Source: Candidatus Heimdallarchaeota archaeon (GTDB taxonomy: Archaea; Asgardarchaeota; Heimdallarchaeia; Hodarchaeales; Hodarchaeaceae). Taken from it: a DNA stretch of 64,000 bases. Position numbers and translations under genes: made by a program. The notes below the pieces were generated by a model. That model ran no database searches. It was not told where the DNA came from and saw nothing but the letters and a program-made list of their open reading frames with translations. The first letter of the stretch is position 1. Each line of letters opens with the position of its first letter. Positions 1 through 64,000 of this stretch are shown here, one piece after another. The stretch lies in assembly GCA_048881705.1 (NCBI GenBank), contig JBHLSH010000001.1, positions 128,001-192,000 on the forward strand, given 5' to 3'.

Positions 1-138
1 AGAAATAGGTATCACGTCTATAAAAGAGGAAAGGAGTACCGAAATTATCGCCAACCACATTAAAAAGAGTTTAGGAGAATTTTTTCTCGAAATATTTCGC
101 TTAGGGATACCAATGAATGCCAAAGTATGATTTTTCAT
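1..138 (-). CDS. 5' fragment of a probable secreted or membrane protein (runs off the window edge)
   Basis: Hand-translated from ATG at 138: MKNHTLAFIGIPKRNISRKNSPKLFLMWLAIISVLLSSFIDVIPIS. Basic then hydrophobic, signal-peptide-like, open to position 1; not in the ORF track. Confidence 0.45.
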   Translation of the reverse strand, partial: MKNHTLAFIGIPKRNISRKNSPKLFLMWLAIISVLLSSFIDVIPIS

Positions 139-376
139 TGTTGTAGACACTTTTTATCCATTTAATTCTCCTAGAGGTTCTATGGATCAGGATTTCTGAA
201 TAAAAGATATGATAACGAGAGAACAATAACAATGTTTTAAAAACTCGGGGGACAGGATTCTACCGAGTAATGATTGATACTCAATTTCCCAGCTTAAAAA
301 AGAATTTCATTCCGCGCTGATCGAAACCACAGTTTGGTAAACATAAAAACCATAATAGGCAAATCTGGCGATAAAT

Positions 377-1009
377 GTGCATTCTTCGGTTCGACTTGTT
401 AAGAAAAGGCTTCAATTAAGTCAAAAAAAGTGGAACCAAATCCAAAACCACTCATTACGGACAGTTAATTCGATCCTAACAGTACTTTCACGACTGAATA
501 TGATTCAAGCGAGACCCGAGGTTTTTTCTGAACTGTTATTAAAGGAATTCGTGGATATACCAGATCGCCTTGCATATCGACTTGCTGACATTATCAATAA
601 AAACCTTGCAGACTTGAATCGCTATCTCTCTCAATTTTCAGATGTATTAAAAGAGATGCGGAAAATCGAAACACAATTTCGGCTTGATTTTTCAGAGCTT
701 GCCAAGAAAAAGGTTTTAGGTGAAAACCCTGTTGGAGGAGAGCATGATCTGGAGGTTATTGAGCAGGCTGAGCTGACTATCCAAAAGATCGTAGATATGT
801 ACGAAACGGAATTGTCTCTTCGTCAGGCAATCATTGCTGAAATTCAGGATATGACAGCCTTACAACCAGCTCATATCACGGCTTACTTGGTCTTATGGTC
901 TTCCGAAATCTATATCGAGCCAAACAAGATCGTCGAGCTGATTGAAGAGTTTACCCACGTTGAGAAAATCTATCGCCAATCCTATGATTCTTTACCAAAA
1001 TCACGCTGA
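377..1009 (+). CDS. Helical protein resembling the C1orf109/AIRIM (CA109-like) family
   Basis: 210 aa; W..IQ..SL..V.SI...L.RL near the N-terminus and MY..EL.LRQ.II..I...LW..E.YI near the C-terminus match the remembered family pattern and length. Confidence 0.5.
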   Translation: MHSSVRLVKKRLQLSQKKWNQIQNHSLRTVNSILTVLSRLNMIQARPEVFSELLLKEFVDIPDRLAYRLADIINKNLADLNRYLSQFSDVLKEMRKIETQFRLDFSELAKKKVLGENPVGGEHDLEVIEQAELTIQKIVDMYETELSLRQAIIAEIQDMTALQPAHITAYLVLWSSEIYIEPNKIVELIEEFTHVEKIYRQSYDSLPKSR

Positions 1010-1014
1010 AGAAT

Positions 1015-2418
1015 TCAACTTGCGTGGTAATTTCCTCTGTGTAATAAGGTGTTAATTGACCCTTTTTGGAATTCTTGGATCAAAACTTGTTGAACTAGAT
1101 CATTAACGGCATATGCAGGTTCTCCTTGTCCCAGGAGGGTTTTAACTAGATTCATCGTAAATTCGAGATCTTTACGCGCATGATGTTCATTACCTTCTGC
1201 ATATATGGCTACTCCTCTAAGTTGTGCATTATCAGGGCCGGTTTGGGAAGTAAACACACATTGTTTGTCGCCAGCGGTCAAATGATCTGGAGTATGTCCA
1301 ATGAGATCGGAACTCATTGATTGAATTGCCGAAAATAACCCCGTGTACAAACAAACTTCTTGCCCAGCTGGACGATGGCTAGCAAAAAGAGGTAACCCTC
1401 CATCTTCAAAGATATAGACTTCGGACTCAGTAAAAATCTGTCCTAGTACTTTGTATCGCCCATCTTCATCTGGGGAGTTTTCTATATCTAAAACGCTAGT
1501 ATCGACACCATTAACGCCTTGTGAAGTATCCAGCGAGGTTATCAAGCTATCTATCTCTTGGAGCGGGGCTGGCAATACTGCTTCGATCGGATGGTTATCT
1601 GTCAGCATGAGAGCCATTGTATATTCGGGAAAACAAGACCCTACTACATTCGAAAAATGATTTTGGAGATCTTTTCCAAATGTGGTCGAGAGTCGCCCAA
1701 CAATTCTGTTCATTTCTTTCAAACTTAAAGGATCCTGCGAATGGACAGTAACGAAGAGAGTTTCGAGTTTTTCAAGGTTTTCTGGTTGACTTATAGCCAA
1801 CATCTGTCCTGCCTTATCTATTGCATCCATCGTACAAGTTTCAAGGGCGGGAGATGATGAAAATCCGTAGAATAATTGTTCTGTGTTTCCAAAAATCTGA
1901 ATGAGATCAGAAAACGTTACACCCAATCCCTTTGGAGATTGAAAAACTGAGATAATGGAATCTAGAAGTACTAGAAATTCCCAACGAGATTGTTCTTCTT
2001 TGGAATCTAGGTGGAAATAGCTTCCTGGAATTAATTTGTGATCTTCCTTTTCGAAACCCGTTCCTATGTCAATCAAAAGAGGGATTGCCCCATTACTTCG
2101 GATTGAGTCAAGAACTCGCATCAGGATTGGAAGTGTAGTTGTATCAGAGGAATTAAAAATAAATAGCAAAAAATAGGCGTTTAATAGATTATGTACTTGC
2201 GACAAAACGGCTTCAGAATTGAAAACAATTATTTGATCACACAGATCATCCGAGACAGGATGAGCGGTAAGGTGCAATAGTGGCAGACGCGCCTCTTCTC
2301 TTACATCCAAGTACTCTCGGATGATATCCAAGGCGGAAGGAATATCTCCGATGCAGACTATTTTTCCACGAGGTCGAAAATACCCTAATAGGGCACTATC
2401 TTCAATAGTCATGTTCAA
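1015..2418 (-). CDS. Degenerate FtsZ/tubulin-like domain fused to a C-terminal longin-like domain
   Basis: SPKGLGVTFSDLIQIF resembles the FtsZ T7 region PGLINLDFADV; FtsZ C-domain pattern LFVTVHSQDPLSLKEMNRIV...HFSNVV...MALMLTD; no GGGTG(S/T)G. C-terminal VYIFEDGGLPLF...LYTGLFSAIQSMSSDLIG is a typical Asgard longin-like motif. Confidence 0.6.
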   Translation of the reverse strand: MNMTIEDSALLGYFRPRGKIVCIGDIPSALDIIREYLDVREEARLPLLHLTAHPVSDDLCDQIIVFNSEAVLSQVHNLLNAYFLLFIFNSSDTTTLPILMRVLDSIRSNGAIPLLIDIGTGFEKEDHKLIPGSYFHLDSKEEQSRWEFLVLLDSIISVFQSPKGLGVTFSDLIQIFGNTEQLFYGFSSSPALETCTMDAIDKAGQMLAISQPENLEKLETLFVTVHSQDPLSLKEMNRIVGRLSTTFGKDLQNHFSNVVGSCFPEYTMALMLTDNHPIEAVLPAPLQEIDSLITSLDTSQGVNGVDTSVLDIENSPDEDGRYKVLGQIFTESEVYIFEDGGLPLFASHRPAGQEVCLYTGLFSAIQSMSSDLIGHTPDHLTAGDKQCVFTSQTGPDNAQLRGVAIYAEGNEHHARKDLEFTMNLVKTLLGQGEPAYAVNDLVQQVLIQEFQKGSINTLLHRGNYHAS

Positions 2419-2677
2419 AGCTATTTCTCTTCTTCAATGTTAACCTAGTTTTCTGTTTAGCTGTTGTCTTGATAGAATTGGGTGAAAACAAGGATCGGAT
2501 TAAAAGTGGGGGAGTCTACCTCATTAACCGCCATATCATGTTGGAGTTATCAGATCCTAGTTACTTCACAGTTCATCCAGATTAACTAATTTTCCGAAAA
2601 AGATGAGGCGAAAATAAAAAAACCATCGAAACTCGAACTCCATTGAAACAAATTACACTGAAGAGAACGAACTTTCA

Positions 2678-4597
2678 ATGAGCTTTGAAATCAACAAATG
2701 TGATGGTCAGGGAAGAGCAGGCATTTGGAAAGAAGGGAACCTTGGAACGCCAACCTTCGTTAATCTCTGTTCATCGGCATTTCCGACATCACAATCCGAT
2801 TTTCTTGGATTCACACAAATCCCAAAGCATAATACAAGCGAACTCTATCATTCGGGTAATACCAAAGCACGAGACGGAGGAGATGATACTAAATTTCCTA
2901 ATTGCTATGTATATCCCTCGCTGCAGGTTCAAGGAAAGTCAATACGTGATCTCAGACAGATTACGGATTTTTTTCCTGAAAATACGATCCATAAATCATC
3001 TTCTCATCGATCTTTTCATTTAATCCCCTGGGATTTACCTACTATCTATCTCGATGGATTTGGTGAATATGTTACGACTCTCAATAATCTTGAAGAACAG
3101 AATCCTTCAAGCAACTTACAATTCTTTCTAAATGTGCCATTTAGAAAGGAAATACTCAATAATAACCTTCCAAAACTGATGGCCAAATCGATTGTGGGGA
3201 TCAGCTTAGGGGATCTTTCAGCAGTTGTCTCAAATCCCAAATCACTCATCGAATATATCAATCGAATTAGGTCATGGATGTCTCCTCGACGATTATTGTA
3301 TGCTCCTGGTATTCCAATTACATACATCCCGATATTGGTGTACCTTGGAGTTGATATTTTCGATTTTTTGCAGCTGGAATTAATTTCAGGGGCCACACCT
3401 TATCGACCTGGCGTATTATTTGAGCAAAACCCTTCCCTCATCAAATTCATTGATATTTTAGAACAGACACAGAATGCACTCATGGAAGGAACCTTAAGGG
3501 ATATGGTAAGAGTTTTTGCAAATGCATATCCACCTCTTAAAGCTATCCTGCGTCGAATTGACCAAGATATCCCGGTAGAGGGTACGCCACTTTATAGAAC
3601 CCAAAGATTATTGTGTACAGATGAAACAGACTTCACTAGACCCGAAGTGTCCTCTTTTCGTGAACGGGTACGTTCACGTTATTTTCCCTCACCCAAGACT
3701 GAAGGGATAATATTTCTCCCGTGTTCGGCCAAAAAACCATATTCTACATCAAAATCGCATGCCAGATTTAAAGGTACAATAAAACGGGCCATAAAACGCC
3801 GGCGCCACTTGATCCAGGAAATAATTTTAACCAGTCCTTTGGGAGTGGTGCCCCGAGAACTAGAATACACATATCCTGCGGGACATTATGACATACCGGT
3901 GACCGATTATTGGACAATTGAAGAGAAAAGTCATATAACCGAAGACATTCGAAACCTCTTGGCGAAACTTGATCCATCTTTACCCCTTGTTGGCTTTGTA
4001 AGGGGAACCGATCGTGAAATCTTAGCCGAAGCTTGCGATCAAGAAGGTCGTACTATTCATCTCGCCGACCCCGATATCGGGCATTTAACGTCCCCTGAAA
4101 GTCTCCGACACTTCAGTACTCTCTTAAGGGCGGCTTTTGGAGGGATTACCATAAATGAAACATCCTCCAGCCGTCTATTATTCCTCAGAACAATAGCTGA
4201 TTTTCAATTTGGAAAAGGAACGGGAAACTTGTTACTTCCCGATCAGGCAAGAATATCAGGCCATCTAGATCATGGATTGCGGGTAACGATGGATGGAAAA
4301 CATCTTGTTACGTTTCGCCCCGAAACAGGATTACTGACATTATCTCTCGCTGCTGGGCAACGAATAATGAACTATACTGAGAATATTGTTGTATTTGACG
4401 GTGAAAAAATCCAGGGTTCCACAATTTTTGCTCTCGGTATAATTCACGCCAATACTGCCATCCGCCCCAATGATGAAGTCTTGGTTGTGAACAAGGAAGG
4501 ACAGCTAATTGCAGTAGGAACATCATATCTTTCAGGCTGCCTATTGGTTGAAATGAATCGGGGAAAAGGAATAAAAATACGGCAAAAAGTGAATTAA
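2678..4597 (+). CDS. arcS: Archaeosine synthase subunit alpha (ArcS): TGT-like barrel, DUF5591 and PUA domains
   Basis: LPCSAKKPYSTSKSH motif, TSPLGVVPRELE, YDIPVT, C-terminal PUA domain; directly upstream of RaSEA. Confidence 0.9.
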   Translation: MSFEINKCDGQGRAGIWKEGNLGTPTFVNLCSSAFPTSQSDFLGFTQIPKHNTSELYHSGNTKARDGGDDTKFPNCYVYPSLQVQGKSIRDLRQITDFFPENTIHKSSSHRSFHLIPWDLPTIYLDGFGEYVTTLNNLEEQNPSSNLQFFLNVPFRKEILNNNLPKLMAKSIVGISLGDLSAVVSNPKSLIEYINRIRSWMSPRRLLYAPGIPITYIPILVYLGVDIFDFLQLELISGATPYRPGVLFEQNPSLIKFIDILEQTQNALMEGTLRDMVRVFANAYPPLKAILRRIDQDIPVEGTPLYRTQRLLCTDETDFTRPEVSSFRERVRSRYFPSPKTEGIIFLPCSAKKPYSTSKSHARFKGTIKRAIKRRRHLIQEIILTSPLGVVPRELEYTYPAGHYDIPVTDYWTIEEKSHITEDIRNLLAKLDPSLPLVGFVRGTDREILAEACDQEGRTIHLADPDIGHLTSPESLRHFSTLLRAAFGGITINETSSSRLLFLRTIADFQFGKGTGNLLLPDQARISGHLDHGLRVTMDGKHLVTFRPETGLLTLSLAAGQRIMNYTENIVVFDGEKIQGSTIFALGIIHANTAIRPNDEVLVVNKEGQLIAVGTSYLSGCLLVEMNRGKGIKIRQKVN

Positions 4598-4598
4598 A

Positions 4599-5705
4599 AT
4601 GTCTCCGTCTCTAAATTTTCGTTTGGCTTCGACGATAACAAAACTTCGACATGAATATCTTGCTCTCCAAAAAGAAGATGCTCATCAAAAGCTATGGGAT
4701 AAATTCGAAAAAGGTCCCGGATTTAATACTTTGACGGTCGTAATCCCTACAAGGGGGTGTAGCTGGGCATTGTCTGGAAATGGCGGGTGTTCTATGTGTG
4801 GATATGTCAATGATTCCTCCCGGGATCAACCTATCCCCTCTGAGCGAATCTTAAGAAATATAAGAAATCAACTATTAGAAAATCACGAGGAAAAACCTAT
4901 TCATCTGAAGATCTATAACTCTGGAAGTTTTTTTGATCAATGGGATGTTCCGAAAAATCTTCGTGACCAGCTAATTAGGCTTATTCAAGAAACTCCGAAT
5001 GTATTCAAGCTAAGTGTAGAAAGTAAATCGGAATATATCCTCTCCTGTTTTGATCTTATCAAGGAAGCTGCCAAACAATTGGCTCCTAAAGAGCTAGAGA
5101 TCGGTATTGGATTAGAAAGTTCAAACGATGCAATCATAAGGGATTGCCACAATAAAGGCACCTCCTTGGATGTGTATAACCAAAGTGTGCAGCTACTTCG
5201 GCCCTTAGGGGTTCGAATCAAGACCTATATACTTATAAAACCCCCCTTTCTTACCGAAGCCGATTCTATAAGAGATGCTATCCAAACAGCTATCGAAGCA
5301 GCCAAGATCGGAACTGATATCATTTCTTTCAGTCCGTGCACCGTTCAAAGCGGAACCTTGGTAGACTTTCTTTATAGACAGGACCGATACCAACCACCTT
5401 GGCTATGGTCAGTTCTTTACATTGTCCGAGAGATTCGCTCTCTTTACCCATCACTACCTATCATCTGTGATCCAGTCGCTGCAGGAAAACCGAGAGGAGC
5501 CCACAACTGTGGAAAATGCGATACACAGGTACTTGAAGAAATTAATAGAATGACAGCTTCCGAAAGCATCCCTCGGAATCTTTCTGAACTTTCTGACATC
5601 TGTACCTGTCATTACAAGTGGATACGTTTGGTACAAACCCCAATCGAAATTTTCCGCTCACGAAACCTTTCGCAGCTACGAAAGTCATACCCTTTAGAAA
5701 ACTAA
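4599..5705 (+). CDS. Archaeosine biosynthesis radical SAM protein RaSEA (TIGR01210-like)
   Basis: RGCSWALSGNGGCSMCGY cluster motif, YNSGSFFD, IGLES, YILIKPPFLTE, YQPPWLWS, RGAHNCGKCD; 1 bp after arcS. Confidence 0.9.
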   Translation: MSPSLNFRLASTITKLRHEYLALQKEDAHQKLWDKFEKGPGFNTLTVVIPTRGCSWALSGNGGCSMCGYVNDSSRDQPIPSERILRNIRNQLLENHEEKPIHLKIYNSGSFFDQWDVPKNLRDQLIRLIQETPNVFKLSVESKSEYILSCFDLIKEAAKQLAPKELEIGIGLESSNDAIIRDCHNKGTSLDVYNQSVQLLRPLGVRIKTYILIKPPFLTEADSIRDAIQTAIEAAKIGTDIISFSPCTVQSGTLVDFLYRQDRYQPPWLWSVLYIVREIRSLYPSLPIICDPVAAGKPRGAHNCGKCDTQVLEEINRMTASESIPRNLSELSDICTCHYKWIRLVQTPIEIFRSRNLSQLRKSYPLEN

Positions 5706-5715
5706 CCTCTCACTC

Positions 5716-6864
5716 TTACGTCTTTGAAGTAAGGAATTTTTGGAGTTCCTTGGCATCATGGAAAACATAACTGTCATCAATCTCTTCTCGTATACGTTGA
5801 AGAGTCTGTTTGACGGGCTTTTTCAGCTTTGGAGGAATTTTTACCTTGAGTCCAACATAAAAATCTCCTCTTTGAGAGCTATTTGGTATGGGAGCTCCTT
5901 TCTTCCTTATCGTGATGATCTCCCCACTCTCAGTCCCAGGGGCTACTGTGATTCTTTCTGTTCCGTTAATAGAGGGAACAGTGAGCTTTACGCCTAGGAT
6001 GGCATCAATAAAACTTATAGGGTACTCAAGTAGGATATCTGCCCCGCTACGCTTGAAAAAAGGATGAGGATCTACGGATATAACCAAGAGCAGATCACCA
6101 CGAGGACCCCCTAATTCACCAGGCCGGCCTTCGCCACGCATAATCACTCGCATTCCAGAGTCCACGCCAGCGGGAATATTGGCCTCAACCGTTCTAAATT
6201 GTTTAACCTTGCCAACACCATCGCATGTTTCACATTCGGCACCACGAGGAATTGTTTGACCTTCTCCTCGGCAACGGGGGCATGTTGAAATATTTACAAT
6301 TTGGCCAAAGGCAGACCGCTGAACTTGACGGATTTCCCCGGTTCCTTGGCAGGTAGAACAAGTGGACGATGATTTACCGGGTTTTACTTTCATTCCGTGG
6401 CAAGTCGGACATTGTGCCCAATTGGGTACCTTTATTTTCTTGGTTAGTCCATTCATTGCTTCTTCAAACGAGATTTCTAGATTAAGATGGACATCAGCCC
6501 CACGTTGAGGTCGTGGTCGGGAAGTTCGTGCTCGAGTCCCTCCTCCAAAGCCGCCAAAGAGATCCTCAAAGATACCAAAACCTCGGAATAAATCCTCAAA
6601 GCCCATACCTGAAAAATCGGTGAAAGGTGTACCAGAAATTCCCGCGTGACCGTATCGGTCGTATCGAGCTCGATTTTCACTGTCAGAGAGTACTTCGAAG
6701 GCCTCTGCGGCTTCCTTGAATTTGTTTTCAGCGTCAGGGTCATCAGGTTTCATGTCAGGGTGATATTTTCTCGCTAGCTTACGAAATGCCTTCTTAATTG
6801 TCTTGAGATCCGCATCCCTGGGAACTCCCAAGACTTCATAGTAATCCCGCTTGTTTTCGCTCAT
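5716..6864 (-). CDS. dnaJ: Chaperone DnaJ
   Basis: J domain with HPD, G/F-rich linker, four CxxCxGxG-type repeats, C-terminal domains. Confidence 0.97.
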
Positions 6865-6931
6865 CTATGTCACTTTGATGATATTATAAACCTTTGTGGA
6901 AACAGGGAAGATATATGCCCGCCTACTAGGG

Positions 6932-8797
6932 TTATTTTTTATCCTCATCCACAATTTCGTAATCGACATCTACTACTTCAGATTCATCAGCGCCTGCAGG
7001 TGCTCCCTGAAATCCTGAGCCAGGTGCTCCTTGGAAATCTGCTCCAGCAGCTCCTTGTGCTTGGGCTTGTTGAGCATACATCTGCTGTGCCAATTGATGA
7101 GTTACCTTTTCAAGTTCTTCTACATTCTGTTTAATAGCAGCAACATTTTGTCCCTGTAGAGCCGTTTTTGTTGCCTCAATTTGCTTCTCGGCCTGGGTAC
7201 GCAAACCACTGTCAACAGCATCTCCTAGATCCTTGAGCAGCTTCTCAGTCTGATAAACCAGCGAATCGGCCTTATTTCGAGTTTCAGCTGCTTGGAGTCG
7301 CTCTGTATCTTCGGTCTCGTATTTCGCTGCCTCATCTACCATCCGTTGGAGGTCAGCTGCGCTAAGCCCACTATCGCTTTTAATTGTGACTTTCTGTTCA
7401 TTTCCTGTTCCCAGATCTTTCGCTGATACATGGGCAATTCCATTGGCATCCATATCAAAGGTCACTTCAATTTGAGGGATACCCCTAAGAGCAGGTGGGA
7501 TCCCTACAAGTTGAAATCTCCCCAAAGTAATATTATCCCCAGCCATCTTTCGTTCTCCCTGCAGCACGTGAATTTCTACGCTGGGTTGGTTATCAGCTGC
7601 AGTAGAAAAGATTTGACTCTTTTTTGTGGGAATTGTGGTGTTTCTGTCAATTAGTCTGGTGAAAACTCCACCCAAGGTTTCTATTCCAAGCGATAAAGGA
7701 GTAACATCAAGAAGCAAAACACCTTCGACGTCACCAAGCAAAATTGCCGCTTGAACTGCGGCTCCCAGGGCAACGCATTCATCTGGATTGATTTCTTTAG
7801 TAGGCTCTTTTCGGAAGTACGAACGTATAGCAGATTGGACGGCAGGAACACGGGTAGATCCGCCCACAAGCAGTATCTTGTCAATTTCAGAGGGTTGCAG
7901 CTTCGCATCTGAAAGCGCCTGCCGTGTTGGGCCCATTGCTGCTTCTATTAGATCTGCAATCATGATCTCAAATTTCGCTCGCGTGAGAGTGAGATTTAGA
8001 TGCTTTGGGCCCGAACTATCCGCATAAATATAAGGTAAATTGATTTCCGCACTTGTTTTCTGAGACAATTCGATTTTGGCCTGCTCTGATGCATCTTTTA
8101 AGCGCTGCATAGCCATGGGATCCTTGGATAAATCGAGTCCCGAATCTTTCCGGAATTCTTCCACAATCCAATCCATAATCCGTTGGTCCATATCATCCCC
8201 TCCTAATCGATTGTTACCTGAGGTAGCTTTAACCTCGAAAACTCCTTCAGAAAGTTCGAGAATCGAGACATCAAAGGTTCCTCCTCCTAGATCGAAAACG
8301 AGGATAGTTTGTTCCTCTTCTTTATCTAGACCGTACGCCAATGAAGCGCTGGTCGGTTCATTAATAATCCGCATCACATCCAGTCCGGCAATTCGACCTG
8401 CATCCTTAGTTGCCTGCCGTTGGGAATCGGAGAAGTATGCCGGGACTGTAATTACCGCTTTTTGGATTGTTTCCCCTAGATATGCTTCGGCATCGCGCTT
8501 AAGTTTTTGAAGAATCATAGCACTAATTTCAGGGGGCTTATAGGTTTTTCCGTCAATATCTATCGTAAAATTGGTTCCCATTTCACGTTTAATTGATCGT
8601 ATTGTTCGTTCGGGTTTTGAAATAGCCTGACGTTTAGCCAATACCCCAACAACGCGTTCACCATCTTTAGAAATGGTCACTACGCTTGGAGTTGTTCTTT
8701 GTCCTTCTGCGTTAGGAATAATAACAGGTTTTCCGCCTTCCATTGTAGCAATGGCGGAGAATGTTGTCCCTAGATCTATACCGATAGGTCGTGTCAC
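6932..8797 (-). CDS. dnaK: Chaperone DnaK (Hsp70)
   Basis: [29 protein letters not shown] and LVGGSTRVP motifs; short N-terminal form typical of archaea and Gram-positive bacteria. Confidence 0.98.
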
Positions 8798-8815
8798 TTA
8801 AAGTTCACCTTCTCA

Positions 8816-9445
8816 TTATGGTTCTTGGTTTTGTTTTGCAATAATAACTTTAGCAGGCCGTAGTAGCGAAGAGTTTATCAGATATCCAGTTTCTATTTCC
8901 TCTAAAATGGTGTCTTCCTCTTCGGAAGAGGAACGTACCGAAACAACTTCATGGAGATTAGGATCGAACTTCTCACCAAGGGCCTGGATCGGTTTAACAC
9001 CCTCATTCTTCAGAAAACTCTGGAATTGCTTATGAATCGCTTGAAAACCAGTTAAGATTTCATCAGGATCTAGCTGATCTTTAACCCAACTCGTTTCAGC
9101 TTTTTGAAAGCTATGGGCAATACTTAGCAGCTTCAACAGCAATTTTTCGTTGGCCTGCTTCAGAAGTCGAGCCTGCTCGGCCTGAGAGCGTTTCCTCAGA
9201 TTCTCGTAGTCAGCAAGCGCTCGAAGATAACGTCGATGAAGCTTGTTGTACTCATCATCTTTCTCTTCCAGCTTTTCATAGAGCCCTTTAATCTCAGCTA
9301 AGAGCGGTTCGCTAGGACGCTCTGCGCTTTCTGGCGTCTTCTGGTTTGACATCGTTTCAGCTTGTTCAATCTGTTCGTCAATGTCCAAATATTCGCTTTC
9401 ACTGTCATCGGGAGTCTTGGTTTTTTTCTCGACCATTGTTATCAA
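8816..9445 (-). CDS. grpE: Nucleotide exchange factor GrpE
   Basis: ALADYENLRKR, FDPNLHEVV and GYLINSSLLRPAKV motifs; upstream of dnaK. Confidence 0.96.
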   Translation of the reverse strand: MITMVEKKTKTPDDSESEYLDIDEQIEQAETMSNQKTPESAERPSEPLLAEIKGLYEKLEEKDDEYNKLHRRYLRALADYENLRKRSQAEQARLLKQANEKLLLKLLSIAHSFQKAETSWVKDQLDPDEILTGFQAIHKQFQSFLKNEGVKPIQALGEKFDPNLHEVVSVRSSSEEEDTILEEIETGYLINSSLLRPAKVIIAKQNQEP

Positions 9446-9446
9446 T

Positions 9447-10172
9447 TCACCCTTTTTTATTGTTTATGGCGGTTTCAAGCTTATTAAGAAGAATAAGACC
9501 TTTTTTAGGGAGAAGATCCTTCTCCTGAAGTCGACGTAGTGAAATAAGGAGATCCTCTCGTTTAGATTTAACCTCTTTCTGAACTAGCTCAAGAGTAATT
9601 GGGTCACTCCGAGAGAAAATCGTGTATGCCAATTCTCGGTCTTTTCGATGTGCATCCCCTTCTAATTTCATGGATATTGTTTCGTTTAGATCTCCTGTTA
9701 TCGAGAGTTTTCTACTCAGAAGAAAATTCTCAATCTCCTGAGCCTGATTTAGAGCGGCATCTAGCGTCTGAATTTGCTGATCGAAATCGGAATTCTGCGT
9801 TTCAAGAGCCTCCTCTAGACTCAATGTAAGATCTCGACTCAGAGATTCAGCATGGCTCTTCATCGGCTGGTGTCCTAGTGTAATATCCAAAACATCAAAT
9901 TTGAACGCATGACGGGTTAAAGTAATTCGCACAGCTATATTCTTAGCGATCCTATAGAGTTTCCTAGCGGGACCATGTGGTCCCTCAACCGTCTCGCATT
10001 CTAGCCACTCATGATCCAATAGAAGATGAAGATGCTTTTGTAACGTCTGATTTGATCTATTGAGCTCTTGAGCTAGCTGAAAGAGATATTTAGGTTCTTG
10101 TGTAACCGAACGTAGAATGTCTCGCCGAGTTTTATTCCCAACCAGCCAGAAAAAGTCTTCTTCATCCATCAA
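9447..10172 (-). CDS. ArsR-family winged-helix regulator, Phr/HSR1-like heat-shock repressor
   Basis: LVGNKTRRDIL...QLAQEL...LQKHLHLL...GPARKLYRI...ITLT resembles Pyrococcus Phr; first gene of the grpE-dnaK-dnaJ run, 1 bp from grpE. Confidence 0.75.
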   Translation of the reverse strand: MMDEEDFFWLVGNKTRRDILRSVTQEPKYLFQLAQELNRSNQTLQKHLHLLLDHEWLECETVEGPHGPARKLYRIAKNIAVRITLTRHAFKFDVLDITLGHQPMKSHAESLSRDLTLSLEEALETQNSDFDQQIQTLDAALNQAQEIENFLLSRKLSITGDLNETISMKLEGDAHRKDRELAYTIFSRSDPITLELVQKEVKSKREDLLISLRRLQEKDLLPKKGLILLNKLETAINNKKG

Positions 10173-10335
10173 ACCGACACCAGTCGTCGTAAAAGTCTTT
10201 TTATCTCGAGTAATCGCTCATTTGCTATTCAGTTATATATTGCACTAGTATAAAGTCGTATTGACTAGATTATCTCGATCCTAGTTAGTCTCAAAACCTA
10301 GAGAAATCTCCCGAACCAGCCCAAAAATAAATATG

Positions 10336-11295
10336 TTACTCCTCTTCATCATCTGAGAGAGATAAATCAAGAAAATCAGGGGTTTGAGTCATCATGATTC
10401 TCATTTCTTCAATTGAAAGGGTTTTCTTCTTCTTCTGACTCAATCGTTCCTTTATTTTTTCACTTTGTTCCTCCAGCATTTCCGCGGTTGCCCGATCACG
10501 TTCTAGCTGAACCTGTTCACGTTGAATACGGCGCTGTTCTTTGAAAATGCTGGATTTTTCTCTCAATATCTTGTTAATATTTCTAAATTCCTCACGTAAT
10601 TCGCGCAGTTCTTCTGTGCGGTCTAAAAACTCCTTGTGTTGACGATCGGCCTCGTCTTTAGCGCGTTTCCCCGAATCGTACAATTCTGTAAGCTGCTGAT
10701 GCGTCTTTTGGCTTTTCTCAACGAGTTCCTGAAAATCCCGCCAGCTATGATCTAGAAATCCACGAAGGTTATTTATCTCGCGATTGAGTTCTTTTCTAGC
10801 TTTTAGTTTCTCGGTCGAAACGGAAATATCCCCCAGTTGATCCATTAACTTGTTGACCTCCTCGGTCAACTGCCTCTCTTCTGCAATTCCCATTCCCGGG
10901 GTTGTTTGTATTCGCCAATCCAAATTATCTATTCTTTTACGGATACTGTGAGAGTGCCTAATATCTCTTTCCGAAATTTCCATAGATTGAATTTCTTCCT
11001 GAATCAGCTTTACGTTTCCAATTAAAGATCGCATTTCTTCTAAGACACTACGTCTGACGGCTTTGAGCTCTTGAATGGCACGATTGTTTTTGTCACGCAA
11101 GGTTTTAAGTTCTTTAACTTGGCCAAAGTTTTCAGAGGCAACCTGATTTAACTCATCTCTCGCCGCTCGATTTTGATTTCGCTCCCGCTCCAATTTACGA
11201 AGTTGATCAAGTAGTGTGGATTTTCGGTTACGAAGTTGCATGATTTCGGCCTTTAAATCACGAAGATCTTGAACTTCAAACGCTTTAGCCATCAT
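10336..11295 (-). CDS. Archaeal long coiled-coil protein (COG1340-like)
   Basis: Near-continuous heptads with the central LDWRIQTTPGMGIAEERQLTEEV motif typical of this family; no Walker motifs. Confidence 0.7.
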   Translation of the reverse strand: MMAKAFEVQDLRDLKAEIMQLRNRKSTLLDQLRKLERERNQNRAARDELNQVASENFGQVKELKTLRDKNNRAIQELKAVRRSVLEEMRSLIGNVKLIQEEIQSMEISERDIRHSHSIRKRIDNLDWRIQTTPGMGIAEERQLTEEVNKLMDQLGDISVSTEKLKARKELNREINNLRGFLDHSWRDFQELVEKSQKTHQQLTELYDSGKRAKDEADRQHKEFLDRTEELRELREEFRNINKILREKSSIFKEQRRIQREQVQLERDRATAEMLEEQSEKIKERLSQKKKKTLSIEEMRIMMTQTPDFLDLSLSDDEEE

Positions 11296-11539
11296 GGTTC
11301 GCTCGGTGTTGAATTCTTTAATCTAGCTTAAGTGACGAGTTCTTGAAGCTATCATGCCTTGGAATCATGAGTAGAGATTCCCCATAAATAACGAAGATAC
11401 GGAAAAGAGCCCCGAATTTAAATTTTTTTTTTGGATATGAGAATCTTGAAAAACAATGTTCTTGAGAGCAGGATGAAGCCTCCATTTATAGAGGAGATGA
11501 ACTGAAATCAAAGAATACATCGAAACTCACGGAAATCAG

Positions 11540-12286
11540 TTGGATCGAGCGGTCATTTTTGATTTCGATGGTACACTTGTGGATACTATGGGCAGTTTCT
11601 ATGATATGGTAATTACTAATCTGAACCAACACGGGATAATAGTTTCAGAATCAACTATAAACCGACTAGGTACAGATTTGATCGCTGAATTTCACTCTAG
11701 ATCGCAATCAAACGGAGCTGCACTAATTCTCAGGTTATTCTGGAATATTGGCCGAAAGGCAGGTTTATCACGATATCGATCTTTTCGATTTGCCATGAAA
11801 TGCGCAATGCAATCGAGAGATGTTTATAAATCTGCTCCATTGTTTTCTGATGTACGATCAACACTAAAAAGACTTCAAGACGAGGGAGGATTCAAATTAG
11901 GCATTTACACACTCGCCCCACGTAAAATCCTCCTTAATACACTGGAAACACATGATTTAATACAATATTTTTCGAGGGAGGGGATCGTATCCCGTGATGA
12001 TGTGCAAAATTTGAAACCTGACCCCGAGGGGGTTTTTCTTGCTCTTGAAGGATGTTCTGTTCCGGCTTCTTATTCTGTACTGATTGGAGACATGCCAGCA
12101 GATATCCTGGCAGGAGCAGCAGCAGGATTAACCACTATTGGGCTTACAACTGGTTTGATTTCGCGGGAAATATTCCAGCAATTTTCTCATCCAACAAAGA
12201 TTTTTGATTCCCTGGAACAAGCATCTCAATGGATACTAGAATCGTATCTGAAAGGAAATGGAGAATCTGATGATCAACACGCCTGA
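11540..12286 (+). CDS. HAD-family hydrolase (phosphoglycolate-phosphatase-like)
   Basis: FDFDGTLVDT motif I, KPDP motif III, IGDMPADILAG motif IV. Confidence 0.9.
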   Translation: MDRAVIFDFDGTLVDTMGSFYDMVITNLNQHGIIVSESTINRLGTDLIAEFHSRSQSNGAALILRLFWNIGRKAGLSRYRSFRFAMKCAMQSRDVYKSAPLFSDVRSTLKRLQDEGGFKLGIYTLAPRKILLNTLETHDLIQYFSREGIVSRDDVQNLKPDPEGVFLALEGCSVPASYSVLIGDMPADILAGAAAGLTTIGLTTGLISREIFQQFSHPTKIFDSLEQASQWILESYLKGNGESDDQHA

Positions 12287-12432
12287 AAAAGAATGTGGAG
12301 AACGTAAATGTACAAAATCCTCATATGGCTATCCGATAAGTAATGGGATATTTCCTCACATTTCTGTCCGTTTTGATAGGATAAATGGCCTTTTTTTCGT
12401 GATTATTAAGACTAGCTTCGCGGTAATCGATT

Positions 12433-13074
12433 TTAGTTTGTCTTCCTCACTTCTTTCCTGATATCCGGCAGGTTTTTTAGTTCCTCCAGCCCCCGATTTA
12501 GCTCCCCTTCCAATTCCTTAATCTTTTTTTGTAGAAAGTCAATGGTGGTCTGGTTATCCTTCTGTGCCAATTCGTCTCCGCATGAGGCGCATATGAACCC
12601 CATTTCAAAGGCATCTGAAAATGTTACGGGGGAATGTCCCTCCTGGCAAGCATAAAGGAGATTTCTCTGTTCATAATCTAAACGTTGTCGTAATTTCTTT
12701 AGACTAAGTTTTCGGCGGCTTATAATCAGATCTCGTATTCGCTCCCAGATAGGAGACCAATAGTATACAAAATAGCCGGTTTCCTTATCGCGCACGCGCC
12801 TATAACGAGCCAAAGACCTTTCATTCAATTTGTACAACGATTTTCTTACTTCCTTTAGGGCGATACGAGAACTCTCATTTATGGCATCATCGGGTTGGGA
12901 TGAAGGAACTTCCGATTTTTCTTCGATCTCTTCATTGAGAAGGTTTACGATTTGTTCGTCAATAATTTCCTTCTGGTTTAGCAGGATATTAAGAACACTC
13001 ACAGTCACGGGATCTGTGAGTTTTAGCATTATGTCGTTTAACTGCGAAAAACGCATAAATATGACCCGTGTCAC
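12433..13074 (-). CDS. tfe: Transcription factor E alpha
   Basis: Winged helix with EVRKSLYKL...YFVYYW; Zn ribbon YACQEGH...FSDAFEMGFICASCG. Confidence 0.9.
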   Translation of the reverse strand: MTRVIFMRFSQLNDIMLKLTDPVTVSVLNILLNQKEIIDEQIVNLLNEEIEEKSEVPSSQPDDAINESSRIALKEVRKSLYKLNERSLARYRRVRDKETGYFVYYWSPIWERIRDLIISRRKLSLKKLRQRLDYEQRNLLYACQEGHSPVTFSDAFEMGFICASCGDELAQKDNQTTIDFLQKKIKELEGELNRGLEELKNLPDIRKEVRKTN

Positions 13075-13196
13075 TTTTTTGGAAGGAAGAAAAATAAATT
13101 TTTCCAGATCCTTCTAGTTAATTCTGGTTGGCTTTTGCACCCACACAAAAAGTAACGAAAAACAGAAGAAACAGGGAGTCGTTTCAAAGGCGCTTA

Positions 13197-13676
13197 CTAG
13201 AAGTTTTCCAACTCTTTTAACGCCGCCATTATGGATTGAGATTCCGGCTTCTTAATCTTTACTGCTGGTTCCGTTAATTTTCCCATCAACATGGCCAAGG
13301 CCTCTGATGTTTCCTTCATACGAACGCGTACCAGGCCTAGCTGGGCATCAGGCTCGGCTACCACGACGAGAATCCCCCTATCCCCTGATTGAGCGGTCAA
13401 TATTTTACCATCAGTGAATTCAGCAAGCATGACGGACAGATTTCCTAGTGCCAGCGCACTACCTTGTTCTGCTGCACCACAGAAGACTGCTGAAGCAATT
13501 GCACCAATGCTCTCTAGATCAAATGCTCCCATTGTTTCGGAAACGAGCAAACGTGATGCACGCGCAATAGTAAGACCTGTACGATCCCCGAGTAACGTCA
13601 CCTTGATAGATGTGTCACTTTTAAGTAGCCGGGACAGTTCTGCGTTGATTTCATTCTTCTGCAAAACAGGATTCAC
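13197..13676 (-). CDS. Roadblock/LC7 (MglB-like) domain protein
   Basis: VTLLGDRTGLTIA, IGAIASAVFCGA, MLAEFTDGKIL, ILVVVAEPDAQLGLVRVRMK. Confidence 0.88.
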   Translation of the reverse strand: MNPVLQKNEINAELSRLLKSDTSIKVTLLGDRTGLTIARASRLLVSETMGAFDLESIGAIASAVFCGAAEQGSALALGNLSVMLAEFTDGKILTAQSGDRGILVVVAEPDAQLGLVRVRMKETSEALAMLMGKLTEPAVKIKKPESQSIMAALKELENF

Positions 13677-13773
13677 CCTTTAATCTCAATTAATCTCATT
13701 TAGGCCAGTGCCCTTTAAATTCTTTTGCCTATTGATTTAAGGATGCACAGAAATCGGGAACCAAAGTTGGATT

Positions 13774-14493
13774 CTAGAGTACAACAATGACAATTACAAG
13801 GGCAATTACTGACCCCGCCAACAGAGCCAATAATGTACGGTTCTGGGTCAGTTTTCTCGAAATTTTCCCTAATGTTGATTGAACTTTCTGCAATTTAGAA
13901 TTTACTTCGTTAATTTTTGTATCGATTTTATCGATTTTAACTCCCTGTTCATCCAAACGCCGAGCTAGGGTACCTAGATTCTGGGATATTTGGGTTATCT
14001 GTTCATTCATCCTATCCATAGAAGTTAAAAAGGAATTTTCAAGCATTTGGAGGCGTTCTTCTAGAGTTCCCACATTTTTAGAGGAAATTGCTTCTCCTGG
14101 ATATGCAATTTCATAAATCCGGGTACCAACACCCGTTTGTTCTTGGGGGCTCGCTCTTAAATCCATAGTTTCGATTGATTCGCTGATTTCTCCCAACGTT
14201 CCACGAAGTAGCTGCATTTTTCGTTTTGTTTCATCAATTTCCCTAATCTTTTCATTTTGTTTTTTGATATCTCCTGGTTGAAGAAAACGAGGCATAGATG
14301 CAAGTAATTTGGATGTCAATGAGCGTTTCTGGACCACTTGTTCTGACATTCCTCCCGAAAGATCAGCAGCCATTCCTTCCATCGATTCTAAGACAGAGTC
14401 TAAGTCATGAATGAAATTTACGAGAAGTTCTTTCTCGGTAGGTTCATCAGGTTTTTTAAACCATTTACTCAAACGTTTTGTAAAGACCGACAC
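13774..14493 (-). CDS. Tail-anchored Q-SNARE-like protein
   Basis: Hydrophobic residues at all 15 SNARE layer positions around Gln183 (LDEQG), a basic juxtamembrane stretch and a 19-aa transmembrane helix at the extreme C-terminus; helical N-terminal region. Confidence 0.8.
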   Translation of the reverse strand: MSVFTKRLSKWFKKPDEPTEKELLVNFIHDLDSVLESMEGMAADLSGGMSEQVVQKRSLTSKLLASMPRFLQPGDIKKQNEKIREIDETKRKMQLLRGTLGEISESIETMDLRASPQEQTGVGTRIYEIAYPGEAISSKNVGTLEERLQMLENSFLTSMDRMNEQITQISQNLGTLARRLDEQGVKIDKIDTKINEVNSKLQKVQSTLGKISRKLTQNRTLLALLAGSVIALVIVIVVL

Positions 14494-14671
14494 GTTTTTT
14501 TCGCCTGTTAAAGGTATACTCGGTAATGATTAGTTATAAATTGAGTTTACGCAGAATGTTATCCGCTCAATCTATTTATCGCTTTATAAGAATAACTCAA
14601 AACGATATGAGACGGGAAATTTGGTATTACCAAGCAAAAGGGCCGTCTAGTAAATATGAACGAATGGTGTT

Positions 14672-15946
14672 TTAGTAAATCAGGTTGCCGTTTTCAACCA
14701 CTAAACAGCCGTCCTTGAATACTTTCTCAGCTAGATTGATCCCATAATTGTAAGAAAAAAATTTGTGATTAGGAGCATTAAAAATCACAATATCCGCTCT
14801 TTTTCCCTCCTCAAGGCTTCCTATGTCATGAGCTCGATCGATAGAATGCGCTGCATTGATAGTTGCAGCGGTGAGCGCTTCGGCTGTTGTCATTTTCATT
14901 CGAAGAACACCAAGAGTCATCATCATCTGCATAGACTCGCACATATTTGCTGCACTTACATCGGTAGCTAAAGCGACAGGTAATCCCTTATCAATTATGG
15001 CACGGGCATCCGCGTAAGTCCCTACATAGCAGAATGGAGAAGTTGGTAAGAAGATGATAATAGTACCTTGATCCTTAAGAGCTTCCACTTCGTCCATTGG
15101 GGTGAATATCAGATGATCTACGGAGGTTACATCTCCTAAATCGGCAGCCAACTTAGCTCCCCCACTATGAGCCAACCAATCGCAGTGATTTCTTAATTTC
15201 AATCCGTATTTTCTACCCGTTTCCAAAATCCGACGGCTTTGTTCAAGGTTGTAGTAGCCTCTTTCGCAAAATACGTCTATATATTCGGCTAGTTTTCGTT
15301 TGGAGATCTCAGGGATCCATTTTTCGACAATTTCATCGACCAAGTCGTCCACCCGCTCTTCAAATTCTGGTGGTATCCCCTGTGCCAGAAAAGTTGGAAC
15401 GAGGTCAAGAGGATGGAGTTTATTCAGAGTGTTAATTATTTCCAGCTGTTTAATCTCCCCTTCGAAAGTCATTTCATATCCGCTTTTCGCTTCAATAGTG
15501 GTTGTTCCATGAATAAGCATCTTGTCTAGTATTTTGGAGGTTATTCCAATCTGTGTTTTAAAACTGGTCGCTGCAGTTTCTTTTAACGATTTATTCATAC
15601 CTCCGCCTTGAGCTTTAATCTCCAGATATGGAACACCTAATACAGCCATTTTTTCAAGTTCATCTTCTCTGGTACCAGCAAATACCAGATGGACATGAGG
15701 ATCGATTAATCCTGGAGTCACAAGTTTTCCTGCGGCATCTACAACTTCAAATCCTTTATTAAGATGATTTAAAACATCCTGCGTCTTTCCGACAGCAATT
15801 ATCCTCCCGTTTCTTACCGCTACGGCACCATCACGAATGATTCCCAATTCTCTCATTTTTGTTTTAACTCGAGGATCCTCACTTGACCCGTTAAGCGTTA
15901 CCAGTTCATTCGCATTAATAATAACGAAATCTGCTTCTAAAACCAT
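14672..15946 (-). CDS. hutI: Imidazolonepropionase
   Basis: PGLIDPHVHLVFAGTREDE, HGTTTIEAKSGY, DVFCERGYY, VALATD; start moved to ATG 15946, which has an upstream GGTGGT SD-like site. Confidence 0.93.
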   Translation of the reverse strand: MVLEADFVIINANELVTLNGSSEDPRVKTKMRELGIIRDGAVAVRNGRIIAVGKTQDVLNHLNKGFEVVDAAGKLVTPGLIDPHVHLVFAGTREDELEKMAVLGVPYLEIKAQGGGMNKSLKETAATSFKTQIGITSKILDKMLIHGTTTIEAKSGYEMTFEGEIKQLEIINTLNKLHPLDLVPTFLAQGIPPEFEERVDDLVDEIVEKWIPEISKRKLAEYIDVFCERGYYNLEQSRRILETGRKYGLKLRNHCDWLAHSGGAKLAADLGDVTSVDHLIFTPMDEVEALKDQGTIIIFLPTSPFCYVGTYADARAIIDKGLPVALATDVSAANMCESMQMMMTLGVLRMKMTTAEALTAATINAAHSIDRAHDIGSLEEGKRADIVIFNAPNHKFFSYNYGINLAEKVFKDGCLVVENGNLIY

Positions 15947-15975
15947 TTTTACCACCCGTATTTCTATTGATGATC

Positions 15976-17304
15976 TTAAACATCTAAATATCTCTTTCTT
16001 TCCCACTCATGAACATAAACGTTGAAATCGTGCCATTCACGAGTTTTAACCTCGAGATATTTTTGGTAAAAATCCGAACCCAGTGATTCTTCAAGGTCGC
16101 GATCTTTTCGAAGGTGATAAAGCGCCTCTCCGAAATTTCCTGGAAGTGTTTCAATTCCTCTTTCCGTACGCTCATTGGGACTCATTTTATAGATATCCTC
16201 TTCAACAGCAGGAGGGGGTATTAGTTTCTTTTTGATGCCATCTAGTCCTGTTGCGAGTAGGGCAGCATAAGATAAATAAAAATTGCAGGAACCATCAGTA
16301 GGACGATACTCCAGCCGCGCGGCTTTCTTTTTTCCAGGTGGGATTCTAATCAGCGTTGAACGGTTATAATTGGCCCATGAAATGTAAACAGGGGCTTCCC
16401 ATCCCGGCACAAGGCGTTTATAAGAATTAACTGAGGGATTTGTTATGCCTGTCAGACCTTTTGCATGAGCAAGAATTCCTGCCATGAATCCTAACGCCAT
16501 ATCACTTAAGCCATGAGATTGAGCAGGATCCGCGAAAAGATTAACCTTGTTTTTATCATCCCGTAGATTAATATGGGTATGCAACCCTGCTCCGTATTCT
16601 CCGTGGAACGGCTTGGGCATAAAAGACGCGATGACTCCCTTTTTGGCAGCAATTATTTTTGTTAGGAATTTAACAAGATAAATAGTATCCGCCATTCGTA
16701 ATGCTTGATCGTAGGCCAAATTGAACTCGCTTTTTCCATGAGGAACCTCATGGTGATGTTTTTCAATTGCAATTCCTATTTGGCTAAAGTGTTTGGTCAT
16801 TTCAAGACGAAGCTCTGCACCACGATCTGCTGGGGGAGAAGCTAGATATCCTGCTTCATCGATCAGTTTGATTTTATCGTGTTCTCTCATTTCAAACAGG
16901 AAGAACTCGATTTCACTCGCCGTATAACTGTTGACATTAGCCCCTAATGTGCCTTGAATGTTCTTCAAAACCTTTTTCAAAATAAAACGGGGATCTAACT
17001 CGAATTGTTTGGTTGAATCTGGCTCGTACAAATCACAAACTACTCTTGCGACCCGTTGTGGAAACAAACCATGTGGAAGCACAATAAAACTACTGGGATC
17101 AGGTATCAACTTAACGTCACTCTTGCTGACATCAACCACTCCTAATGAACTACCATCCGTATGCATTCCTTCCTCAAAGATAGTCGAAAAATGCTTGACG
17201 GGAACCCAAAGCGTATGAAGGATACCCACTAGATCAGTGAATTGTAAAGCAATTTCTTCAACCTTTTCTCGTTCCATTACTTCCTCAACTTCATTAATAG
17301 GCAT
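15976..17304 (-). CDS. glnA: Glutamine synthetase type I (or a related gamma-glutamyl ligase)
   Basis: FTDL, DGSS, EIEFFLF, HHEV, FMPKP...GAGLHTH, NSYKRLVPGWEAP, NRS..IRIP, RLEYR. Confidence 0.85.
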   Translation of the reverse strand: MPINEVEEVMEREKVEEIALQFTDLVGILHTLWVPVKHFSTIFEEGMHTDGSSLGVVDVSKSDVKLIPDPSSFIVLPHGLFPQRVARVVCDLYEPDSTKQFELDPRFILKKVLKNIQGTLGANVNSYTASEIEFFLFEMREHDKIKLIDEAGYLASPPADRGAELRLEMTKHFSQIGIAIEKHHHEVPHGKSEFNLAYDQALRMADTIYLVKFLTKIIAAKKGVIASFMPKPFHGEYGAGLHTHINLRDDKNKVNLFADPAQSHGLSDMALGFMAGILAHAKGLTGITNPSVNSYKRLVPGWEAPVYISWANYNRSTLIRIPPGKKKAARLEYRPTDGSCNFYLSYAALLATGLDGIKKKLIPPPAVEEDIYKMSPNERTERGIETLPGNFGEALYHLRKDRDLEESLGSDFYQKYLEVKTREWHDFNVYVHEWERKRYLDV

Positions 17305-17414
17305 GGATCAGGCTTCCTTATCCGATTTACTAACTTACAGGGATGGTTAAAACCATCTTTTAAGGGGTTATTTATGAAGCCTGACCACGGAATGAATTCA
17401 AGGAGATATGGCAT

Positions 17415-18611
17415 TTGATATACCGAGATTTAAAACGTCAGATAATCCAAGAGGCCAGAGACTTGGAGGAGTACATCGTCCAAACACGTCGTCATCTCCA
17501 TATGCACCCAGAAACAGCATACGAAGAACATAAAACTGCAGATTATATTGAAAATGAACTAAAGAACCTTGGGTATGACACTGAAAGAACTGCGGGTACT
17601 GGGATCCTCGGAATCCTTAATAATGATTCTCAAGGAAAAACTGTGGCCTTACGGGCTGATATCGACGCGTTAAATATTACTGAGGAGAATGATATCCCAT
17701 ACAGAAGTAAAGTACCTGGAAAGATGCATGCCTGTGGACATGATGCTCATACAGCGATGTTATTAGGTGCGGCCAAAATTCTTTTCAAGTACCGAAAGGT
17801 TTTATCAGGTCCTCTGAAGCTGATATTTCAACCTGGGGAAGAAGGCAAAGCTGGGGCAAAGAAAATTGTAGAAGAGGGGCAGCTTGACAATGTGGACACG
17901 ATTTTTGGTCTTCATGTCTGGCAAGCATCATCATCGGGTGAAATAGCAACTGGGGCGGACGGGGCTTTATTTGCTTCCTCAGACCGTTTCACAATTAGAA
18001 TTTCTGGGATCGGGGGACATGCCGCAATGCCTCATGAAACTGTGGATCCGATTCCTGTACTTTTCGATATATACAATGCACTCCAAAAGGTAATTTCACG
18101 TGAGATAGATCCCTTTGAACCAGTTGTGTTAACCATGCCGCGGATCGTGGGGAGTAGTGCCCACAATATAATCCCATCGGTTGGGATCCTAAATGGAACG
18201 CTTCGAACACTAAATCCCAGGGTTCGCTCACGTATCTTGGATCGCCTTCAGGAGGTGGTCGTTGGATATTCACGAGCGTGGCGTTGCAAGGGATCAGTCA
18301 ATATTGATCCCCTAGGCTATCCGGCCTTGATCAATGACAAAGATACCACAAAGAAGATTATTACGATACTCCATGATCTAGATGAAGTAAAACCAGCACC
18401 CCCGAGTATGATTGGCGAGGATTTCGGATTTTATTTACAAAGAACCAAAGGAGTTTTTTTCACTCTAGGGATCTACAATAAAGAAAAAGGGATAATTTAT
18501 CCACACCATCATCCTCAATTTCAGGTAGACGAGTCGGTACTTTGGAAAGGAACCGCGATCTATGCCATTTCGGGCCTCTATTATTATTTCAGCTCGGATT
18601 TTGAACCATGA
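17415..18611 (+). CDS. M20D-family amidohydrolase (HipO/ILL-like)
   Basis: RRHLHMHPE, ALRADIDAL, MHACGHDAH, FQPGEE, GHAAMPH, GEDFGFY, HHPQF. Confidence 0.92.
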   Translation: MIYRDLKRQIIQEARDLEEYIVQTRRHLHMHPETAYEEHKTADYIENELKNLGYDTERTAGTGILGILNNDSQGKTVALRADIDALNITEENDIPYRSKVPGKMHACGHDAHTAMLLGAAKILFKYRKVLSGPLKLIFQPGEEGKAGAKKIVEEGQLDNVDTIFGLHVWQASSSGEIATGADGALFASSDRFTIRISGIGGHAAMPHETVDPIPVLFDIYNALQKVISREIDPFEPVVLTMPRIVGSSAHNIIPSVGILNGTLRTLNPRVRSRILDRLQEVVVGYSRAWRCKGSVNIDPLGYPALINDKDTTKKIITILHDLDEVKPAPPSMIGEDFGFYLQRTKGVFFTLGIYNKEKGIIYPHHHPQFQVDESVLWKGTAIYAISGLYYYFSSDFEP

Positions 18612-18630
18612 AATCTGGTTGGATTTTTAT

Positions 18631-20121
18631 CTACAGCTTTCGTTTTCGGATCAGTTGAACACATTTGGAAATGTCTGGGGCCAATTCTCGGTCATGTATT
18701 AAAGAGGAGACTACCTCACGGATTGTGGAGTGGGTTTTCTCAGTTTTTGGTGCAAGAATGTCTTTATTTTCGGCTAAATCTATGGCTTGTGCCGCGCATA
18801 GTAATTCAATGGCCAGGATGTTGTGCAAATTTTGAATTATTTTTCGAGTTTTTGACGCTGCGGATGTACCCATAGAAGAAAAATCTTCTTGGTTTGCAGA
18901 AACTGGAATTGAATCAACAGAGGCAGGAGACGCGAGATGGTTGTTTTCAGCAACCAATGAGGCGGCAGTATATTGGGCGATCATTAAACCAGAATTAGGC
19001 CCCGAAGTAGGGGCGAGAAAGGCAGGCAAACCACTAAGACTTGGATTTAACAAGCGTTCAACCCGTCGTTCTGAGATCGTTCCAATCCCTGTCATGGCTA
19101 GCCCCAAGAAATCCATTGCGATCGCAACAGGATGACCATGAAAATTTCCTCCAGAATAAATCTGATCGACCGAGAAAATCAGGGGATTATCAGTAGAAGA
19201 GTTCATTTCCACCTCTACCACGTTTTCGGTATATCGAACTGCATCTAAGATAGCTCCGTGGACTGCTGGAACACAACGCAAGGAATAAGCATCTTGGTGA
19301 GGTATCTGATGCCGAACGCTCTTACTTCCATCCAAAATATCCAATATTTCCTTCGCTACATCTATCTGACCAGGATGTGGGCGAGCTTGATGTATCAACG
19401 GATTTAAAGCATCAATATTGGCCCTGTGCACCTCCATACTCATCGCAGTTGCTAGATTAGCGATCCTGATTAGATATTTTGCGTCTGCAACTGCTAATGC
19501 GGCGATCGCTGTCATTGCTTGTGTTCCATTGAGTAAGGCTAGTCCATCTTTGGCTCCCAATCGAAGGGAGGTAAGCCCTACCTTTTTCAGAGCTGCTCTA
19601 CCAGTAATCCGTTGGCCACCAAAATCCACCCAACCTTTACCGATCAAAACCTGTGATAGATGTGCCAGCGGCGCAAGATCCCCACTCGCTCCAAGACTTC
19701 CCTGAGAGGGAACTACGGGGACAATATCGTGGTTTAATAGATCGACAAGGAGCTCGACCACTTCCAATCGTACCCCAGAATGTCCACGCACAAGTTTATT
19801 GATTTGTAATACCATCATTCCCCTAACTACTTCTAAGGGTAGTTCCAACCCTACCCCTGCGGAGTGACTAAGAACAAGGTTTTCTTGAAGTTGATATACA
19901 TCATCAGAAGACACCGGTACTTCCTGGAGATGTCCGAATCCCGTTGTAACACCATAAATTCGTCTATTCTGCTTCAAAACAGTTTGAACGATATTTGCGG
20001 CCTGTTCTATTCTTGAAACAACCTCGGACGCTATTTCTACTGCATATTTGTCTCGTGTTATCAAAATTATATCTGAAATAGTAAGAGATTCTCCATCTAA
20101 TGTAACGACTGGCTTTTCCAT
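18631..20121 (-). CDS. hutH: Histidine ammonia-lyase
   Basis: YGVTTGFG, GASGDLAPL (MIO-forming ASG), QDAYSLRC, NSSTDNP, GGNFHG, SANQEDFSSMG. Confidence 0.96.
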   Translation of the reverse strand: MEKPVVTLDGESLTISDIILITRDKYAVEIASEVVSRIEQAANIVQTVLKQNRRIYGVTTGFGHLQEVPVSSDDVYQLQENLVLSHSAGVGLELPLEVVRGMMVLQINKLVRGHSGVRLEVVELLVDLLNHDIVPVVPSQGSLGASGDLAPLAHLSQVLIGKGWVDFGGQRITGRAALKKVGLTSLRLGAKDGLALLNGTQAMTAIAALAVADAKYLIRIANLATAMSMEVHRANIDALNPLIHQARPHPGQIDVAKEILDILDGSKSVRHQIPHQDAYSLRCVPAVHGAILDAVRYTENVVEVEMNSSTDNPLIFSVDQIYSGGNFHGHPVAIAMDFLGLAMTGIGTISERRVERLLNPSLSGLPAFLAPTSGPNSGLMIAQYTAASLVAENNHLASPASVDSIPVSANQEDFSSMGTSAASKTRKIIQNLHNILAIELLCAAQAIDLAENKDILAPKTEKTHSTIREVVSSLIHDRELAPDISKCVQLIRKRKL

Positions 20122-20621
20122 GGTAATTTACTCCTTGTCATCATTTTTTTATAGGTCGTTGGGTATTCTAAGACAAATGTATAAGTTTTATAGCGTTTAG
20201 TGGACGCTATTATGGAGTAAGGCATGAAAATTATTAATGTTAATGAGGTGTATACTTCAATTTTAATAAACCAAGAGGTTTTCTACCGATGGAGAAAGTT
20301 GTATTCCCAATTTCTGAAACCTTATCCTATGGGTCGTAGTGGGGTTTATTTTTGCCATTATAATAGAATTGACACATGTTACATTTATAAACGAAAAATT
20401 GAGCCCAATTACGAACGATCAAAAAATTTGAAAGGAAGAGTGGGGTTTCTGGAGTTGTCAACCCGACCTGTTCCATGCCTATTTCGAGGGGAATGAAGCC
20501 CTATCTCTCTTATCTTAAGTTCATATCTTGCCGGGAACTTTTCCACAGGCCAGTACTATTTATTTTATCAGATAGCTTATTTGCCCGCACTCCTGATTAA
20601 CAAAAAACGAGCTAATGGGCA

Positions 20622-21056
20622 TTGATCCGTAATGATGTTGCCTTTATCATTGGATACAAGTTAGGAGAACTCGCTCGTTACTTGGAACTGGCGATTGAAA
20701 GATCGAGTCGGACACCCAAGCGAGAAAGAGTTCTAGTTAGGGCCTTATATGTATACGAGACGTTGAAAAATCTAGAATCGGATCTATCCCAGCTTCAATT
20801 CGCCGACGATGTGCATAAAGACATTGATACGTATGTCCAGCGGTTGGGCGAAAAGTATGGAGAGATTAGAAGACGTTTAGAAGAAGAAAAACCTCAAATG
20901 CAAGATAATCCGATGTGGGTGTCAAAAATAAAGCAAAAACTCTCCGTAATAAAACGAACCAATCAGGTTCTTGGGATGGAGGAAGTTAAGAATCTCCAGA
21001 TTAAGCTTAAGTTCTGGAAAGACAGATTAACGATAGGTATGTCCTCCCAGCCTTGA
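20622..21056 (+). CDS. Hypothetical helical protein
   Basis: 144-aa ORF with protein-like composition filling the gap between hutH and the aminotransferase gene. Confidence 0.6.
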   Translation: MIRNDVAFIIGYKLGELARYLELAIERSSRTPKRERVLVRALYVYETLKNLESDLSQLQFADDVHKDIDTYVQRLGEKYGEIRRRLEEEKPQMQDNPMWVSKIKQKLSVIKRTNQVLGMEEVKNLQIKLKFWKDRLTIGMSSQP

Positions 21057-21083
21057 AAATTCTATTTTTTAAATGGTAAACAG

Positions 21084-24000
21084 CTAAATCTGTAAATAAT
21101 CTTCTGCAAGAACTTGTTCAAGCTTTTTTATGAGGTGAACGGCATTATCCTTTGTGAATATTAAAGGAGGTTTAATTTTAATCACATTCAACAAGGGACC
21201 ATCGAAACCAAGCAATATTCCTTCTTCTTTCATCCTTTCTACAACATATCGGGTTTTTAGCGGCGCTGGATCCTTTTTTTCCGGATTTATAACCAATTCA
21301 GCCCCAAGAAAGAGTCCCTCTCCTCGGACATCGCCAATTATCGGAAATCTCTCCTTTAATTTCAGAAGCTCCGTCTTGAGATAGGCTCCGATTTCGCGTG
21401 CATTTTTTTGAAGGTTTTCCGTTTGAATGACTTCAAGAACAGCTAATCCAACTGCACATGAGACGGGATTGCCTCCTGTGGTTGTAAAATATTCCATTCC
21501 ATTATCAAATGCCCTTGCTATTTCTGGTGTTGTCACAACAGCACCTATAGGATGTCCATTACCCATTGGTTTTCCCAGGGTCACAATATCAGGCACCACA
21601 TTCTGAAGTTCAAACCCCCAGAAATGGCTGCCCACTCTGCCAAAGCCCACCTGAACCTCATCTGCAATACAGACTCCACCGCAACTTCTGATATGTTTAT
21701 AAACCTCTTCCAAGTATCCCTTGGGAAAAACAATCTGTCCTCCAACTCCAGGTAACGACTCACAAATAAAGGCCGCTGGGCCTCTTCCAGCTCCCTGCAA
21801 GCTTACCAATATTTGCTCTACTTCTGTAGCATATTTCTTGGATGCCTCTGGATCACCAGCTCTGTATAATCCCCGAAAAATATCTGGCATACTCACCTTA
21901 TGTACGTAGGGAGGTGAACCTTGACCTCCGGGGCCTTCATGTTTGTAGGGACTGATATTGATTAATTCCCCAGTATTCCCGTGATAGGCATGATCGATGA
22001 CGATTATGTCATGTTGTTTTGTATACGTCCTAGCTAGCCGCAAGGCTAATTCATTCGCTTCACTGCCACTATTGACAAAAAAACACACTTTGAGAGGGTC
22101 GGGGAATGTTGCACACAAACGTAGAGCATATCTTACTAGATTTTCATGCAGATAACGCGTGTTAGTGTTTAAAACGATTGACTGGCGGCGTAAAGCATCC
22201 ACTACCTTCGGATGATTGTGTCCAACATGTGGGACATTATTCACCGCATCAAGGTAAGAACGTGCATTTTGGTCATATAGATATTGTCCGTACCCCCTTA
22301 CAATGTGCAAGGGATTTATATATGAGATACTCAAAGATGGGCCTATTTTCTGCTTTCTTAACATAAGAATCTCTTCCATAGATAGCCCATCTTGGGGAAA
22401 CGATTCATCAGGAATCCGTAAGAAAATATTAGGGTCGAGACACACCGACAACCAGACTTTTTTTTGATTTGCTGGAATTTTGAAGGGGAACTTGTTTGTG
22501 GTTCCGAATAAACAGGTTGACAGCTGAAAATGAAGGAAATAAAGAGGGGTTTCACCCTTTAGTTTCCCCATATAACCCAAATGTTCCCCTTGGCTGATTT
22601 CATCACCAATTTCAAGGTTTTTTATCGAATCAGCCTCTAAATTTCTGTAAATAGTGAAATAAGTTAACTCTCCCTTGTCTAGATCTAGAATATGTTTGAG
22701 GATAAAGAGAGAAGTAAAATCAGACGATTCATGACCTTGTTTCCAGTAAACTTGACCATCAGCAGGACTGTAAATTGGTATACGGGATATTAGGAATAAA
22801 TCGTACCCTAGATGTATTGTTGGGGTTTCAACAGAACTGGGCAGATCAATGGTGTAATATAGACGCGGCTCATTATGTCTCCCAATACCGATATTGATAT
22901 TTGATTCTTTCATTCTGTCATAGATAAGACGCTGTAACCGGTCCTTATTCTGAAGTTCGTAAAATGAGCTGAATTCCAAACTATTCACACTGAGATCAAA
23001 GACGATGTGCGGCTGATTTGAGAAGTTATATTCTATAATAGAAGTATGTGAAGTTCGAGCAAGCCATTGGCCTATACTTTGTGTTTTCAGAGAGGGGATC
23101 ATTTTACATGCTATACGAAAGGATATATGGGCAAATTCGGGATGAATCTCTTTGAGCTGGTATAATGTTTTCCACGCCAAATCCTCTGAAATGCTCAGAT
23201 ATTCATTGTCGGGATCTATTTTCCGCTGATATGCCGATATAGTCACACTTAGACAGAGACGGAGACAAATAAAAATAAACAAGCATTCCACTTCCAGGTC
23301 AGTCAATGGAAATACGGAATGGAACCCTGTAACGGCTACTGAAGCAATACCAATTGGATTTTCTTTCCCAAGCATCAAATATGCAATAGCAACTGCCAGC
23401 TCAAAAACGGTACAACTCTTTACCATATCTCCAAAATCTATGATACCAAAATCGTAGCTAAACGGCGTGGGCCGATAATTTACAATAATGTTGAAATCGT
23501 TCGCATCGTTATGGATCACGCTCTTCCGTAACTTGCCTACCTTGGATTTCGTATTATTTTCAAAAAACGTCAAGAAATATTCTAAAAGCGCCTTTCTTTC
23601 AGGAAGTTGGATATATTCTTTATATCTTTCAATCACAGTATGAGCATGTCTTAAATCCCAGTGAAACTCACGTTCTGATGAAGGATGAGAAAAAGTTGAC
23701 AAACCCTTAGTTAGTTCTCCGATAAAATGGCCAAATTTCGCAACAAGCTCTTCATGGTGAGGATTTATTCTTGCAAGAACCTTTCCAGGAAGATAAGTGA
23801 GCAATCTTATGAAATAATTCTCTTCTCCCCTTTTATAATGCCCAAGCAGATTATTATTCCTCGTCAAAATTATCCGTGGCGCGATCCCGGAAGCAACAGA
23901 AGATAGATGAATCAAGGCTTGATTTTGAAAATCAAGTATTTCCCTCTTCTCAAGTGTACTAGCAATCTTTAAAACAAATTCAAGCCCATCCGATGCCCTT

Positions 24001-24143
24001 AGATAAAAATTTTGGTCACGTTCACTAGGAAACTCCTGTGCGATTCCGTTAACTCCGTACAGCTTCATGACAATTGCTTGGGCCTCTTCCTCCGAGAATT
24101 CGGGCCTTTTTAATGAGTGGTTCACTGAAATTCTAACCCGCAC
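21084..24143 (-). CDS. Fusion of an amino-alcohol kinase (APH/hydroxylysine-kinase-like), an M23-like insert and a class III PLP aminotransferase/phospho-lyase
   Basis: [16 protein letters not shown] and IIDFGD (kinase); IHLGYDLF and HFQL (M23-like); [46 protein letters not shown] (class III aminotransferase). Confidence 0.9.
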
Positions 24144-24182
24144 GAATAATGATATAATTATAAGGTAAAAACGGGATCCAGT

Positions 24183-26069
24183 TCATATTAATTGTATTTC
24201 GTATGTTTCCAAAGGGGGATAGAGATCGATGTCTGTACGACCTTCCACAAGGTGAATTAGTTCCAGATACAACTTCCGATAGGATGGATCCCGTTGTTCG
24301 CTTATTCCGGGTATCAGAATGTCGTGAACTTTTGCTAACTCGATAGATTTAGAGTAACCGGCAGCTGCGTGTCTTAAGATGGCAGACATAGGATCCCATG
24401 TCAGAACCCTGAATATCCGTTCTTGAGAGATTTGGGTGCCGTCTGCTACGCAGACCTGGCCAGCATGAAGTGAGTATCCCACTCCTACACCGCCGCCGCC
24501 ATGATAACTTGTCCATGTGGCGCCACATAAGGAATTTCCGAGAAGATTAAGAACAGCATAATCCCCTATAGCATCGGATCCATCTTCCATCCCTTCTGTC
24601 TCGCGATAAGGACTGGCTACTGATCCTCCATCCAAATGGTCCCGACCAATAATAACTGGGGCCTTAATCAACCCATCTGCATACAGTTTGTTTAAAAGCA
24701 TGCCGAACGCAGCCCTGCCCTTGTAGCCTGCCCAAAAAACTCGCGCAGGAAGCCCTCCCTCGAAGGGGATGTACTTCGAAGCCAAATTAATCCAGTTTAT
24801 CAACATTGGGTCATCGTGAAATAGCTTCTTCGCGTAAATATCTGTAGTACGAATGTCCTCTGGGTCATTTGACAACGCGGCCCATCGGAACGGTCCTTTT
24901 CCTTCACAAAACAAAGGACGAATGTAATTAATAACGAATCCTGCAAATCCAAACGCGTCACCAAGTCCAGCTGCATGCGCTTGAGCACGAATGTTATTAC
25001 CATAGTCAAATGTCTCAGCTCCCCGTTTTTGCAGGGTCAACATTGCCCGTACATGGCGTTTTACAGTTTTATGAGCCAGTTTCTTGTACTTGACCGGATC
25101 GGATTTCCGCAGTTCAATTGCTTCTTCGAAGGACATCTCCGCAGGAATGTATCCATTTAGCATATCGTGAGCAGAGGTTTGGTCGGTCAATACGTGAGGT
25201 GTGATGCTCTCCGAAATCAAATACTCTAACAAGTCCACGGCGTTGCATAAAATGCCGATGGATATAGCTTCATCTTTCTTGGAGTATTCTTGTGCAAGCT
25301 TGATACTTTCAGAAATGGATGTCGTTTTTATGTCAAGATAAGGGGTTCCCTTGTCACGTCCTTGGGCATAAATCCTATCCAGATTTGATGGATCAATTTC
25401 CGCAATCAATGCCACCTTCCCTGCCATCTTAATAGCTAAAGGCTGAGCCCCTCCCATAAGTCCCAATCCCGCTGTTACAACCAATTTTTGTTCAAACGGC
25501 GATAGAGTAGCATAAGACGGTCTTTCTTCAGCTTTATTGATGGCGGCTACCAGTGTCTCATACGTTCCTTGTATAATTCCCTGAAGGCCAATGAAAATCC
25601 AGCTTCCTGCCGTCATCTGACCGTAAACGGTCAAACCCGCGTCTACAAACTCTTGGAAAGATTGGATCCAGTTGGGCACAATAATGGAATTGGTGATTAC
25701 ACACCTTGGCGCCAAAGGGTGGGTGATGGTTTTGCCATAGGGCACCCCAGACTGCATAAAAAGCGTTTCATTTTGTTCTAAGTTCTTTAAAAGATCAATA
25801 GTATCGTAAAAAGCTTTCCAGTTGCGCATTGCCTTCCCACTCCCTCCATAAATGAAAAACGTCTCCCAATCTTTGCCATTATGTAGATTTGACAGAATTG
25901 CTCGGATGATACCCTCGGTCTGCCAACCAGCTTTTGTACTAGGTGCAAGTGCATTCGCTCCACTTGGTAATGGAGGTATTTTTTCAGGTTTTAAATCCAG
26001 ACGCAGCCTTTCGCGCTCGGGTAACCTAAATTTTCCCCGCACAATCTCGTTCAAGCGAGTCTGTTTCAT
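24183..26069 (-). CDS. hutU: Urocanate hydratase
   Basis: IYGGSGKA, YGQMTAGSWIFIG.QGIIQGTYET, TDQTSAHD, FDYGNNIR, GPFRWAALS, GRDHLDGGSVASP.RETE, HGGGGVGVG. Confidence 0.97.
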   Translation of the reverse strand: MKQTRLNEIVRGKFRLPERERLRLDLKPEKIPPLPSGANALAPSTKAGWQTEGIIRAILSNLHNGKDWETFFIYGGSGKAMRNWKAFYDTIDLLKNLEQNETLFMQSGVPYGKTITHPLAPRCVITNSIIVPNWIQSFQEFVDAGLTVYGQMTAGSWIFIGLQGIIQGTYETLVAAINKAEERPSYATLSPFEQKLVVTAGLGLMGGAQPLAIKMAGKVALIAEIDPSNLDRIYAQGRDKGTPYLDIKTTSISESIKLAQEYSKKDEAISIGILCNAVDLLEYLISESITPHVLTDQTSAHDMLNGYIPAEMSFEEAIELRKSDPVKYKKLAHKTVKRHVRAMLTLQKRGAETFDYGNNIRAQAHAAGLGDAFGFAGFVINYIRPLFCEGKGPFRWAALSNDPEDIRTTDIYAKKLFHDDPMLINWINLASKYIPFEGGLPARVFWAGYKGRAAFGMLLNKLYADGLIKAPVIIGRDHLDGGSVASPYRETEGMEDGSDAIGDYAVLNLLGNSLCGATWTSYHGGGGVGVGYSLHAGQVCVADGTQISQERIFRVLTWDPMSAILRHAAAGYSKSIELAKVHDILIPGISEQRDPSYRKLYLELIHLVEGRTDIDLYPPLETYEIQLI

Positions 26070-26527
26070 ATGATAACCACCAAACGACTGAGAGAATAGT
26101 GGGCTTTAATTCTTCAGGATTGATTTCTGAATTTAAAATGATACTTCTGCTCACGAAGTACTTGCTGATTCATTAAGCCGCCCTAAAGTCAGGGAGTCAT
26201 CTTCTATTCAATCCCCAGTATATGAAAACATCCTTCAAGACGGCCAAGGATTCCACACTGGTACGCATCACCTACTCCATGCTTCCTTCAGTACCATGAG
26301 GACGCCCAAGCCGAACATTATGAAACAACTGATCATCCTACGAGAGGTAGCATCAAAGAACTATCAATTTTCAATGAAATCTTCTTACCTCAAAGACATC
26401 TCCTTGAACAATCTTGGATTTCAACATTGGAAAACATTGCGGCGGTTGAACAAAAACGTACGATTCTTCTATATTTTATAATGACGGTGACAATTTAAAG
26501 CAAGTTATTTACCAATATTATTCAACA

Positions 26528-27505
26528 ATGAGTGAAGGCAAACGCATGAAATTGATAGAACAACAGCAGCAAGATAAGCAGCGATTGAAAGATATTCAAA
26601 CACAACTGAACGCACTGAAAACTAAACTTTTAGCATTGGAAACTGAAAAGGAACGGATTGAACAGCAAATCGCAGGCCGTGAACAAGAAATCAGGGACCA
26701 AGCCAACTCTGAGAGTGATATAAGTCAAATTCAGCTACAAGAAGAAGGTCAATTGGGCATTCTAAAGGAAATTTGGTTTTTCCCCTCCTGGAATCAATTG
26801 ATTGATACGAATTTTAAGGGATTTTATTTAAATCAGCCTGTAATGGAATTAAAAAGAGATTCCGTCTTGTTAATCCCGGATATTACTCTCACAGGAACTG
26901 ACGAAACAACTGGTGAAGCTTTTATCCTTGTTGTAGGTGTTGGTGTTTATTATGCTCAATTCTCTATCTCTTTGGGAAAAATCATTACAGATTTTCGTGA
27001 AATCTGCGGGATTGTATTACCCACTGAAGCTTTTATTCGAGCTCAGGATCAAGCCAGCTCGACAATCAACTCTCAAAAATTAGAAATGACAGAGTACATG
27101 ACTAAGATTCCGTTTACTTTTCTTTTAGAACGAGAAACAACTCAGATGTATATGCGAGGTGTTGTAACGAGGAATATAATGCATCCAAATAAGGAAATCT
27201 TTGATCTATTAGAAAATTTGTGTAAATCAAAAACGACACTTTCAGAGGAAGACGGCTTTAAGATTTTATCAGGGGGGTTATCTGCAGAACATTCAATCTA
27301 CAAGAACGAATTATTAACAGAAAAACAAATACCTGAGTACAGTCGAATTACTGCGGGGTTAAAAAACGTTAAACCAACGTTAGGAAAGATTATGAGTACC
27401 TTACAGTTAGAAGAAATGAGGGCTCAGATCTTTAAGAATATAAAGCAAATCAAACACGATTATACCACTATTGGGCTTCCCCGATTACGCGATTGGATGC
27501 CGTAG
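26528..27505 (+). CDS. Hypothetical protein: N-terminal coiled coil plus an unknown globular domain
   Basis: 325-aa ORF; residues ~8-60 are heptad-rich; no family recognised. Confidence 0.7.
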   Translation: MSEGKRMKLIEQQQQDKQRLKDIQTQLNALKTKLLALETEKERIEQQIAGREQEIRDQANSESDISQIQLQEEGQLGILKEIWFFPSWNQLIDTNFKGFYLNQPVMELKRDSVLLIPDITLTGTDETTGEAFILVVGVGVYYAQFSISLGKIITDFREICGIVLPTEAFIRAQDQASSTINSQKLEMTEYMTKIPFTFLLERETTQMYMRGVVTRNIMHPNKEIFDLLENLCKSKTTLSEEDGFKILSGGLSAEHSIYKNELLTEKQIPEYSRITAGLKNVKPTLGKIMSTLQLEEMRAQIFKNIKQIKHDYTTIGLPRLRDWMP

Positions 27506-27602
27506 GCTTTTTATTGTATAAAAATGAAGGATTTTCTTTTTTCCTTATTATCCATTGTAAGAAGTAGGGTCTTAGGATAGGGAACGAAGTAATACGGAAT
27601 GT

Positions 27603-28304
27603 TCAGTTTTTACTAAGTTCGGCCACCAGGATATCCCGAATGACTTGCTGGATGGGCATGATGATTCGTTGTACTGGCTGAGGTCGAGATTTCGGGTTCC
27701 AGTTTCCACTACTCCATGTTTCCTTTAATGCCTGTAAAGCCTCCAAACATGAAACTTCATGCACACTGGCAAAAGTGTCTCGTAACTTGTCCGAGACCCC
27801 TGCTTCCACCATCAAACGCCCAACATCTGCTGCCGAAATACGTGTGCCAACGGGTAAATCCATCTTATTTAGCATTATCTGCAATTTGACTTCTCCATTG
27901 AGGAGTTTATCTTCTAAGATCTCAAACAATTCCGTAAGCGAAGTTTTGTTCTCCTCCCACCGCGCAGATTCTGAATCCAACACGACTATGATGCCATGAA
28001 GGCCATTCACAACGATCTTACGCATGCTTTTGAAACGATCTTGTCCAGGAGTCGTAAAGAGGTGATATTTAAATTCTCTTCCCGTACCTGTACCCAAACC
28101 GAAGGTAGCCTGATCGAATCCGATGGTACGCTCCGTAGCCTTGTCTTCAAGTTTGAGGAAATTATAGACATTCTCGGGATCTTCCCGTTTTTTTATGGCG
28201 TGGAAAAGCGAGAGCGCCGTGGTCTTCCCAGCCATCGTTGCACCCCAAAAGACGATCTTAATTCCCTGTTTGCTCTCTTCAAAGACAACCTCTTCTTGGC
28301 TCAA
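27603..28304 (-). CDS. Small GTPase, MglA/Arf-like Asgard type
   Basis: G1 GATMAGKT, G2 RTIGFD, G3 TTPGQDRF, G4 NKMD. Confidence 0.88.
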   Translation of the reverse strand: MSQEEVVFEESKQGIKIVFWGATMAGKTTALSLFHAIKKREDPENVYNFLKLEDKATERTIGFDQATFGLGTGTGREFKYHLFTTPGQDRFKSMRKIVVNGLHGIIVVLDSESARWEENKTSLTELFEILEDKLLNGEVKLQIMLNKMDLPVGTRISAADVGRLMVEAGVSDKLRDTFASVHEVSCLEALQALKETWSSGNWNPKSRPQPVQRIIMPIQQVIRDILVAELSKN

Positions 28305-28524
28305 TATCAGTTCCTCGTGTTCCTGTATAGTACGTTTATAATGAGATTCGTGATCGTTCCGATGACGGATCTGCTCGAGAACGTGGTAACAGTGTGGTTC
28401 TAAATTTTCGATGTGTCTATCTTAAAAGCTGCTTGCTTTTTTTTAAAGATTAGGGAACGCTCTCAAAACCGACAATAAAACAAAATCAGAGGATCTTAGG
28501 TACAAGTGAAGGTGGAAAACACAG

Positions 28525-29250
28525 ATGACGGAGCATTATGATGTAATAGCGGTTTCTCCTCATCCAGACGACGCTGAGATCGGATGTGGCGGCACTCTAG
28601 CACTGCTATCGAACGAGGGATATCGCTGCGGAATCATTGACCTTACAGATGGGGAGCCCACGCCTTTCAATGATGACCCCGCAATTCGAATTGAAGAGTC
28701 GCTTCAATCTGCAAAAACATTAGGAATCGAACGAATTTTACTTGATCTGCCTAATCGTACACTTATGGATTCCATTAAGGCCCGTTTAGCTCTGGCAAGG
28801 GCATTCCGTCAAACCCAGCCACGAATCGTAATTGGAATGCAGGGGGTCACCCCTAATGCCTCGCCAGATCACCATCAAAGCCAATTGATTTTTGACGCGG
28901 CAATCTTCTATAGTCGCCTATCAAAGTGGGAACATCACTTTGATGGGTTACCTCCCTGGCGTATACCTCAAACCTTTTACTATTACACTGCTCGAGAAAT
29001 CCATAGCGAAGGTTTTTTTCCCCTTCAGTTTATTGTTGATATTTCAAATCAATTCGAGAGAAAAAAGGAAGCTCTTTTGCAGTACAAAAGCCAATTTCGA
29101 GCTCATCCCTCATATAATCCACCTATCTTGGACTGGATTGAGGGCATGGGGCGCTATTTCGGCTCATTGATCGGTTGTAAATATGGCGAGATATTCTATG
29201 GAACCAAGGTTTTGAACGTGAATCTATTCCAAACCTATCTTTCGAGATGA
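28525..29250 (+). CDS. PIG-L/LmbE-family deacetylase (BshB1-like)
   Basis: SPHPDDAEIGCGG, DLTDGE, PDHH, VDIS...KKEAL..YKSQF. Confidence 0.9.
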   Translation: MTEHYDVIAVSPHPDDAEIGCGGTLALLSNEGYRCGIIDLTDGEPTPFNDDPAIRIEESLQSAKTLGIERILLDLPNRTLMDSIKARLALARAFRQTQPRIVIGMQGVTPNASPDHHQSQLIFDAAIFYSRLSKWEHHFDGLPPWRIPQTFYYYTAREIHSEGFFPLQFIVDISNQFERKKEALLQYKSQFRAHPSYNPPILDWIEGMGRYFGSLIGCKYGEIFYGTKVLNVNLFQTYLSR

Positions 29251-30182
29251 CGGGAACGCGCGATTTTCGCCGCCATCAGGGCATATTCCAAAAATTCACG
29301 ACTGCCTAGCTGGTCGATTGAGGCCTTTAACGCCTTTAGAATCTGTTCTTGCCGTTGGTCTTGCTTATCAAATGAGGGCTGGGAGAGGCATTTACTATAA
29401 AAGACGGCGGCATCTTGAAAATTCCCTAATTTGAAAAGCCCTTCTGCTATTGCATGATGATCGCTCCACGGATCTCGTTTGGACTCAGACTGCAATTCAT
29501 CGAGTAAATCCGCATAATGTTTTAGGGCAATGATTGCACATCTTAAGGTATCGATTACCGCGTGTTTGGCCAGGATATCACATGCTTTAACTTGGAGAGA
29601 CATAACCAGTCTTTTTTGTTCAGAGGGACGATCAGACATACTAGTACCTAATGTATCAAGCACTCGCCAATATTGAGGAATTTCATAGCCTTCGATAGGA
29701 TCAGAAACTCGTTGAAGAATTCGTGACTTAGTGCCAAATTCGGCCAAATCCTTAACATCCATATTGGGACCAAGAATGTCAGCTAGACCAATATCACGGA
29801 ATTTTGGATTATAGTATGATCCCATATAGCTATAAAATTCCAAGTAGTTGGGGATAATGTTTGTTATATATTCCAACACCCTCCGTTTAAATTGTTCAAA
29901 GCGGGTATTATTTGTTAGATGAAACAAACAGATTTCGGATCCATGTGCTACACACATAGAGATAATTTGTCCGAGCGGTCCATCTGATTCCAGTTTGAAG
30001 ATACAAGTCCCGCTTGGTAGCGTAATCGGAATCTCGACCGTTTTTTCAAAGGTAGAAACTGTAAGGTCAGATACCTTTACCCAAGGTTCTGCCAAAACAT
30101 TGGAAAATATCCAGAGCTCTGGCTGATTGGCCAGTTCAAATAATGTTTTTCGAGTTCTTTTGTGAGACACAGCCGTATCCAC
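29235..30182 (-). CDS. Hypothetical protein with a possible degenerate Ras-like N-domain and a C-terminal TPR-like helical region
   Basis: TPR-like HAIAEGLFKLGNFQDAAVFYSKCL; N-terminal part loosely parallels Ras beta2 to alpha3. Confidence 0.55.
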   Translation of the reverse strand: MDTAVSHKRTRKTLFELANQPELWIFSNVLAEPWVKVSDLTVSTFEKTVEIPITLPSGTCIFKLESDGPLGQIISMCVAHGSEICLFHLTNNTRFEQFKRRVLEYITNIIPNYLEFYSYMGSYYNPKFRDIGLADILGPNMDVKDLAEFGTKSRILQRVSDPIEGYEIPQYWRVLDTLGTSMSDRPSEQKRLVMSLQVKACDILAKHAVIDTLRCAIIALKHYADLLDELQSESKRDPWSDHHAIAEGLFKLGNFQDAAVFYSKCLSQPSFDKQDQRQEQILKALKASIDQLGSREFLEYALMAAKIARSRHLER

Positions 30183-30215
30183 ACTGGTATCAATATCAAT
30201 TCTAGATAAGTTTTT

Positions 30216-32141
30216 CTAACGTCGGACTCGCACGGCTACTCCACGGTTAAAATCCAGCATTTCAGGGACAGAAAGGACACTCTTTCCATAATTCAGAAAC
30301 GAACCTTGTTTATTCACGATAAGAACCTCCTCGCCGCATCGAATCATAGGATCCGCTTTTATAACGAACTTTGCCAAGAGATCTTTATTCTGTTTGACAA
30401 ATGGTACTGCTTCATCGCTCGCCTCGACTCGCATTTGAGGCCTAGGAAGGAAATTGTACAGCATCTCGGCAAATCTAGGCGACGGTACAATAATGAAGTC
30501 GGAGGCCCTAAAAGTTCCTAAGAGATCATCACCTTCGGTAAAACGCCGTAACACCCCAGTTTTTTGCGATCTTTCAATTGTAAGGTTAATATTCTCAAGT
30601 AATTTATGAGAACCAGCTCCGAATTGATAATCAACAATTGCTTTTATGATATAAACGTCATCCCGCCTGCTTAAGGATCTTGGGCGTTCGAAAAAATCAA
30701 AACCTTGAAGAAGTTCGTTTTCAACGGAGACTGATGGATGGATCAATATTTCTTTGAATTTGGATTTAAATCTGTTAAGAAAAACCTCGATATATTCAAT
30801 GATCTCTGAAGAAATTTCCATTGGAATCCGTTCGTGTTGTACCAAGGGATATACTCCTAGCAACTCATCGGGGATAATCCCAAAGGTGGGAGACAGGCGT
30901 ATAACTTGATAAGACTGCGAGGAATGCAATTTTTGATTTTCCCGGGTAATAACCAACTTAGAACTCCAAGAAAAGAATCGTTCCATTATTCTTTGGCGAT
31001 AACGAAGTAACAGAGGCTGATTAATCAAGATTGGATGAGTGATCAGTAATGCTCTAGTCTTTGAAGCTGTTTCAAAGGGTTCGACGAGTTTTGATGTTGA
31101 TTTGCCAAAAAGAAGGTTGATATTTTTCATCAATGAAGGATGAGCCGCTGCGCGGACCAGTGCTAGTTCATATAATCGCCCCTCTGTGATCGCTTGTCTA
31201 ATTCTCCGAATTTCTTCCAGGCTCACAATCAAGTTATGTTTGGCTAACAGAATTGTACGGGTTTCCAAATCGAGGTGACGTAATTCTACAGGGACAAAAT
31301 TAACACACACCTCACATGAGCAAGGGAAATACTCCAGATTTTCCAAGTATTCAGTACCAGTTACCGTGATATAGCGATTTTTCTGGGCATAAAGCATATA
31401 GGCGGCAGAATCGAAAACATCAACACCAAGAAGTACCGCAATCCCAAAAATCATGGGATGTCCTGCCCCAAACAGATGAATCGGTCTATTGGTGGGAAGA
31501 TGCTGCTTGATTGTCAGAAGCATTCGAATAACGTTTTCATAATCATATTTCTCAAGGAGTGGAACAACTGATCCAAGAGGGTGAATATGAAAAGGATGTT
31601 TGCGCATCTTTTCACATGATGATTCAATTAAATCCAAATGTATCCCCCCTTGAATAGGACCCGCCCATAGAATTGGATTATCGGAGCTTCTAAGCTTTAA
31701 ATTTTCTTCAGCTCTCTTAACAGTCTTTTCCAATGCTGCTTTATGGTCCTCATACTTCTCAGTTTTGACCGGAACGTCCAAAAATACCCCGATGTCGCTT
31801 CCTATTTGTTCCTGAAATTGTATAATCTCAAGGTTGGATACTTCGACATCCCCGTATTGCATTAGTTGAAATGCCCCCGAATCAGTCATTATGGGGCCCG
31901 AAAACCCTAGATATTTATGTAATCCTGATTGAAGGACACTTTCTCGGTTTTCAGCGTTACGGAACAAGAGATATGCGTTAGTGATAAATGCTTCCGCACC
32001 TAGACGAACCATTTCTTGAGGAGAAACCATTTGACGATTGGGATTGATGACTGGAAGTAACACTGGGGTCATCATCTTGCCATGGTTGGTTTCTAGCATG
32101 CCTATGCGACCCCACCCGTCTTTTTTCCGAATAGTATACAT
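30216..32141 (-). CDS. tgtA: Archaeosine tRNA-guanine transglycosylase (arcTGT) with PUA domain
   Basis: TPVLLPVINP, IMTDSGAFQ, PIQGG, HLFGAGHP, DVFDSAAY, Zn site CSCEVC...H, C-terminal PUA; start moved to ATG 32141. Confidence 0.95.
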   Translation of the reverse strand: MYTIRKKDGWGRIGMLETNHGKMMTPVLLPVINPNRQMVSPQEMVRLGAEAFITNAYLLFRNAENRESVLQSGLHKYLGFSGPIMTDSGAFQLMQYGDVEVSNLEIIQFQEQIGSDIGVFLDVPVKTEKYEDHKAALEKTVKRAEENLKLRSSDNPILWAGPIQGGIHLDLIESSCEKMRKHPFHIHPLGSVVPLLEKYDYENVIRMLLTIKQHLPTNRPIHLFGAGHPMIFGIAVLLGVDVFDSAAYMLYAQKNRYITVTGTEYLENLEYFPCSCEVCVNFVPVELRHLDLETRTILLAKHNLIVSLEEIRRIRQAITEGRLYELALVRAAAHPSLMKNINLLFGKSTSKLVEPFETASKTRALLITHPILINQPLLLRYRQRIMERFFSWSSKLVITRENQKLHSSQSYQVIRLSPTFGIIPDELLGVYPLVQHERIPMEISSEIIEYIEVFLNRFKSKFKEILIHPSVSVENELLQGFDFFERPRSLSRRDDVYIIKAIVDYQFGAGSHKLLENINLTIERSQKTGVLRRFTEGDDLLGTFRASDFIIVPSPRFAEMLYNFLPRPQMRVEASDEAVPFVKQNKDLLAKFVIKADPMIRCGEEVLIVNKQGSFLNYGKSVLSVPEMLDFNRGVAVRVRR

Positions 32142-32179
32142 AAGATGCCGTTTCCTCTCTGAAATGTTAGCTTTCCCAT

Positions 32180-33598
32180 TTAAAAGCTTATTTTTTTGGC
32201 TAAATCTTGAATTATTTCCCATGCCTGGTTGACATGTCTCTCTTGAGTATCGGTTTGGCCTACTACGAATCGTAGACTATAGTTTCCATTCAGTTTCGTA
32301 TGAGTTAGATAGAGTTTTCCCGTTTGATTCGCTCTTACAAGCAATTCCTCATTCATTCTATTGAGTTTCTCCATATCTCTAATGGATGAGGGCTTATATC
32401 TGAAACAAATTGTATTCAACGGAACTGGTGCTAATAATTCAAAATCATCTGCTTGTTCGATTTTCTTTTTCAGCATGTCTGTCATATCTAAATGATATCG
32501 GATTTTTTCTTGCAACCCAGAAACACCAAAATGCCTGATAACAAACCATAACTTCAATGCCCGAAATCTTCGGCCAAGTGGAACCCCCCAATCTCGATAG
32601 TTATTCACATTTCTGGCCTGCGTCTTGAGATATTCGGGAGTGATCTCAAATGTCCGTACAAGAGCCTCGGAATCCTTTATGAAGTAAGCATTGCAGTCAA
32701 AATTTGTAAACATCCACTTATGAGGATTGAATGTGAATGTGTCAACATATTCTATCCCCTCAATCATCCAACGCTTTTCAGGGAGAAGTAGGGCGGTTCC
32801 TGCCAAAGCTGCGTCCACATGAAGCCATATCTTATACTTACTACAAATTTCCCCGATACGCCTTATTGGATCAATCGCGGTGGATCCAGTCGTTCCGATC
32901 GTAGCCACAACGGCCAGTGGAGTAAATCCATCATTAAGATCCCTTTTAATGATTTCGTCTAGTTTATCAGGTCGTAGCGCATAATTCTGATCCACGGAAA
33001 CCTTCCTTAAATTGTTCTTTCCTAACCCAACGATCTTGACGTCTTTCTCAATACTCGAGTGTGTTTCACTTGAACAATATATTGTAAAAGCTCTTTTGTT
33101 ATACAATCCAGTAGCATTGACCTCATAGTGAGTAGCCTTCTCTCTTGCGGTCAAAAGTGAGCAGAGAGTTGCAGTCGATGCTGTATCTTGAATTACCCCA
33201 GAAAAGGACTTGGGTAATCCAATCATATCCCTCAACCAATTCATCATCTTTTCTTCTAGCTCTGCGGCTGCAGGGGAGGTATCCCAAATCATACACTGTG
33301 CAGCAAGAGTAGCTGTCAACATTTCAGCCAAAATAGATGGTCGGCTACTATTTGCAGGAAAATATGCGAAAAAACAGGGATGTTGCCAATGAGTAATTCC
33401 AGGAATGATTTTGTTTTCGAATTCACTGAATATGTGATTGAAATCCTCACCCACGGTTGGTGGTTCATCTGGGATCTGATTATAGATCTCACGAGGTTTA
33501 ACCTGTGATTTCACTGGATATTGTTCAACTGTCCCTAAATAATCAGTCATCCAATCAACTAGTATATGACCATTCTTACGAAATTCTTCTAAATCCAT
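32180..33598 (-). CDS. PLP-dependent aromatic L-amino acid decarboxylase (group II)
   Basis: PGITHWQHP.FFAYFP, SPAAAELE, HSSIEK, WLHVDAA, FNPHKW, DWGVPLGRRFRALKLWFV; start moved to ATG 33598. Confidence 0.92.
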   Translation of the reverse strand: MDLEEFRKNGHILVDWMTDYLGTVEQYPVKSQVKPREIYNQIPDEPPTVGEDFNHIFSEFENKIIPGITHWQHPCFFAYFPANSSRPSILAEMLTATLAAQCMIWDTSPAAAELEEKMMNWLRDMIGLPKSFSGVIQDTASTATLCSLLTAREKATHYEVNATGLYNKRAFTIYCSSETHSSIEKDVKIVGLGKNNLRKVSVDQNYALRPDKLDEIIKRDLNDGFTPLAVVATIGTTGSTAIDPIRRIGEICSKYKIWLHVDAALAGTALLLPEKRWMIEGIEYVDTFTFNPHKWMFTNFDCNAYFIKDSEALVRTFEITPEYLKTQARNVNNYRDWGVPLGRRFRALKLWFVIRHFGVSGLQEKIRYHLDMTDMLKKKIEQADDFELLAPVPLNTICFRYKPSSIRDMEKLNRMNEELLVRANQTGKLYLTHTKLNGNYSLRFVVGQTDTQERHVNQAWEIIQDLAKKISF

Positions 33599-33706
33599 TT
33601 TAAAAACCAATTTCCTTATACTAACGCTAAGAATGAACGATGTAGACTTCCAAAACTTAGGGAATCAAAATTTCACCCAAGAAGCATTTGGACAGAGGCG
33701 CGGAGA

Positions 33707-34186
33707 GTGTTTTTTAAAGTATGTTCGCACCACATTCTTGGCGATCATATTCTCGCAAACTTGGTATGGGGTTTATTTGTGGTGAATAACGAGATTTTCT
33801 CACTTGAGGAGCCTTTTTCGTTTACGGAATTAGAAAAGAAAGGTTTAAGCATTAAACGGTCGGATCTAGCACAATTTGTAGAAAAAGGGAAACTGATGAG
33901 TAAAAAGATAGGCCGAATGACAATCTATTGGAATCATCCTTCGGTGACACCCGAAGCTACAACGGGCCTTGATTCCTTAGTTAATCGACTGGAATTGGAA
34001 AACCAGGAACTGAAACGTGAGCTGCAATCTGAACGTGAAAAGGTACGCCGGTTTGAAATTCAAAATGGAGTTGACGAGCCGTGGAAAGAGGCAGCACTGG
34101 CCATGGCTCAAACCCTAGCTGAGCAAAAAGGAATTTCAATGCGGGAGGTGCTTGGTTATTTCAATGCTCCCCTTAATGAATTATGA
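33707..34186 (+). CDS. Mnd1-like winged-helix plus coiled-coil protein (true start probably GTG 33779 or 33782)
   Basis: EIFS...F.FTELEK.KG...L..FVE.G.L..KKIG....YW..PS followed by a coiled coil parallels the eukaryotic Mnd1 N-terminus. Confidence 0.6.
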   Translation: MFFKVCSHHILGDHILANLVWGLFVVNNEIFSLEEPFSFTELEKKGLSIKRSDLAQFVEKGKLMSKKIGRMTIYWNHPSVTPEATTGLDSLVNRLELENQELKRELQSEREKVRRFEIQNGVDEPWKEAALAMAQTLAEQKGISMREVLGYFNAPLNEL

Positions 34187-34196
34187 AGGCGATTTG

Positions 34197-35087
34197 TCAT
34201 GTATCAAGTTCTTCCGATAAATCTGCAAGAGGAACTTCTTCCGCCTCTTTTTCTCCAGTTTCCCCTTCCTGAACCTCTCGAATCTCAGTTACTTCAGCCA
34301 CTGTCTGGAAGATGCTATGAAGATCTTTGACTCGGAATTCATGTTCTTCTTCTTCGATTATTGTTGGTAAATGAACTTCCGCCCAAACTTCATTTCCTGA
34401 ATACCCTGTGAATGCAGAATGCATCTGCAGCTTCTCTTCGATAATTACTGAGTCCGTTAAGGTCAGGTTGGCAAAGCGAAGCTCGATAAAACTGCCTTCG
34501 CTCTCCATCTCTACCTCAAGTGCAAAAGATTCCGCAAGGATTTCTGCGATAGACTGGAACATAGCTAAACTATGAATACTAGTGTCTTGTGCATTGACCA
34601 AGCAGAGATCTAGCTTTGGCCAGAGAATAAAAAGCATTCCTCGAACGTAATGTGTTTCGATAAGGTAATCCTGACTGCCTACAACCTCAGCCGGCTTCCT
34701 GCTAAACGATCTTTTCAACAAATCTGAGGCTGCACGACGGGATTTCGAATGTTTCTCGTGAATGATGGAGTAAAAATCATCTGTATGCACATAAACATCG
34801 GCCAACAGTGTGTGCCCTTCTTTGAACGAACGGGTGAGTTCCTTCACTCGCTGTGAATAACAGAATGTAGGCATCCCCTTCTTAGGCTCGCGTTTCAGTA
34901 ATAGGACGTCCAAATACCGCCTTTCTGTACATTTCGGCCGAAGCATGTTCACAACTTTGTTATTCTGACATTGTTTAAGACAAAACTCCTTCCGATCCCG
35001 AACCATTTCCTCCCAGAGTGTAACGCCAGATACCCGGTTTAAGAAGCCCTGTGCAGTTTTGGAGCTTTCATTATCTGTCCAATTCAC
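34197..35087 (-). CDS. Hypothetical protein with an acidic tail
   Basis: 296-aa ORF, no recognised family; convergent with the Mnd1-like gene (10 bp gap). Confidence 0.65.
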   Translation of the reverse strand: MNWTDNESSKTAQGFLNRVSGVTLWEEMVRDRKEFCLKQCQNNKVVNMLRPKCTERRYLDVLLLKREPKKGMPTFCYSQRVKELTRSFKEGHTLLADVYVHTDDFYSIIHEKHSKSRRAASDLLKRSFSRKPAEVVGSQDYLIETHYVRGMLFILWPKLDLCLVNAQDTSIHSLAMFQSIAEILAESFALEVEMESEGSFIELRFANLTLTDSVIIEEKLQMHSAFTGYSGNEVWAEVHLPTIIEEEEHEFRVKDLHSIFQTVAEVTEIREVQEGETGEKEAEEVPLADLSEELDT

Positions 35088-35410
35088 GAGAGTTCATCCA
35101 ACCTATGACTGTCTGGCTGGGATACCCTTGCAAAACCACTTCCTAAAAACCCATCCCTACGAAGAAGCAGTTTGTTTAATGTCCGTACTGCCCAATTAAG
35201 ACTCCATAGAGGATGCAAGCTGTCTTATTAAACCTTTTATTTCGCTCAGAAATGTGTACTCAGACCCAAATAACATTTTATATTGTTTTACAACTAGTAA
35301 GGGGTTAAAAAATGATCAACCACCGATATTCACGAGTAGGATCCTCTGTGTTTATTATGTTGCTCGCAGTAGAGACTATAACCTAGATTACGATATTAAA
35401 TCCGTGAAAA

Positions 35411-36487
35411 TCATCTCATTTCCAGTGAGGTTCCACAAAAAGCACACACAGGTTGATCTTTCCCTTCCTGTACCTCGTTTGTGTTTTTGCAGTTGTGACA
35501 AAGGATGTAAACATTCACATCGTCTAATCTTCCTAGCGTGCCTTTTCCAGATAATGTTGAACCCTCCGCCTGCTCTTTCATTTTCATGAAAAGCGGATTT
35601 GCTAATTCTTCTAAATTTTTTAAGGTATCTTGCAGATCTGAGAATTTTGCTTGCTCCTCTGCTTCTCGCTTCTTATGCTCGTGGTATTCTTTTCGTTGCT
35701 TCGGCGTCATTCGTTCTAATTGTTGTAATTCTCTCAATCGATCCCGAAATTGATTTCGTTGAGTAAGGGATAATGAGTCGAGGAATTCGGGTGTGAAATT
35801 GGCTAGATCTACCAAATTCATGCTAGAAAAATCAATTTCATCTAAATTAGATGCTATATTCACAGAATTTGCCTGGGGCGGAGGGGGGGGAGGAGGAACT
35901 CCTGAAATTCCCTGCGATGGAGGGTGATTATTCGCGTTCATCCCCTTTGCTACTGATTGAATCTCGAACCGCAAATCCTTACGGATGGTGGCCAGAATCT
36001 CCCTCCGAATATCGTTTAAAGAGATTCGTCCTTGGTTTGCATTTTTGGATTTCATTTCTTCGATTTGTGCTTCTAGCGTTTTAAGACGTTTTGCAAGACC
36101 CTCGTCCACACCAGTACTTACCATACTCATCTGTTTTATGCACGACTCGCACATTCCATCAATGAGCTCATCTTGAAAGGCCCCTCGACCACAGGTTCGG
36201 CAGCTTTGAACCATACTAGCTAAATCAGAAAGCATACCACGCGACCTGTTACCTTTTACTCCCGATTTTTTTCTTATAGGTTGAGAACGTCTTTTTTGCC
36301 CAGATGAACCCCTTTTGGGTTTTTTAATGGTAGGACTAGGTTTTTCAGAAACATCTACCCTGATACGGGACGTTTGGAAACTTCCCAATTCTGCGAGAAC
36401 TTCATCAACCAGCTGAAAGGGATTTTTGAGAACATTCACGACCGAAGTGAGACGTTTGATTGTTTCTTTTTCTAATCCATCTGACAT
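35411..36487 (-). CDS. Multidomain protein: two C4 Zn sites, a short coiled coil and a polyproline tract
   Basis: CRTC...CESC, LNDIRREILATIRKDL, GVPPPPPPPQ, C-terminal CHNC...CAFC; 3 bp after the stop of the upstream gene with a GGTGA SD-like site. Confidence 0.75.
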   Translation of the reverse strand: MSDGLEKETIKRLTSVVNVLKNPFQLVDEVLAELGSFQTSRIRVDVSEKPSPTIKKPKRGSSGQKRRSQPIRKKSGVKGNRSRGMLSDLASMVQSCRTCGRGAFQDELIDGMCESCIKQMSMVSTGVDEGLAKRLKTLEAQIEEMKSKNANQGRISLNDIRREILATIRKDLRFEIQSVAKGMNANNHPPSQGISGVPPPPPPPQANSVNIASNLDEIDFSSMNLVDLANFTPEFLDSLSLTQRNQFRDRLRELQQLERMTPKQRKEYHEHKKREAEEQAKFSDLQDTLKNLEELANPLFMKMKEQAEGSTLSGKGTLGRLDDVNVYILCHNCKNTNEVQEGKDQPVCAFCGTSLEMR

Positions 36488-36490
36488 TTA

Positions 36491-37198
36491 CTACTCACCA
36501 CGATCTGGAATTTCCAATCCCGCCCTTTTCATAATAGAGCGCGCGGCCATTCCCTCGAACGAATCTGCTCCCTTCTTTGAATCATCAATTATAATTGCTA
36601 CCATTTTTACAAGGGATTCGAAGGATGGATTGATGAAATAGCGGATACCTGCTTCGAGAAGTTCACCAGGAGTGATATTACGCCGAATTGCTGCTTGGTT
36701 AATTGCGGGCATATTCTGCTTAATTGTATCTAATACTTGTGGATCTAGGATTTGGATCTCAACCAGCTGTTTTTCCAGATTCTCAATGTAGCTTTTTTTT
36801 TCTTTTAATTGGATGGTTAGGTTTTGTACGGACCGCTGGTAGTCTAAAAACCTCGAATCATCCAACAGACCACTAGAACGAACGTAATCAGTGCATACAC
36901 CACGGGAATCATTCACAATGATGTTTTGTTCCCTTTCAACCTTCTGTGCATAAAATTCTCGCCAATAGGTTTGATTAGGGAGCCCCACGTAACGTCGAGA
37001 TTGTCCCTTGGGAGATGAGACCTTAACGATCGCTACCTGATCCTGTGTTCGGTGGAGGGCCCCATCTACCTTCCCCCTCGACCATTCCAGTCTTGCTGCA
37101 AGATCTCTGACGGTCACAGGTTGAGCTAACCGTTCCAGCCTTGAAATGAGCTGAAAGTCGGTTACTTCGGAATCTCCACCGAAACCTTTGGGCACCAA
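36491..37198 (-). CDS. Winged-helix plus coiled-coil protein
   Basis: LERLAQPVTVRDLAARLEWSRGKVDGALHR helix-turn-helix; coiled coil at residues ~118-148. Confidence 0.72.
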   Translation of the reverse strand: MVPKGFGGDSEVTDFQLISRLERLAQPVTVRDLAARLEWSRGKVDGALHRTQDQVAIVKVSSPKGQSRRYVGLPNQTYWREFYAQKVEREQNIIVNDSRGVCTDYVRSSGLLDDSRFLDYQRSVQNLTIQLKEKKSYIENLEKQLVEIQILDPQVLDTIKQNMPAINQAAIRRNITPGELLEAGIRYFINPSFESLVKMVAIIIDDSKKGADSFEGMAARSIMKRAGLEIPDRGE

Positions 37199-37776
37199 TA
37201 ATCACCGAGTTTATGTTAAAAATGCGTTTAGACATGTCTATATAATAATAAAGAAATTGATAATAGAGATATTTTAGGAACGAATCATAAGATTTTGTCA
37301 GGCCATTATAAACTTGTCTATATATGAATTAAGGAAATATAATACTCCATTTTCAAACTTAATGGATCATACCGATAGAAGAGCTTCATATTTTCTGAAT
37401 CAAGTCGCTGCAATTGCAACATTTTACAACCAGAATACCTTCATGACTCAAAGGATCTTGGTCTCTATTCGATCCTGGTTCTAGGTGTCATCGAAGCCAG
37501 TTTCCTAGAGAACCCAAAATGTTTTCACCACTACTGTGATCCAGGATTAATTGCTAGGCCTGGGTATGAACCTATTCACATATTCCTGGTACCTCATTTC
37601 AAATGGCTACTTCGTAGATAGCAAGCTTGCAGACCTATTATCTACAACCTATTTCTCATTGGGGGATACAAAATCAGAACATCATAGGAAAAAAAATGGA
37701 CTTTCTTTTCAGGTTCCACTAAAGCCACTTTAATTTTTAATGCGGTATAAAAAAAGGAAACGGTTGAGCGATAATA

Positions 37777-37797
37777 TTTCGGTTTAACGTACCGAAA
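37777..37797. promoter_or_regulatory. Perfect 7-bp inverted repeat TTTCGGT-N7-ACCGAAA in an intergenic region
   Basis: Read directly from the sequence; lies in the ~800-bp divergent intergenic region. Confidence 0.3.
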
Positions 37798-38020
37798 ATC
37801 TCGCTTAGAAACCCCCAATCTATAAAATAAGCAAAAGTATCAGTGTTACGGACTCTCCGAATCATATCCTACGTACTTATTTTAAAAAACGTAGAACAAT
37901 GAAAGCAACGTAACTGAAAGCTGACTTGTCGGAACAACTGTTGCTGTGAGGTTCAAACGTACGTTTTTCCGTGAACAGAAAGCAAAAAAAAACTAATGAA
38001 GAAAAAGGAGGTCATCTTAA

Positions 38021-38470
38021 TTGATACTTGATGTCCAGAATATATTTCATAATGGAGAAGATCACGGAATCTTTGGGATCTTCGAAAACGTAAATCCAAT
38101 GTGGATTTTGATGATTGGCATGATGGTATTGTTACCTCTGCTCGCTATCTGGGCCTATCGAGATGCAAGCCATCGAGATGAGAATGCAGCGTTGTGGATA
38201 ATTGTGATTTTCTTTACCATGGGGATGGGTATCATCCTATATCTCATTTTTAGAGCTGCGGAACATCCAGCCCCTGTAGGCCGAAGCTATCCCGCTGAGC
38301 CCCAACCCGTTGCATATGGTTCTTCAACCAGAGCTCAATATGCCCCTCCCATTGAGCGCACACCCGTGTCACGCTATGGTACAAACTTTTGCGAGGTTTG
38401 TGGTGCCAAGCTTGAGGCAACCGATAGCTTCTGTCCGAAATGTGGAAGTTCAGTGAAGGTAGGTAAGTAA
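38021..38470 (+). CDS. Small membrane protein (PLDc_N-like TM pair) with a C-terminal zinc ribbon
   Basis: Two TM helices (AIWAYRDA...ALWIIVIFF...GIILYLIFR) and FCEVCG...FCPKCG; GGAGG SD before a TTG start. Confidence 0.8.
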   Translation: MILDVQNIFHNGEDHGIFGIFENVNPMWILMIGMMVLLPLLAIWAYRDASHRDENAALWIIVIFFTMGMGIILYLIFRAAEHPAPVGRSYPAEPQPVAYGSSTRAQYAPPIERTPVSRYGTNFCEVCGAKLEATDSFCPKCGSSVKVGK

Positions 38471-38522
38471 ATCTAATCATGGGCAAAAAACAAAACAAAT
38501 GAATGACTAATATCGCCTTGCA

Positions 38523-40940
38523 TTGATAGTAGGAGTTTTTTTCGCCGTGAATTCAGATTCAACACCTTCTGAGAAGGATTTTAAGACCCAGAATCAACGA
38601 TATATATCAGAAATGTTCGCTTCAGAAGTATATATGGGGCCTGATTGTTCCTGTCACATCGAGGATGTTCTCAAGAAAAAAAGTCAGCATATCATTGAAG
38701 TTCATGTAAACACGTTGGCACATACTGTCAATGTAAGGTATGATAGTCAGAATATTTCATCTAATGAAATAAAGAAAATCTTAGCACAATGTGGGTATGA
38801 ATGTTCCTCGATACCCCCTATGCATAAGATGAAAATGGGGCATCACCCTGCTGAACCTTCAAATCGAAAATCCATGGATCACGAAATGGATCACAAAGAG
38901 ATGACACACGAAGCGATGGCTCATAAAGGCATGGATCATGCGGGGAAGGATCCGTCCATGCACCATCGAATGATGGCCAAAGACATGCGAAACCGCTTTT
39001 TTATTACAGGAATCGTGACCATTCCCGTCCTATTGTTATCTCCCACAATTCAAGCCTGGCTTGGGGTGACCCTCCCGACATTCTTGGATAATGAATTCTT
39101 CAACGAGCTGCTATTATTGTTATTCTCCAGTATTATTGTTTTTTATGGAGGTCTCCCTTTTTATCTAGGAGCCAAGAGATCGCTCAAGAATCGTCAGGCT
39201 GATATGATGGTATTGGTTTCCGTTGCAGTCATTGCTGCCTATCTGTATTCTCTTGGAACTACATTTCTCCCGTTCCTATCCGAAGCCCCAGATTTTTACT
39301 GGGAAATCTCTACTCTCGTAGTATTTCTTCTCTTTGGTCATTGGATGGAGATGAGAGCAGTTAGCGGCGCTTCGGGCGCATTATCCGAACTAGTTAAGCT
39401 CGTCCCCTCGCAGGCGAATATGGTACAAGGGGAGAATATTGTAGAAGTATCAACACAGACACTGAAAGTCGATGATATCATCTTAGTGAAGCCTGGAGAA
39501 AGTATTCCAACGGATGGCATGATTGTAGAAGGACACAGTTCGGTTAACGAATCTATGATCACGGGAGAGTCAGTACCTTTACCAAAAGGCGTAAACGATA
39601 ATGTTATAGGGGGAACCATAAATGGACAAGGATCATTACGGGTGCAGGTAACAAAAATAGGTGCTGATACGACTCTTTCCCAAATTTCTCGAATGGTTCG
39701 CGATGCCCAAAGCTCTAAACCCCAGAGCCAAAAGCTTGCAGATCGGGCAGCTAATTATCTAACCATAGCAGCGTTGGGCGTGGGTTCTTTAACATTTATC
39801 TTTTGGTGGGTACTGATGGGGGCTGACCTAGCATTTGCTTTGACTCTAACAATTACAGTCATCGTGATTGCCTGCCCACATGCATTAGGATTAGCGATTC
39901 CGACTGTAACTTCAATCGCCACCAATTTGGCAGCTAAATCAGGAATGCTAATCAAGACAGGGAATACGTTTGAGGATGCACGAAATATCGATACAATTGT
40001 ATTTGACAAAACGGGAACCTTGACCTTAGGCGAATTTGGGGTATCTGACATTATTTTGACGGATGACTGGGATGAAAAAACCTTATTGATCAAAGCCGCC
40101 GCTTTAGAACAAAATTCCGAACACACCATTGCCCAGGGTATCGTTAAGAGGGCAGAACAGGAAGGCTTGTCTATCCCGAGGGTGTCCGATTTTCAAAGTA
40201 TCACTGGAAAAGGAGCAACAGCTGAATTAGAGAACCAGAAACTTCATGTTGGCAATCCACGCTTAATGAAAGAGCTCCAAATAGAACTAGGAGAATTTGA
40301 AGAAACGATAAACACCTTATCCGCCCAAGGTAAAACGGTTGTTTTGCTTGCATCCGAAAATCGTCTCAAGGGAATCATTGCATTAGCGGACATTATACGC
40401 AAGGAGTCATTTCAAGCAATTGAAGCTTTGCAACACATGGGAGTTAAGACTGCGATGTTTACAGGGGATAATGAGAGAGTCGCCAAGTATGTTGCTGACC
40501 AACTAGGACTAGATTATTATTTTGCGGAGTTATTGCCTGGCGATAAAGCAACAAAGGTCAAGGAACTCCAAAACCGAGGAATGTCGGTTGCTATGGTGGG
40601 TGATGGTGTTAATGATGCTCCAGCACTGACACAGGCGAATATTGGCATTGCAATTGGCGCGGGAACAGACGTGGCTGTGGAATCTGCCGATGTTGTTCTT
40701 ATCAAGAATAATCCTTTAGACATAGCCAAATTAATATCCCTCAGTCAGGCAACAACCCGAAAAATGAAAGAAAACCTCGTTTGGGCAACGGGATACAATA
40801 CTCTAGCCATTCCCATTGCGGCAGGATTGTTAGCACCGCTAGGAATCTTTTTACGCCCCGAATGGGGCGCTCTGGCAATGGCCGCCAGCTCTATCATTGT
40901 TGTGCTCAACGCGCTCTTATTAAGGAGACAAAAGCTTTGA
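38523..40940 (+). CDS. copB: P1B-type heavy-metal ATPase, CopB-like (Cu2+)
   Basis: TGES, CPH intramembrane motif, DKTGTLT, SEH, GDGVNDAPAL, YN in TM7, His/Met-rich N-terminal segment. Confidence 0.9.
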   Translation: MIVGVFFAVNSDSTPSEKDFKTQNQRYISEMFASEVYMGPDCSCHIEDVLKKKSQHIIEVHVNTLAHTVNVRYDSQNISSNEIKKILAQCGYECSSIPPMHKMKMGHHPAEPSNRKSMDHEMDHKEMTHEAMAHKGMDHAGKDPSMHHRMMAKDMRNRFFITGIVTIPVLLLSPTIQAWLGVTLPTFLDNEFFNELLLLLFSSIIVFYGGLPFYLGAKRSLKNRQADMMVLVSVAVIAAYLYSLGTTFLPFLSEAPDFYWEISTLVVFLLFGHWMEMRAVSGASGALSELVKLVPSQANMVQGENIVEVSTQTLKVDDIILVKPGESIPTDGMIVEGHSSVNESMITGESVPLPKGVNDNVIGGTINGQGSLRVQVTKIGADTTLSQISRMVRDAQSSKPQSQKLADRAANYLTIAALGVGSLTFIFWWVLMGADLAFALTLTITVIVIACPHALGLAIPTVTSIATNLAAKSGMLIKTGNTFEDARNIDTIVFDKTGTLTLGEFGVSDIILTDDWDEKTLLIKAAALEQNSEHTIAQGIVKRAEQEGLSIPRVSDFQSITGKGATAELENQKLHVGNPRLMKELQIELGEFEETINTLSAQGKTVVLLASENRLKGIIALADIIRKESFQAIEALQHMGVKTAMFTGDNERVAKYVADQLGLDYYFAELLPGDKATKVKELQNRGMSVAMVGDGVNDAPALTQANIGIAIGAGTDVAVESADVVLIKNNPLDIAKLISLSQATTRKMKENLVWATGYNTLAIPIAAGLLAPLGIFLRPEWGALAMAASSIIVVLNALLLRRQKL

Positions 40941-40967
40941 TTCTTTGTTCTTTTCATCTAGAAATCA

Positions 40968-41600
40968 GTGTTAAATATGAACATAAAAGGTGTCCGAAGA
41001 AGATATGATTGGTATTCGACATTTTATGACAGATTTGAACAGCCAATGGAACAAATGGTCTTCAGAGACCTAAGGAGCCTTATCATTGGATCATTGAGGG
41101 GGAAAATACTTGAGGTGGGAGTAGGTACAGGGAAAAATATCCAGTATTATCAGTCACAGACTCAAGTTATAGGTGTGGATATTAGTCCTAATATGCTAAA
41201 GAAGGCCAAACAGAAGCTTTCTTCTTTTCACGGAAAAAGGATTGAGCTAAAACTGATGGATGTAGAGGAACTATCGTTCAAAGATGAAAATTTTAATATC
41301 GTTTTGTGTACCTTTGTTTTATGTTCTGTTCCTAATCCTACCAATGCAATTCAAGAGATGCTCCGTGTCTTAAAGCCTAGAGGCCACTTAATCCTGATAG
41401 AACATGTGTTGAGCAAAATACCCCTCATTGCATATCTCCAAAAATTGGCTAATCCGTTTACGAGAGGGATTTTTGGTTTTAATATCGATCGCGATACGCT
41501 TGAGATTCTAAAACAAGAGAAGGTACTAATTTCGAAAAATCAGAATTTGACCAAGACTGACATAATGAAGTTCTTTGTCTGTGAAAGGCTAGACCGCTAA
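40968..41600 (+). CDS. Class I SAM-dependent methyltransferase
   Basis: ILEVGVGTGKN, GVDISPNML, MDVEEL, VLCSVP, LKPRG.LILIEHV. Confidence 0.9.
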   Translation: MLNMNIKGVRRRYDWYSTFYDRFEQPMEQMVFRDLRSLIIGSLRGKILEVGVGTGKNIQYYQSQTQVIGVDISPNMLKKAKQKLSSFHGKRIELKLMDVEELSFKDENFNIVLCTFVLCSVPNPTNAIQEMLRVLKPRGHLILIEHVLSKIPLIAYLQKLANPFTRGIFGFNIDRDTLEILKQEKVLISKNQNLTKTDIMKFFVCERLDR

Positions 41601-41676
41601 ATTGTATATGGTAATCCGTGAAAAACTGATCAGAAACCAGGCTTTTTTTTCCTATCTATAGCTGTACCAGTGGAAT

Positions 41677-44034
41677 CTATCCACATTTAGAATATCCACA
41701 AACCCGACACAATACGCAGCCTTCACCATGTTCGACAATGTTGCCACAATCTGGACATTCAGGGCGTAACCCCGCAGTGCTGTGTGTGAGATATACCGCT
41801 TCATTTTGCTCCTTAGGCGTCAGTTGGGGTGTCGACTGTACTATGGTCGCTGGACTCTTGTGATTCCCGTTGGTACTGTATTGTGCAAGAAATCGTTCAA
41901 CGGATTTAGCAACACCGTCTGCACACGAAAGAATTGGACCATCAGAACCAAATGTAGGACTAGGACAGCGGATTGATTTCAATTGTAGGACGATCTCTTC
42001 AGGTTCAATCCGGCTCCTTAAAGCAAGAGAGATCATTCGACCTAGAGCTTCGATATGTGAGGCAACACACCCCCCTGATTTTCCGAGGGATAAGAATACT
42101 TCTGTAAGCCCTTCTTCGTCTTCTTCGTTCATAGTGATAAAAAGATTGGTACCACATCCTACACGAAGCCGCTCAGTAATTCCTCGTGTAACATCGGGAC
42201 GATAGCGTGGTTTCTTTTTAACGATTGACGGTGTTTCAATCGTAGGTGCGCTTTCGACGGTTTCACTTGCATTTGTTCCTTTTTTCGATAGCACATCATA
42301 AGTGCGCGAGCCGGATCGATAAACGGTGATGCCCTTGCAACCCAGCTGATGTGCAAGTAAATAGGCTTCTTCTATTTCGGCTTCAGTGGCTGATTCAGGG
42401 AAATTTATGGTTTTACTAACCGCGCTATCTACGCCTGATGTTTGAAAAACAGCTTGCATTTTGACGTGCGCTTCAGGGGAAATATCATGAGAAGTCACAA
42501 AAACCTCCCGTACGTCTTCGGGGATCTCATTGAGATTCGCAATAGAGCCTGTCTTTGCTACCTTGGCCATTAGGTCTGAAGAGTAGAATCCCCGCCTTTT
42601 AGCGGTCTCTACAAAGAAAGGATAACCCTCAACAAGAATGTCGTCATCCAAAACTCGTCGTTCATATGTGAGCATAAATAATGGTTCAATTCCACTAGAG
42701 CATCCCGCAATTATAGAAAGGGTACCTGTGGGCGCTACAGTAGTTAAGGTGGCATTACGTAAGCCAGAATACTTGTCTGCAAAAATACTTTTCTTAAAAT
42801 TTGGGAATGATCCTCGTTCCTGCGCCAGCTGTTGGGATTCGCGAAGTGCGGCCGTGTGAATGAATCTCATCAGGCGCTTGCCAATATCTCGACCCTCTTC
42901 TGAATCATACGGGATACCCAGTCTGATTAATAGATCTGCAAATCCCATAACCCCAAGGCCAATTTTACGGTTGGCACGTGTCATTTCACCGATTTCATCC
43001 AATGGAAAAGTTGAAGCGTCAACTACATTATCAAGAAAGCGAACTGATAGAGAGACTGTCCGTCCGAGCTTTTCGAAATCTACCTGATACTTGTCAGGAT
43101 CCAGGGCATCTAGTTTAAGCATTTTCCCCAGATTAATTGAACCAAGATTACACGACTCCAAAGGGAGCAAGGGCTGTTCTCCGCAGGGATTAGTTGATTC
43201 AATGAGACCTATTTGGGGAGTAGGATTTGCCGCATTGATTTGATCAAGAAAAATGATTCCAGGTTCTCCCGTTGCATGCGCCATCCTCACAATCTTTTCA
43301 AACACATGACGGGCCTGCAACCGTACTACTTCTTGGTTATTTCGGGGATTGATCAATGAATAATCAGTATCGTTGCGAACAGCTTCCATAAATTCTTCGG
43401 TAACACCGACTGATATATTGAAATTGTTTAGAGCTGTCAAATCAGTCTTACATTCAATAAAGTCAAGAATGTCAGGATGGTCTACTCGTAAGACACCCAT
43501 ATTCGCACCACGTCGGCGTCCTCCTTGTTTAATGATTTCTGTAGCCGAATTGAAAACCGTCATAAACGAAATGGGGCCACTAGCTACTCCACCCGTGGTT
43601 TGGACTTTATCGTTCGCGGGACGAAGCCGCGAGAAGGAAAATCCAGTTCCTCCGCCAGATTTGTGAATGATAGCAGCATTCTTGATTGCATTAAATATGC
43701 TATCCATATCATCTTCAACTGGAAGTACAAAACAAGCCGAAAGTTGATTGATGGATGTCCCGGCGTTCATCAAGGTAGGGGAATTGGGAAGAAATTCCAA
43801 TCTGGCCATCATATCATAAAATTGCTCTTCAGATTCCGCAGGATTTCCCCCATACTGGGCCTCCATTGCGGCAATTGCCCGCGCAACTCGACGGAACAGT
43901 TGACCAGGAGTTTCAATAATTTCTCCTCGCTCATTTTGCAGGAGATAGCGTTTTTCGAGGACAATCTTGGCATTAGGTGTTAAAACAAGTTCTTCGTCTG
44001 GTTTTTTCTCTGTGGCGGTTGATACGGCAGTCAT
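41677..44034 (-). CDS. nrdJ: Adenosylcobalamin-dependent (class II) ribonucleotide reductase with TSCPD and Zn-ribbon tail
   Basis: PNSPTLMNAG, LSACFVL, GGGTG, RRGANM, TNPCGEQPL...SCNLGSINL, APTGT, KGITVYR; no ATP cone and no intein visible. Confidence 0.95.
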   Translation of the reverse strand: MTAVSTATEKKPDEELVLTPNAKIVLEKRYLLQNERGEIIETPGQLFRRVARAIAAMEAQYGGNPAESEEQFYDMMARLEFLPNSPTLMNAGTSINQLSACFVLPVEDDMDSIFNAIKNAAIIHKSGGGTGFSFSRLRPANDKVQTTGGVASGPISFMTVFNSATEIIKQGGRRRGANMGVLRVDHPDILDFIECKTDLTALNNFNISVGVTEEFMEAVRNDTDYSLINPRNNQEVVRLQARHVFEKIVRMAHATGEPGIIFLDQINAANPTPQIGLIESTNPCGEQPLLPLESCNLGSINLGKMLKLDALDPDKYQVDFEKLGRTVSLSVRFLDNVVDASTFPLDEIGEMTRANRKIGLGVMGFADLLIRLGIPYDSEEGRDIGKRLMRFIHTAALRESQQLAQERGSFPNFKKSIFADKYSGLRNATLTTVAPTGTLSIIAGCSSGIEPLFMLTYERRVLDDDILVEGYPFFVETAKRRGFYSSDLMAKVAKTGSIANLNEIPEDVREVFVTSHDISPEAHVKMQAVFQTSGVDSAVSKTINFPESATEAEIEEAYLLAHQLGCKGITVYRSGSRTYDVLSKKGTNASETVESAPTIETPSIVKKKPRYRPDVTRGITERLRVGCGTNLFITMNEEDEEGLTEVFLSLGKSGGCVASHIEALGRMISLALRSRIEPEEIVLQLKSIRCPSPTFGSDGPILSCADGVAKSVERFLAQYSTNGNHKSPATIVQSTPQLTPKEQNEAVYLTHSTAGLRPECPDCGNIVEHGEGCVLCRVCGYSKCG

Positions 44035-44873
44035 GATTAGTCACTTTACTTGATGCCTTGAGGGCGGGATTTTGTCGGTTAAGAGGATGAAGAGACCATA
44101 CATCTCGGCCCCCTTAATTCGGAGGACGTCATCTCGTTATATCGAAAAGTTACTTCAAGACCCAATAATTAATCCTCTCACGAGAAGATCTATCCCTTTT
44201 AGACAATACTTCATGGTATCATTACATTGTTTATTTAGGTTCTCCTGTGGGGTTCACAGTAATGGAAAAATCCGACAAAATCCATTAGATTCTTCAATAG
44301 TCCCCTAATAGCTAAATAGGAGCGAATTACCACCAAATCAAATCCTTGCAAATCGAGATAGTTCCATTATATTGTAACGCGAGCAATCATCATACTTCCT
44401 ACCTTTATCGTGCCAATGACCGGTGTGAAGATATTTATTGGAATCATCAGGTTTTTCTTAAATCTTTGAACATATCTTCGGATTGTTACCAAAGGATACG
44501 GGATAATAGGGACGGGTGTTTCAAGAGTGTCTAGTTTTACACCCCTAGATTAGGAGAGTGGTATTAAAAGGATTCGTATCCGCTTTGTCAAATTATTATT
44601 TCGTATAACTCAAGTGAAATACTATTACAAACCGATTAGTCTTTTTCATGTGTCATTTGTAGGAGGAGATGAAATGGTTACTGGCTGTACCATAGATTTT
44701 CTCAGTAATCATCACAATAAAGCCTTAAAGAAAGAAGCAGATAATTTAGAAACTTGAAAACGATGTTTGAGTCGAATTCCCTCCGTTCAAACCATAAGAA
44801 CCTCAACGAAGTAGGGGTCAAGTAAAAAACAACGCCTTTTTGATCCTGAGATATTTTTGGAAATAGCCCCTAC

Positions 44874-44940
44874 GTATTACTTCCGTAATATGTCTTGGAA
44901 GATGTATTACTTCCGTAATATCCAGCGATGAACGTAATAT
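44874..44940. promoter_or_regulatory. Duplicated palindromic operator-like site TATTAC-N4-GTAATA
   Basis: GTATTACTTCCGTAATAT exactly repeated at 44874-44891 and 44904-44921, plus half-site CGTAATAT at 44933-44940, upstream of the RHH gene. Confidence 0.6.
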
Positions 44941-45011
44941 GGTGATATTATATCTTATTTAAAAAAATAGAATGATGATGAAGGTCAGATCCTATTGGAG
45001 ATGTAAATTAC

Positions 45012-45191
45012 ATGCGACTTATCACGGTCCACCTACCACCTGAGGCTGTACAAGGATTAGACGAACTAGTTCGCTCTGGTCGTTATCCGAATCGTAGTGA
45101 AGCCATCCGTTTTGCCATTCGGGATATGTTGAAAGATGAATTATGGAGTCTTCAGGGAACTCTGATATCTCACTCTCGGGACTCATTTTAG
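45012..45191 (+). CDS. Small ribbon-helix-helix regulator (CopG/Arc family, CdrS-like), 59 aa, absent from the ORF track
   Basis: Hand translation MRLITVHLPPEAVQGLDELVRSGRYPNRSEAIRFAIRDMLKDELW...; the G.YPNRSEAIR.A.RD motif. Confidence 0.85.
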   Translation: MRLITVHLPPEAVQGLDELVRSGRYPNRSEAIRFAIRDMLKDELWSLQGTLISHSRDSF

Positions 45192-45369
45192 CTGTGCTAT
45201 AGTTCATCCCTCCTTCCTCTTTTTTTCATAGGAATTTGTTCCGATATCATGTTTTAGCTTTCTCAGCCAGACAGCATTTTTTAATCCGCACGATTTGAAA
45301 ACAACAGATTGAATACCGAGACCATGACCCGTATGACTCCGTAAAACGAACACAGAAGTTGATAGCTAG

Positions 45370-45984
45370 GTGTTAAAACCAGTCAAACGCTGGCGGATCG
45401 TAAAATCGAAGACCCCTATAATTGGAATTGATGACGGTGGATTTGATCGATTTGATCTCCACGAATATCTGGAGATCCCCGTGTTTGGTGTTATTATGAA
45501 GGGACGTGCCTATGTCGATGGTATCATACAATGCCAGATTCATCGGGACGATTCGGAGGCTACCTATAAGATCAGCGAAATGATTCTGAAGTCCTCTCAT
45601 AAACCCCAGCTCCAGGCCATTTTTCTCCAGGGAATTACCGTTGGAGGATTTGGTGTAATTGACATTGATCAGCTATTTCGTCTCACGGAGATTCCAGTTG
45701 TTGTCCTCCTTCGGAAATATCCAGATTACCCTCGAATCAGGGAGGCCCTTGAGAGAACTTTTCCTGACGCAGAACAACGCTGGATAAGCATTAAACGCGC
45801 TGGAAACCCGATACAGATCCAAGAAGATCCGTTGATCCTTCTTCAAGTAGCTGGAATACATACAAAGGATGCGATGTTGTTGACCGAAAAGTGTACGACT
45901 ATTGGAACAATTCCAGAAGCGTTACGAATTGCTCATTTCATTGGGGCCAGTATTTTTCGTCACGTAAGGAATAACGTGCAATAA
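45370..45984 (+). CDS. DUF99/UPF0215 family protein (endonuclease V-like fold)
   Basis: IIGIDDGGF, VDG, LQGITVGGFGVIDI..L, IPVV, PEALRIAH.I. Confidence 0.9.
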   Translation: MLKPVKRWRIVKSKTPIIGIDDGGFDRFDLHEYLEIPVFGVIMKGRAYVDGIIQCQIHRDDSEATYKISEMILKSSHKPQLQAIFLQGITVGGFGVIDIDQLFRLTEIPVVVLLRKYPDYPRIREALERTFPDAEQRWISIKRAGNPIQIQEDPLILLQVAGIHTKDAMLLTEKCTTIGTIPEALRIAHFIGASIFRHVRNNVQ

Positions 45985-46004
45985 ATTGGCTGGACAAGCA
46001 GGAT

Positions 46005-47603
46005 TCACTTTCTATTGCTCGGGGGGTTAAATTCTTCATAGAGTAGAACAAGGGGTGCCAACATCCAGAATGCAGCTGCACCTGCAACAAAAAGGCCGAA
46101 ATTATGAGTTACTCCCAAGATCCCAATTAGGACTAAGATTCCACAGAAGAGAAGCGCAAGCAATGAATTCCGGACAACTCGAATCTCACGATTCCAAACA
46201 CTGCCTTCAGTTAGTGGAGTGTTCTTTAACAGAAGACCTTCCACCACTCCCGAGATTAAATAAAGAAACGTTCCTAAAGAGAATAAATAAAAGGGAATCA
46301 GCTGGAGAAGTCGAATCACCAGATTTTGTTGTCGAGGTTCCCAAATTATGGCCAAGAAAGCAGTCACGGAATAGGAAATACCTACTAAACCAGGCAATAG
46401 ATATCCCAAATGAAATTGGAAAAAGAATGGCCGGATAAAGGGCATATCGAACAAAACCAAAAGCGCAAGCAATGAGATCAACAGGACAATACTAATTCCA
46501 GAGAAAAAGGCCATTGCATTGAGTATGAGTTCCAGTTTTTTGGGCCAGCTCAGGTGTGGTGATTTAAACAATTCTCGAAACCGAAGCCGAAGGAGACTAC
46601 ATGCTCCATGGGCCCAACGCCATAATTGAATGATCTGTCCCTTCGCAGACTCGGGAACCAGACCACGAGATCCTACCACGTTGAGAAAACGGCCCGTGTA
46701 GCCTTGAGCTAGAATTTTCATAGACGTATCAATATCCTCGATCAGGGTTTCTTCCGAAAATCCGTTAACCGCTAATAAGGCATCCCGACGAAAACAACCT
46801 GTGGTTCCATTGAACAAAGCCACGCCCCGAGGGTCTTTCGCCGCTTCAAACACTTCAAAGAATTGAGAATAAAGAATCGAGTTTGCAGCCTGATAAACCT
46901 TCGTCAAATTTCTGTAAGATACTTTAGTTTGAATGTAACCTATATTTTCGTCTCCCATGACTTCTGCAAACAGTGCCAGAAGATCGGGAACTGGAATATG
47001 ATCTGAGTCCAGGATTACAACTAGATCCCCATGCGTTTTGTCAAGTACCACATTTATATTCCCCGCCTTAAACCCCCGTGAATCTGGTTTCCAATGAAAC
47101 GGAATTTGATGTTCCTGACAAAACTCACGTAATTGATCCGTAACTTTCGGATCTACTCCGTTGTCACTTACAATTATCTCATAGTCATCGTACTTTAAGG
47201 CAAGGGTTCCAAGGAGAGTCTCTTTCAATATTGGGAATGGAGTCCCATGAGATGGAACGACGATACTAAACGAAGGGTGGTACGAGGTAACTGTCGGGGG
47301 GAATGGGGGTTGAGATCTAAACTTGAAGGCTCCAGAAATCATATAAAGGAGGTAGAACGCAAAAAGGTAACCAAATGCTTCAATGGCTAGGAGGAGGAGA
47401 TTTAAAACAATGCCAAAATAGTCAGGATATGTTAAGATCTCTTTAAAACTGAAAGCTAGGTAAAGTGGGATAAAGCCCAAGACCAGAAGGGATATCCCTA
47501 GGGTAATCCATGAAATAATACGGTTTATCCATAAAATAAGCAAGATTTTCAGCCTGCTGAGAAATATCAAAAATTTAGCTTGCCAGCCAAGAAATCCGCC
47601 CAA
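46005..47603 (-). CDS. Processive GT2 glycosyltransferase (cellulose-synthase-like), multi-pass membrane protein
   Basis: KAGNIN, ILDSDHIP, IEDID, QLWRWAHG (QxxRW) and flanking TM helices. Confidence 0.9.
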   Translation of the reverse strand: MGGFLGWQAKFLIFLSRLKILLILWINRIISWITLGISLLVLGFIPLYLAFSFKEILTYPDYFGIVLNLLLLAIEAFGYLFAFYLLYMISGAFKFRSQPPFPPTVTSYHPSFSIVVPSHGTPFPILKETLLGTLALKYDDYEIIVSDNGVDPKVTDQLREFCQEHQIPFHWKPDSRGFKAGNINVVLDKTHGDLVVILDSDHIPVPDLLALFAEVMGDENIGYIQTKVSYRNLTKVYQAANSILYSQFFEVFEAAKDPRGVALFNGTTGCFRRDALLAVNGFSEETLIEDIDTSMKILAQGYTGRFLNVVGSRGLVPESAKGQIIQLWRWAHGACSLLRLRFRELFKSPHLSWPKKLELILNAMAFFSGISIVLLISLLALLVLFDMPFIRPFFFQFHLGYLLPGLVGISYSVTAFLAIIWEPRQQNLVIRLLQLIPFYLFSLGTFLYLISGVVEGLLLKNTPLTEGSVWNREIRVVRNSLLALLFCGILVLIGILGVTHNFGLFVAGAAAFWMLAPLVLLYEEFNPPSNRK

Positions 47604-48430
47604 CCTTTGGTATACTTTTCTAGAGAATTAATATGGTTCCAATAGACTGGAGTATCGGGGACATATCCATATAGAACTCCATCTCCGGCCATGGCCGGGA
47701 ATACATCTTTTTCTAAGGAAGAAACCTCTTTTTCAATATAGGAAAATACCTCGGGCTCAAATACATAGATTCCAGCGTTAATTAGTGTATAGTTCTTCTT
47801 CCCACCCGCAACAAATCGAATTACCTGTTCATCTTCATCTCCAATCTCAACTTGGCCGCCTTGTTCTGTTTTCAGGATAAACATGGAACCAACTCCACCC
47901 TTATCGACGATCACACGATGAAATTTTACCAATTCCGTCAAATTACAATTGGTGACCAAATCACCATTCATTACAAGAAAAGTGGTTTGAAACTTAGATT
48001 TGTGCTGGGCCTTCACGTTTAGCAGCGCACCAGCAGTATCAAGAGGTTTATCTTCAATTACATAGCGCATGATGACTTCGGGGATTGTATGTTCCGAAAA
48101 TTGAGTGCGAATATGTTCCCGAAGATAACCTACTGCCAGGAAAATGTCAGTTAACGCGTGTTTCCGCAATAAATCAATTGAATACTCTATTATGGGCTTA
48201 TAACCTATTGGTAGCATCACGGGAGGTGTAGCAATTGAAAATGGTCGAAACCCAGTCCCTTTCCCTCCGCATAAGATGATGGCTTTCACCGTATAGGCTT
48301 CTAAAGCAACTGTAAGGGCTTGGATGATAAACTGTTTGATGTTACCGTGTCCTGCAACATCAACGAGGTTTGCCCACAAACTTTGATCGAACTCAATCGT
48401 GTACTTATGTGTAGGTGTACGTTGACTCAT
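47567..48430 (-). CDS. NDP-sugar nucleotidyltransferase (M1P-guanylyltransferase-like) with an N-terminal RHH-like extension
   Basis: ILCGGKGTGFRP, PLDTAGAL, VMNGD, INAGIYVF; ~45 extra N-terminal residues with a beta-alpha-alpha pattern. Confidence 0.85.
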   Translation of the reverse strand: MSQRTPTHKYTIEFDQSLWANLVDVAGHGNIKQFIIQALTVALEAYTVKAIILCGGKGTGFRPFSIATPPVMLPIGYKPIIEYSIDLLRKHALTDIFLAVGYLREHIRTQFSEHTIPEVIMRYVIEDKPLDTAGALLNVKAQHKSKFQTTFLVMNGDLVTNCNLTELVKFHRVIVDKGGVGSMFILKTEQGGQVEIGDEDEQVIRFVAGGKKNYTLINAGIYVFEPEVFSYIEKEVSSLEKDVFPAMAGDGVLYGYVPDTPVYWNHINSLEKYTKGWADFLAGKLNF

Positions 48431-48693
48431 TTTTCTTGACTCATTTTTCTGAAGAGTTGTGGAAAATATTCAACAAATGCGTTAGGATGAGGAAGCAGCC
48501 ATCTTTGCGGCTTCGGATCTCTAAGGGCAGTATCTTAATACAAGTCGGACTCCAGTCTATTTTACGTATTAAAATGTTGTGTGGAAAGGAGGAAAGGTAC
48601 ACAGATAAGTGAATGAAAAACTCACATGTCCTGGTGTTTAACGGAGAGAGTGCGAAAGAGCAAAATTTTGCCTTTCGTACGTTTGGTACATAA

Positions 48694-49668
48694 TTATTTT
48701 TCTCTTTCAACCAAGATTCGTACAAGAATCTGAAGGAAATCGAAAAGTTCCTGCGCAGCTGTATCTTCTGGATCTAGATTATCTTGAATAGTGGCCAATT
48801 CACGTAGTGAAAATTCCAGGTATTTGTTTCGCACCTCTTGAACTTGGGGGCTGGCGCCACGAAAAATTTTAAGGATTTCACGCACCTCTTCATCGGTTTT
48901 TTCACCAACAGGCTTATTGTAGATCTCTTTAACCAGTTCTGCGTGATCTGTTTGTAATGCGAAGTATAGAAAGAGATTTCGTTTACTCTCTTGGATATCC
49001 CAGTAAGCAATTTTGCCAAATTGTTCCTGGTCGCCCTGAATGTCTAGAAAATCATCCTGAATCTGAAATGCTATCCCTGCCGCTACTATAGCATCATGAA
49101 CTCGTTCGGTAAAAAGATCTTCTCGACGGCCAGCAAAACACCCGAGCTTCACGCAACCCGCAAATACGATCGCGGTCTTAAGCTCCATGATACGGATCAC
49201 ATGATCGAGATCAAACCCAAAGTTTTGATCTAAGCGATCTTCTAATTCTATCGCGTTACCTAGGCTGACCTGATAAGAATAATCGAGCACCAAGTCTAGT
49301 GTGGGCTCCTCTTTCAGAAGGGTCAATGCATAAGCATGAAGAATATCTCCATCATGAAGCGCGCGATCCGTCCCATGTACAATATGAAAGGCTTTCCTCC
49401 CTCTTCGTAGCGGCGCACGGTCAATCAAATCATCATGGATTAGGGTCATGTTATGCAAGAGTTCTATGGCTATTGCCGCATTGTACGATCGTTCCATAGC
49501 TTCCTCCCGATAATCTACATTATCTACTAAGATCTTGGTTGTTACCGCGATCAAAGCAGGGCGCAGCTGCTTTCCTTTGGAGTTGAAAATAAATTTACGA
49601 ATTCGTTCGCGGGTAGGACTGGTCATTCCATTGATGGCCTCATTGAGCTTGACGTTAAGAACCGCCAT
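48694..49668 (-). CDS. Polyprenyl diphosphate synthase (GGPP synthase/IdsA-like)
   Basis: GKQLRP, ELLHNMTLIHDDLID (FARM), RRG, MELKT, AFQIQDDFLD (SARM); start moved to ATG 49668. Confidence 0.92.
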   Translation of the reverse strand: MAVLNVKLNEAINGMTSPTRERIRKFIFNSKGKQLRPALIAVTTKILVDNVDYREEAMERSYNAAIAIELLHNMTLIHDDLIDRAPLRRGRKAFHIVHGTDRALHDGDILHAYALTLLKEEPTLDLVLDYSYQVSLGNAIELEDRLDQNFGFDLDHVIRIMELKTAIVFAGCVKLGCFAGRREDLFTERVHDAIVAAGIAFQIQDDFLDIQGDQEQFGKIAYWDIQESKRNLFLYFALQTDHAELVKEIYNKPVGEKTDEEVREILKIFRGASPQVQEVRNKYLEFSLRELATIQDNLDPEDTAAQELFDFLQILVRILVEREK

Positions 49669-50079
49669 GATCTCGTCATCAATAAAATTAGCCAATAGTG
49701 ACACGGAAAAAAACCTCATGCCCATCTGTGACAGATTCGTTGATTAGAGGAATGCGTGTGGATATCTATGTCAATTTCTTTGGAATGGGTTCGGAACGGG
49801 GTTAATTACCATCCGATATTTAAGTTGTTTTTGGCCGTTTTTTTTGTCATAAAAGTTTCTTTCAAATATTATGTAGTTTTACTGGTTTTAATACATTTTG
49901 TTCTTCTACTATTCGAAGGAATGTTGTTTTTATCGGCTTTATATCTCTTAGAAGAAGTAAATACCAAATTTATCTGATCTAAGATTTGGATACCTGGTAT
50001 ATGGCTTACAGACATATATTATGAGCGTGAAGTTTTTGTAAGCGTTTTTTTAAATCCTGATTATTTAAAATGATACTGG

Positions 50080-51348
50080 ATGAGTCAACAGTTGTCCATG
50101 CATCTATGTAAGCACTGTGGACGTTATACCCCCGCAGGCCGTTTTTGCGTTTTTTGCGGTGATAAACTACCCGAAACCAAACAGTGTTACCAATGTTACC
50201 AGGAAATCCCATTGTGGGTGGGATTTTGTCCCTTCTGTGGCGCCTTAAACGAAAGCATTTCCCAAACTACAAGTTCATCTCGAATTCGAAAGCTAATCAG
50301 GAAATTGAGAATTGTTTATCCCAGCCTCCTAATCATCTTTTTGCTTGCCGCTAGTTCATTAGTTCAACTTATCGCGGGCTACCTCCTTGCAGCGTCGGGT
50401 ATAGTTTCAACAGTTATCGCCCCAAATACCCCAGAAGATGGATTGTTTATCCTTTTAACAGTGATTATAGGCACGTTAGTTATGATTGCCCTTCTCATAA
50501 GGGGGATCCCCATTTCCTTCGATCGTGAAAAGCATCATGGACTCAAATTCCAAACTCTATTTTTACTTGGGATCCTATTTGGGATCACGGTATCGGTTAT
50601 TGAGATCAGTGTTTCTCTTATCGAACTCGGTTTGGATTTGCTAGAACTAGACCAGATCCAAGAAACACCATATGACATCTTTTTTTTGGATCAAGTAAAT
50701 ATCCTATTGTTTATCATCCTAGCTGGACTCGTAGGACCTATTTTTGAGGAACTAGTATTTCGTCGATATGCGATTTCAATGTTGCTCATTCAGCTTAGGT
50801 CAGATGAATTTGTGGTAATCACGAGTGCACTCATTTTTAGCCTAATACACCTTCCAGGAGATCTTCAGATTGGATCGCTGAGGTACATTATTCTCCATCT
50901 TTCAGTTACATTCATCCTAGGGTTAATTCTGGGCATGGTATATTTAAGATGGGGATTCTCCTATGCTGTCGTTTTTCACGGCGCGTGGAATATTTTCTCG
51001 GTGATCATTTCCCTCGCGAGTCTTGCAGACCTCGAAATCCTAGTTGATACTGGTATAATTGTCCTCATAGTAACTTCATTTTGCGGATTACTGGTTGGTA
51101 TTTTTTCTAAACGTAGGTTATTAAAAGAAAGAATCAGATTCTTATCCCGTCCCTCTTTCGCTGATTTTCCTTATATTTTAGCAAACCTAATTCTTTTTAT
51201 TATGTTCGAAATTGTACCGATGATAATGCTATTGATGATCCCTAGCTTAATCACGGTCGGATTTGTTATCTTCACGGAACTTTTGGCATTATTGGCAGGC
51301 CCTCTGGTCATCAGGGAATTGAAAGGATCTAGGGCAATGCGGTCGTGA
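50080..51348 (+). CDS. CPBP/Abi (CAAX type II) intramembrane metalloprotease with an N-terminal double zinc ribbon
   Basis: CKHC..FCVFC..CYQC..FCPFC; FEELVFR, FSLIH and H..WN motifs. Confidence 0.88.
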   Translation: MSQQLSMHLCKHCGRYTPAGRFCVFCGDKLPETKQCYQCYQEIPLWVGFCPFCGALNESISQTTSSSRIRKLIRKLRIVYPSLLIIFLLAASSLVQLIAGYLLAASGIVSTVIAPNTPEDGLFILLTVIIGTLVMIALLIRGIPISFDREKHHGLKFQTLFLLGILFGITVSVIEISVSLIELGLDLLELDQIQETPYDIFFLDQVNILLFIILAGLVGPIFEELVFRRYAISMLLIQLRSDEFVVITSALIFSLIHLPGDLQIGSLRYIILHLSVTFILGLILGMVYLRWGFSYAVVFHGAWNIFSVIISLASLADLEILVDTGIIVLIVTSFCGLLVGIFSKRRLLKERIRFLSRPSFADFPYILANLILFIMFEIVPMIMLLMIPSLITVGFVIFTELLALLAGPLVIRELKGSRAMRS

Positions 51349-51353
51349 ATCAT

Positions 51354-52370
51354 TTATCGCGAATAAGCACCAAAATGGGCTCGGGGATCCTTAATAAAAA
51401 CCGGGACAGCCGCAGCGCCTCGTTTAACCTCAATGTCGTGCATTTCTAGTACGCGAACGATCTCTTTGAAACGATTGCGGATTGTCACGGGGGTGGTTTT
51501 CGCCGCACGAGCGATCTGTTGTTGCGTTCGGCGTTCCCCTGTTTTAACTCCTGCTATGTAAAGGCAGGCGGCTGCAATTGACATTGGGTTTTTACCCACC
51601 GTAATGCCATATTCACGGGTTCTTATTGCGATTTTCACCGCTGCCATGCGAGTGGGCATTGAAAGGGATAATTCCCCTCCTAATCGATGGATCAGAGCTT
51701 CATGTCTCCCGCTGTCTGGTTTGGTTTGAAGATGTTGTATAATTGTCCTGACACATCGTCCCAATTCCTTAGATGATACATTGGCATTTATGGCAACGTC
51801 TTTGAGAGTAAGTGGGATTTTTGTTTTTCTGCATGCTAGATAAAGACTCGCCGCAATCATTCCATCAATCGAGCGGCCACGGATCAGATTCTTTTTCAAA
51901 CATTCACGATATACTTTACTTGCGGTCTGGGCTGTTCGATCTGGTAGCTCCATTTGACTCCGTAATCGTTTTAACTCCCGAAGTGCAATGCGAAGATTAC
52001 GGATTTCAGCGGAATTCGCGTGGTTGTCTACGTTGCTCAACCGATTAAAAACAAGTCGTTTGGATGAAGATAGTTTCCTCCCTTTACCGTCTTTCCGACT
52101 ACGACCTATCTGGGTCTTTATCCCTAAATCAGGTTGCAGTAAAGTTAAGGGGGATCCACCTCGGGATCGATCCTGTTCCTCAAAATAATCATATGCCCTC
52201 CATTCCGGTCCTCGATCTATAATCAAAGAATTAATGACAACGCCGCAGCATGCACATATAGCCTGGCCCGATCTTTGATCCGAAACGATTTCACCCTCAG
52301 CTCCGCACTCTGGACATTTTTGTCCTCTCGGTTCACCAGGAAACTGATTCGGTTGTGTTCGCATAACCAT
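51354..52370 (-). CDS. tfb: Transcription initiation factor IIB (TFB)
   Basis: CPECG...CACCG Zn ribbon, IDRGPEWRA, RGRS, GKNP.SIAAA.LY, QQQIA...TTPVTIRNRFKE. Confidence 0.96.
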   Translation of the reverse strand: MVMRTQPNQFPGEPRGQKCPECGAEGEIVSDQRSGQAICACCGVVINSLIIDRGPEWRAYDYFEEQDRSRGGSPLTLLQPDLGIKTQIGRSRKDGKGRKLSSSKRLVFNRLSNVDNHANSAEIRNLRIALRELKRLRSQMELPDRTAQTASKVYRECLKKNLIRGRSIDGMIAASLYLACRKTKIPLTLKDVAINANVSSKELGRCVRTIIQHLQTKPDSGRHEALIHRLGGELSLSMPTRMAAVKIAIRTREYGITVGKNPMSIAAACLYIAGVKTGERRTQQQIARAAKTTPVTIRNRFKEIVRVLEMHDIEVKRGAAAVPVFIKDPRAHFGAYSR

Positions 52371-52543
52371 CAGTGAATCATTAGATTAAAAAATTTTAAA
52401 ATCTATCCAGAGAAATCCTCCGAAATACGGAGAGAATTACTAGATCGTACTACTAGATAGTTATCTTGGCAGCGTCAGAAAAGCATCGTTTTTCGAGCTT
52501 CGAAATCATTCCGGAACTGCTTGGAATTGGACGGTTACATCTG

Positions 52544-53464
52544 TCAGGTGTTGTTTGGTGGATGCTCCCGTCCCCTCAAGTATCGTTCTATGTAGAACTC
52601 TCCTGCCTTATAGCTAGAACGAACAAGCGGACCTGAGACTACATATAGAAATTCCATTTGGCTTGCGATTTGCTCCCATTGCTTGAACATCTGGGGTGTA
52701 ACATATTCAACTACTGGAAGATGCCGTCGGGAAGGCTGAAGGTACTGTCCGAAAGTTACGATGTCCACCTTATTCTTCCGTAGATCTTGTAGGGCTGCAT
52801 GAACCTGGGTCATGTTCTCTCCTAATCCCAGCATTATCGATGATTTGGTTAGAATATGCGGATTCATGTCTTTGATACTTTTTAGGACAAACAGTGATTG
52901 TTTATAGCTTGCCCTTTTGTCTCGAACCTTGGGAGTCAATTCCTCAGTGGTTTCAATGTTGTGGCCAATAACATCTGGTTTTGCTTCCACAATGGTACGT
53001 AAAGAGGCAAGGTTACCTTTAAAATCTGGTATAAGGATCTCTACTAGGATATCTGGATTCAATTCACGAAGGGTATTAATACACTGGGCAAGATGTGCTG
53101 CTCCACCATCTTCTAGATCATCACGATCGACTGAGGTTAGTACAACATATTTCAAAGAAAGATTGTTGATTACTTCCGCCACTTTTCGTGGTTCTTCTCG
53201 ATCGAGCCATTTCCGTGGATTTCCCGCTGTAATATCACAAAATCTGCAGCCCCGAGTACAGACATCCCCCATGAGAAGAAATGTTGCTGTTCCAGATTCC
53301 CAACACTCGGTTATATTCGGACAAAAGGCCTCTTCACATACGGTGTGAAGGCTTTGTTGCTCTAGGAGTTGCTGGACGGTCCGATATTGTCTGCGGGTTG
53401 GTAGTTTTGCTCGGATCCAGGTGGGCTTTGGTTTACTTTTCACCAGAATATCCTCAATAGCCAT
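52544..53464 (-). CDS. lipA: Lipoyl synthase
   Basis: TVCEEAFCPNITEC, CTRGCRFC, TSVDRDDL, HNIET, GQYLQP, VRSSY; start moved to ATG 53464. Confidence 0.96.
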   Translation of the reverse strand: MAIEDILVKSKPKPTWIRAKLPTRRQYRTVQQLLEQQSLHTVCEEAFCPNITECWESGTATFLLMGDVCTRGCRFCDITAGNPRKWLDREEPRKVAEVINNLSLKYVVLTSVDRDDLEDGGAAHLAQCINTLRELNPDILVEILIPDFKGNLASLRTIVEAKPDVIGHNIETTEELTPKVRDKRASYKQSLFVLKSIKDMNPHILTKSSIMLGLGENMTQVHAALQDLRKNKVDIVTFGQYLQPSRRHLPVVEYVTPQMFKQWEQIASQMEFLYVVSGPLVRSSYKAGEFYIERYLRGREHPPNNT

Positions 53465-53548
53465 TTTAAATCCCCTTTTTTTAGCTTTTAAATACCCTGG
53501 GAAAAGCATGCTTTAGATGTCTCGGTAGAATACAGGTGAATTCCTCCG

Positions 53549-55945
53549 ATGATCTATCAATACGAGTTACAGGAATTTTTAAGAGGCCTTTCAGTCGAAC
53601 AACTTCTGGCTGGCCTTGCAAGTCTCTTGCTGCTACTCGTTTTCGTGTTAGAATTGCGAAAATATCTCAAATACCGTAGTTATCCTGATCTCTTAGAACT
53701 CTCAGGTATCGGTCTTTTGGCTACTTTATTGTTTACTGTTACTGGAGATCTATTATTATCGGGGCTTGCCGCCATTCTTGGCTTAATGGTAATTGGAACC
53801 TTTGAAGTGAGAGAAAATGCCATTTGGGTTCGAATGATGGGGACGTTTACAGTCAGTTACGGATTTTTCTTTTTTATGACTCTCCTAGGACATATTACCA
53901 CAAAGGTATTCCCCAGCACAGGAATAACCATCAAGAATATTTTGATAGGATGGGGATTTAATTCTGATATCAACATCCAGCAGTTCTTTGTTGGTATTGG
54001 CTATAATCTTATTATTTGGATAATGTTGGCAACAGCCTTTCTTGTTTTTGGCCGAAAATTCATTATAGTCACCAGATTTATCAGCCCTCAAATGGTATAT
54101 TTGGTACTTTATCTCGTTGCATTATTCGTTATTTTACAGCTTAACCTCCCCGACCTAGCAAAGTATATCGCAATCTTCACAACTAATGTCTTTATCTACT
54201 TGTTTTCTGGCCCTTTATTGACCATTTTGCTGGGAATAAAACCCCTGGACGACGAACGTGCCAAAAAGATTATTAAGGAGGTTCAGGAAAAGATACCCAC
54301 TACGATACGAAAAATTGGTGTAGTTCAAGCCCCGATCCTTAATGCTTTTGCTTTTGGCCCATGGTTTGACCAACGGATTGCTTATATCACCACAGATCTT
54401 TCTCAATTCACGGACGCTGAGATTAGGGGAATCACTGCTCATGAACTAGTTCATCTGAAGAAAAAGCATACACTAATCCTGCTTGTGATTACTGCGATCG
54501 AACTCGCCATAAAAGCCCTAATTGATGCCCCTTCAACATATTGGGAATATGTACTTGGGTCAAATCAAACGTGGGACTTTCTTAGTTTTTGGTTGTTCAA
54601 TATTATTCTTTTTGCATTTCTTCTAACTTTTGTAAAGATGTTAGAAGGCCAAGCTGATTGCGTAACCCGAGATTTGGGTTACGGTATTGATTTAGCAGAA
54701 TCGCTTTATCGTCTGGAGGGATTTTATTATGGAGTTGCAGGAGAAATCGGATTTAATGCTCAATTGATGACGGGAAAAAAACGTTCCAAGGATGAGAATA
54801 TCCGTTTCATGGGAGACCAAGCCTACTATCTCTATCGTAATCTTGCCCCTAGTCGTATGACTTGTGTAATGAATCTTATTGCATCTCACCCATTGACCAG
54901 TCTCCGCCTGGCTCTACAGATCGATCACTCCATTGGAGCGTTCAAGGCAGGCCTGATGGTTTGGTTATTGCTATTGCCTGGATTTCGTAAGCGTGCTATC
55001 AAGAAACTCCAAAGGAGCCATGAGGGCCTTGCAGAGCTACTTACACAAAAATATATGCGTGATTTCGGCACTGTTGGAGATTACCTCGAAATCACTTTCG
55101 AGGAATCGACAGCAAGATATTTTGTAGATCGCTATGTTCTCGCAAGACCGTGGCTGGTTGATGGACCAGCTTTTTGGGGGAAAATTACAGAATATCAGCT
55201 CACAGATAATATTGTATCCCCTATTAAACTGGAAATGGATACTAGGGACGGAACAACTGTTACTCTTTCTAAAGGTGATTATTACATTACTTTTGCTGAG
55301 CCAAATCACGAATATTTTACTAAAGGAGGGAGCAAAGTAATTTTAGACAATATAGAGCTTCGTAATGGTAAATTCAAGAAGTTTCATTTTATTAATGAAA
55401 ATGGAGAGAAATCTTCTACGCGATCAGGCCTAGGCTTGGATTTAGCAGATTTGGATCGAAAAGAGTATTGGTTGGTTTTCAAAGAGGGAGTACTCCAACC
55501 TTGGATCCTAAAAGAGGTTAACATTGGTAAAACATTTTCAGAATCTAATTTCTTGTTTGAAGATAATACTCAGACCCAATATCGGATGTATGGTAATGAA
55601 CTGGTAGTATTTACACCCCCACTTCTCCAGATGATTAAAAAGAAGAATTGGAAAAAAGAAAAAACGTTTTTTGATAGATTAAAACAATTGGATGAGCCAG
55701 TTATTTTATACGACAAAGAAGATTTTGATATAGGAGCACCAATTAAGATTAATGCCGCTACGGACAGTTCTGTTGATTTCTTAGAAGGGAGAACTAGACG
55801 AGAGCTTCCTATAACCAAACTAGATGCCTTAATCTTAGATTATCCCTTCCATATGTTAAATATCAAGAAGGAAATGGGACTTGGAAGCAAAATTGCGTTT
55901 AAACTGCTAAATAGGGGAGTACAGGCAAAATATATTGGAATTTAA
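53549..55945 (+). CDS. M48 (HtpX/Ste24-like) membrane Zn protease with an extended N-terminal TM region and a large soluble C-terminal extension
   Basis: NAFAFG, HELVH (HExxH), EGQAD third ligand, ASHP...R. Confidence 0.85.
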   Translation: MIYQYELQEFLRGLSVEQLLAGLASLLLLLVFVLELRKYLKYRSYPDLLELSGIGLLATLLFTVTGDLLLSGLAAILGLMVIGTFEVRENAIWVRMMGTFTVSYGFFFFMTLLGHITTKVFPSTGITIKNILIGWGFNSDINIQQFFVGIGYNLIIWIMLATAFLVFGRKFIIVTRFISPQMVYLVLYLVALFVILQLNLPDLAKYIAIFTTNVFIYLFSGPLLTILLGIKPLDDERAKKIIKEVQEKIPTTIRKIGVVQAPILNAFAFGPWFDQRIAYITTDLSQFTDAEIRGITAHELVHLKKKHTLILLVITAIELAIKALIDAPSTYWEYVLGSNQTWDFLSFWLFNIILFAFLLTFVKMLEGQADCVTRDLGYGIDLAESLYRLEGFYYGVAGEIGFNAQLMTGKKRSKDENIRFMGDQAYYLYRNLAPSRMTCVMNLIASHPLTSLRLALQIDHSIGAFKAGLMVWLLLLPGFRKRAIKKLQRSHEGLAELLTQKYMRDFGTVGDYLEITFEESTARYFVDRYVLARPWLVDGPAFWGKITEYQLTDNIVSPIKLEMDTRDGTTVTLSKGDYYITFAEPNHEYFTKGGSKVILDNIELRNGKFKKFHFINENGEKSSTRSGLGLDLADLDRKEYWLVFKEGVLQPWILKEVNIGKTFSESNFLFEDNTQTQYRMYGNELVVFTPPLLQMIKKKNWKKEKTFFDRLKQLDEPVILYDKEDFDIGAPIKINAATDSSVDFLEGRTRRELPITKLDALILDYPFHMLNIKKEMGLGSKIAFKLLNRGVQAKYIGI

Positions 55946-55996
55946 GGTTTTTCCATTCTTCAAGCGTTTAATAATTGACCTGATCTGAGAAACCCA

Positions 55997-57256
55997 TTAA
56001 GCTTGTCTCGTTCCCTGCAGAACCTCTTCTCTTATTATCGCTGCCCGTTCTTTGCGCTCCTGTAATGCCTGAGACAGTTGATCCGCTTCTCGGGTTTTTA
56101 AGGAAATTTCATCATTTTTGGCTGATAATTCAGCTTCGAGATTTTTAATACGGGTTTCGGTATCTTTCAGCTTCCTATAGGTTTCATTGAATTCTACTGA
56201 TGTCGCTTCTTCTTGTTTTTCACTGGATAGCTTACGCCATTCTTTTTTTTCCGAATCTAGTTTTCCTGTTTCGATGGCCTTGAGGACTTGACGCACGTTA
56301 TTGATTTCTTTTTGCTTTAATCCAAGATCTGAGGCGACATTTATCAATTCTTCAAATAAAACTATGATTTCTGGATTTCCTTCTCCTTCCTGAAGAAACT
56401 GGTGTACAGGATTTTCTTCATAAGCAAGAGCACTACTTACTATCCCAAAATCGCTCGAGATTGAGCCCCGCTGAGTTTCCCGAGCAAATTTCTTGAAAAT
56501 TTTCTTAAAAGAGTTCAAACGTCTCCCCATCTGGATTTCCAGCTCGGTCATACGAACAGATCGTTGATGTGATGCTTGGATGACGGGATTCTCCATTAAA
56601 GAAGAATACTCTTGATCTATCTCTGACTTTTCCGTTAGTAGGACCTCTACCTCCTTTTGTAGCATCGAAATCTCAGATTTCTTCTCCTCAATCTTCTCCA
56701 AAATATCCTCAACATCATTCCTCAGACCTTCTAGATCTTCGCAGGCCTTTATCGCTTGATATTCCTCATCTTTCAGGGCACGAAGCTTTGCTAAATCATC
56801 ACCGAGTTTACCTATTGGTACATAAAAAGATCTTTTCTTGAGCATAAAGTCGAGACCCATAATTTTATCTGCTTTCGCCTGTTCTTCGTTCACGTTGTTC
56901 AACAATCGTGACATTACCCTTATAAACTGCGATAAATCAGCATAAGTCAGATCTCGGCTCGTTTCGGGAATTTGGAATTTAGAAAAATGTTCATTTAAGA
57001 AATGAACTAGATTATTCATGGCTCGAAGAGAACGAAAGTAGATTTTCCCCTTTTTTGTGATTTTTTGAATGCCTTCCTCAGTCAGTTGAGGATCCGTCTC
57101 CTCAATACTCTTCTCAATCCCTTCCAGTACTTTTTCGTTATTTTTCTGTATAGCCTGTCTAAGTTTTCGGCTTTGCTCGTACCCTTTATTTATCGCGTCC
57201 TTCTTTCTATCTTCTACTATCCGAATATGATCAACAATTTCGTCAATGGCAGCCAT
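55997..57256 (-). CDS. Coiled-coil-rich archaeal hypothetical protein
   Basis: 419 aa with extended heptads at residues ~160-245 and ~330-415; no ATPase motifs. Confidence 0.75.
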   Translation of the reverse strand: MAAIDEIVDHIRIVEDRKKDAINKGYEQSRKLRQAIQKNNEKVLEGIEKSIEETDPQLTEEGIQKITKKGKIYFRSLRAMNNLVHFLNEHFSKFQIPETSRDLTYADLSQFIRVMSRLLNNVNEEQAKADKIMGLDFMLKKRSFYVPIGKLGDDLAKLRALKDEEYQAIKACEDLEGLRNDVEDILEKIEEKKSEISMLQKEVEVLLTEKSEIDQEYSSLMENPVIQASHQRSVRMTELEIQMGRRLNSFKKIFKKFARETQRGSISSDFGIVSSALAYEENPVHQFLQEGEGNPEIIVLFEELINVASDLGLKQKEINNVRQVLKAIETGKLDSEKKEWRKLSSEKQEEATSVEFNETYRKLKDTETRIKNLEAELSAKNDEISLKTREADQLSQALQERKERAAIIREEVLQGTRQA

Positions 57257-57281
57257 TCAACCACCTGTGTCTACTGATTTG

Positions 57282-57686
57282 TTATTTGGCATAATACACG
57301 GAGGAGAGAAACAGTTCGTCCAGGCGTGTCACCATTAATTCAAGAAGAGGAGATCCCTCTTGTTTCTTCTTGAACCCAATTGTTAAATGGTTGATCTCTC
57401 CTTCTTCATTTGTGTCGGATAAAAAATCTAGGCCTTGTAGCGAGGGTTGGCATTGTTCCCATATCTGAGGAATAACTGCGCTCATTTGTTCGAATTCATC
57501 CACTTCCATGTCTACAATTCTGTTTTCACTCCTTTTCAACCCAGTCAAAGGGAACCCACTCTCATCGGATACAAATGAGGCCACGACACGATGTGCTTGC
57601 GAATTACTATTCCTAATGGTCATTTGTTTTGATAAAATCGCCCTCAAGGACAATCGCATTTGCTCTTCAAGATTTCTACCTTTCAC
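57282..57686 (-). CDS. Divergent roadblock/LC7-like protein
   Basis: VVASFVSDESGFPL...EFEQMSAV; 134 aa; 25 bp upstream of the coiled-coil gene. Confidence 0.6.
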   Translation of the reverse strand: MKGRNLEEQMRLSLRAILSKQMTIRNSNSQAHRVVASFVSDESGFPLTGLKRSENRIVDMEVDEFEQMSAVIPQIWEQCQPSLQGLDFLSDTNEEGEINHLTIGFKKKQEGSPLLELMVTRLDELFLSSVYYAK

Positions 57687-57869
57687 GGCTTTTCGTCTCG
57701 CAATACTTTGGACGACCAGGTCATTTTACTTTACAATGGCAATTTACTTAAGATTTTTCACTATAACCACCTGGCCCTTAACTTGTATAAACATAAAGAA
57801 AGCCAACTTTTTTGGGCTGGGTTCACCAAGTTAACCAGACCCATGATAGATATCCGGTGTAAATTTAGC

Positions 57870-60800
57870 ATGGCAGCGAATAAAGCTCCCCGTAGGGCTT
57901 TTCAGCGATTCATCACGGCGATTATCGTTTTTCTGCTTCTTGTTTCTTTGTTCCCTGGCGAAACCTGGATTTCACGATCATCCTCACCAATGGGTCAGCA
58001 TAAACAAAAACCTCTTGTCACTCCCGTTCCCAATACTGGTAAAAGGCAAATTCAAAGCCATCAATCGAATTCAAATGGAGATTTTACTGGTTTTGACATA
58101 GAAAGCCTTGACGAGTATATGCACACGTTATACGATTCCGAGAATGGGATTTTTTCAGAAACCAAGGACGGATTTTTGACATCTACTGCCACCTATAATG
58201 GCCTTGCCATCATCCGATATCTCGGCCTAGACTACTATTTTTATGGTTCAGATTGGCAGAATGAAGAAAGTAATATTGCTACCAAACTTACACTCGACCT
58301 CAAAGACGAGGCTGAGTCAGGAGGATTTCGTTTAACCTCAGATGTGAACACACCCACCCTGGAGGGATCATTTGGGGTTACGACATCTTTATGGATTATG
58401 GATGAACCACGACTGATGGAATGGGCCGTGGGTTTACTAGACTTCGTATACAACAAAACTTTCAATAGGGACACGATTCGGTTTCATGAGGTAGGGCAAA
58501 ATGCCTCCTTAAAGGCCACTTTTCAAGCTCTGACAATTTTGGATTTAATTCGTAAAATTGTCATTGTGCCGGAGCTCTTCGACGCAACTATTACGCCCAT
58601 TGTCAATCAAACGGTGTTAGATTTCATGACGAATTATTCTGTTGACATCTTCAATTTTATTTCGAGTAATCGTATAAATAATTCATTCTTTTACATTCCT
58701 CATCCCTACGGAACGCCCATAGAAGATACGTGGTATGCTCTCCGTTCAATCGAGATCTTAGAGTATTATTCAAAGATTGTTGGTCCGCCGTTACCAACAG
58801 CACTTACAACTTTTGAAATTTCTACTAAAAATTGGTTAAAAACTCAGATAAAGACAACAGGTCCCACTAAGGGTGGTTTTGGCGATTCTGAACATGCTAC
58901 AATGGCAGAAACGGGACTAGGATATGCTATTTTGAATCTATTTAATGCCACCAATGAGATCAACCACACTAACACCGTGATCTTTATTAATTCCTCCCAG
59001 TTTCTCCAGAGAGAGAACCGGACCTACTCTGAATCAGAATTGAATCAGGTTGGAGGGTTTGCACCGAATAATCTCACATTTGGTGTCAGACAATCTAACA
59101 AATTGGTGAACATTTATGATACATTTTACGCCGTTCTGACTCTTCTCTTATCCGGAAATATTTTTAATTCCATCGATATCTCCCTAGAGACCTCTCATTT
59201 TCAAAATGATCCCATATTGAATAGATCTGACTTCATTATTCAGGGAAGAACGGCTGAGTTAACACAAACCTTCAAAATATACAATTATGAAAGTCATGGT
59301 GCCTTAAGTTTAAGGACCACATTGGATAATTGGAATACTACTGACAGGGATTACACAGAAACGAATCCAGCTTTTGTGGGAAAATCGGAAGCGAGATATA
59401 TTTCCAATCTTGAAAATGATTCCGCTGGTACATTTAATTGGACTTTAGGAAACCATGGTCTTACTAATATGATCTCTATTAGGAATTTGCCTATTATCCG
59501 AGCTCCCGTATATCTTCTAAACACTTCCGTCTTTGTGGGATATTTGCCCAATGTGAAATTCACTACCTCAGACATTAAACCTGGTGACAACGTTACAACC
59601 ACCATTTTTGTCCAAAATCAGTCTGTTCTAGACTTTAAAACCTATAACATTACTACAGGAACCATAAGTGTAGATCTGACAACTCCTGATGACATTCAGA
59701 CGAATGTTATCACATCTGAGCCTATCAATGTAACAACAGGTGCGGTATCCTTCTTTCTGAACTTTTCAAAACAAGCTCTATTAGGTACATGGAAGATTAC
59801 AATTACTTATACTCAGGCCGCCTTCAGTTTCTCTGTAATGGCACTCATCGAAGTCACCGATACTGTATTCCTTTATAACATCTCAAAACTTACGGAATAT
59901 TATCCCGGGCAAGTAATGAACCTGAATGTTTCCTTAAAGTATACTAATGGCGGGTTTACTCCCAAAGCCAATGCTACATTAGTTTTTACCAGTAATTCTT
60001 CTAATCTGAAAGTTTTTTCTCTTTCCTTGGAATTTTTCGAAGGAAACGTTTATTCTACGAGTGGAACATGTCCAACTCGCCTACTTTATGGCTGGTATAA
60101 TACTTCGGTCCATTTCACATGGAATACATCAACTTCGATCCAACCAACGGATGCACGGAATGAAAGTCTCTCAGCGGTTTTCATCGGTGGCGTCCCAGTT
60201 CTGGTGCCAAAATCTTTCCAAACAGATTACCGTAGCTTGACTTTACTTAAAAGCAATGACATCTACGTTGGAGAAGAAATCTCACTTAATATCACAGTAG
60301 GTTTTAAAACACCTTCTAGCATCAATAATATCACAAGCACTACTGTTTTTGTTCAAGCAGGATTAGTCAACAATTCTCAACCTTCGGTGTATCTTCAAAT
60401 TTTTCAAACTTCCTATTCCAGTAATTTGATAGTGTTTAGTAGTCTTATTAACCCAAATTTAGCTTCTGGAACCTATGGAACGCGCTTTCAGATAAAATCA
60501 GACTGGAATAATTCATACGTCTCTTTACATGATTTTACGGACAATTCCTTGGATGCAAGTTACAATTTTACTTTCTTAGGAGACTTAACGCTGAAAAATG
60601 TGGTTTATCCTGAAACAATAGTGGCCTCTGGGCTACCTACCTATGCCCGGGACTCAACAACAATTCTGGCAATTGAGTTTGAGGTTTACAACATTGCCTA
60701 TGAGACCGATATTGCGGTTCCGGATTTGAATCTTTATGGCATATTGGACATTCAGGGGAGTGTAGGAGGGCTGAATCAATCTCTACCTAGTATTACCACC

Positions 60801-61058
60801 AGCCCAAGCACCCGCGGGCTCACGACCTATCGGATCACAGTCCCTTATTTTGCACTTAACCCAGGAGACTATCAAATTACAATATTCACTTGGACTGCTA
60901 TTCACGCTCACCTTGAAATAGGAGAATTATCACCCGGCTTTAAAGTGGTTGATACCTTTTCACCACAAGGCTTTATTCAACTGCACGAGGCCGCTATCAT
61001 TGGAGCCGCTATCATTGGAATCATTCTCCTGTATTTGAATGTAAAAAGGCCTCGTTAA
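57870..61058 (+). CDS. Large exported, C-terminally membrane-anchored protein with prenyltransferase-like alpha/alpha-toroid repeats and Ig-like beta domains
   Basis: Signal/TM FITAIIVFLLLVSLF; repeats such as TATYNGLAII, TLEGSFGVTTSL, SLKATFQALTIL, IEDTWYALRSI, GGF..SEHATMAET, IYDTFYAVLTL; many N-x-S/T sequons; C-terminal TM. Start moved to ATG 57870. Confidence 0.75.
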   Translation: MAANKAPRRAFQRFITAIIVFLLLVSLFPGETWISRSSSPMGQHKQKPLVTPVPNTGKRQIQSHQSNSNGDFTGFDIESLDEYMHTLYDSENGIFSETKDGFLTSTATYNGLAIIRYLGLDYYFYGSDWQNEESNIATKLTLDLKDEAESGGFRLTSDVNTPTLEGSFGVTTSLWIMDEPRLMEWAVGLLDFVYNKTFNRDTIRFHEVGQNASLKATFQALTILDLIRKIVIVPELFDATITPIVNQTVLDFMTNYSVDIFNFISSNRINNSFFYIPHPYGTPIEDTWYALRSIEILEYYSKIVGPPLPTALTTFEISTKNWLKTQIKTTGPTKGGFGDSEHATMAETGLGYAILNLFNATNEINHTNTVIFINSSQFLQRENRTYSESELNQVGGFAPNNLTFGVRQSNKLVNIYDTFYAVLTLLLSGNIFNSIDISLETSHFQNDPILNRSDFIIQGRTAELTQTFKIYNYESHGALSLRTTLDNWNTTDRDYTETNPAFVGKSEARYISNLENDSAGTFNWTLGNHGLTNMISIRNLPIIRAPVYLLNTSVFVGYLPNVKFTTSDIKPGDNVTTTIFVQNQSVLDFKTYNITTGTISVDLTTPDDIQTNVITSEPINVTTGAVSFFLNFSKQALLGTWKITITYTQAAFSFSVMALIEVTDTVFLYNISKLTEYYPGQVMNLNVSLKYTNGGFTPKANATLVFTSNSSNLKVFSLSLEFFEGNVYSTSGTCPTRLLYGWYNTSVHFTWNTSTSIQPTDARNESLSAVFIGGVPVLVPKSFQTDYRSLTLLKSNDIYVGEEISLNITVGFKTPSSINNITSTTVFVQAGLVNNSQPSVYLQIFQTSYSSNLIVFSSLINPNLASGTYGTRFQIKSDWNNSYVSLHDFTDNSLDASYNFTFLGDLTLKNVVYPETIVASGLPTYARDSTTILAIEFEVYNIAYETDIAVPDLNLYGILDIQGSVGGLNQSLPSITTSPSTRGLTTYRITVPYFALNPGDYQITIFTWTAIHAHLEIGELSPGFKVVDTFSPQGFIQLHEAAIIGAAIIGIILLYLNVKRPR

Positions 61059-61437
61059 CTAATTTTTGACAGATATCTCGGAACCAATCTTCAAAAAAAC
61101 GTGTCAAATCGTGGAGTCGAGAGGGAGTCAGTTGAGGCAGAGTCATACCAAGTATAACCAATGTATGCCGACGTGTATACTTTGCAACGATCTGGGCGAT
61201 TCTGCCGGCCAATTCGCCGTCTCGATGGGAAGGGAATGAAAAGCTACTGTAATTAGCACTTTTTTTGCCATTACTCCTAATATAGGGAACTCCAATCCCA
61301 AGTCCTCCCAAATGGTCATTTGGCGATGTTATATTAATGATTAGACCTTGTTTTGCGGAAAGACGGCCTTTTGTATATACGGTAGCGCTAAATTCATGGG
61401 AAGAAAATTCTGAACGAAATCTTGCTAATACCTGCAA
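61021..61437 (-). CDS. LpdD/PAC4-like (proteasome-assembly-chaperone fold) protein
   Basis: LIINIT...DHLGGLGIG.P...SA..S.F.FPSHRDGELA..IA..VA...TLVILG pattern. Confidence 0.6.
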   Translation of the reverse strand: MQVLARFRSEFSSHEFSATVYTKGRLSAKQGLIINITSPNDHLGGLGIGVPYIRSNGKKSANYSSFSFPSHRDGELAGRIAQIVAKYTRRHTLVILGMTLPQLTPSRLHDLTRFFEDWFRDICQKLVNEAFLHSNTGE

Positions 61438-61534
61438 AAATTTTCATCCCTGAATTGCCTGGATTAAAAGGTCGTGGATATGGCTACGATAGGAATTAAA
61501 CTGCATCGTAACAACAATAACGAAAACCCGAGTC

Positions 61535-62104
61535 TCAACTTTCCTCACTTGGTTCTCTAGGCGTTTCAATAGAAGAATCGGATCGATTTTCGACGTGTGG
61601 ACGATTTTCTTCCTCATTCTGCTGCGCCGATTCTACCTGAGCCTGCTGTCGAGATTCCATCTGTTTTCTAAGCAAAAAAACCTCTCTCTCCATTTGATTA
61701 ACCTCATCTTCGCTTGACTGGATCTCTGTGTCGAGAGATGCTTTTTCATCGACAAGAGCACGTCTTTCGCTTTCGAGGTTGGCGATTTCCCCATTCAACA
61801 CTGATAGTTGTTTCTCTAAAGAAGCGATTTTCTCCTTAGAAGACACCTTTGTTAATTCTAAATCGTTGATCCGTCCCCTAACTAATTCTAATTGGGTCGC
61901 AAGATCTTGGGATTTATTGTCTAGTTCAAATTTTCTTTTTCCAACTTTTTCGAGGATTTCTTCTAATTCCTGCTGCAATTCTTGAATGGTTTTCCCTTTT
62001 TCATCTTCCGAGTCCACAATTATTTGGTTGGAGGTTCCTGGAGGGGAACAAACTGGACAAGGTGGCCTTATGTAGTAGGAACCGCAACGAGAGCACTTGG
62101 GCAC
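61535..62104 (-). CDS. N-terminal Zn ribbon plus coiled-coil protein (paralog B)
   Basis: MPKCSRCGSYYIRPPCPVC followed by ~110 aa of heptads. Confidence 0.8.
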   Translation of the reverse strand: MPKCSRCGSYYIRPPCPVCSPPGTSNQIIVDSEDEKGKTIQELQQELEEILEKVGKRKFELDNKSQDLATQLELVRGRINDLELTKVSSKEKIASLEKQLSVLNGEIANLESERRALVDEKASLDTEIQSSEDEVNQMEREVFLLRKQMESRQQAQVESAQQNEEENRPHVENRSDSSIETPREPSEES

Positions 62105-62105
62105 T

Positions 62106-62588
62106 CTATTCTACCTCCTCATTTCCTTTCAAAATCAACCTTAGATCTTCGATTTCTACTCTTTTCTGGGTTTTAATTTCCACCAATTTAAGAAATTTAA
62201 CTCTGGAGGCCTCTAAATCATGCTTCAAGCCCGTGTTTTGTTGAACTAGATCCTGTTTTTTCATCAGGATGCTATTGAGTGCCGTTTCAAGGCGAGCAAT
62301 CTCAAGCTGAATGGTATCAATCTCCTCTTGTAATTTCGCCTCCTCATCTGACTCAAGGGTGAGTTCATCCGTCATACTCTTGACTTTGGCTCCTTTCACT
62401 TCATCTAGCTCTTTCAGTTTTGCTTCAGCTTCTTCAATTTTATCTAGCAATTCAATTGGATTAATAATCCGTACCGTACGCTCCTGCTCAGTTGAGACGG
62501 TTTTGACGGGGGAGTCGGGATCCTCTTCACTTACACACGAACAGACTTTTTCACTGTAATAAGATCCGCAATTTGTACAAATCGGCAC
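62106..62588 (-). CDS. N-terminal Zn ribbon plus coiled-coil protein (paralog A)
   Basis: MPICTNCGSYYSEKVCSC followed by heptads; 1 bp from paralog B, with a GAGG SD. Confidence 0.8.
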   Translation of the reverse strand: MPICTNCGSYYSEKVCSCVSEEDPDSPVKTVSTEQERTVRIINPIELLDKIEEAEAKLKELDEVKGAKVKSMTDELTLESDEEAKLQEEIDTIQLEIARLETALNSILMKKQDLVQQNTGLKHDLEASRVKFLKLVEIKTQKRVEIEDLRLILKGNEEVE

Positions 62589-62650
62589 CTTTTCAACCTC
62601 TCATAGGACTTGATATTCCTCGTATAGCTACTACCTACCCTTCCATTCCT

Positions 62651-62681
62651 TTCCGTTATATTTTAAGCGTTCCGTTATATT
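62651..62681. promoter_or_regulatory. Direct repeat TTCCGTTATATT x2, 19-bp period, in a divergent promoter
   Basis: Copies at 62651-62662 and 62670-62681. Confidence 0.4.
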
Positions 62682-62788
62682 GTGGATAATAAGCACCGCC
62701 CTCCATATCTGCGAGTTTTAAGTTCTACTGTCCATTAGAAGGGTCTATATTGTTATCACAAAATATAAATCGAATTTATCTGGTCATC

Positions 62789-64000
62789 ATGGTGCCAATC
62801 TCTCAAAAACGGACAATTCTAATATTAGGATTTTCCCGTGGGAAAATAAATCAATCTAAGCCATTAATTCGTGGAAAAATTGAGTATAATTTCAAGCATG
62901 GAAATTTATGGCGACCATGGCGGATCCATTGGGAAGAACACGGAAAGTGGAAACCATATCCGCCCAACAAAGACATGATTCAGAAGTTACTCCAAAAATC
63001 ACGTAAGATCTTATTGGACTCTGGTCTGACAACAAAAGAAAAAGGAGGGATTCAAAAGTTCTGCAAGGATTTTAACATTGACACCATTATTAACGAGGTC
63101 CTTCTATGCCCATTCTGTATCGCTTCCGATAAATATTCCATTCTTAAATCCAATAATACGTACCTGGCATACAAGCGAGAAGTGTGCAAAACATGCGCTA
63201 TAGAAGAGCTTGAAAAAGATTTAAATGCCAGAAAAGTCTCCTTGCTTAGCAGCCCGGGCTTTAAGAAGTATGCATTATCTTTATTGGATCGTTTTCATAA
63301 CACTGAACAAGTGATTACAGTTCTGACTAGTAAGGAACCTGTCGTCAGTGATCTAACTTTGGTTCAAAAGTTAGATAAATCTTCTAAAAAGGAGCTTCCT
63401 ATCCTATCCCTTCCCATTACTGAGTTCGGCCTTCCCGACTTCCTTGTCGAAGTTTTAAGAAATAGGGGGATAACAATATTTCTGCCAGTGCAAACTCTAT
63501 CGCTCCGCGCTGGTCTCCTGGAAAACAAGAGCCAGCTGATTATAGCCAATACAAGTGCAGGAAAAACTTTGATAGGGGAAATGGCGGGAGTTTGTAATAT
63601 TAAAAAAGCAAAGAATAAAAAATTTATATTTACTGTCCCTTTGGTGGCCTTAGCAAACACTAAATTTGATGATTTCAAACGTTTATATGAGAAACAACAA
63701 GGAATTCGCGTTGGGATCAGAGTAGGACGTTCTCGTATATTCGATAGCCTCAAGGAGAAAAAGAAGTTCTATCGGGACAGGTATTCTTTAGCGGGGGCGG
63801 ATATAATAGTCGCAACCTATGAAGGCCTAGATCTTTTGTTTAGAGCTGGCCAATTGAACTTTGATGAAGTCGGAACCATAGTAATAGATGAAGCCCAATC
63901 TCTCGCAGATCCTGATCGGGGGCCGATGCTGGATTGTCTGCTCGCAAAAATCAGAGTATATGCGAGTGGTGTTCAAGTTGTGGCCCTTTCGGCCACTGTT
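62789..64000 (+). CDS. Archaeal superfamily II DEAD/DEAH helicase (COG1202/DUF5814-like), 3'-truncated by the window edge; absent from the ORF track
   Basis: Hand translation: N-terminal CPFC...CKTC, LLPVQ, Walker A ANTSAGKTLIGEMA, VPLVALAN.K, ATYEG.D, DEAQ box, ALSATV. Confidence 0.9.
   Translation, partial: MVPISQKRTILILGFSRGKINQSKPLIRGKIEYNFKHGNLWRPWRIHWEEHGKWKPYPPNKDMIQKLLQKSRKILLDSGLTTKEKGGIQKFCKDFNIDTIINEVLLCPFCIASDKYSILKSNNTYLAYKREVCKTCAIEELEKDLNARKVSLLSSPGFKKYALSLLDRFHNTEQVITVLTSKEPVVSDLTLVQKLDKSSKKELPILSLPITEFGLPDFLVEVLRNRGITIFLPVQTLSLRAGLLENKSQLIIANTSAGKTLIGEMAGVCNIKKAKNKKFIFTVPLVALANTKFDDFKRLYEKQQGIRVGIRVGRSRIFDSLKEKKKFYRDRYSLAGADIIVATYEGLDLLFRAGQLNFDEVGTIVIDEAQSLADPDRGPMLDCLLAKIRVYASGVQVVALSATV

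Follow-up and report, generated by a model that had tools for sequence, protein, structure and literature searches.

A 467-residue protein encoded in the window, that is, the whole 64,000-nt stretch of DNA analysed (JBHLSH010000001.1, positions 128,001-192,000 of the forward strand; assembly GCA_048881705.1, Candidatus Heimdallarchaeota archaeon, Hodarchaeales), is a paralog of FtsZ in which the whole FtsZ fold is kept, with one longin/roadblock domain attached by a flexible linker. The FtsZ half of this protein, hereafter pseudo-FtsZ-longin, is very unlikely to bind or hydrolyse GTP in the canonical way, as judged from its sequence. What is new is a tubulin-superfamily pseudo-GTPase bearing a longin domain, components of both kinds being already known. 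A full-text search of the literature on FtsZ together with longin/roadblock proteins in Asgard archaea found no description of an FtsZ-longin fusion, in line with the first-pass annotation of this DNA, which knew of no such fusion.

The features of the gene are collected in Table 1. The database copy of the protein has 465 residues and begins at the ATG two codons after the TTG. Since the two nearest orthologs have the TTG and lack an ATG at that position, the TTG is at least as likely a start as the ATG. The promoters of this gene and of the divergent ArcS-like gene presumably lie in the intergenic region common to both; on reading that region no promoter elements were identified.

Table 1. 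Positions of the pseudo-FtsZ-longin gene, its parts and the adjoining intergenic region in the window.
Feature	Window position	Strand	Residues	Remarks
Pseudo-FtsZ-longin gene	1015-2418	-	467 aa	one uninterrupted ORF
Stop codon	1015-1017	-		
Start codon TTG	2418-2416	-		
Alternative start codon ATG	2412-2410	-		
Equivalent of FtsZ N-terminal GTPase subdomain	1939-2379	-	14-160	from predicted fold
FNSSDTT, at the place of GGGTGTG (T4 loop)	2137-2157	-	88-94	
Equivalent of FtsZ C-terminal subdomain	1594-1938	-	161-275	from sequence homology
Degenerate T7 loop and start of H8	1897-1932	-	163-174	KGLGVTFSDLIQ
Disordered linker with acidic end	1468-1593	-	276-317	
Longin/roadblock-type domain	1063-1467	-	318-452	
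Low-confidence tail, ending Ala-Ser	1018-1062	-	453-467	
Carboxy-terminal [FY]-[HQ]-A-S	1018-1029	-	464-467	
Intergenic region common to pseudo-FtsZ-longin and divergent ArcS-like gene	2419-2677	.		

The predicted model of residues 14-275 has the two-subdomain fold of FtsZ and tubulin, with a Rossmann-like subdomain, H7 and a C-terminal subdomain. The strands and helices of the N-terminal subdomain follow the Rossmann-like order without T1 or G-box, and its conserved motifs are RPRGKIxxIG, FNSS, IDxG and YF. Comparison of this subdomain alone with FtsZ by hhalign gave E 0.44; since a sequence signal to FtsZ is thus absent, its assignment rests on the predicted model. Sequence homology to FtsZ is detectable in the C-terminal subdomain alone. 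FtsZ was the sole match of the family profile in the PDB (E 0.0017), and hhalign against FtsZ together with the canonical FtsZ-longin fusions described below gave E 2.7e-20 across C-terminal subdomain, linker and longin. The 467-residue protein itself had no match to PF00091 or PF12327 at E up to 1, direct scans against Pfam and NCBIfam returned nothing usable, and a feature-based search of the ESM Atlas returned no usable match. The core is ~45 residues shorter than that of FtsZ (262 versus about 305).

The motifs of the GTPase are lost throughout the family. Neither the tubulin signature [SAG]GGTG[SAT]G nor the looser GG.G.G was present in any of 69 members; FNSS[DE] stands there instead, FNSSDTT of the window protein having been placed at T4 from the order of the strands and from a profile alignment of low confidence. 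The T1 loop GGGGxN was likewise absent from all 69, with K-I-V-C-I-G-D at the equivalent stretch. None of the 69 keeps the NxDxxD loop of T7, the four matches to that expression falling elsewhere in the protein. In the HMMER alignment to FtsZ the T7 columns N-L-D-F-A-D correspond to G-V/I-S/T-F-S-D/N, the Asn position being Gly in 39 of 44 sequences and the first Asp being Ser or Thr in 42 of 44; the second Asp position is Asp or Asn in 41 of 44 (Asp 26, Asn 15). The hydrophobic core of T7/H8 is kept (F169 in 43/44, L172 in 40/44 and F176 in 44/44). Loss of the GTPase motifs makes it very unlikely that the protein binds GTP in the canonical way or trans-activates its hydrolysis. The best-conserved spots of the N-terminal subdomain are the former nucleotide-pocket loops (G24, N89-S91, D117, G119 and Y134-F135), which hints that this face may have a function of its own, for example toward another ligand or partner.

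The C-terminal domain was predicted to have the five-stranded antiparallel sheet between helices of the longin/roadblock fold, in the order alpha-beta-beta-alpha-beta-beta-beta-alpha-alpha, and its structural matches included Mon1-Ccz1, MglB and Ragulator. At the level of sequence, Fuz_longin_1 was touched by one of 27 domain sequences (E 0.0017, under the 26.1-bit cut-off) and the domain profile retrieved only dynein roadblock from the PDB (E 0.12). The longin is the most conserved part of the protein, with 79 of its 135 columns conserved at 90% or above, and the linker the least, with none of its 42 columns at that level. The first-pass annotation had read residues ~17-275 as following FtsZ, the GGGTG(S/T)G signature as gone, the NxD of T7 as replaced, and an acidic linker as leading into a longin-like domain; the predicted folds, the homology of the C-terminal subdomain and the motif counts bear out this description. 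The carboxy-terminal Ala-Ser is invariant in the family and recurs in the divergent orthologs P0081 and P0083 and in all but one of the five canonical fusions aligned, the exception, P0093, having A-S-S at its end; the [FY]-[HQ]-A-S end may be a C-terminal peptide motif borne on the low-confidence tail.

Three tandem longins, as in the tri-longin GEFs, were not found; one longin is present and the protein ends 15 residues later. Because of this single longin domain the protein lies outside the tri-longin GEF family (Mon1, Ccz1, Fuzzy, Inturned, HPS1/4). The longin is not followed by a SNARE motif and membrane anchor as in VAMP7, Sec22 and Ykt6, and the absence of a SNARE motif sets the protein apart from the longin SNAREs. 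The earlier reading of a pseudo-FtsZ adaptor stands in its architecture, a dead FtsZ fused to a longin, is plausible as regards the adaptor role, and falls in its proposed link to SNARE machinery, which nothing supports.

A search of 5.8 billion clusters returned 68 relatives at 30-91% identity, nearly all of 440-520 aa and aligned end to end, without Pfam domains and all named hypothetical; beyond these, an exhaustive profile search over 1.84 billion representatives yielded no more than a few distant ones. Submitters had labelled the relatives mostly as Hodarchaeales, Hodarchaeota or Heimdallarchaeota, and the closest homologue as Thorarchaeota, which we take to be a loose MAG label. All 22 reference genomes of the genus-level lineage of the window carry one copy of full-length pseudo-FtsZ-longin, and both genomes of its sister family carry syntenic divergent orthologs (P0079-like, P0083), for a total of 24/24 in the order; the P0083 gene is again near an ArcS-like gene, with one 246-aa ORF between. 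When 400 genomes of the phylum were queried with the longin domain, strong matches were confined to Hodarchaeales (24/24), and outside the order the matches were only weak, falling on small longins that stand alone and on a few proteins of other architecture. The order ArcS / pseudo-FtsZ-longin / C1orf109-like was seen at every inspected locus of the genus-level lineage. From the order-wide presence and kept synteny, it follows that the fusion is real and old within the order. The first-pass annotation had suggested looking for the same architecture across Asgard genomes and had allowed for an assembly chimera found nowhere else; the architecture recurs as described, and the chimera is countered by the 24 genomes and the synteny.

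The dN/dS ratios, computed per domain against two close orthologs, were 0.06-0.13 for the N-terminal subdomain, 0.10-0.17 for the C-terminal subdomain, 0.03-0.055 for the longin, 0.20-0.39 for the linker and 0.08-0.12 overall. These values indicate that both folded halves are under strong purifying selection, and since they are low in each domain a decaying relic is excluded.

The convergent neighbour of pseudo-FtsZ-longin (window 377-1009, plus strand) encodes a helical protein of 210 aa that matched Pfam CA109-like (C1orf109/AIRIM family) with 34.8 bits, over a curated cut-off of 27 bits (E 1.9e-8), a candidate eukaryotic-signature protein with no evident functional link to pseudo-FtsZ-longin. 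On the other side, the ArcS-like protein (2678-4597, plus strand; DUF5591, TGT_C2 and PUA) is immediately followed by a radical-SAM protein (4599-5705, plus strand). This pair is conserved beside the pseudo-FtsZ-longin gene and presumably resembles ArcS/RaSEA of archaeosine synthesis. DnaJ and DnaK come next (5716-8797, minus strand), in a block that extends in relatives to GrpE and an HTH protein.

Other members of the superfamily were encountered. About 49 kb before the window a divergent tubulin-family protein of 466 aa is encoded (G000:C1:79516-80007; L002 619-2019, minus strand), with a PF00091 match (E 8.9e-16) and an FGGGTGCGG box; the gene immediately upstream of it, in the same orientation, encodes a helical protein of 477 aa. 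P0084 and its cluster members (270 aa, from unlabelled contigs) matched FtsZ_C (E 1e-16) and have a T7 of NVDYAD without a G-box; on sequence grounds, this group is another degenerate FtsZ lineage. An Atlas search with the pseudo-FtsZ-longin model returned a separate similar cluster, with a 272-aa representative and FtsZ_C in 97% of members, all from Bacteria and most commonly Fusobacteriota.

The exhaustive search also returned P0075, and follow-up extended the group to P0089-P0093; under the deposited name 'cell division protein FtsZ', these six proteins have a canonical FtsZ fused to a longin. All come from Hodarchaeales-labelled MAGs; none was found in two scans of species-representative genomes or in the 400 phylum genomes. 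Three members of the pseudo-FtsZ-longin family under similar submitter labels belong to sibling assemblies and not to one and the same assembly. The N-terminal part matched PF00091 (E 4e-40) and PF12327 (E 1.5e-19) and was 50% identical to the FtsZ of the window genome, and the C-terminal part is the same longin as in the pseudo-FtsZ-longin family. GGGTGTG and NLD[YF]SD are kept in all six, and GGGGNN in the four full-length proteins, the two other records being N-terminally truncated so that T1 is not covered. In a longin tree all FtsZ-attached longins formed one clade against three outgroups (support 98/95); branches were long, and the tree placed the window's family, the canonical fusions and two divergent groups in no clear order. 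The simplest reading, tentative in its direction, would be that the fusion arose once, long ago, and that the GTPase motifs were lost later.

At three of three canonical-fusion loci the gene just upstream, in the same orientation, encodes an Arf/Ras/Rag-like GTPase, the order being TFIIB / small GTPase / fusion gene / EamA. Further, the outgroup longin protein L044 228-1115 (295 aa; G126, of another Asgard family) is an Arf-family GTPase (PF00025, E 5e-53) fused to a longin of the nearest outgroup subtype, and GTPase-longin fusions have been described for Asgard archaea (PMC10933270). No GTPase gene was found within 8 kb of pseudo-FtsZ-longin in the loci of two relatives, and its link to GTPases therefore rests on these related proteins. 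The window genome encodes 36 or more Ras-superfamily GTPases, among which the one most similar to the fusion-linked GTPase (G000:C2:32725-33285, 64% identity) had neighbours uninformative about a partner. A common genomic context of plain FtsZ and the canonical fusions was considered and rejected on the closed genome G058, where plain FtsZ is located among HypA/HypB, a PRS2-type AAA protein and LonB and not with TFIIB/GTPase/EamA; in the window genome FtsZ is located at a contig end.

In all 24 genomes of the order canonical FtsZ is encoded just once, and it carries no longin. When the order was compared with the class (83 genomes), SepF (PF04472) was detected in none of the 24 genomes of the order versus 28 of 31 and 12 of 12 in two other families; only one family within the class has two FtsZ genes, and three further families have neither detectable SepF nor pseudo-FtsZ-longin. 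The idea that pseudo-FtsZ-longin replaced a lost FtsZ2/SepF pair was not supported as stated, since a simple replacement fails where three families are without both and most families of the class have one FtsZ. The FtsZ of the window genome, a protein of 431 aa encoded on G000:C37, has the C-terminal end KKPRKKFLGIF.

The complex of the pseudo-FtsZ core (residues 14-285) with the FtsZ core of the window genome (residues 40-365) was predicted in the presence of GTP. The docking score was 0.61 in all three runs versus 0.00 for the best of three controls; 58 of 80 solved complexes attained 0.61, as did 2 of 110 mismatched pairs, counts that hold only roughly because our own alignments were used and the GTP ligand was included. 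At least 84% of contacts agreed between runs, and the pLDDT of the partner was at least 79. The predicted geometry is the canonical head-to-tail arrangement, with the degenerate T7 face on the GTP face of FtsZ. Contacts on the pseudo-FtsZ side involve residues 163-174 (T7/H8), 230-257 and 277-282, and on the FtsZ side T1 (N71), T2 (D91, Q93, H94), T3 (111-119), T5 (180-187) and 213-226. The predicted interface residues are hardly more conserved than the rest of the region (0.67 versus 0.61). Since FtsZ-FtsZ protofilament contacts have already been solved, the score may reflect recall or likeness and not binding, and docking that could be recall of solved FtsZ filaments leaves an adaptor function plausible at most.

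With that reserve, we tentatively favour, at somewhat below even confidence, a model in which a dead-GTPase pseudo-FtsZ docks on FtsZ and its longin acts on a small GTPase. Its elements are not equally certain, the absence of canonical GTP use being the most secure, followed by docking on FtsZ and then by regulation of a GTPase by the longin. The face of the C-terminal subdomain with the degenerate T7 would dock head-to-tail on the one canonical FtsZ of the cell, at its GTP face. Since the catalytic Asn/Asp of T7 are gone, pseudo-FtsZ would sit on that protofilament end, or on a free subunit, and leave hydrolysis untriggered. The motif-less upper face of pseudo-FtsZ would offer no normal nucleotide interface for more growth. 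The conservation of the former nucleotide-pocket loops is left unexplained by this model. The tethered longin, probably a platform for a dimer, would bind or regulate one of the 36 or more Ras-superfamily GTPases, and as the outcome either a GTPase switch would be brought to FtsZ structures or FtsZ assembly would be placed under GTPase control. A more specific form, in which the dedicated, FtsZ-derived adaptor caps FtsZ protofilaments at their GTP-bearing end without hydrolysis, offers a longin platform to an Arf/Rab-like GTPase and may stand in for the SepF anchor, is rather unlikely.

The principal competitor, for its part doubtful, is a regulator independent of FtsZ, in which the dead FtsZ fold, no longer in contact with FtsZ, serves a longin-based GEF or GAP of a small GTPase as its scaffold, sensor or dimerisation module, and its former pocket may bind another ligand or partner. 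The distribution of constraint is consistent with this reading; the longin is the most constrained part in both conserved columns and dN/dS, the N-terminal subdomain is best conserved at the former-pocket loops and the predicted FtsZ interface stands barely above its surroundings. Longin/roadblock domains are also known to regulate GTPases, as in Mon1-Ccz1, MglB and Ragulator matched here. The same reading is at odds with a complex prediction that passes its controls in canonical geometry, with retention of the T7/H8 hydrophobic core, and with purifying selection over the entire two-subdomain fold, where a simple scaffold could be smaller.

Assembly of the protein with itself, independently of nucleotide, into dimers or filaments through both degenerate faces so that arrays of longins are displayed, is quite improbable. 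Conserved residues are kept on both faces, longin/roadblock domains usually dimerise in structures and FtsZ-fold proteins generally polymerise, but the nucleotide pocket needed for the canonical longitudinal interface is absent. A non-canonical nucleotide pocket that acts as a slow switch, so that the protein would not be truly GTP-dead, is likewise quite improbable given the loss of all glycine-rich phosphate-binding loops in 69 of 69 members and the shortened core, despite strong conservation of G24, N89, S90, S91, D117 and G119. That the gene is a functionless, decaying FtsZ duplicate or an assembly chimera, for which the loss of every catalytic motif might speak, is refuted by the conservation data, the ORF being intact and single-copy in all 24 genomes of the order with dN/dS of 0.17 or less in both FtsZ subdomains, the same architecture recurring in about 68 clusters from independent assemblies and the DNA of the window being found in the sequencing runs of two studies. 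No RNA data set was listed as containing this DNA.

The Asgard group is labelled close kin of eukaryotes. To our knowledge its members have dozens of small GTPases and many longin/roadblock proteins, almost none with an assigned partner or process. Pseudo-FtsZ-longin hard-wires a longin to a fold not known to serve anything but the FtsZ cytoskeleton. If the adaptor model is true, there would be a direct physical tie between the tubulin-superfamily cytoskeleton and small-GTPase signalling in archaea, and the coupling of a tubulin-family filament to GTPase switches, a eukaryotic hallmark, would already exist there. If the link holds, the protein would also be a rare natural pseudo-GTPase of the tubulin superfamily under strong selection.

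SulA (1ofu) and MciZ, both small and unrelated, bind FtsZ at one of its polymerisation faces, the T7 face. Their likeness to pseudo-FtsZ would be one of functional analogy only, in that a longitudinal interface of FtsZ is occupied without hydrolysis or growth; pseudo-FtsZ is instead a paralog of FtsZ, predicted on the opposite, GTP face and equipped with a signalling domain. Compared with FtsZ itself (M. tuberculosis 6ym1/2q1x, M. jannaschii 1fsz, Odinarchaeota FtsZ1 9v7v), it is without T1, G-box and catalytic T7 and has a longin in place of the usual C-terminal peptide.

The longin half is 12-22% identical in sequence to the first longins of Mon1/Ccz1 (Rab7 GEF; 5ldd, 9l0d) and Fuzzy/Inturned (CPLANE), which have three tandem longins where pseudo-FtsZ-longin has one. 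MglB and the Asgard roadblock proteins (6hjm, 3t1r, 9jue, 7f8m) stand alone beside a GTPase gene, whereas the window longin is fused to a large domain and has extra, longin-like C-terminal helices. The Arf/Rag-like GTPase-longin fusions (Tran et al. 2024, PMC10933270; L044 228-1115) join a longin to a GTP-binding domain; there the partner is a Ras-superfamily GTPase, and in pseudo-FtsZ-longin it is a degenerate fold of the FtsZ superfamily. The canonical FtsZ-longin fusions share with pseudo-FtsZ-longin the order of domains, the longin subtype and the long linker, and differ from it in their canonical GTPase motifs and their locus.

Follow-up and report, generated by a model that had tools for sequence, protein, structure and literature searches.

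We identified a gene for a tail-anchored protein with a complete 16-layer SNARE-type motif in a Heimdall-group archaeon, encoded within a 64,000-nucleotide stretch of a Candidatus Heimdallarchaeota archaeon genome (GCA_048881705.1, JBHLSH010000001.1:128001-192000; hereafter the window). On residue numbering and layer identities, the gene reads as an ortholog of HPS1 ("Heimdall prototypic SNARE"), because its residue numbers are colinear with those of HPS1 and its homologs are 239-aa proteins of the Hodarchaeales type. We consider it highly probable that the gene encodes such an ortholog, composed of an N-terminal helical domain, a 53-residue motif, a basic linker and a membrane anchor. The family has already been published and crystallised, and the window gene represents one more single-copy ortholog of the Hodarchaeales type rather than a new discovery.

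The architecture of the protein and the positions of its neighbouring genes are summarised in Table 1. The GTG start codon aligned to Met1 of the homologs in an alignment of 21 sequences. An earlier note on this DNA had located the tail-anchored protein, its Gln183 codon and all layer offsets, and these positions proved exact in the ORF list and a script check. The layers preceding Gln183 are occupied by M159, M162, I166, I169, L173, L176 and L180 (offsets -24, -21, -17, -14, -10, -7 and -3), and those following it by I187, I190, I194, V197, L201, V204, L208 and I211 (offsets +4, +7, +11, +14, +18, +21, +25 and +28); all 15 non-zero layers are hydrophobic. The residues I, L, V, M and F account for 16 of the 53 residues between positions 159 and 211, with 15 of these 16 falling on the 15 layer positions (hypergeometric P ~3e-12), a layer pattern that is not due to chance. 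A perfect heptad alone indicates a coiled coil and nothing more. The SRKLTQNRT linker and the transmembrane (TM) helix behind it were also found as the note had described them, the helix having a mean Kyte-Doolittle hydropathy of 3.24 and terminating at the last residue of the protein.

Table 1. Coordinates of the SNARE-like gene, its parts and its downstream neighbours in the window
Feature	Position	Strand	Basis
Complete CDS, 239-aa tail-anchored SNARE-like protein	13774..14493	(-)	GTG start at 14493, stop 13774-13776; ORF list and translation; 239 aa in almost all of the 67 homologs
N-terminal helical region, residues ~20-130 (helices 20-54, 74-108, 116-130)	14104..14436	(-)	AF2 model, pLDDT 75-86 over residues 20-100; may form a regulatory bundle of three helices
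SNARE motif, residues 159-211, layers -7 to +8	13861..14019	(-)	Layer residues checked; conserved in 21 homologs; lines the modelled tetramer interface
Zero-layer Gln183 codon	13945..13947	(-)	Q in 19/21 homologs; opposite 'LDEQG' in the N-terminal motif of SNAP-25
Basic juxtamembrane linker SRKLTQNRT, residues 212-220	13834..13860	(-)	Most homologs read (S/A)(R/K)K(L/I)T-x-N(R/K)
C-terminal transmembrane anchor, residues 221-239	13777..13833	(-)	Hydropathy; hydrophobic tail in 21/21 homologs
Roadblock/LC7 (MglB-like) gene, 159 aa	13197..13676	(-)	Pfam Robl_LC7 31.8 bits; weak NCBIfam MglB match
TFIIE-alpha gene, always beside the Roadblock gene	12433..13074	(-)	Pfam TFIIE_alpha; synteny

A word-indexed search returned 67 homologs, nearly all of the same length and 54-94% identical, whose named sources are Hodarchaeales, Hodarchaeota or Heimdallarchaeota MAGs. 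An exhaustive HMMER search among 1.84 billion cluster representatives yielded 36 proteins at E<=1e-3. About 20 of these are related over their full length (233-282 aa) and share 27-39% identity, the exception being a 76% representative of the window protein's own cluster. The SNARE-like family is small and lineage-restricted. Among deposited proteins, the nearest is MFW9854039.1 (94% identical), followed by others at 70-76%. MFW9854039.1 (P0003) is labelled 'Candidatus Thorarchaeota archaeon' at NCBI; its MAG is probably mislabelled, since the phylum-wide search places the gene inside the Heimdall class only.

Conservation of the motif was assessed in an alignment of 21 diverse homologs (26-75% identity). 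Thirteen of the 15 non-zero layers are hydrophobic in every sequence, layer +3 in 20 and layer +6 in 17 of the 21, versus 14% hydrophobic residues at non-layer positions. Layer 0 is occupied by Q in 19 sequences and by H in two, placing a polar layer at one exact position throughout the alignment. Residues L180, G184 and K193, the basic linker and the terminal TM helix are also conserved. The two members with His at the zero layer (P0069 and P0082) carry the motifs EEHGMK and GDHGVK, and a 4H layer at the centre of the bundle might respond to pH or metals.

The earlier note had mentioned SNARE-like genes from Heimdallarchaeota, and such genes are indeed published (10.1101/810531; 10.64898/2026.10.19.760048). 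Neveu et al. (bioRxiv 10.1101/810531) reported tail-anchored SNARE-like proteins in Heimdallarchaeota LC_2, LC_3 and B3-JM-08, including HPS1 (PWI47941.1), whose SNARE region spans aa 159-211 (constructs 150-216) and which joins complexes with neuronal SNAREs. Bentahar et al. 2026 (10.64898/2026.10.19.760048) showed that HPS1 forms a very stable homotetramer (34 kDa, Tm >90 °C), and solved its crystal structure at 2.4 Å by molecular replacement with syntaxin-6, revealing a parallel 16-layer four-helix bundle with four Q183 residues at layer 0. The same preprint names the layers Ile169 (-4), Leu173 (-3), Val197 (+4) and Ile204 (+6), employs an F155W variant, reports ER localisation of HPS1 in HeLa cells and describes the N-terminal domain of the family as a 'likely three-helix bundle'. 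It counts about 50 members, spread over Heimdallarchaeaceae, Kariarchaeaceae and Hodarchaeales and mostly found once in a genome, with Heimdall SNAREs forming a clade apart from Qa, Qb, Qc and R in its tree. HPS1 complexes resist NSF, and fusion activity has been shown for no family member.

The window protein shares with HPS1 and HPS2 (PWI47941.1 and OLS22354.1) an identical numbering of F155, motif 159-211, Q183, I169, L173 and V197. It also shares the ~239 aa length class, the N-terminal helical domain, the short basic linker, the C-terminal TM helix, the presence of one gene per genome, the restriction to Heimdallarchaeia and, as predicted here, a parallel homotetramer. It differs from HPS1 at layer +6, which is Val204 in the window protein and Ile204 in HPS1. 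The window protein apparently belongs to the Hodarchaeales group of the Heimdall SNARE family. The earlier description of a membrane-fusion-type protein with an 'unusually complete' motif holds in that the 16-layer SNARE motif is complete; as a property of the HPS1 family, such a motif is neither unusual nor new.

Profile searches placed the protein closest to SNAREs at borderline scores. In hmmscan, Pfam SNARE (PF05739) was the top match (23.0 bits, E 8e-5; gathering score 26.8), with generic coiled-coil families crowding in behind it, and NCBIfam returned only sub-threshold Rad50/SMC coiled-coil noise. A six-frame whole-genome search with PF05739 scored the SNARE locus at 26.4 bits (26.8 with neighbours), borderline at the cut-off of 26.8, versus 13.9 for the next-best locus; none of 14 control prokaryote genomes had a PF05739 match above the cut-off. 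Across the 21 family members, weak Pfam matches were obtained to SNARE in 11 (E<=0.01), to V-SNARE_C in 10 and to Synaptobrevin in five. Because these matches are similarly weak, Qa/Qb/Qc/R assignment is not possible from Pfam, and the comparison with SNARE HMMs, while ranking PF05739 first, resolved no subgroup.

Searches against PDB sequences gave a similar picture. With phmmer, the LDEQG stretch of the SNAP-25 N-terminal motif (SN1) fell on residues 180-184 with Gln183 on its Gln (E ~0.02), the zero-layer residue Q53 of SNAP-25. The recurrent natural matches of the family profile were syntaxin-6 (E 5e-4, the best natural match), syntaxin-7, syntaxin-1, SNAP-25 and SNAP-29, alongside designed t-SNAREs. 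These SNARE matches were interspersed with generic coiled coils (designed coiled coils, reovirus sigma-1, Snapin and COG6), and chemoreceptor (MCP) matches were weaker, at E 0.03-4.

Like eukaryotic Qc/Qb SNAREs (syntaxin-6, SNAP-25 SN1; PF05739, PF12352), the window protein combines a 16-layer heptad motif and a central Gln with the local 'LDEQG' of SNAP-25 SN1, a tail anchor with a short basic linker, and the predicted geometry of a parallel four-helix bundle. In contrast to them, it scores below the Pfam gathering cut-offs and has no detected cognate Qa/Qb/R partners, SM protein or NSF/SNAP. Moreover, whereas eukaryotic SNAREs assemble into 3Q:1R heteromers, the Heimdall complex is a homotetrameric 4Q assembly, and Heimdall SNAREs form a separate clade in published trees. 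Given the ambiguous subtype signal, the lack of detected 3Q:1R partners, the single SNARE-like gene and the separate clade, the canonical Qa/Qc architecture claimed in the earlier note was overstated.

The region ahead of the motif invites comparison with Qa syntaxins bearing an Habc domain, which likewise have an N-terminal helical region before the SNARE motif. In the AF2 monomer of the window protein, the N-terminal helices pack against the SNARE helix, reminiscent of the syntaxin closed conformation. Unlike Habc syntaxins, however, the protein has two long helices and one short helix, and the Syntaxin N-terminal family is absent among the listed Pfam matches. An Habc-like nature, as suggested earlier, is plausible from the modelled helices, while fold searches pointed to generic helical bundles only.

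The AF2 monomer (pLDDT 68, pTM 0.61) is all-helical, comprising the three N-terminal helices listed in Table 1, helices 138-182 and 190-217 and the TM helix, with a kink in the SNARE helix at its zero layer. When the full-length model was searched with Foldseek and VIA-align, only designed or generic helical bundles and no syntaxin were retrieved (best Z 12.4 versus ~13 needed for helical proteins).

The four-helix bundle proposed for modelling in the earlier note was recovered as a prediction. The homotetramer model of residues 145-216 reached an ipSAE of 0.83 (runs 0.84, 0.83 and 0.83) versus 0.00 for the best of three controls, with a partner pLDDT of at least 88 and a contact agreement between runs of at least 98%. 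The score was calibrated on two copies rather than four, with the mark reached by 20 of 30 solved homo-pairs and by one of 23 single chains. The lowest-error contacts pair a residue with itself or with heptad neighbours (187-187, 197-197, 201-201 and 204-204), and residue 183 lies in the interface; because of these self-pairing contacts, the modelled bundle is parallel and in register. The model supports homotetramer binding by the window protein, although prior exposure of the predictor to solved SNARE bundles may account for part of its score, and a regular heptad coil of any kind might reach the mark.

The genome (3.96 Mb, 90.9% complete, 7.5% contamination) carries the SNARE-like gene in single copy. 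The earlier note had proposed looking for R-SNARE, SM and NSF/SNAP-like genes; the searches for R-SNARE and SNAP returned only the same gene and generic TPR proteins. The best Synaptobrevin match in the genome is the SNARE-like gene itself (17 bits), with no other synaptobrevin-type (R-SNARE) match. No Sec1/Munc18 (SM) match was found in the genome, a search that was silent in all control genomes too. Likewise, Pfam Longin (PF13774) gave no match at E<=0.01 in the six-frame whole-genome search, with the control genomes equally silent. Matches to SNAP (PF14938) were rejected as alpha-SNAP candidates, as they are TPR proteins of 260-1300 aa and the family was also matched in 10 of the 14 control prokaryotes. 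The genome encodes a Get3/ArsA homolog (284 bits) and four Cdc48-type AAA+ ATPases.

Within the class, the SNARE-like gene occurs in 37 of 83 species genomes. Leaving the window genome aside, five families contribute 39 genomes, of which 36 have the gene (19/21, 2/2, 1/1, 3/3 and 11/12); it was found in none of the 43 genomes of two further families (0/31 and 0/12). Outside the class, in a search of 400 genomes of the phylum, two of 317 genomes had marginal matches of 25-29 bits. The published family distribution is reproduced here. Copy number in the class is one per genome except for one tandem pair, which lies in a sister-family genome (G069:C473:2993-3697 and 3760-4458; locus L042) and agrees with the rare duplications mentioned in the 2026 preprint (10.64898/2026.10.19.760048). 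This tandem pair is possibly a first step toward heteromeric bundles.

We propose a mechanism in which the N-terminal domain and the motif would face the cytosol, an orientation suggested by the lack of a signal peptide, the basic residues N-terminal of the TM helix and the absence of any sequence after it. The tail anchor would probably be inserted by the Get3/ArsA homolog. Four identical copies would zipper from the N- to the C-terminus, giving a bundle of four parallel helices held in register, with 4Q at its central layer. With copies in two apposed membranes, zippering would draw the membranes together, dock them and possibly fuse them, in a homotypic, simpler version of eukaryotic QabcR SNARE fusion. 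Recycling of the very stable bundles would probably fall to one of the four Cdc48-like AAA+ ATPases and not to NSF/SNAP. The model suggests that the window copy would form the same bundle as HPS1, and we infer further that this bundle would form in trans and drive fusion. Overall, a role in fusion or tethering has somewhat better than an even chance.

The alternative that survives best, while still unlikely, is a non-fusogenic, SNARE-shaped tail-anchored coiled coil, assembling in cis as a homotetrameric scaffold, tether or membrane-organising hub. Its likeness to SNAREs would then reflect shared ancestry or four-helix geometry without a common fusion function. Such an assembly would fit four identical parallel helices, in which nothing forces trans pairing, and a genome with no R-SNARE or SM match and with SNAP matches of a generic TPR kind. 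It would equally fit the extreme stability and NSF resistance of HPS1 bundles, the fact that fusion has been shown for no member, and the many generic coiled-coil families that score near SNARE in Pfam. However, the whole SNARE layout, with its 16 layers, polar zero layer and short basic linker rigidly coupling motif to TM helix, is kept across 26-75% identity, and this layout is what fusion force transmission requires. The family is also confined to an archaeal lineage with reported vesicle-like compartments, and HPS1 can substitute for R, Qb or Qc helices in neuronal complexes (10.1101/810531). These observations count against a non-fusogenic cis scaffold.

A eukaryotic-type Qa/Qc SNARE, acquired by horizontal transfer (compare the Legionellales SNAREs) or present through eukaryotic contamination of the MAG, is very improbable. 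Although the Qa/Qc impression of the earlier note, the Qc-SNARE syntaxin-6 as best natural PDB profile match and the 7.5% contamination estimate are in line with this origin, the gene lies on a long contig among archaeal neighbours (TFIIE-alpha, Roadblock, hut genes and glnA), in a block syntenic with closed or near-closed relatives. Its single-copy occurrence across five families follows a vertical-looking pattern, its similarity to every eukaryotic subtype stays below the Pfam cut-offs, and the published phylogeny places it in a separate monophyletic clade (10.64898/2026.10.19.760048).

Scarcely credible is a chance look-alike, that is, an unrelated tail-anchored coiled coil (chemoreceptor-, phage-fibre- or archaellum FlaC-like) with a core Gln: reovirus sigma-1 and designed coiled coils do rank above SNAREs in some searches, and JGI automatic names of homologs read 'archaellum component FlaC', 'chromosome segregation ATPase' and 'RecN', but these names stem from generic coiled-coil matches well below cut-off, MCP matches reach only E 0.03-4, the polar layer keeps its exact position in all 21 sequences, and the crystal of the ortholog HPS1, a SNARE-like 16-layer bundle, largely refutes this explanation. 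Chemoreceptor- or phage-like proteins, which the earlier note had named as a possible better match, thus proved weaker than the SNARE matches, and a four-helix bundle is predicted.

With regard to gene neighbourhood, the SNARE gene sits between an upstream histidine-utilisation/glnA block and, across a 97-bp gap, the downstream Roadblock/LC7 gene, followed by TFIIE-alpha, all on one strand. All own-genus loci with enough flanking sequence, and one genome of the sister family f2, retain the order SNARE, Roadblock, TFIIE-alpha. In one relative at 36% identity, Roadblock and TFIIE-alpha are still paired but sit 3.3 kb off on the opposite strand, and in families f3, f5 and f6 no homolog of the window Roadblock gene was detected within ~1.5 kb of the SNARE gene. 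Its linkage to the SNARE gene is conserved within the order only, and Roadblock travels with TFIIE-alpha and not with SNARE. The genome holds ten Roadblock genes. Co-transcription of Roadblock and SNARE was rejected on a reading of the sequence, given a TTTAAA element ~35 nt before the Roadblock start, inside the 97-bp gap, which makes a separate promoter likely.

Gene context is absent from both SNARE preprints (10.1101/810531; 10.64898/2026.10.19.760048), and a paper on Asgard roadblock proteins draws no link to SNAREs. SNARE and Roadblock/LC7 might constitute a functional module in Hodarchaeales, with the Roadblock protein as a small-GTPase platform regulating SNARE assembly and, in other Heimdall families, a conserved ~345-aa neighbour or the flanking Ras-like GTPase as a substitute. 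We regard this module as unlikely, and functional coupling of the two genes as possible, weakly supported. If true, such a module would correspond, in unfused form, to eukaryotic longin-SNAREs or to fusion under Rab/GEF control.

In families f5 and f6, the SNARE gene always adjoins a gene for a ~345-aa protein, co-directional upstream in f5 and divergent in f6 (L043:282-1346(+), L044:309-1346(+), L045:2356-3420(-), L046:5-880(-), L047:2374-3411(+), L048:157-1266(-), L049:217-1257(-) and L051:2349-3392(+)). This protein is 42-47% identical between the two families and multi-copy. It had no Pfam, NCBIfam or PDB sequence match; with its confident AF2 model (pLDDT 85.5), Foldseek found nothing (best E 0.13) and VIA matches (Z<=8) covered the N-terminal helical hairpin only. 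Its family is almost confined to Heimdall-group MAGs, with one match labelled Odinarchaeota. Three paralogs occur in the window genome, and the one at window 26528-27505(+) lies 12 kb from the SNARE gene.

A different arrangement was observed in a distant SNARE clade (P0083, 26% identity), where the SNARE gene is flanked by GTPase and TPR genes at loci L020 and L021. At L020, these encode a divergent 199-aa Ras/Roc small GTPase (3221-3820(-)) and, in convergent orientation, a TPR protein of 535 aa (4866-6473(-)) that faintly matches the SNAP family. The GTPase-SNARE-TPR trio looks trafficking-like; the TPR/SNAP matches are non-specific. In the closed-contig relative CP070665.1, a 106-aa Cas12f1-like TNB (TnpB-type) fragment (L016:3385-3705 (-)) is inserted between the amidohydrolase and SNARE genes, which shows that the junction upstream of SNARE can vary.

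Elsewhere in the window, the hut (urocanase / histidine ammonia-lyase / imidazolonepropionase-like) and glnA cluster contains a 1019-aa ORF (21084-24143 (-)) with an unusual combination of APH-type phosphotransferase, M23 peptidase and class-III aminotransferase domains. GrpE, DnaK (Hsp70) and DnaJ are encoded in tandem at 5716-9445 (-).

The neighbourhood of the SNARE gene, with its Roadblock/TFIIE-alpha block, ~345-aa neighbour and Ras-like GTPase, could guide searches for partners and is weak evidence when taken alone. Membrane fusion in the eukaryotic endomembrane system depends on SNAREs as its core machinery, and finding them in the archaea most closely related to eukaryotes bears directly on the origin of compartments. 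For this exact family, the point has been appreciated before and taken up experimentally, with biochemical work in 2019/2020 and a crystal structure in 2026. To this, the window adds an independent confirmation of the family distribution and of the predicted homotetramer.

Follow-up and report, generated by a model that had tools for sequence, protein, structure and literature searches.

Hop2-Mnd1 and Swi5-Sfr1 are regarded as eukaryote-specific helpers of Rad51 and Dmc1, for which they stabilise the filament and aid the capture of duplex DNA, and Hop2 and Mnd1 are routinely used as markers of the 'meiotic toolkit'. Kang et al. reported that HHpred matches both Hop2 and Mnd1 to Swi5 (PMC4402518). 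In the Hop2-Mnd1 complex, conservation is concentrated in the winged helix and in the C-terminal module; this module, the LZ3-with-capping-helices unit (LZ3wCH), superposes on the C-terminal bundle of Swi5-Sfr1, and LZ3wCH alone binds the Dmc1 filament (PMC4402518). In mouse SWI5, the last nine residues, with F83 and L85, are required for binding to RAD51 (PMC5291256).

Here we describe a gene from a Hodarchaeales-type Asgard archaeon, located in the window (the whole 64,000-nucleotide stretch of DNA that was analysed), which we consider fairly probable to encode a compact recombinase accessory factor of the Hop2/Mnd1/Swi5 superfamily, predicted to act as a cofactor of RadA. Helpers of the strand-exchange enzyme that were thought to occur only in eukaryotes probably have an archaeal relative.

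Gene model, architecture and distribution

The open reading frame from 33707 to 34186 on the forward strand, in which a sequence-only reading of the window had recognised a Mnd1-like gene, was found in the window, and the peptide quoted in that reading was reproduced from the DNA. The gene is real, but its start lies downstream of 33707. We took the coding sequence as 33779–34186 (+), 135 aa plus stop, beginning with GTG, because the first 24 codons of the longer frame are unconserved, the ATG of ten relatives aligns with the GTG at 33779, and a GGGG/GGGA motif stands 7–8 nt upstream. Homologues of 131–144 aa begin at the same position, and the length of 135 aa is also that of P0002, which is 93% identical. 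The GGGG at 33768–33771 (+), 7 nt before the start, is a candidate ribosome-binding site, and GGGG or GGGA is equally spaced from the start in most of the aligned relatives. The over-extended part of the frame (33707–33778, +) forms an open frame in the window and its closest relative alone, the other relatives having stops or unrelated sequence there, and is most likely a noncoding 5′ leader.

The encoded protein reads as three parts: a Mnd1/Hop2-type winged helix, one leucine zipper of 4–5 heptads, and two capping helices carrying an aromatic-acidic motif (residue numbers refer to the 134-aa translation beginning at 33782). The winged helix (residues 1–55; 33782–33946, +), with the wing KKIGRMTIYW, shows the order H-H-H-beta-beta in the AlphaFold2 model and was aligned with Mnd1 and Hop2 by hhalign and with mammalian MND1 by BLASTP. 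The zipper (residues 62–94; 33965–34063, +) forms one 33-residue helix in both AlphaFold2 models; its heptads, read from the sequence, place L63, L70, L77, E84 and F91 at position d and V67, N74, L81 and V88 at position a. The capping helices and C-terminal motif (residues 100–134, PWKEAALAMAQTLAEQKGISMREVLGYFNAPLNEL; 34079–34183, +) were delimited by family conservation and by the match of the window protein to Pfam Swi5 positions 50–75. AlphaFold2, supplied with the family alignment, returned the winged helix (1–55), a flexible linker, the long helix (62–94) and short helices at 100–116 and 120–126 with a mean pLDDT of 78.8, and a model of the C-terminal half alone reached a pLDDT of 84.6. 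Prediction of a homodimer from two copies scored 0.38 against a mark of 0.42, giving no verdict either way.

A word-indexed search returned 25 homologues of 94–144 aa with 53–93% identity, from sources labelled, where named, Thorarchaeota, Hodarchaeales and Hodarchaeum, with one divergent member labelled Promethearchaeota. An exhaustive HMMER search of 1.84 billion representative proteins, clustered at 50% identity, yielded 20 clusters at E<1e-3, and the archaeal profile matched no eukaryotic protein in this set at that threshold. The family is small, with members found in Asgard archaea only. All members share one layout, in which a winged helix (wing KKIGRMxxYW) is joined by a linker and zipper that vary in length to a strongly conserved tail with the consensus D-x-PW-K/R-E-x-A-x-x-M-A-x-x-L-A-E-x-x-G-x-T/S-x-x-E-V-L-x-Y/H-F-G/N-A/V-P followed by acidic residues. 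No other region of the family is as well conserved as this tail: W101 is invariant, and A105, M108, A109, V123, L124, F127 and P130 are nearly so.

Full-length matches were present in about 14 of 400 Asgard genomes. The carriers comprised 8 of the 22 genomes of the window's genus, both genomes of a sister family, and one genome from each of three further families; subgroups drawn from several families of the phylum are 25–35% identical to one another. The gene is accessory and patchy in Asgard archaea, neither core nor universal, since near-complete genomes of the same genus are without it at the same locus. One genome (G397) contains two members, at C3:24717-25160 and C40:11057-11638, which may be paralogues that could pair; one of the two is part of a 282-aa frame in which the winged helix is duplicated, as in the member P0029. 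Because the gene stands in an archaeal context in many MAGs, eukaryotic contamination, already thought unlikely in the sequence-only reading, could be ruled out.

Relation to Mnd1, Hop2 and Swi5

Next, we compared the archaeal family with its eukaryotic counterparts using profile alignments. The eukaryotic profiles were built from vertebrate sequences only. The bait for Mnd1 was a 60-aa piece of human MND1, made up of the text quoted in the sequence-only reading and five further residues; it matched the database sequence of human MND1 at 100% identity, and so did the string quoted in that reading. The bait for Hop2 combined 35 residues from the PDB search output with six others. Only the database proteins returned by these bait searches entered the analyses. 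In hhalign, the archaeal family (39 sequences) aligned with 41 vertebrate Mnd1 sequences at 96.2% probability (P 2.7e-9; residues 5–134 vs 20–209) and with 50 vertebrate Hop2 sequences at 95.0% (P 3.6e-8; 4–134 vs 15–201), each time with a gap of ~60 residues opposite the middle of the eukaryotic protein. The winged helix alone gave 94.6% with Mnd1 (P 7.2e-8; 5–55 vs 20–77) and 95.2% with Hop2 (P 2.5e-8; 4–55 vs 15–69), and the C-terminal half alone gave 21% and 11%, respectively. Reversed Mnd1 templates, used as controls, gave 0.2–1.4% (P 0.03–0.27) with no consistent aligned range. Vertebrate Mnd1 and vertebrate Hop2, compared with the same profiles, matched each other at only 14.9% (P 1.8e-3; 36–211 vs 28–203). 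Each of the two eukaryotic paralogues is thus linked more strongly to the archaeal family than to the other paralogue. These alignments support a genuine, if remote, relationship of the family to Mnd1, with homology at the family level; of the proposed Mnd1-like identity, this relationship held, but an assignment to Mnd1 specifically is not warranted, as Hop2 is equally close.

BLASTP reproduced the alignment with MND1 given in the sequence-only reading: residues 5–54 of the window protein matched residues 20–76 of a mammalian MND1 (P0066) with 29% identity and an E-value of 2e-4 for the single comparison. A divergent archaeal member, P0031, aligned with mammalian MND1 in one alignment (38–183 vs 48–201; E 5e-7), ending in W...FG(V/I)P(D/E)DF, and the C-terminal motif region of the family was aligned with the Mnd1 C-terminus (W...FGIPEDF) in both hhalign and BLASTP.

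The Pfam profiles had cut-offs of 23.5 bits for Mnd1, 22.1 for Swi5 and 22.8 for TBPIP. All 26 close members matched the Mnd1 HTH at E<=1, 20 matched Swi5 and 12 matched TBPIP/Hop2. A match to the Pfam Mnd1 profile, which had been named as a check of the Mnd1-like identity, was thus obtained across the close members, two or three of which reach the cut-off (P0015, 26.3 bits; P0014, 25.6; P0040 residues 57–199, 23.5), but the window protein scored only 14.6 against 23.5 bits. Family scores for TBPIP were at most 21.4 bits. For the close subfamily, Pfam ranked Mnd1 above ArsR/SmtB, PadR, MarR, BlaI/MecI, TrmB and Sso10a; for the thermophile-type members, other wHTH families scored as well as Mnd1. 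Genuine Mnd1 and Hop2 proteins cross-match Penicillinase_R, as does the archaeal family. When a vertebrate-only Mnd1 HMM was run against the 15,298 six-frame ORFs of the genome, the gene was the top match with an E-value of 0.61 (0.4–0.6 over the Mnd1 searches of this genome); with the corresponding Hop2 HMM, it was not among the top matches in the same ORFs. Genome-wide searches of five genomes with Pfam LZ3wCH (PF18517) did not return the gene among the matches, and P0031 was the only member to match this profile (17.7 bits, E 0.0038).

In a PDB profile search with the whole protein, the top match was Giardia Mnd1 (4y66_A), followed by mouse Hop2 (2mh2). Foldseek with the whole model placed 2mh2 and three 4y66 chains in the top six, with 4y66 aligned over 132–138 columns, although the E-values were weak (0.03 to 0.46); 2mh2 and 4y66 chains thus came first in the comparison with Hop2-Mnd1 structures that the sequence-only reading had proposed. 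In an ESM-Atlas shape search, 7 of 10 rows were eukaryotic Hop2/Mnd1 clusters.

The family resembles Mnd1 and Hop2 (PSMC3IP/TBPIP; PF03962, PF07106, PF18517; structures 4y66, of Giardia Hop2-Mnd1, and 2mh2, of the mouse Hop2 winged helix) in its N-terminal winged helix with an IG-x3-YW wing, in the parallel-type leucine zipper directly after it, in the C-terminal helices ending in W...F-G/N-x-P-acidic, in the end-to-end collinear alignment, and in the concentration of conservation in the winged helix and C-terminal module. It differs in its length of 135 aa, compared with about 205–217 aa, and in having one zipper of ~33 residues instead of a long coiled coil of three (LZ1–LZ3) that meet at kinked junctions, the middle coiled coil LZ1–LZ2 being missing. 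It further differs in being encoded by a single gene in the genome, whereas Hop2 and Mnd1 are two paralogous subunits of an obligate heterodimer, and in being an accessory gene of an archaeal host that leaves the Pfam LZ3wCH profile unmatched. The protein had been described as an Mnd1 lacking its long C-terminal part. This description has to be corrected: the zipper and capping helices are present, are the most conserved part and match Swi5, and it is LZ1–LZ2 that is missing.

The C-terminal half was compared with Swi5. The window protein itself scored 16.1 bits against Pfam Swi5 (cut-off 22.1), over model positions 50–75 only. In divergent members, the zipper region aligned to Swi5 positions 1–45, and three members passed the cut-off with matches to model positions 1–79 of 80: P0040 residues 57–199 (29.4 bits), P0031 (28.3) and P0028 (24.5). 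In six-frame scans of G005, G078 and G007, the genome-wide best Swi5 match was the C-terminal half of the gene, and the best Mnd1 HTH match was the N-terminal half of the same gene; none of the control genomes contained a sequence passing the Swi5 or Mnd1 cut-off. Other coiled-coil proteins of the scanned genomes reached at most 15 bits with Swi5, over model positions 1–48 only. In a PDB profile search with the C-terminal half, S. pombe Swi5 (3viq_B) was the only match covering the full length (2–73 vs 3–83 of 85), and Foldseek with the model of this half ranked 3viq_B first and 3viq_D second out of 350,542 chains, with weak E-values.

In the alignment of P0031 with S. pombe Swi5, ...WREIALEMAKALAEMRGVTLQEVLEYFGV stands opposite ...IRDIALGMIGKVAEHEKCTSVELFDRFGV and reaches the shared FGV, so that ...EVLEYFGV of the archaeal protein aligns with ...ELFDRFGV. 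The archaeal tail closes with the nearly invariant F127-x-A/V-P followed by acidic residues (YFNAP-x-D/E), which supplies a counterpart of the C-terminal Phe/aliphatic/acidic motif of Swi5 (mouse F83, L85 and D89). By position, F127 would correspond to the RAD51-binding F83 of mouse SWI5, the residue-by-residue mapping being our inference.

Compared with Swi5/Sae3 (PF07061; S. pombe 3viq chain B; mouse SWI5), the C-terminal 75 residues of the archaeal proteins span the Swi5 model in full. In its capping region, P0031 shares about 40% identity with S. pombe Swi5, and a natural archaeal form of 80 aa (P0032) is without the winged helix. Unlike the archaeal proteins, Swi5 is without an N-terminal winged helix, and it works with an Sfr1/Mei5 partner for which PF10376 found no counterpart in G000, G005, G007 or G078; in G397, the profile gave one 16.6-bit match elsewhere in the genome. 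Taken at the level of domains, the zipper and capping helices together appear to constitute a whole Swi5 domain and the counterpart of the LZ3wCH of Hop2-Mnd1. The Mnd1/Hop2 and Swi5 signals agree with each other, because Hop2 and Mnd1 are linked to Swi5 by HHpred and LZ3wCH superposes on the Swi5-Sfr1 bundle.

Genomic setting and candidate partners

The genome neighborhood shows a conserved order of a divergent tgtA, the Mnd1-like gene, and then a convergent gene of ~300 aa belonging to no known family. In the window, a pyridoxal-dependent decarboxylase of the aromatic amino acid type (32180–33610, −) lies between tgtA and the Mnd1-like gene; at loci L004–L008, tgtA is directly adjacent to the Mnd1-like gene; and in G074 and G067, tgtA is directly beside the 299-aa gene, with 90–240 bp between them and no Mnd1-like gene. 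From these three arrangements, the tgtA flank is a site of gene gain and loss. In another organism, on two short contigs, the Swi5-sized P0032 without a winged helix lies at L026:505-747 (+), 139 bp downstream of a divergent tgtA. A functional four-gene module was considered and rejected: the ~300-aa neighbour is present in genomes without the gene and absent from distant genomes with it. The arrangement is synteny and not a functional module, since each of the two occurs without the other.

The convergent neighbour in the window (34197–35087, −) encodes a 296-aa protein in which a Cys-rich stretch, CLKQCQNNKVVNMLRPKC, is conserved and the tail is acidic. The protein has no Pfam match, is 56–65% identical across the genus, and also occurs in genomes without the Mnd1-like gene. 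Beyond it, at 35411–36487 (−), lies a gene for a 358-aa protein that combines two zinc-ribbon-like CxxC pairs with a coiled coil and seven consecutive prolines, matched no family above any Pfam cut-off and is 34% identical to the product of a 354-aa gene in L008 (8652–9716). The following gene (36491–37198, −) encodes a 235-aa wHTH coiled-coil protein that is confined to the genus and present in 20 of 21 genomes regardless of the Mnd1-like gene. Its profile matched the archaeal family at 79.5% (P 1.5e-5), Mnd1 at 12.5% and Hop2 at 0.3%, and it may be a distant paralogue. As a 'Hop2-like' partner it was rejected, given the 0.3% match to Hop2 and the lack of co-occurrence with the Mnd1-like gene; an earlier matching of its C-terminal 'GLEIP' to Hop2 also fell away, as the string is not conserved in the neighbour's own family.

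No second copy of the family was found in the genome, where the family profile finds one gene at E<=1, and no recombination genes lie near the gene at the locus. Three strong Rad51/RadA-family genes are present elsewhere in the genome (G000) outside the window, at C1:22670-23410, C82:12753-13493 and C40:33632-34282. Every genome of the genus, including single-contig assemblies, contains 3–5 strong Rad51/RadA-family paralogues (210–319 bits), a notable recombinase expansion; their number does not track the presence of the gene.

Predicted action, alternatives and implications

By analogy with the eukaryotic cofactors, the protein would dimerise through its zipper, most likely by self-pairing, which is favoured since no paralogue and no Sfr1/Mei5-like partner was found in the genome. 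Such a dimer would juxtapose two winged helices for binding to duplex DNA, and the zipper with its capping helices, including F127, may dock on the RadA-ssDNA filament. Docking in this manner would make the filament more stable and help it to take up duplex DNA for strand invasion. The action with RadA, which the sequence-only reading had also suggested, is a prediction.

A true homologue of Hop2, Mnd1 and Swi5 could have a different job in archaea, for example as a regulator that binds DNA as a dimer, or as a factor in nucleoid structure or segregation, the cofactor role being exclusively eukaryotic. We regard this as unlikely, though as the explanation to be taken most seriously beside a RadA cofactor. 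The accessory, patchy distribution with near-complete genomes of the same genus lacking the gene, the 3–5 RadA paralogues kept by all genomes of the genus with or without it, the distance from recombination genes, and the common use of a winged helix plus zipper as a regulator layout are all consistent with a different job. Against it, conservation peaks in the Swi5-like tail and not in the DNA-binding domain, and the Phe motif of this tail serves RAD51 binding in mouse SWI5. A DNA-binding regulator would also hardly be expected to occur without its winged helix, as does the 80-aa form encoded at the same locus in another organism.

It is quite improbable, in our judgement, that the protein is a generic archaeal wHTH coiled-coil protein that resembles Mnd1, Hop2 and Swi5 through convergence or coiled-coil composition, with no specific common ancestry. 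As a fold, the winged helix appears generic and cannot by itself discriminate: in VIA-align against the PDB, ArsR, PadR and MarR winged helices scored Z 7–8 and Hop2 (2mh2) Z 6.6. Prokaryotic wHTH regulators (ArsR/SmtB, PadR, MarR, BlaI/MecI, TrmB and Sso10a) share this fold, at Z about 7, and are likewise small dimeric DNA binders, but none has a Swi5-like tail. Further observations in the same direction are that every match of the window's own sequence lies below threshold, that many designed coiled coils were listed above Swi5 in the PDB search with the C-terminal half, and that a language-model feature search gave its best score (0.86) to unnamed bacterial clusters, with no Mnd1 lead. Common ancestry is nevertheless indicated by the two independent halves, which point to two families known to be mutually related, and by the Swi5 matches, which extend to model positions 77–79, beyond the coiled coil, with three members passing the cut-off, while other coiled-coil proteins stop at position 48 and at most 15 bits. 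In addition, the Mnd1 and Hop2 alignments are collinear end to end with negative reversed controls, and the unrelated neighbouring wHTH coiled-coil family reached only 12.5% and 0.3% against the same Mnd1 and Hop2 profiles. Acquisition from a eukaryote by horizontal transfer followed by reduction, as opposed to a pre-eukaryotic origin, is very improbable: patchiness in Asgard archaea and varying presence at a single locus within one genus would fit it, but the deep divergence in Asgard archaea (25–35% identity between subgroups from several families), the greater closeness to Mnd1 and Hop2 than these have to each other, which fits a branch before their duplication, and the lack of a close eukaryotic protein argue against it.

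Among the papers searched, none was found to report an archaeal Mnd1, Hop2 or Swi5 homologue. We tentatively suggest, while holding it to be somewhat less than an even prospect, that a winged-helix protein with a Swi5-like domain, acting as a homodimeric RadA activator in Asgard archaea, represents the ancestral architecture, from which Hop2 and Mnd1 arose when the coiled coil lengthened and the gene duplicated, and Swi5/Sae3 when the winged helix was lost. As a small expressible protein, the archaeal member could serve to test cofactor action on a RadA filament. With an archaeal family closer to both Hop2 and Mnd1 than these are to each other, and possessing a complete Swi5 domain, all three factors would trace back to one shared origin among the Asgard archaea; if the ancestral reading is true, the core of the recombinase-cofactor system, meiotic and mitotic, is older than eukaryotes.
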